NCBI RefSeq assembly: GCF_001735745.1 | Contig: NZ_CP017260.1 | Location: 900,001-932,000, forward strand | Length of the DNA: 32,000 nucleotides | Source: Formosa sp. Hel1_33_131 | Lineage (GTDB): Bacteria; Bacteroidota; Bacteroidia; Flavobacteriales; Flavobacteriaceae | Reading direction: 5' to 3' | Shown: one piece after another, positions 1 to 32,000 of the stretch | Layout: the number at the start of each line of letters is the position of its first letter | Numbering within the stretch: position 1 is the first letter of the stretch | Translations under genes and position numbers: made by a program | Notes under the pieces: model-generated | What the model saw: the letters and a program-made list of their open reading frames with translations, nothing else | The model's database searches: none | Told to the model about the DNA's origin: nothing

Positions 1-888
1 TATCAGAGAATTGTGACGTTCCTAATAATACTGAACAAGGTTTTGTCTATAGAAGACACTCAAGTCAATGTTAATGGGACTAATATTTCTACAACTATTG
101 AGGGTTTAACGCCTAACACGACTTATTATGTAAGGGCTTTCTTGACTAACACTTTAGGAGAATTTTACAGTAATGAAGTTAGTTTTTCTACTGAAGAAGA
201 GATAACAGGAAGTTGTGATGGAGCGCCTTATCCAAGTATTGTTTACGGAACTCAAGAATGGACTGTTGAGAATGCTTGCCACACTACTTATAGAGATGGC
301 ACGCCTATACCACAAGTTACAGATAATGATGAATGGCGTTATTTAACTACAGGGGCTTGGTGTTATTATGGAAACGACCCTACCAATGAAGTGTTGTATA
401 ATTGGTATGCGGTAGCAGGTATTCACGATACAGACCCTAACACACCTAACAAAGAATTTGCACCAGAGGGCTGGCACGCACCAAGTAATCTTGAGTGGAC
501 TACCCTTGAAAACTATCTTATAGCAAATGGTTATAATTATGATGGTACAACCACAGGAAATAAAATAGCTAAGTCAATGGCATCAACAACAGGATGGTTA
601 AGCTCAACAACACTAGGAACTCCAGGCAACAACCAAAGCACTAACAATAGTAGCGGCTTTAACGCCTTCCACACGGGCACTCGCTCATATTATGGAACAA
701 TGAGCCCGGGTGATGATTTTGAACCTGAAGAATATGTTGTATTTTGGTCTTCAACTGGTTTTAATAATAATATTGAAAATTATGGTGCTTTTAGTCGCAA
801 CTTGTACTACGACAGTAGTAGTCTCGAAACAGCTTACATAGACTATAGTGCAGCACACGGCTTCCCTGTTCGTTTAGTCAAAGACTAA
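1..888 (+). CDS. Fibrobacter succinogenes major paralogous (FISUMP) domain protein with an upstream Fn3-like repeat; 5' partial
   Basis: Frame 1 is open from base 1, and the track ORF starts at GTG 13. 'GLTPNTTYYVRAFLTNTLGEFYSNEVSFST' is an Fn3-like repeat. 'GTQEWTVENL..YRDGTPI..WYAV..APEGWHAPSNLEWTTLENYL...GFPVRLVKD*' matches FISUMP hallmarks. A possible frame switch near base 50 is described in findings. Confidence 0.75.
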   Translation, partial: YQRIVTFLIILNKVLSIEDTQVNVNGTNISTTIEGLTPNTTYYVRAFLTNTLGEFYSNEVSFSTEEEITGSCDGAPYPSIVYGTQEWTVENACHTTYRDGTPIPQVTDNDEWRYLTTGAWCYYGNDPTNEVLYNWYAVAGIHDTDPNTPNKEFAPEGWHAPSNLEWTTLENYLIANGYNYDGTTTGNKIAKSMASTTGWLSSTTLGTPGNNQSTNNSSGFNAFHTGTRSYYGTMSPGDDFEPEEYVVFWSSTGFNNNIENYGAFSRNLYYDSSSLETAYIDYSAAHGFPVRLVKD

Positions 889-1108
889 CAACTCTACTAA
901 TAGGTAAAGGCAAGTTAGTTGCTTCTATCAAATAGCTTCCATTGTCTGTTTTAACCGTATATTTAAGCTTATCTATTCGTTCTATACTGATAATGGTTTT
1001 GGCGTTGTTTTCAGCCAATTTAAAGGCAATATAGCGGCATTGAATGTCGTCTATTTCAGTAGCTTCTAAAAGGTGCTTAAAAAGGCTGTTTTGGTTTGTT
1101 GTTTTCAT
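878..1108 (-). CDS. Hypothetical 76-aa protein, last gene of the int-xis-rep module
   Basis: ORF co-oriented with the rep-like gene. It overlaps the FISUMP stop by 11 nt. No recognisable motif. Confidence 0.4.
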   Translation of the reverse strand: MKTTNQNSLFKHLLEATEIDDIQCRYIAFKLAENNAKTIISIERIDKLKYTVKTDNGSYLIEATNLPLPISRVVSL

Positions 1109-1177
1109 AGGTTTTTTTGTTGTTTAGACTACACGATATGGTGTAATATATACATACATCATTGTATGTACATCAAA

Positions 1178-2320
1178 TTATTTAGGTATTAGATTTTTTG
1201 CTTGTATTTCGTCAATAAATTCACGCCACATTTTTCGATTGTGAGTAATAGTTTTTACGCCCACTTCGTTCATATTCACAATGCGTAATAAATCAGCTTT
1301 TAGATTACCTCTTGCTGAATGGTTTTTAATGTCTGGGTGGAACTCACTAACATAATATGGGATTGCTTCTTCAATATTGCATTTGACTAATTCAGCGTGT
1401 TTAAGCATTGCATAGTATTTAAATTTTTGTGACAGTGTCATTCCTTCTTTATGGCTTATTTCTCTGTATCCAGTCATATATTTTGACATTGGTCTATTAA
1501 AGACTTGAAGAAAGGCTCTATTTAATTCCAGCTTCAATAAGTCGTTTAAAGTTTTGACATTATATCCGTAAGTTTTGAAGTGTTGATTGTTTTTAATTGT
1601 TGTTTCTACACGAAGCAATCTATCATCATCAAAGAATTTATTTTGAGGATACCTATTGCCATCTAAATCAACCAGCTCGCCATTTAATTCAGCCTTTAAA
1701 TATGTTTCATAAAATGCAGTACTATTGTGTTTTAGTTCTACTGCTTTTGCATAATATTTAAGAAACTGCTTTGAATAAAAAGCCTTACCAACCTTACTTC
1801 TATTACCCCACCAGATGCCACAATTATTTTCCTCTCTTTTGCTATACACATTTATGTTTTTGCTTGGGATTGTTAGGTCTTTGCAAACCTTAATAACCTT
1901 TTTAATTCTTGTGTCTTTGGTGTCTAAATGATAATCAATACAGAAATCCACATCTACCACTAAAGCGTTTAAAAACTTCTCTTTTGTTATCGTAATTAAT
2001 CCCTCTCTATTTATAAAATGGAAACATTGTTTTATGGTTTGCTTGTCAATTCCCTTAAAGTAGTTTTGCTTTAGTGATTTGGATGAAAAGCCAATGTAAA
2101 GCGTATCAATGCCAAATGGTCTTTTAATAGCATAGCTACAACTTATTATCTCATTAGGATTAAAGTAAGTTGTGTTTACGTGTTCCTCTATCACTTCGCC
2201 ATCATCATTTGAAGTAGTGATTGAACGCATAAAAGAGCTGTGTTCTTTGTTTACGATTACCTCGCTTAAAGGCAGATGAATTCGCAAACTATCTATTTTC
2301 GGTTTGCCTAGTGGTATCAT
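1178..2320 (-). CDS. Putative rolling-circle replication initiator (Rep_trans / phage CRI-like)
   Basis: 380 aa. 'VDVDFCIDYH', 'WWGNRSKVGKAFYSKQFLKYYAK' and 'LRVETTIKN' resemble the conserved blocks of Rep_trans-type initiators as I recall them. The gene sits 3 nt downstream of the HTH gene. The assignment rests on motif resemblance only. Confidence 0.45.
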   Translation of the reverse strand: MIPLGKPKIDSLRIHLPLSEVIVNKEHSSFMRSITTSNDDGEVIEEHVNTTYFNPNEIISCSYAIKRPFGIDTLYIGFSSKSLKQNYFKGIDKQTIKQCFHFINREGLITITKEKFLNALVVDVDFCIDYHLDTKDTRIKKVIKVCKDLTIPSKNINVYSKREENNCGIWWGNRSKVGKAFYSKQFLKYYAKAVELKHNSTAFYETYLKAELNGELVDLDGNRYPQNKFFDDDRLLRVETTIKNNQHFKTYGYNVKTLNDLLKLELNRAFLQVFNRPMSKYMTGYREISHKEGMTLSQKFKYYAMLKHAELVKCNIEEAIPYYVSEFHPDIKNHSARGNLKADLLRIVNMNEVGVKTITHNRKMWREFIDEIQAKNLIPK

Positions 2321-2323
2321 CTA

Positions 2324-2599
2324 TTACTGCAATAAATCTGTAATCTCGCCTCTTTTATATAGTTTCTTTGCACCAATTCGTTTGAAAGGAATTAGTCCTT
2401 TTTTTTCTTTTCGATACAAAGTAGTGTGGCTTATATTTAAAAGGTTTTGGACATCTTTTGAAGTTAGATAGTCTTCATCGGAACTTTGGCGTGCAATTGC
2501 CTCGTCAAATAATTCTCTTATTTGTAGCTTTAACAGTTCAGTGATTTGTTGTGATAATTCGGAAGGAGTTACTCCTTGTACTTGTGTGATGGTACTCAT
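2324..2599 (-). CDS. Helix-turn-helix (excisionase/MerR-like, HTH_17-type) DNA-binding protein
   Basis: 91 aa. 'LTSKDVQNLLNISHTTLYRKEKKGLIPFKRIGAKKLYKRGEI' is a typical excisionase-family HTH. It lies between the integrase and rep-like genes. Confidence 0.75.
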   Translation of the reverse strand: MSTITQVQGVTPSELSQQITELLKLQIRELFDEAIARQSSDEDYLTSKDVQNLLNISHTTLYRKEKKGLIPFKRIGAKKLYKRGEITDLLQ

Positions 2600-2727
2600 T
2601 TAATTAAATTTTAAGTTAATAATAAGAGTACTCGTGATTTTTACTATTTTTGTAGAGTATTAAGGTCTTCGAAAATTTTAATACTTACTGATTGAGCTAC
2701 TTTTCACGAGTGGCTCTTTCTTTTTTA

Positions 2728-2735
2728 CAAATCTA
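2728..2735 (-). promoter_or_regulatory. Candidate Bacteroidota -7 box (TAGATTTG on the minus strand) for the xis/rep operon
   Basis: The plus strand reads CAAATCTA, the reverse complement of TAnnTTTG. It lies about 130 nt upstream of the HTH gene start. Confidence 0.4.
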
Positions 2736-2948
2736 TACTGTGTTACACTGATACACAATGCTCACTCACAAATATTACCTGTAAGTTTTTAACGTCAAGT
2801 AAGAATAACCTTACTTTCCTTCTTAAAAGTTTTCGCATTTAATATGAAATTAAACCCTCAAACTGTTTCTTGTTCTCTGTTGGCTTTTTTCTTATATCGT
2901 TTTATCTCATAATAGTTATTAACATATCTAATTTCAAAAACGCAGATT

Positions 2949-4181
2949 TTACGTCAAGTGTTGTTTCCACTTGCTAAAGTCTGGTCTTGCTTCCGCTACA
3001 TAAGTGTAGAGCATTTCATTTGTTTTGTGTCCAGTAAACTTTCTGATTTCCTCTGGTGGCATTTTATCAATCCAATAAGTACTAAAAGTCCTTCTGAATA
3101 TTTTTGTTTGGAAATACATATATTTTGGTCTTACAGCCTTAATGTTTCTTTCTACAGTCTTTAACCCATCTTTTCGTTTTACTTCAATTTGTTCGTTTAA
3201 GTAGCTATTTATTTTTGTGTCAATTTTAGCCATCTTGCCCAATGTCTTTAAAGCAATGTTTAGCTTAACATCTGAAACTTTATACGGCAATTCATCACTA
3301 TCATACATTGCCTTTACTTTTGGAAGTGCTGGTATGCGATTGGCTTGACCTTGCTTATTTTGAGAAAAGTCTAACACTAAAATATCATTATCAATCTTAA
3401 ACATACTCTTATTTATGCTTAATAACTCGTTAACTCTTTGACCAGTATTAATTCCGATAATCAACCATTTTCTCGCATTTATTAAGTGTGGTTTGTCAAG
3501 TTTAAGTTCCTCTATTCTTTTTATTTCATCTTCGTCTATTACGATAACTTTTGTGTCTTTGTATTTAGCAGATTTAGATTGTTTGAATTTTTGCCAATAT
3601 CTAAAATCATCTGGAAACTTTGAGGTTCTTGATGCGATTGATAAAACGGATTTAATATGGTCGACATCTTTGTTAATTGTGCCAATTCCGTATTTCTCGT
3701 CTTCTCTTAAATAATTTTTAAATCTGTCCAGTTCTTTAGCAGTCAAATCTTTTAACTCTAAACCCTTATTATATCTCGTTACTTTATCCTTTAGAACCTT
3801 GTAGTTGCTTATTGTGTTTGATGAAAGACCAGTATTAATAAGGTCTTTTATTTTAACATCAATCCAATTAATAAGTAAAGTGTCTTCTTGTTCATCAATT
3901 TCAAAAAACTCGTTACATCTATTATGAAGCCATTCTTTTGTAGGAATATAGTTTTCGCCACGTTCTAAAAACTTTTCTGAGACGTAATCAATACAATTCT
4001 CAACTGCGTGTTTAATTTTGGTAGGGACAGTTTTGTTTTTATAATCTTGTTTTGAAATTAAGAATTTAGTTTTGTAGTGAAGAATAATTTCGCCATCAGT
4101 AACCCCTTTTTTGAAGTGTCGAAGTTTAATGATAGCTTGTGCTTTAGGTTTTCTGCTTCTATATGCTAAATTCAGTTTCAT
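2949..4181 (-). CDS. Tyrosine site-specific recombinase (Bacteroidota-type integrase)
   Basis: About 410 aa. Catalytic-domain signatures are present: 'NTGQRVNELL' (Arg), 'IFRRTFSTYW' and 'TGHKTNEMLYTYV' (His...Tyr nucleophile). The N-terminus looks like an arm-binding region. I placed the start at ATG 4181; the track's TTG at 4190 is the alternative. Confidence 0.9.
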   Translation of the reverse strand: MKLNLAYRSRKPKAQAIIKLRHFKKGVTDGEIILHYKTKFLISKQDYKNKTVPTKIKHAVENCIDYVSEKFLERGENYIPTKEWLHNRCNEFFEIDEQEDTLLINWIDVKIKDLINTGLSSNTISNYKVLKDKVTRYNKGLELKDLTAKELDRFKNYLREDEKYGIGTINKDVDHIKSVLSIASRTSKFPDDFRYWQKFKQSKSAKYKDTKVIVIDEDEIKRIEELKLDKPHLINARKWLIIGINTGQRVNELLSINKSMFKIDNDILVLDFSQNKQGQANRIPALPKVKAMYDSDELPYKVSDVKLNIALKTLGKMAKIDTKINSYLNEQIEVKRKDGLKTVERNIKAVRPKYMYFQTKIFRRTFSTYWIDKMPPEEIRKFTGHKTNEMLYTYVAEARPDFSKWKQHLT

Positions 4182-4187
4182 ATAGTG

Positions 4188-4195
4188 CAAATATA
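4188..4195 (-). promoter_or_regulatory. Candidate -7 box (TATATTTG on the minus strand) for the integrase
   Basis: The plus strand reads CAAATATA, the reverse complement of TAnnTTTG. It lies immediately upstream of ATG 4181, which implies a very short or absent leader. Confidence 0.4.
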
Positions 4196-4200
4196 CAAAT

Positions 4201-4222
4201 TTGTACGATTATTGTACGATTT
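4201..4222. promoter_or_regulatory. Tandem 11-bp direct repeat (TTGTACGATTA / TTGTACGATTT) over the integrase -33 region
   Basis: Two adjacent copies are seen directly. The position suggests an Int/Xis/repressor binding site. Confidence 0.4.
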
Positions 4223-4351
4223 TATGGTATATTTTGAAATAAAAAGAAATTTAAATAAATTTATACTTAATTTATATATCTGTTAAATCCAGATTATAAC
4301 ACCTTTAAACTATTTCATATCATAAACACGTCTTACTACCACCTTGAGTAC

Positions 4352-4380
4352 AAAGCCCACATTCGTGGGTTTTTTTTTTT
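4352..4380 (+). terminator. Rho-independent terminator with no plus-strand gene upstream
   Basis: Stem CCCAC (4356-4360) / GTGGG (4365-4369), loop ATTC, followed by 11 T. Confidence 0.6.
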
Positions 4381-4727
4381 AATACCCGCAAAAGACAACC
4401 TAAAGGAAACCATTTTAAAATTCTAGACTTTTTGGCTATAATGGGCGATGAATGGCTTGCTGAGGTTTTTTATCTGGGTATGCCTTGGTATTTCTTATTG
4501 TAGTAACGTTGTTATCATCGGTTCAAGCGATTGGCCATGCTCCTATAAATCATTTGAACAAACAAAAAGAAAATCTGTTAAAAATTTCCTTTTCTTATTT
4601 GATATATTTGGTTTTTGCGTTTATTTTTTTACCTTTATAATCTACTTGTTTGGCAGTCATAGATTTTTAGGGCAATTAGTCGCTATTTTAGACTAATTTT
4701 AAACTGTAATATCCAAACAAAAACAAG

Positions 4728-4758
4728 AGGACACTGTTAAAGGTGTCCTTTTCTTTTG
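4728..4758. terminator. Bidirectional hairpin terminator downstream of the 156-aa repeat-protein gene
   Basis: Stem AGGACAC (4728-4734) / GTGTCCT (4743-4749). T-rich tracts follow on both strands. Confidence 0.6.
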
Positions 4759-4773
4759 CACTAGATTTAATGG

Positions 4774-5244
4774 TTACTTAGTTACAGTTTTGTTTGTTAT
4801 CATTTCCATTTTTGTGTACTGCTCGGATTTTGATACGACTAAGTTCCATAACGATTTAGCCTCGGCTGTGCATCCCTCAGCGGAGGCGTGTTCCTCTTTG
4901 GTGTAGGGTTCTGCTTCTGGTAAACATTCATTCCAAAATCTCATAGTCTCGGCTGTGCATCCCTTGGCTTCTGAATGTTCTTTTTTGGTGTAGGGCTCGG
5001 CATGTGGTAGGTCGATATTCCAATGTGCCATGGCTATGGCATTGCAGTGTCTGCCTTCGGAATGTTCGAGTTTAATAAATTGTTCGGCGGTTGGTAAGCT
5101 TAAATTCCAGTCAAATATTAACGAACTAGTGTTCCCTTCGTTGGTTTCGTTAAATTGTTGTTTTGTATAAGGTAATTTTTCACCCTTGGTTTGGGCTTCT
5201 TTGTTTGCCAATAACATAGTGTATGCATCTAACTCTTTGTTCAT
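4774..5244 (-). CDS. Acidic protein made of 4 full plus 1 partial copies of a 29-aa repeat (P-Y-T-K-x-E-H-x4-G-C-x7-W-N-x2-L-P-x-A-E)
   Basis: The internal periodicity is read directly from the translation. No signal peptide. I do not recognise the family. Confidence 0.7.
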   Translation of the reverse strand: MNKELDAYTMLLANKEAQTKGEKLPYTKQQFNETNEGNTSSLIFDWNLSLPTAEQFIKLEHSEGRHCNAIAMAHWNIDLPHAEPYTKKEHSEAKGCTAETMRFWNECLPEAEPYTKEEHASAEGCTAEAKSLWNLVVSKSEQYTKMEMITNKTVTK

Positions 5245-5250
5245 TTGAAT

Positions 5251-5619
5251 TTATTTTTTGCTGTTGTTTATTTCGTCCTCGGTGAATGGTTCGGCATCTG
5301 GCAGGCATTCGTTCCATAACACCAATTTTGTTTCACTAAAGCCATAGGTGTTGCTGTATTCTTGCTTGGTGAATGGCTCGGCATCTGGCAAAAGCCGATT
5401 CCATAAGACCATGGCTAGAGCGTCAAAACCTTCGGAGTCGGTATATTCTTTTTTGGTGTAGGCCTCCATAGTGTTTAAAAAAAAGTTCCAATACATTATG
5501 TCTTCGGAGTCGCAACCCGCTACAGCGGCGTGTTGCTGTTTGGTGTAGGGTGCTGACAAACGGTCTTTGATGGCTTTCTGATTGGCGTCTGTAATTTGTT
5601 TGGCGGTTTGGGGTTTCAT
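5251..5619 (-). CDS. Paralogous acidic protein with 3 full plus 1 partial copies of the same 29-aa repeat
   Basis: It has the same repeat consensus as 4774-5244, lies 6 nt upstream of it, and is co-oriented. Confidence 0.7.
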   Translation of the reverse strand: MKPQTAKQITDANQKAIKDRLSAPYTKQQHAAVAGCDSEDIMYWNFFLNTMEAYTKKEYTDSEGFDALAMVLWNRLLPDAEPFTKQEYSNTYGFSETKLVLWNECLPDAEPFTEDEINNSKK

Positions 5620-5743
5620 GATTTTTAGATTTGGGTTAATATTTTTATAGCATAAGTAATATATTTACACTACAAATTAAAGCATTACTATAATATTATG
5701 CAACTGAAACTAAATTTATTTTCAAAATATTACACTTAAACTA

Positions 5744-5751
5744 TAATTTTG
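5744..5751 (+). promoter_or_regulatory. Candidate -7 box TAATTTTG for the XRE regulator gene
   Basis: Exact TAnnTTTG match 27 nt upstream of ATG 5778. Confidence 0.5.
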
Positions 5752-5777
5752 TATTTTTGCTTAAACATAAATACGTT

Positions 5778-6065
5778 ATGAAGATATTAAGGCTAAAAGA
5801 AATACTAAAAGAGAAAGGTATTACAGGAAAAGAGTTCGCTCTTATGGTTAACGTTACGGAGGCTAGTGTCTCAAATCTTGTAAAGGGAGATAGTATCCCT
5901 AGAAAACAATTACTTATTGATATAGCCGCCGCCCTCGATGTCGACTTAAAAGACTTATTTATATCTACCAAACCACAGAAAAACCAGAAAGAGATTATAC
6001 AGACTATAAAAAACTCCATTGAAGATTTAGAGGCACTTTACGATACGATTGATAAAAGGAGTTAA
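5778..6065 (+). CDS. XRE-family helix-turn-helix transcriptional regulator
   Basis: 'MKILRLKEILKEKGITGKEFALMVNVTEASVSNLVKGDSIPRKQLLIDIAAALDVDLKDLF' is a canonical HTH_3 sequence. I prefer ATG 5778 to the track's TTG 5757. Confidence 0.85.
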   Translation: MKILRLKEILKEKGITGKEFALMVNVTEASVSNLVKGDSIPRKQLLIDIAAALDVDLKDLFISTKPQKNQKEIIQTIKNSIEDLEALYDTIDKRS

Positions 6066-6076
6066 ATCGTTTGTCT

Positions 6077-6265
6077 CTCATGCCTTGTTTGTATCTACCG
6101 TAGGTGAATGACGATGAGTTACGTCTTTGCAAGTCGTTTTTTACGACGCGGCAATCTGTTTGTTTTTAGTTTCACTCATGAGATTACTTCGGTCATACTT
6201 CCCTCGTAATGACGCTTGGATGCCTTGTATGTATCGACCGTAGGTGGAATGACGGCGAGTTACAT
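6077..6265. repeat. Upstream part of the 141-bp tandem repeat array (one full unit 6101-6240 plus partial flanking units)
   Basis: The unit aligns base-for-base, at roughly 94-95% by eye, with the units at 7413-7853. Confidence 0.9.
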
Positions 6266-6300
6266 CCCTTATGCCTTAAAGTAACCCTATGGAGTCGGTC

Positions 6301-6359
6301 TTAACTCGTGAATAACCACGAAATAATCGACTAAATTCACGAGTTAATGAATTTAGTCG
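6301..6359. promoter_or_regulatory. Two overlapping perfect palindromes just upstream of the fic -7 box
   Basis: A = TTAACTCGTGAAT (6301-6313) pairs with A' = ATTCACGAGTTAA (6335-6347). B = CGACTAAATTCA (6328-6339) pairs with B' = TGAATTTAGTCG (6348-6359). A' and B overlap, so the two pairings exclude each other. Confidence 0.6.
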
Positions 6360-6369
6360 TGAAAATAAG

Positions 6370-6377
6370 TATCTTTG
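6370..6377 (+). promoter_or_regulatory. Candidate -7 box TATCTTTG for fic
   Basis: Exact TAnnTTTG match about 115 nt upstream of ATG 6492. Confidence 0.5.
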
Positions 6378-6428
6378 CAACATATTAAAAGTGAACCAAC
6401 TCCTGGCTGTCGGCAAAGCGGGCGGCAA

Positions 6429-6456
6429 GCAGGCAGGCAGGCAGGCAGGCAGGCAG
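6429..6456. repeat. Tetranucleotide microsatellite (GCAG)x7 in the fic leader
   Basis: Seven perfect units counted directly. They sit in a GC-rich patch (6404-6458) within AT-rich DNA. Confidence 0.95.
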
Positions 6457-6491
6457 AGCTAACACGTTGAAAAACAATAGATATAAATCAG

Positions 6492-15154: not shown

Positions 15155-16123
15155 ATGAGCTACCTAGACACCACCCACGACGTTTACAAAGAAGCAGCCC
15201 TCAGCCCTGATATTGGACTTTGCTGTACGACCAATCCTATTTGGGAACTCCCAGGTCTGAAAATTCCTAAAATCATGCAAGAAATGAACTATGGTTGCGG
15301 AAGCACCGTGCATGCGCGTGACCTGACCAATACTCCGAAAATACTATATGTAGGCGTTGGTGGTGGAATGGAATTGCTACAATTCGCTTATTTCAGTCGT
15401 CAAAAAGACGGTGTGATTGGTGTGGATGTGGTGGATGAAATGCTGGAAGCCTCCGATAAAAACTTCGCCGAAGCCGAAGCTCAAAACCCTTGGTTTAACA
15501 AAGAGTTTGTAAGTCTTAAAAAAGGAGATGCGCTCAACTTACCAGTAGAGGACAACAGTATTGATGTGGCAGCACAAAATTGTTTGTTTAATATTTTTAA
15601 AGTCGAAGACCTTAAAAAAGCCATTTCAGAAATGCACCGCATACTAAAACCGCACGGGAAATTAGTAATGAGTGACCCCACTTGTGAGCAACCCATGAAC
15701 GAAACTCTGCGCGAAGACGATCGTCTTAGAGCCTTGTGTTTGAGCGGAAGTATTCCGATTGCTGAATATGTGAAAATGCTCACAGATGCCGGATTTGGTA
15801 CGATTGAAATAAGAGCTCGAAAACCTTACAGAATTTTAGACCCGCTTCACTATAATACGGATGAATTAATTTATATTGAATCCATTGAAGTGGCGGCGAT
15901 TAAAGACCCAATGCCTGCGGACGGCCCTTGTATTTTCACAGGAAAAGCAGCCATATTTTATGGCAAAGAAGACTTTTTTGATGACAAATTAGGGCATGTG
16001 TTAGTGAAAAATCAGCCCTTAGCTATTTGCGATAAAACTGCTAAGGACTTGGCAAACTTAAACCGAAACGACATCTACATTAGCGAGTCCACCTTCCATT
16101 ATGATGGTGGGGGTTGCTGTTAA
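15155..16123 (+). CDS. arsM: SAM-dependent methyltransferase, ArsM-like (arsenite methyltransferase of arsenosugar clusters)
   Basis: SAM-binding motif 'ILYVGVGGGMELL'. Cys pairs 'GLCCTTNP' near the N-terminus and a terminal 'GGGCC*'. The gene abuts the PNP stop codon. Confidence 0.7.
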   Translation: MSYLDTTHDVYKEAALSPDIGLCCTTNPIWELPGLKIPKIMQEMNYGCGSTVHARDLTNTPKILYVGVGGGMELLQFAYFSRQKDGVIGVDVVDEMLEASDKNFAEAEAQNPWFNKEFVSLKKGDALNLPVEDNSIDVAAQNCLFNIFKVEDLKKAISEMHRILKPHGKLVMSDPTCEQPMNETLREDDRLRALCLSGSIPIAEYVKMLTDAGFGTIEIRARKPYRILDPLHYNTDELIYIESIEVAAIKDPMPADGPCIFTGKAAIFYGKEDFFDDKLGHVLVKNQPLAICDKTAKDLANLNRNDIYISESTFHYDGGGCC

Positions 16124-16133
16124 CCTAAAAAAA

Positions 16134-16832
16134 ATGAAACAACTTTTAACCTACGTTTTAATCCTCTGCTTTTGCAGCGCTAGTGCACAGACCCTCGACC
16201 ATTCTAAATGGACCGAAATTCTCCAAGCCTATGTGGCAGAAAATGGAGCTGTCAACTATAAAGGATTGCAAAAAAATCCAGAAACACTGAACGCATACCT
16301 GAACGAATTAACGACAAATGCTCCCAAAGACAACTGGAGCAAGACTGAGAAAATGGCCTATTGGATCAATGCGTATAATGCTTATACGGTTCAACTGATT
16401 CTGAATAATTACCCAACAGAAAGCATTAAAGACATAAGAGATCCATGGGGACAAACATTTTTTGAGATCGGTGGTAAAACGATGTCACTGAATACCATTG
16501 AACATAAAATTTTAAGACCGATGGGCGATTCTCGAATTCATTTCGCTATTGTATGTGCATCTGAATCTTGTCCAAAACTTTTGAATTGTGCTTATGAAGC
16601 CGAATCCCTAACAGATCAATTGGATCAAGCAGCGCGGGAATTTATAAATGACCCTTCAAAAAACAGCATAACAGCATCAAAAATTACAATTTCAAAAATA
16701 TTCAAATGGTTTAAATCTGATTTCCCAAAAGGGGACGCTTTTATAAGCTACCTTAACAAATACAGTACTGCAAACATTTCGCCCGAAGCAAAAATTAACT
16801 TTCAAACGTATAATTGGTCTTTGAATGAATAG
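16134..16832 (+). CDS. Exported DUF547 domain protein
   Basis: 'AYWINAYNAYTVQLIL', 'SLNTIEHKILR' and 'RIHFAIVCASESCPKL' match DUF547. A start at ATG 16134 gives the signal peptide 'MKQLLTYVLILCFCSASAQT'; the track start is 16101. Confidence 0.8.
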   Translation: MKQLLTYVLILCFCSASAQTLDHSKWTEILQAYVAENGAVNYKGLQKNPETLNAYLNELTTNAPKDNWSKTEKMAYWINAYNAYTVQLILNNYPTESIKDIRDPWGQTFFEIGGKTMSLNTIEHKILRPMGDSRIHFAIVCASESCPKLLNCAYEAESLTDQLDQAAREFINDPSKNSITASKITISKIFKWFKSDFPKGDAFISYLNKYSTANISPEAKINFQTYNWSLNE

Positions 16833-17529
16833 CATCAGTATCATTATTCCTGTACTAAACGAAGCTAAAACAATAAAGGCCTTACTGACCTATTTAGTCC
16901 TTAATAGCAGCTCAAAATTAATTTCAGAAATTCTAGTCGTGGATGGAGGTAGTACGGATGGATCTCAGGAAATAGTATCCGAATTTTCAAAAACACAACC
17001 TAAAGTTATTGCATTAAATAGCCCAAAAGGACGTGCAAAACAAATGAATTTAGGAGCCTCTCAATCCAAAGGAACAGTGCTTTATTTTTTACATGCAGAT
17101 TCTGTACCGCCCAAAAACTTTGACCAATATATTTTGGATGCTATAAATCAAGGCTCAAAAACAGGCTGTTTTAAAATGAAGTTTGACAGCAACCATTGGT
17201 GGCTCAAACTGGCAGGATGGTTCACGCAATTTAATTGGAAATCGTGCCGTGGAGGCGATCAAAGTTTGTTTGTTGACAAAAAAGCCTTTGAAAATCTAGG
17301 TGGGTTTAATAAGGATTTTATCATTTATGAAGACAATGATTTGATTTATAAACTATATGAACATTACGGTTTTGAAGTGCTTCCGTATTGGCTGACCACC
17401 TCATCACGGCGCTATCTTTCCAATGGAATCTGGTCGTTACAATTTCATTTTTGGATGATTCATCTAAAAAAATTCTTTGGAGCGACCCCTAGAAAATTAG
17501 AAGCCTATTATTTAAAACATATTCATTAA
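16825..17529 (+). CDS. GT2 glycosyltransferase, TIGR04283-type (arsenosugar cluster-associated)
   Basis: 'ISIIIPVLNEAKTI...LVVDGGSTDGS...LYFLHADS'. The gene overlaps the DUF547 gene by 8 nt. Confidence 0.75.
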   Translation: MNSISIIIPVLNEAKTIKALLTYLVLNSSSKLISEILVVDGGSTDGSQEIVSEFSKTQPKVIALNSPKGRAKQMNLGASQSKGTVLYFLHADSVPPKNFDQYILDAINQGSKTGCFKMKFDSNHWWLKLAGWFTQFNWKSCRGGDQSLFVDKKAFENLGGFNKDFIIYEDNDLIYKLYEHYGFEVLPYWLTTSSRRYLSNGIWSLQFHFWMIHLKKFFGATPRKLEAYYLKHIH

Positions 17530-17598
17530 CTTTATGATTCTAAAACTTTAGGGTTTTATTTCAGTTTTTAAATACTAATCCCCAAAAACTTATTTAGT

Positions 17599-18951
17599 AT
17601 GGAACACATCGCAATTATTGGAAATGGAATTTCAGGAATTACCGCAGCCCGGCATATCCGAAAATTATCCAATAAAAAAATTACCGTCATTTCTTCCGAA
17701 ACGGACTATTTCTTCTCTAGAACTGCCCTTATGTATGTCTATATGGGACACATGAAATTTAAACACACACAGCCTTATGAAAATTGGTTTTGGGATAAAA
17801 ATGACATCACACTCAAAAAAGGATTTGTACAACAAATAGACACGGTTCAAAAAACACTTGTTTTTTCTGATGGTGAACAACTAGCTTTTGATAAACTTAT
17901 CATAGCCACGGGAAGTAAGCCTAATAAATTTGGCTGGCCTGGCCAAGACCTCAAAGGAGTTGTTAGTCTGTACCATAAACAAGACTTAGATGCCATAGAA
18001 ACCCACGCTCCTAACAACACAGTTTGCAAACGCGCCGTTATTGTCGGCGGAGGATTGATCGGGATTGAGTTGGCCGAAATGTTCCATTCGCGACACATTT
18101 CCGTCACCTTTTTAGTAAGAGAAAATAGTTATTGGAGTGGTATTTTGCCGAGTGGCGAAAGTGAAATGATCAATAACGAGATTCGGAAAAATGGAATTGA
18201 CCTTCGACTGGAATCGAATTTAAAACAAATAAATGCAAATGCAGACGGCACTGTAAAGTCGATTGTGATTACAGAAACGGGAGAAGAAATTGACTGCGAT
18301 GTTGTGGGACTGACCGCAGGCGTCTCGCCAAATATTGGATTTTTAGAAAACTCTAACATTGAAACAAATCGCGGTATTTTGGTAAACCGGAATCTTCAGA
18401 CCAATATCAAAGATATTTATGCGATTGGTGATTGTGCAGAACAACGCACCGCTGTTGAAGGCAGAAGACCTATTGAAGCCGTTTGGTACACCGGACGAAT
18501 TATGGGCGAAACGGTCGCTCAAACGATTTGCAAAAAAGAAACTCTTTACACGCCTGGACATTGGTTCAATTCCGCTAAGTTTTTTGATATTGAATATCAA
18601 ACCTATGGTTGGGTGAATAGCGAACAACATAAGAAACCCAATGAAGCGCATTTTCATTGGATGCATCCAGATCAAACAAAATGTTTGACCCTTGCTTTTG
18701 ATAAAACCACACAAGCATTTTTAGGAATTAATACGTTTGGAATTCGAATGCGTCACGAAATTTTTAACCGTTGGTTGGATCAAAATAAAACGATTGATTA
18801 TGTCCTTGAACACTTAGAAATCGCTCATTTTGACCCTGAGTTTTATAAAAATTATTACTCCAAAGTCATCGAAAAATATAACGTCGATACCAACCGAAAC
18901 TTGCAATTGAAAAAGAAAAATTGGTCACAAATATTTACCCTAAAATATTGA
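17599..18951 (+). CDS. NAD(P)/FAD-dependent oxidoreductase (ferredoxin/rubredoxin-reductase-like)
   Basis: Two Rossmann GxGxxG motifs ('IAIIGNGISG', 'AVIVGGGLIGIE') and 'YAIGDCAE'. Confidence 0.8.
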   Translation: MEHIAIIGNGISGITAARHIRKLSNKKITVISSETDYFFSRTALMYVYMGHMKFKHTQPYENWFWDKNDITLKKGFVQQIDTVQKTLVFSDGEQLAFDKLIIATGSKPNKFGWPGQDLKGVVSLYHKQDLDAIETHAPNNTVCKRAVIVGGGLIGIELAEMFHSRHISVTFLVRENSYWSGILPSGESEMINNEIRKNGIDLRLESNLKQINANADGTVKSIVITETGEEIDCDVVGLTAGVSPNIGFLENSNIETNRGILVNRNLQTNIKDIYAIGDCAEQRTAVEGRRPIEAVWYTGRIMGETVAQTICKKETLYTPGHWFNSAKFFDIEYQTYGWVNSEQHKKPNEAHFHWMHPDQTKCLTLAFDKTTQAFLGINTFGIRMRHEIFNRWLDQNKTIDYVLEHLEIAHFDPEFYKNYYSKVIEKYNVDTNRNLQLKKKNWSQIFTLKY

Positions 18952-18952
18952 T

Positions 18953-20533
18953 ATGAAGACAATAAGAACTCTCGGCTTAGGCCTTATACTAGCAGTATTT
19001 ACACTTTTTATGAGCCTGCTATTTATGGGGCAATACAAACTTACGTCTGCTGCTTTTGAAGATTTTATAACTCAAAACAACATCACCAGCAGCGTTTTTA
19101 TAAAAGACTTAAAAAACAGCAGTGTTGATAAAGAATTTTCAACCCCGTTTTATCTTGCCAATTCGATTGCGAATGCGGTAGAATCCGCCAATGCACATCA
19201 CAAAGAAAACAAAGAATGGGGAAAAGTCATTTGGACAAAACCACACAGTTTAGCCTATCAAATGGTGAAATCTTCTGGGACAGGTGTTGTGGTTGAAAAC
19301 AAACTAAAATTTTGGTTTTTAAGTTTTGGACTGGCAATATTGGGCGCACTTTTATTCATGCTGCCTGCTATCAATCTAAAAGGGCCTGCAGGAATTAAAA
19401 ACAATCATATATTTCATAGCAGCGCTACCAACAGAGGTTGGATTGCATGGTTCGTTTTTGCGTTTTTAATTCTATTTTATTTGGTCTTATATTTTAGACC
19501 TAGTTATATGATCAATTGGATTTATCTCGTGGATCCTATCAGTGAATCGCTCAGTGGAAACCCCGCGAGTCAATGGTTTTTATACGGATTTTTATATTGT
19601 GTGATCATGTCAACGATGGCCGTCCGTATGTATATTAAATACCGTCACAATAACTACCAGATTTTAAGAACGACTTCGGTTTTATTTTTTCAAATTGTAT
19701 TTGCCTTTTTAATTCCAGAAATACTCGTGCGCTTTGAAAAACCTTGGTACGATTTTAAAAATGCGTTTCCGTTGGATTATGATTTTTTCTTTCGATGGAA
19801 CTTAAATGAATTGCTCGAAAACGGTGGCTTTGGATTGTTTATTTTGGTCTGGGGTGTTTTATTAACCTTGGTGGTAGTCCCCGTAATGGTTTACTTTTTT
19901 GGGAAACGTTGGTACTGCTCTTGGGTTTGTGGGTGTGGCGGACTCGCAGAAACTTTGGGCGATCCCTACCGACAATTATCTACTAAATCCTTGTTTTCTT
20001 GGAAAGTGGAACGTTGGCTTGTGCATGGCGTACTCGTATTTGCAATGCTCATGACGGGCTTGACTTTATATGGGTATTTCTCAGAAACGTACGAAGTTCT
20101 TGGTCTCAAAGTGCAGACCATACAGGATATCTATGGTTTTTTGATCGGTTCTATATTTGCTGGGGTCATTGGCACCGGGTTTTATCCCATATTCGGAAAT
20201 AGAGTTTGGTGTAGATTTGGCTGTCCATTAGCAGCGTATATGGGAGTGATTCAACGTTTCAAATCACGATTTAGAATCACCACCAATGGCGGTCAGTGTA
20301 TCTCCTGTGGAAATTGTTCTACCTATTGCGAACAAGGCATTGATGTTCGTGCCTATGCACAAAAAGGTGAAAATATTGTGCGTGCAAGTTGTGTGGGTTG
20401 TGGCGTTTGTAGTGCCGTGTGTCCAAGAGGGGTTCTAAAATTAGAGAATGGTCCAGAAGAGGGACGCATTGGAAGCAGTGATGTGTTGCTCGGAAATGAG
20501 ATGAACTTAATGGATCAACTCCACGATAAATAA
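18953..20533 (+). CDS. Polytopic membrane 4Fe-4S protein (NapH/MauN/CcoG-like polyferredoxin)
   Basis: Multiple TM segments. 'RWYCSWVCGCGG' and 'RVWCRFGCPLAAY' are NapH-type CxxxCP-like motifs. 'CISCGNCSTYCEQG' and 'CVGCGVCSAVCPRG' are ferredoxin motifs. Confidence 0.8.
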   Translation: MKTIRTLGLGLILAVFTLFMSLLFMGQYKLTSAAFEDFITQNNITSSVFIKDLKNSSVDKEFSTPFYLANSIANAVESANAHHKENKEWGKVIWTKPHSLAYQMVKSSGTGVVVENKLKFWFLSFGLAILGALLFMLPAINLKGPAGIKNNHIFHSSATNRGWIAWFVFAFLILFYLVLYFRPSYMINWIYLVDPISESLSGNPASQWFLYGFLYCVIMSTMAVRMYIKYRHNNYQILRTTSVLFFQIVFAFLIPEILVRFEKPWYDFKNAFPLDYDFFFRWNLNELLENGGFGLFILVWGVLLTLVVVPVMVYFFGKRWYCSWVCGCGGLAETLGDPYRQLSTKSLFSWKVERWLVHGVLVFAMLMTGLTLYGYFSETYEVLGLKVQTIQDIYGFLIGSIFAGVIGTGFYPIFGNRVWCRFGCPLAAYMGVIQRFKSRFRITTNGGQCISCGNCSTYCEQGIDVRAYAQKGENIVRASCVGCGVCSAVCPRGVLKLENGPEEGRIGSSDVLLGNEMNLMDQLHDK

Positions 20534-20541
20534 GTCCTATT

Positions 20542-21252
20542 TTGAACACACCCAATCGCGATCGCAGTGTTATAAAAGTTATTATTCCTGCTTACAACGA
20601 AGAAGAATCTATTGGACTTGTCATTCAGGACATCCCAGCCTCAGTGCATGAAATCATCGTCGTTAACAACAACTCAACCGATGCCACCGCAAAAAATGCA
20701 GAAGATGCTGGAGCCACTGTTTTATCAGAACCTAAACCAGGTTATGGCAATGCGTGTTTAAAGGGTATAGACTATATAAAACAACAAAAAATAGTTACCG
20801 ATATCGTGGTATTTTTGGATGGAGATTACAGCGATTACCCCGAAGAACTTAGCAAAATTGTGGCTCCTATTATTGATGACCATATTGATTTTGTTCTTGG
20901 AAGCCGTGTAGAGAGATTTCGAGAAAAAGGTGCTATGCAACCTCAGCAAATTTTCGGAAATTGGCTCGCAACGTTTTTAATGCGTTTGTTTTTTAAATCA
21001 AAATTTACAGATCTCGGCCCCTTTAGGGCGATTAAGTTTGATACGTTGTTGCACTTAAAAATGGAAGACCCTACCTATGGATGGACGGTTGAAATGCAAC
21101 TCAAAATATTAAAACAGAAATTTACTTACGAAGAAGTTGCCGTAAAGTACCGAAATAGAATAGGAGTTTCAAAGGTTTCTGGTACGGTAAAAGGTAGTAT
21201 ATTTGCAGGAATTAAGATATTAACTTGGATATTTAAATACAGTTTCAAATAA
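20542..21252 (+). CDS. Small GT2 glycosyltransferase (polyprenyl-phosphate sugar synthase-like)
   Basis: 'VIIPAYNEEESIG', 'VVNNNSTDAT', 'VFLDGDYSD'. The apparent start is TTG. Confidence 0.7.
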   Translation: MNTPNRDRSVIKVIIPAYNEEESIGLVIQDIPASVHEIIVVNNNSTDATAKNAEDAGATVLSEPKPGYGNACLKGIDYIKQQKIVTDIVVFLDGDYSDYPEELSKIVAPIIDDHIDFVLGSRVERFREKGAMQPQQIFGNWLATFLMRLFFKSKFTDLGPFRAIKFDTLLHLKMEDPTYGWTVEMQLKILKQKFTYEEVAVKYRNRIGVSKVSGTVKGSIFAGIKILTWIFKYSFK

Positions 21253-22742
21253 TGCTTTTAGAAATCATCATAATTTGCGTTTATTCTATTGCGCTCATTC
21301 TCATATTTATGTATGCTTTGGCACAATTGAATTTGTTATTCAATTATATAAAGGCTCAAAAAAACACAGAGAACAGCCTCGAATTTAATTTCTCAAACGC
21401 TGATGAGATTCCTTATGTGACCATACAACTTCCCGTATTTAACGAGATTTATGTGATGGATCGCTTGTTAAAAAATATTGTCCTTATTGACTATCCAAAG
21501 GATAAATTAGAAATTCAGGTACTTGATGATTCCAACGACGAATCAGTGGAATCTACCGCTATTTTAATCAAAGCCTTGCAGAAGGAAGGGTTTGATATTC
21601 AACACATTCAAAGAACAAATCGTGAAGGGTTTAAAGCCGGAGCGCTCAAAGAAGGTTTGGTCAATGCGAAGGGAGAATACATCGCCATATTTGATGCTGA
21701 CTTTTTACCGCAAACGGATTGGTTGAAACGTACGATTCCATTTTTTAAGGATGAAGCCGTTGGCGTGGTGCAAACACGTTGGGGTCATATCAATCGTAAT
21801 TACTCTGTACTCACTAGAATACAGGCCTTTGCTTTAGATGCTCATTTTACGCTAGAACAAGTAGGGCGAAACTCAAAAGGGCACTTCATCAACTTTAATG
21901 GAACGGCTGGCGTTTGGCGTAAAACCTGTATTATTGATGCAGGAAATTGGGAAGGTGACACCTTGACTGAAGATCTTGATTTGAGTTACAGAGCACAGCT
22001 TAAAGACTGGAAATTCAAATATTTAGAGGACGTTGAAACACCTGCAGAATTACCTGTAGCTATCAGTGCTGCAAGGTCTCAACAGTTTAGATGGAACAAA
22101 GGTGGTGCAGAGAATTTTCAAAAAATGATGTGGCGCGTTTTAAAAAGTAAAAACATTTCTGCCAAAACAAAACTACACAGCTTGCTTCATTTATTGAATA
22201 GCACCATGTTTTTGAACATCTTAATCGTGGGTATTCTGAGCATTCCGATGCTGTATATAAAGAATGAATATACGCATCTGAAAATGTATTTTTATGTGAT
22301 GAGCTTTTTTGTTGTTAGCACACTTATCTTCTTTATTTGCTATTGGTTTATGTACAAGAAATCACATGGTTCGAGTCTGAAAAGTTTCGTGCAGTATGTC
22401 GTTTTATTCTTTACATTTTTTTCTATAGCCATGGGCTTTTCATTACACAATTCGATTGCTGTTTTAGAAGGTCATTTTGGCAAACGCAGTGATTTTGTTC
22501 GTACCCCAAAATTTAATATTAATGCCCTTACTGATACTTGGAAAACCAATAAATATCTGAAAAAAAATATTTCAGCAAATGTCATATTTGAAGGGATATT
22601 GATGCTGTATTTTGGCTTCGGAATGTACAGTGCATTTATCGTAGGCGATCAAGGTGGCGATTTTGGATTGTTTCCTTTTCATCTGATGCTGTTCCTAGGA
22701 TTTGGATTTGTGTTTTTCAAATCAATATCGTCTAAAGTTTAA
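21252..22742 (+). CDS. Membrane-embedded processive-type GT2 glycosyltransferase (cellulose-synthase-like fold)
   Basis: 'VLDDSNDES', 'FDADF', 'TEDLDLS', the Q(Q/R)xRW motif 'SQQFRWNKG', and flanking TM helices. The start overlaps the upstream stop by 1 nt (TAATG). Confidence 0.8.
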   Translation: MLLEIIIICVYSIALILIFMYALAQLNLLFNYIKAQKNTENSLEFNFSNADEIPYVTIQLPVFNEIYVMDRLLKNIVLIDYPKDKLEIQVLDDSNDESVESTAILIKALQKEGFDIQHIQRTNREGFKAGALKEGLVNAKGEYIAIFDADFLPQTDWLKRTIPFFKDEAVGVVQTRWGHINRNYSVLTRIQAFALDAHFTLEQVGRNSKGHFINFNGTAGVWRKTCIIDAGNWEGDTLTEDLDLSYRAQLKDWKFKYLEDVETPAELPVAISAARSQQFRWNKGGAENFQKMMWRVLKSKNISAKTKLHSLLHLLNSTMFLNILIVGILSIPMLYIKNEYTHLKMYFYVMSFFVVSTLIFFICYWFMYKKSHGSSLKSFVQYVVLFFTFFSIAMGFSLHNSIAVLEGHFGKRSDFVRTPKFNINALTDTWKTNKYLKKNISANVIFEGILMLYFGFGMYSAFIVGDQGGDFGLFPFHLMLFLGFGFVFFKSISSKV

Positions 22743-22760
22743 CCACTTACCCCCTGACTT

Positions 22761-24107
22761 GTGGAATTCAATAGGTCAATCTTAAATTCAAAAAATACCT
22801 TATTAATTTGGGGTGGTCTTAGCATGGTTTTATATGCACTATGGGCTTACGATTTGGCACGTTTTGAACATTTCAAACTCCTTACCGTATTCAGCGTTCT
22901 TTTTGGTTGTTATTATTTGATCTTAAAACAACTCAAAATAAAAGAGCAGCAGTTAACCTATTTAGCAATTGGTTTGCGATTGGTTTTTTTGTTGGCGATT
23001 CCAAATTTGTCTCAGGATTTCTATCGGTTTATATGGGACGGACGTCTCATCTTGTCAGGGCTCAACCCCTACTTGACAACTCCTAATGATTTAATAATTT
23101 CCGACCCCAATTTATTTCCACAAATGAAAACGCTTTTTGACGGCATGGGGGCGTTAAGCGCAGGGCATTATTCCAATTACCCACCCATACACCAACTTCC
23201 GTTTATAATCGCTGCCATCCTCTCTAAACACAGTATTTTGGGTTCGGTTGTGGTGTTGCGATTACTGTTAATTGGTGCAGATTTAGGCATCCTCTTTTAT
23301 GGTAAAAAATTGTTGAGAAAATTAAAACTGCCTACAAGAAATATATACTGGTTTATACTCAACCCTTTGGTGATTATTGAACTGACGGGCAACCTTCATT
23401 TTGAAGGTCTTATGTTGTTCTTTTTTGTCATGGCGTTGTATTATGTACATACCAAAAAATGGCATTTGGCCGCCCTTACAATGGCATTGTCTATTGCTGT
23501 GAAATTAGTGCCCATATTAAGTCTCCCCTTATTTTTAAATAAATTAGGTTGGAAAAAAAGTGTTCGATTTTATCTAAGTATTGGAGGGGTGTTCCTACTG
23601 CTTTTCTTGCCCTTTTTCAGGGATGATTTCATTGAAAATTACAGCGCCACTATTGGTCTTTGGTTTTCTAAGTTTGAGTTTAATGCGAGTTTTTATTACC
23701 TTTTAGATTGGGGATTAAAAACAACTTCAAATGTGGAATTGATTCATAGTATGAGTATTGTGGTGGTGAGTGTTCTTGGGTTACAAATAAGCTACCAATT
23801 GATTCAAAATAAAACAAAGACAACGGCACTTATTCTCACCATTCTATGGGTGCTTAGTGGGTATTATTTCGTGTCCACAACCGTGCATCCTTGGTACATT
23901 ATAAGCTTGTTGTTGCTCTCCATTTTTACGAACTATAAGTTTGCATGCGTATGGAGCTACACCTTGATTTTTAGCTATTTTGCGTACAAACAATTGAGCG
24001 TCGATGAAAATGGGTTGATTCTATGTTTAGAATACCTCCCCGTAATGGGTGTTTTGGTATGGGAATTATGGAATCAAAGAGTGCTTAGAAAATTAAAGCA
24101 TCATTAA
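22761..24107 (+). CDS. Polytopic membrane protein, GT-C-like (PIG-M/DUF2029-like glycosyltransferase)
   Basis: At least 10 hydrophobic segments. The first loop, 'DFYRFIWDGRLILSGLNPY', resembles GT-C mannosyltransferase loop motifs. GTG start. Confidence 0.55.
   Translation: MEFNRSILNSKNTLLIWGGLSMVLYALWAYDLARFEHFKLLTVFSVLFGCYYLILKQLKIKEQQLTYLAIGLRLVFLLAIPNLSQDFYRFIWDGRLILSGLNPYLTTPNDLIISDPNLFPQMKTLFDGMGALSAGHYSNYPPIHQLPFIIAAILSKHSILGSVVVLRLLLIGADLGILFYGKKLLRKLKLPTRNIYWFILNPLVIIELTGNLHFEGLMLFFFVMALYYVHTKKWHLAALTMALSIAVKLVPILSLPLFLNKLGWKKSVRFYLSIGGVFLLLFLPFFRDDFIENYSATIGLWFSKFEFNASFYYLLDWGLKTTSNVELIHSMSIVVVSVLGLQISYQLIQNKTKTTALILTILWVLSGYYFVSTTVHPWYIISLLLLSIFTNYKFACVWSYTLIFSYFAYKQLSVDENGLILCLEYLPVMGVLVWELWNQRVLRKLKHH

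Positions 24108-32000: not shown

Follow-up and report, generated by a model that had tools for sequence, protein, structure and literature searches.

What kind of proteins are encoded by two adjacent genes that are built almost entirely from an unrecognised 29-residue repeat and transcribed divergently from an XRE-type regulator, and what might they do, is the question raised by a locus of Formosa sp. Hel1_33_131. The window analysed here is a 32,000-nucleotide stretch of its genome (contig NZ_CP017260.1, positions 900,001 to 932,000). The original prediction, made from the sequence of this stretch, had proposed that the context of the two genes fits small effector, decoy or anti-defence proteins of a phage or genomic island.

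The two repeat genes

Both ORF A and ORF B lie on the minus strand at the positions first given for them (Table 1) and possess an N-terminal cap helix ahead of their units. The [YF]-T-K motif starts at residues 24, 53, 82 and 111 of ORF A and at residues 25, 55, 84, 113 and 142 of ORF B, and the period is exactly 29 in both proteins with the single exception of one 30-aa unit. Self-similarity was highest at a lag of 29 and second highest at a lag of 58 in both proteins (lag-29 z of 13.5 for ORF A and 18.9 for ORF B, calculated against the maximum across all lags in 500 shuffles). The motif spacing and these scores bear out the 29-residue tandem units that had been predicted, and the predicted numbers of three and four full units, each series followed by a partial one, were also correct. 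The two proteins share 42% identity (E = 7e-27). Tandem Repeats Finder detected no 87-bp tandem repeat in the DNA between positions 4700 and 5700, and the periodicity is therefore maintained at the protein level. In comparisons with orthologues, dN/dS was 0.18-0.46 and below 1 in all informative pairs (0.24-0.46 for ORF A, with orthologues in L005, L002 and L012), which indicates that both are genuine coding genes. Only sub-threshold chance matches to Rfam were found between positions 4000 and 8200. Neither protein has an N-terminal or internal hydrophobic stretch (Kyte-Doolittle maximum over 15 aa of 0.89 for ORF A and 0.51 for ORF B), consistent with the lack of signal peptides noted earlier.

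Table 1. Features of the repeat-gene locus in window coordinates
Feature	Position	Strand	Description
tRNA-Leu(CAA), last 13 nt	4339-4351	plus	att-like remnant; boundary marker outside the cassette
tRNA terminator hairpin	4352-4373		native terminator of the tRNA
Intrinsic-terminator-like hairpin and T-run	4728-4749	minus	25 nt past the ORF B stop
ORF B	4774-5244	minus	156 aa
ORF B trailing half unit	4777-4821	minus	
ORF B full units	4822-5172	minus	n = 4
Recombination junction within ORF B	4976-4995	minus	P-Y-T-K start of unit 3; type 2 homology stops and type 3 homology starts
ORF A	5251-5619	minus	122 aa; type 1 paralogue
ORF A C-terminal half unit	5254-5289	minus	
ORF A full 29-aa units	5290-5550	minus	n = 3
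Divergent intergenic region	5620-5777		promoters and presumed XRE operators; AT-rich, long imperfect inverted repeats
XRE-family HTH regulator	5778-6065	plus	95 aa; HTH_3 (PF01381), 44.8 bits vs cutoff 23, E = 1.3e-11

Relatives and known families

No Pfam or NCBIfam family matched ORF A or ORF B at E <= 1, and PADLOC gave no match to either protein. PHROGs yielded just two chance-level matches, both for ORF A (E > 0.1), and a sequence profile search of the PDB returned nothing significant (best E = 0.29). Together with the structural comparison against BFVD given below, these results agree with the earlier view that the repeat is not assignable to a known family. When 1.84 billion proteins (1.84e9) were searched exhaustively with HMMER, 57 cluster representatives were recovered at E <= 1e-3, about 50 of which are credible as judged from a WN spacing of 27-31; all are metagenomic and without a functional name, and a cluster look-up of the family returned 'hypothetical protein' only. 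Three matches were set aside as false positives of the profile search, namely a cadherin-like protein (P0050), a 1546-aa protein taken as the single WD40/nSTAND-matching member (P0058) and a junk repeat (P0065). In a Pfam-A scan of 38 relatives, the ten inspected individually matched no repeat family above chance level; the strong matches listed were to WD40/STAND families, and each of these came from one false-positive member. Thirteen phage or distant family members had no match in PHROGs. By tblastn, ORF B and one phage member found no match in 50,697 GenBank phage records, nor did ORF B in 72,556 plasmids, and a set of one genome per species (185,579 species) contained only three loci, all in uncultured Flavobacteriaceae MAGs. 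A literature search on the repeat motif, or on helical-repeat or tandem-paralogue phage proteins, found nothing relevant. As judged from these searches, the repeat family appears to be undescribed, and all relatives known so far come from uncultured marine Flavobacteriaceae or from phages of these bacteria. Marine Flavobacteriaceae dominate the breakdown of algal blooms. One distant family member adjoins nif genes in a bacterial genome.

Predicted structure

AlphaFold2 gave confident models of both proteins (pLDDT 92.4 and pTM 0.81 for ORF A; pLDDT 92.3 and pTM 0.83 for ORF B), and two independent runs agreed on a short-helix/long-helix pattern in each unit. The short helix is opened by a T-K-x-E capping box and bears the conserved His/Tyr; it is followed by a Gly-hydrophobic turn, a 10-residue amphipathic helix with the invariant Trp-Asn, and an L-P-x-A-E loop. 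A degenerate long helix at the N-terminus and a lone short helix at the C-terminus serve as caps. In both models the Gly loop of unit 1 forms a beta-bridge with that of unit 2, which indicates that equivalent loops of adjacent units touch, and the periodicity of the DSSP assignments suggests that the units would stack as a rod-like solenoid. The confident prediction was obtained from a very shallow alignment. Foldseek returned nothing at E < 1 from the PDB (best E = 1.1 for ORF A and 1.7 for ORF B) or from BFVD (best E = 1.4), the weak top matches being mostly TPR and LRR solenoids with TM <= 0.41. ORF A and ORF B each encode a small cytoplasmic protein of tandem alpha-helical units, here called the WN-YTK repeat, with a period of 27-31 residues, most commonly 29, and very probably represent a new helical repeat family of real genes. 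This family has a confident predicted fold, yet no relative in curated sequence, phage or solved-structure libraries.

Conservation and variability of the repeat unit

Per-position statistics were based on 94 distinct units drawn from across the wider family. All of them have W21 and N22, K4 is present in 91 of the 94, and T3, Y/F2, E6, H/Y7, G12 and P26 are strongly conserved. The highest variability (entropy > 3.2 bits) was observed at positions 16, 19, 20, 23 and 24, all of which share one face of the long helix. Framework positions are thus near-invariant, and on both helices the positions that face the solvent vary freely. Within a phage array, pN/pS did not exceed 0.17 at ten framework positions, ranged over 0.21-0.27 at another three, and was about 1 or above at positions 5, 12, 14, 16, 18, 19 and 23; as pS is saturated, values above 1 at single positions are no proof of positive selection, and the variability may reflect a mere lack of constraint.

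It had been noticed that position 7 and the residue after the Gly (position 13) co-vary, and a contact between them in the fold had been suggested. The counts are right within the window, whose seven units comprise four His/Cys, two Tyr/Phe and one Phe/Asn pair, and all 22 His units of the close family also have Cys, but the co-variation is not family-wide: mutual information between the two positions ranks 201 of 351 column pairs, their association in distant units gave p = 1.0, Tyr/Cys pairs occur as well, and His is accompanied in distant members by Phe (16), Pro (6), Leu (5), Cys (5) or Ile (4). The residues found at position 13 (C35, F27, I9, P8 and L7 among the 94 units) suggest a generic hydrophobic position, like that of a buried core residue. 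The His/Cys pairing is lineage-specific and a signature of neither contact nor metal binding, and the proposed contact was therefore abandoned.

Recombination and the origin of ORF B

Comparison with L005 by BLASTN gave two blocks (L005 6598-7880 corresponding to window 6256-4976, and L005 8079-8309 to window 4995-4765) with an overlap of 20 nt, and ORF B is a chimera in which the cap and units 1-2 of a type 2 paralogue are followed by two units and the tail of a type 3 paralogue. The nearest strains have a fused gene of 227 aa, a form present in P0001 and L031, and ORF B is 71 aa shorter. Reading frames were kept intact through these rearrangements, both in the read-through fusion and in the 71-aa deletion. 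Unit number and gene number shift through recombination between units, ORF B being one product. The cassette is a clean small case of repeat-mediated evolution, with a read-through fusion and then an in-frame deletion between repeats.

The chromosomal cassette and its regulator

In Flavobacteriaceae chromosomes, the cassette consists of a divergent XRE gene and one to three tandem paralogues. The repressor-type nature of the divergent neighbour, as originally proposed, was confirmed by an HTH_3 match above the Pfam gathering score (Table 1); in PADLOC, the XRE protein matches generic HTH models. An adjacent divergent XRE gene was present in every chromosomal-type cassette whose upstream sequence was inspected. 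Chromosomal cassettes occupy at least 4 sites and contain at least 7 XRE recognition-helix variants, and every variant goes with a repeated intergenic motif of its own. The cassette also provides an example of a repressor recognition helix and operator exchanged together. The C-terminal part of XRE (62-95) is more conserved than the HTH part (mean identity 0.63 vs 0.49). The hairpin and T-run downstream of ORF B presumably form the end of a two-gene operon of ORF A and ORF B, and this operon is probably under XRE control. A toxin-antitoxin module with XRE as the antitoxin was rejected, because XRE is divergent on the opposite strand and neither ORF A nor ORF B matches a toxin domain. A neighbouring Fic gene matches PADLOC models (SoFic, 1.1e-28; PDC-S04, 2.3e-32); an XRE-Fic pairing as the reason for the XRE gene was rejected as well, because strains more distantly related than L031 have XRE and the cassette without Fic.

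Related strains carry the cassette at a fixed chromosomal site, with a nucleotide identity of 85.6% in the cassette vs 89.5% in its flanks. The cassette is inherited vertically at this site, with about the divergence of its flanks, and this would also fit a host function without a phage link. The locus had been described as a mobile-element context, and an integrase-bearing element is indeed inserted in tRNA-Leu to the left of position 4339. In contig L029, which is 99.84% identical over window positions 6213-4339, XRE and both repeat genes are followed by an intact tRNA-Leu; homology to the window ends 13 nt inside the 3' end of this tRNA gene, and the integrase is absent beside the cassette. 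Thus, ORF A and ORF B are outside the integrative element, and the idea that they are its cargo was rejected. What remains of the mobile context is the occurrence of relatives in phages, often as tandem arrays, whereas the adjacent integrase belongs to a separate element.

Phage relatives

The link to phages emerged from the neighbourhoods of homologues, a survey of which had been advised with the original prediction: at least five contigs of viral or phage-like nature contain relatives, which are often arranged in tandem. A repeat gene is located directly upstream of a RecE-like exonuclease and RecT in L009, and in UViG_3300028029_000027 an array is flanked by DNA ligase on one side and by an exonuclease and a helicase on the other; L040 (10 genes) joins the end of this contig via 126 identical nt. 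Two tandem repeat genes are found among the early genes of L024, and in a large phage-like contig the gene of a distant member comes after that of a helicase. At least 14 paralogues stand in tandem in one phage, where they take up some 6 kb of an approximately 45-kb genome. Such multigene expansion is a typical trait of the host-interaction families of large eukaryotic viruses and has, to our knowledge, rarely been described for phages.

Possible functions

As a whole, the best explanation, which we put forward tentatively, is a phage-derived stacked-repeat binding scaffold retained in a chromosomal cassette under an XRE repressor. As a scaffold, the stacked units would bind another macromolecule stoichiometrically, the most likely partner being a protein that takes part in phage-host conflict. 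The family has the appearance of being phage-derived; in phages it would head recombination/replication (early) modules and could be amplified to 14 or more tandem paralogues, and Flavobacteriaceae chromosomes would have retained a cassette of one to three paralogues under the divergently transcribed XRE repressor, which presumably holds the operon off until a signal. Architecture and gene position suggest that the repeat proteins could act as a protein-binding inhibitor or decoy in this conflict, a role that we regard as possible and hold with some reserve. A further and rather doubtful proposal is that WN-YTK is a new alpha-solenoid fold used by marine phages as an evolvable library of binders neutralising variable host defence or recombination proteins, a one- to three-gene version of which was captured by Flavobacteriaceae under an XRE switch with interchangeable specificity. 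Seen as such a library, the framework is fixed while exposed helix faces, unit number and gene copy number diversify. If the proteins were indeed diversified binders of host defence or repair proteins, they would represent a new anti-defence principle, and the 29-residue unit would offer a very small, naturally modular helical scaffold for protein engineering.

The chromosomal XRE and repeat cassette might instead serve defence or superinfection exclusion, with XRE sensing infection and de-repressing the repeat proteins, which would attach to a phage component and block it, and with the phage copies being counter-measures or decoys. Purifying selection on the cassette at a fixed chromosomal site in several strains is compatible with this idea, as are an XRE recognition helix that diversifies in the manner of an immunity determinant and the tRNA-Leu hotspot of the cassette, which also gained a SoFic-like Fic gene and an integrative element. 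It is nevertheless unlikely, considering that neither ORF A nor ORF B matches PADLOC, that the repeat proteins lack any enzymatic or toxic domain, that the family is most expanded in phage genomes, and that the cassette is also found outside obvious defence islands.

Alternatively, the repeat proteins could be partners of XRE, acting as an anti- or co-repressor via its conserved C-terminal tail, or modular nucleic-acid binders that read their target unit by unit like TALE, PUF or PPR proteins. The strict adjacency of XRE in chromosomal cassettes, the better conservation of its C-terminal part, a row of lysines along the array, formed by the near-invariant Lys4 of each unit, and the basic charge of one third of the family are in line with this group of roles. 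However, no such XRE is encoded close to the phage members, the two proteins of the window are acidic, the repeat proteins bear no HTH or known RNA/DNA-binding repeat signature, and free change in unit number would alter the length of a nucleic-acid target, all of which makes these roles quite improbable.

The acidity noted in the original prediction holds for the window proteins (pI 4.66 for ORF A and 5.40 for ORF B, net charge -7 apiece) but is not a family trait, as 62 members comprise 33 acidic and 21 basic proteins (pI > 8) and have a median pI of 5.8. By analogy with Ocr, ArdA and lambda Gam, an acidic rod could act as a DNA mimic that inhibits restriction enzymes or RecBCD/AddAB-type nucleases, and the repeat gene of L009 lies just upstream of the RecE-like exonuclease and RecT, the slot to which that of gam in lambda corresponds. 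DNA mimicry as a family-wide property was rejected because of the basic members; for the window proteins, whose charge is modest for a DNA mimic and whose models share neither sequence nor fold similarity with the PDB entries of Ocr, ArdA and Gam, it is a remote prospect.

It is very improbable that the genes are spurious ORFs or a decaying prophage remnant without current function: fusions, internal deletions and truncated copies are seen in the family and dN/dS values of 0.2-0.46 indicate a weaker constraint than that on typical core genes, but frames were preserved through every rearrangement, no informative pair reached a dN/dS of 1, framework residues are invariant over about 50 clusters, the AlphaFold2 models are confident and the operon has its own terminator. 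A metal-binding protein using His 7 and Cys 13 of each unit, as the four His/Cys units of the window and the 22 close-family units might suggest, is largely refuted and scarcely credible, given that His-Phe is the commonest pair in distant members, that the ligands are unconserved across the family, and that the generic hydrophobic nature of position 13, its low mutual information with position 7 and the Tyr/Cys pairs speak against it.

Comparison with known systems

The favoured stacked-repeat scaffold resembles helical solenoids such as TPR/Sel1, HEAT-like PBS-lyase, LRV and ankyrin repeats in having short tandem two-helix units, a conserved hydrophobic framework under a variable surface, a variable number of units and capping units at both ends. 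It differs from them in the absence of a Pfam profile match at E <= 1 and of a Foldseek match at E < 1 (TM <= 0.41), and in its unequal helices of about 5 and 10 residues; the 29-residue unit with the signature T-K-x-E-H ... G-hydrophobic ... W-N ... L-P-x-A-E occurs in none of these families.

A 30-residue stalk repeat ('ETDPxF...GIT..D..WNxKLDSYT') of secreted Bacteroidota fibres (P0052, and P0064 with a BclA_C head) shares G-[CI]-T-x6-W-N-x2-L ... Y-T with identical G-to-W spacing. The WN-YTK profile matches these proteins at E = 6.6e-7 and 2.9e-4, values inflated by the nine-fold repetition of a weak match, and hhalign gave a probability of only 60% between the two repeats. In contrast to WN-YTK, the stalk repeat has a period of 30, indels elsewhere in the unit and a Thr/Ser/Asp-rich composition, and belongs to secreted fibres.

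With lambda Gam, T7 Ocr and ArdA, the WN-YTK proteins have no sequence or fold similarity, and their charge is unconserved; the likeness is that of small, signal-less and often acidic proteins whose genes open the early or recombination modules of phages. Compared with anti-CRISPR/Aca loci, the HTH gene of the cassette is divergent rather than the last gene of the same operon, and the tandem genes are paralogues rather than unrelated genes. The cassette is likened to these loci by architecture only, in that both combine small, fast-evolving accessory genes in tandem with an HTH repressor and are common to phages and chromosomes.

Repeat Genes and Their Predicted Structure

The two adjacent open reading frames of 122 and 156 residues, ORF A and ORF B, are present as the original prediction described them, and the encoded proteins are indeed acidic (pI 4.66 and 5.40, net charge -7 each) and without signal peptides, as no hydrophobic segment fit for a signal peptide or membrane anchor is found in either. 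Their [YF]-T-K motifs start at residues 24, 53, 82, and 111 in ORF A and at residues 25, 55, 84, 113, and 142 in ORF B, so that the period is exactly 29 residues, with the 30-residue first unit of ORF B as the sole exception. Among lags 5 to 69, lag 29 had the highest self-similarity in both proteins, followed by lag 58 (lag-29 score against the best lag of 500 shuffles, z = 13.5 for ORF A and 18.9 for ORF B). The two proteins are 42% identical (E = 7e-27) and, judged by sequence, are paralogues. No 87-bp DNA periodicity was found with Tandem Repeats Finder, so the units are old and have been kept up at the protein level. The database entry P0054 is a miscalled fusion that starts in a frame antisense to the divergent XRE regulator gene.

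Coordinates of the repeat genes and neighboring features in the window
Feature	Position	Strand	Remark
Integrase-bearing element	1-4351		inserted into tRNA-Leu(CAA) 3' end
380-aa ORF	1178-2320		inserted element
HTH_17 gene	2324-2599		inserted element
Tyrosine integrase	2949-4190		inserted element
att-like remnant	4339-4351		tRNA-Leu(CAA) 3' end
82-aa ORF	4448-4696	plus	in tRNA-ORF B spacer; looks spurious
Terminator-like hairpin	4749..4728	minus	25 nt past ORF B stop
ORF B	4774-5244	minus	156 aa
ORF A	5251-5619	minus	122 aa
Intergenic region	5620-5777		
92-aa ORF	5741-6019	minus	antisense to XRE gene; looks spurious
XRE gene	5778-6065	plus	divergent HTH regulator
Direct repeats (142-161 nt)	6106-6266, 7419-7579, 7561-7721, 7703-7863		bracket Fic gene
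(CCTG)n-type microsatellite	6424-6456		upstream of Fic gene
Fic gene	6492-7364		

AlphaFold2 gave confident models of ORF B (mean pLDDT 92.3, pTM 0.83, with just 12 aligned sequences) and ORF A (pLDDT 92.4, pTM 0.81, 19 sequences; all five models >91), in which DSSP assigned an identical pattern to every unit: a short helix of 5-6 residues (T-K-x-E-H; K4-S9), a turn at G12, the next residue being hydrophobic, a long helix of 10 residues (positions 15-24) with W21-N22 at its end, and an 8-residue loop (L-P-x-A-E-P-Y). At the N-terminus, a leader helix of 13 residues, in which an Asn is invariant, aligns with the W-N helix and is therefore a degenerate capping half unit, while the trailing P-F-T-E-D-E-I-N is predicted to form a lone short helix capping the opposite end. 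A beta-bridge between the Gly loops of units 1 and 2 appears in both models, implying that equivalent loops of adjacent units touch in a solenoid-like manner; overall, the modeled proteins would probably be rod-shaped.

A New Repeat Family

That the repeat could be assigned to no familiar family was borne out by the searches. In Pfam-A, NCBIfam, and PADLOC, neither ORF A nor ORF B had a match at E <= 1; PHROGs matches were at chance level, and a profile of a two-unit tile reached a best E of 0.29 against all PDB chain sequences. By tblastn, ORF B had no match in 50,697 GenBank phage records or 72,556 plasmids, and a phage member of the family had none in the same phage records. Structure prediction followed by Foldseek, which had been proposed as a check, yielded confident models yet no match at E < 1 in the PDB (both models) or BFVD (ORF B model); TM-scores were <= 0.41, and the weak top matches were mostly TPR and LRR solenoids. 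The finding is a new family of helical repeats.

A word-indexed search of 5.8 billion clusters found 10 relatives only, none with a functional name, and when 1.84 billion representatives were searched exhaustively with the tile profile in HMMER, 57 proteins were found at E <= 1e-3 (33 at E <= 1e-10). Once three clear false positives and two fibre proteins of doubtful status had been removed, about 50 clusters of small proteins (56-380 aa) were left, with W-N motifs recurring every 27-31 residues, most commonly 29. No significant Pfam domain was detected in ten individually checked members (38 scanned), nor any PHROGs match for 13 phage or distant members, and the clusters looked up were singletons, either labeled "hypothetical protein" or nameless. 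Taking one genome for each of 185,579 species gave just three loci, every one of them in a MAG of uncultured Flavobacteriaceae.

Among 94 distinct units, W21 and N22 are invariant, K4 occurs in 91, and Y/F2, T3, E6, H/Y/F7, G12, L25, and P26 show strong conservation; T3-x-x-E6 reads as a classical helix capping box. The highest entropy (>3.2 bits) was observed at positions 16, 19, 20, 23, and 24, which together line one side of the long helix. In one phage array (37 units), raw pN/pS was <= 0.17 at ten framework positions, 0.21-0.27 at positions 6, 10, and 15, and ~1-2.4 at positions 5, 12, 14, 16, 18, 19, and 23, where saturation of pS means that these values indicate strong heterogeneity, not proven positive selection.

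Several distant members carry extra fused domains at their C-termini (P0016, P0025, P0040, P0053, and P0061) or N-termini (P0017 and P0041), for which no significant Pfam or PHROGs match was found; one is a common C-terminal module of ~45 aa, "NPEKITKEIF...Y.....F..F.K.MK.RNI". Another distant member, P0029 (324 aa, E = 3.3e-14, seven W-N motifs; L053 388-1362, GCA_054043145.1), has a nif gene cluster as its neighbor in a bacterial genome assembly, so not all members reside in phage or island contexts. A conserved 124-aa protein of three viral contigs (L023 11633-12007, L026 1935-2309, and L027 3515-3889) has a single SSWNEKYNTAHPYTKEEH motif and could either match the pattern by chance or be a relative with just one unit. 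In addition, two long fibre-like proteins, P0052 (727 aa) and P0064 (664 aa, ending in a BclA_C head domain), contain 9-10 copies of a 30-aa repeat, "SYTETDPxFxxSxAxGITxTDTxxWNxKLD", which is not in Pfam. This secreted-fibre stalk repeat and the family have in common a G-x-T-x6-W-N-x2-L...Y-T segment, and a distant relation is possible (hhalign probability 60%).

Chromosomal Cassettes and Recombination

Related metagenome contigs (L001-L007) are 86-91% identical to the window at the nucleotide level over the core genes flanking the cassette (radical-SAM/DUF3641, CMD, rhodanese, and Por_Secre_tail). At the corresponding site they have a divergent 95-aa XRE gene and then three tandem paralogues, namely type 1 (119-122 aa, starting MKPQTAK/MTQPARE), type 2 (98-127 aa, MNKELDAY), and type 3 (98-99 aa, MNKKRLT), followed by tRNA-Leu(CAA) in the contigs reaching that far downstream (L001, L002, and L004). 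ORF A is of type 1, and ORF B is a type 2/type 3 chimera, with type 2 homology up to window position 4976 and type 3 homology from 4995, a switch point in the P-Y-T-K start of unit 3. In the nearest strains (L030, L031, and P0001) types 2 and 3 form a 227-aa read-through fusion, of which ORF B is a version minus 71 residues between two P-Y-T-K motifs, and other strains have 2-, 3-, and 4-unit versions of these same genes. Unit and gene number therefore change by inter-repeat recombination, through which the reading frame is always preserved.

The cassette is also present at other sites on chromosomes: beside a TonB-receptor locus (L012, L015, L017-L019, and L036), after a fatty-acid desaturase (L016), and near hflX (L013 and L014; L041 encodes the same type-1-like gene). 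A divergent XRE gene was present in every chromosomal-type cassette with upstream sequence inspected. Its recognition helix has at least seven variants on a more conserved C-terminal tail, and each variant inspected has its own repeated intergenic motif (ATACGTAA three times in L002, AACAGAAACGACA three times in L005, and several copies of ATATCTAAAT in L012), a pattern that may reflect swapping of repressor and operator as one unit. The XRE gene itself is a mosaic (window, L002, L005, L012, L030, L032, and L051): between the window and L002 there is no DNA similarity in the HTH part and intergenic region, whereas the XRE 3' end and downstream DNA are 90% identical.

The original prediction also placed the repeat genes in a mobile-element context, which did not hold for the integrase-bearing element next to them. 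A related contig, L029, is 99.84% identical to window positions 6213-4339, with identical XRE, ORF A, and ORF B, and has an intact tRNA-Leu(CAA) after them; homology ends 13 nt inside the tRNA 3' end. The integrase, HTH_17, and genes further left thus belong to a tRNA-Leu-inserted element, and on this alignment the repeat genes lie outside it. L029 represents the empty site; in the window, the left edge cuts off the other end of the element together with the tRNA, and no tRNA was detected there.

The Fic gene is absent from more distant relatives, though these have the repeat region. Among PADLOC defence models, it has matches to SoFic and PDC-S04. The second copy of the direct repeat around it is 96% identical to the first, and the repeat has no match in Rfam. 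A (CCTG)n tract is also found between the type 3 gene and tRNA-Leu of relatives (L004 2255-2275).

Phage Relatives

The suspected phage link was confirmed by family members in uncultivated viral contigs, several with tandem arrays. They include a 209-aa, six-unit gene directly upstream of a RecE-like exonuclease and RecT (L009), a 93-aa gene between portal and MuF-like genes (L010), two tandem genes amid small early genes (L024), and a distant member after a DEAD/ResIII helicase on a large phage-like contig (L054). IMGVR_UViG_3300028029_000027 (39.7 kb) has repeat genes at both ends, one after an ATP-dependent DNA ligase and the other before an exonuclease and helicase. The assembly breaks inside its array (contigs L040, L047/L011, and L042/L008). 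L040 (1-4846), from the same sample, is a tandem series of ten paralogues, and its overlap with one contig end is 126 nucleotides long and identical; with one paralogue at the overlapped end and three at the other, at least 14 paralogues are therefore present in one phage array. The cassette-type XRE was found in none of the phage loci.

Possible Functions

These data show a new family of helical tandem repeats in which the framework is rigid, the surface is free to vary, and recombination drives modularity; it is common to marine Flavobacteriaceae chromosomes (with XRE) and phages (in early/DNA-metabolism modules and tandem arrays). The repeat proteins may be stoichiometric binding scaffolds, whose likeliest targets would be proteins of phage-host conflict, such as a host nuclease, defence, or repair component, and the chromosomal cassette might be a captured version under XRE repression.

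A host-protective module is an unlikely alternative reading of these genes, and a partner of XRE or a reader of nucleic acid is less probable again. Slightly below the latter stands a DNA mimic, which the charge of ORF A and ORF B would suit; however, acidity is not a family trait (pI < 6 in 33 of 62 members and > 8 in 21), which weakens this reading. It is very improbable that the genes are functionless remnants, because dN/dS of 0.18-0.46 against orthologues of related contigs indicates genuine genes under purifying, albeit relaxed, selection.

A metal-binding protein is hardly credible. Position 7/13 pairs in the window had been counted correctly (His/Cys four times, Tyr/Phe twice, and Phe/Asn once) and read as residues touching in the fold, but the association is gone outside the close family (p = 1.0) and its mutual information ranks 201 of 351 column pairs, which speaks against such contact. 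Tyr/Cys pairs exist too, and the commonest partner of His in distant members is Phe (16 units), followed by Pro (6), Leu (5), Cys (5), and Ile (4). The pattern at position 13 is that of an ordinary hydrophobic residue buried in the core; therefore, neither a His/Cys metal site nor a specific contact pair is supported.

As to known systems, the likeness of the putative binding scaffolds to Gam, Ocr, and ArdA extends only to size, gene position, and, in this window, charge, and that to acr-aca loci is limited to small variable genes paired with an HTH regulator. The family would work in the same manner as two-helix solenoid repeats (TPR/Sel1, HEAT-like, LRV, and ankyrin). It fails every membership test run for them, by both sequence profile and Foldseek.
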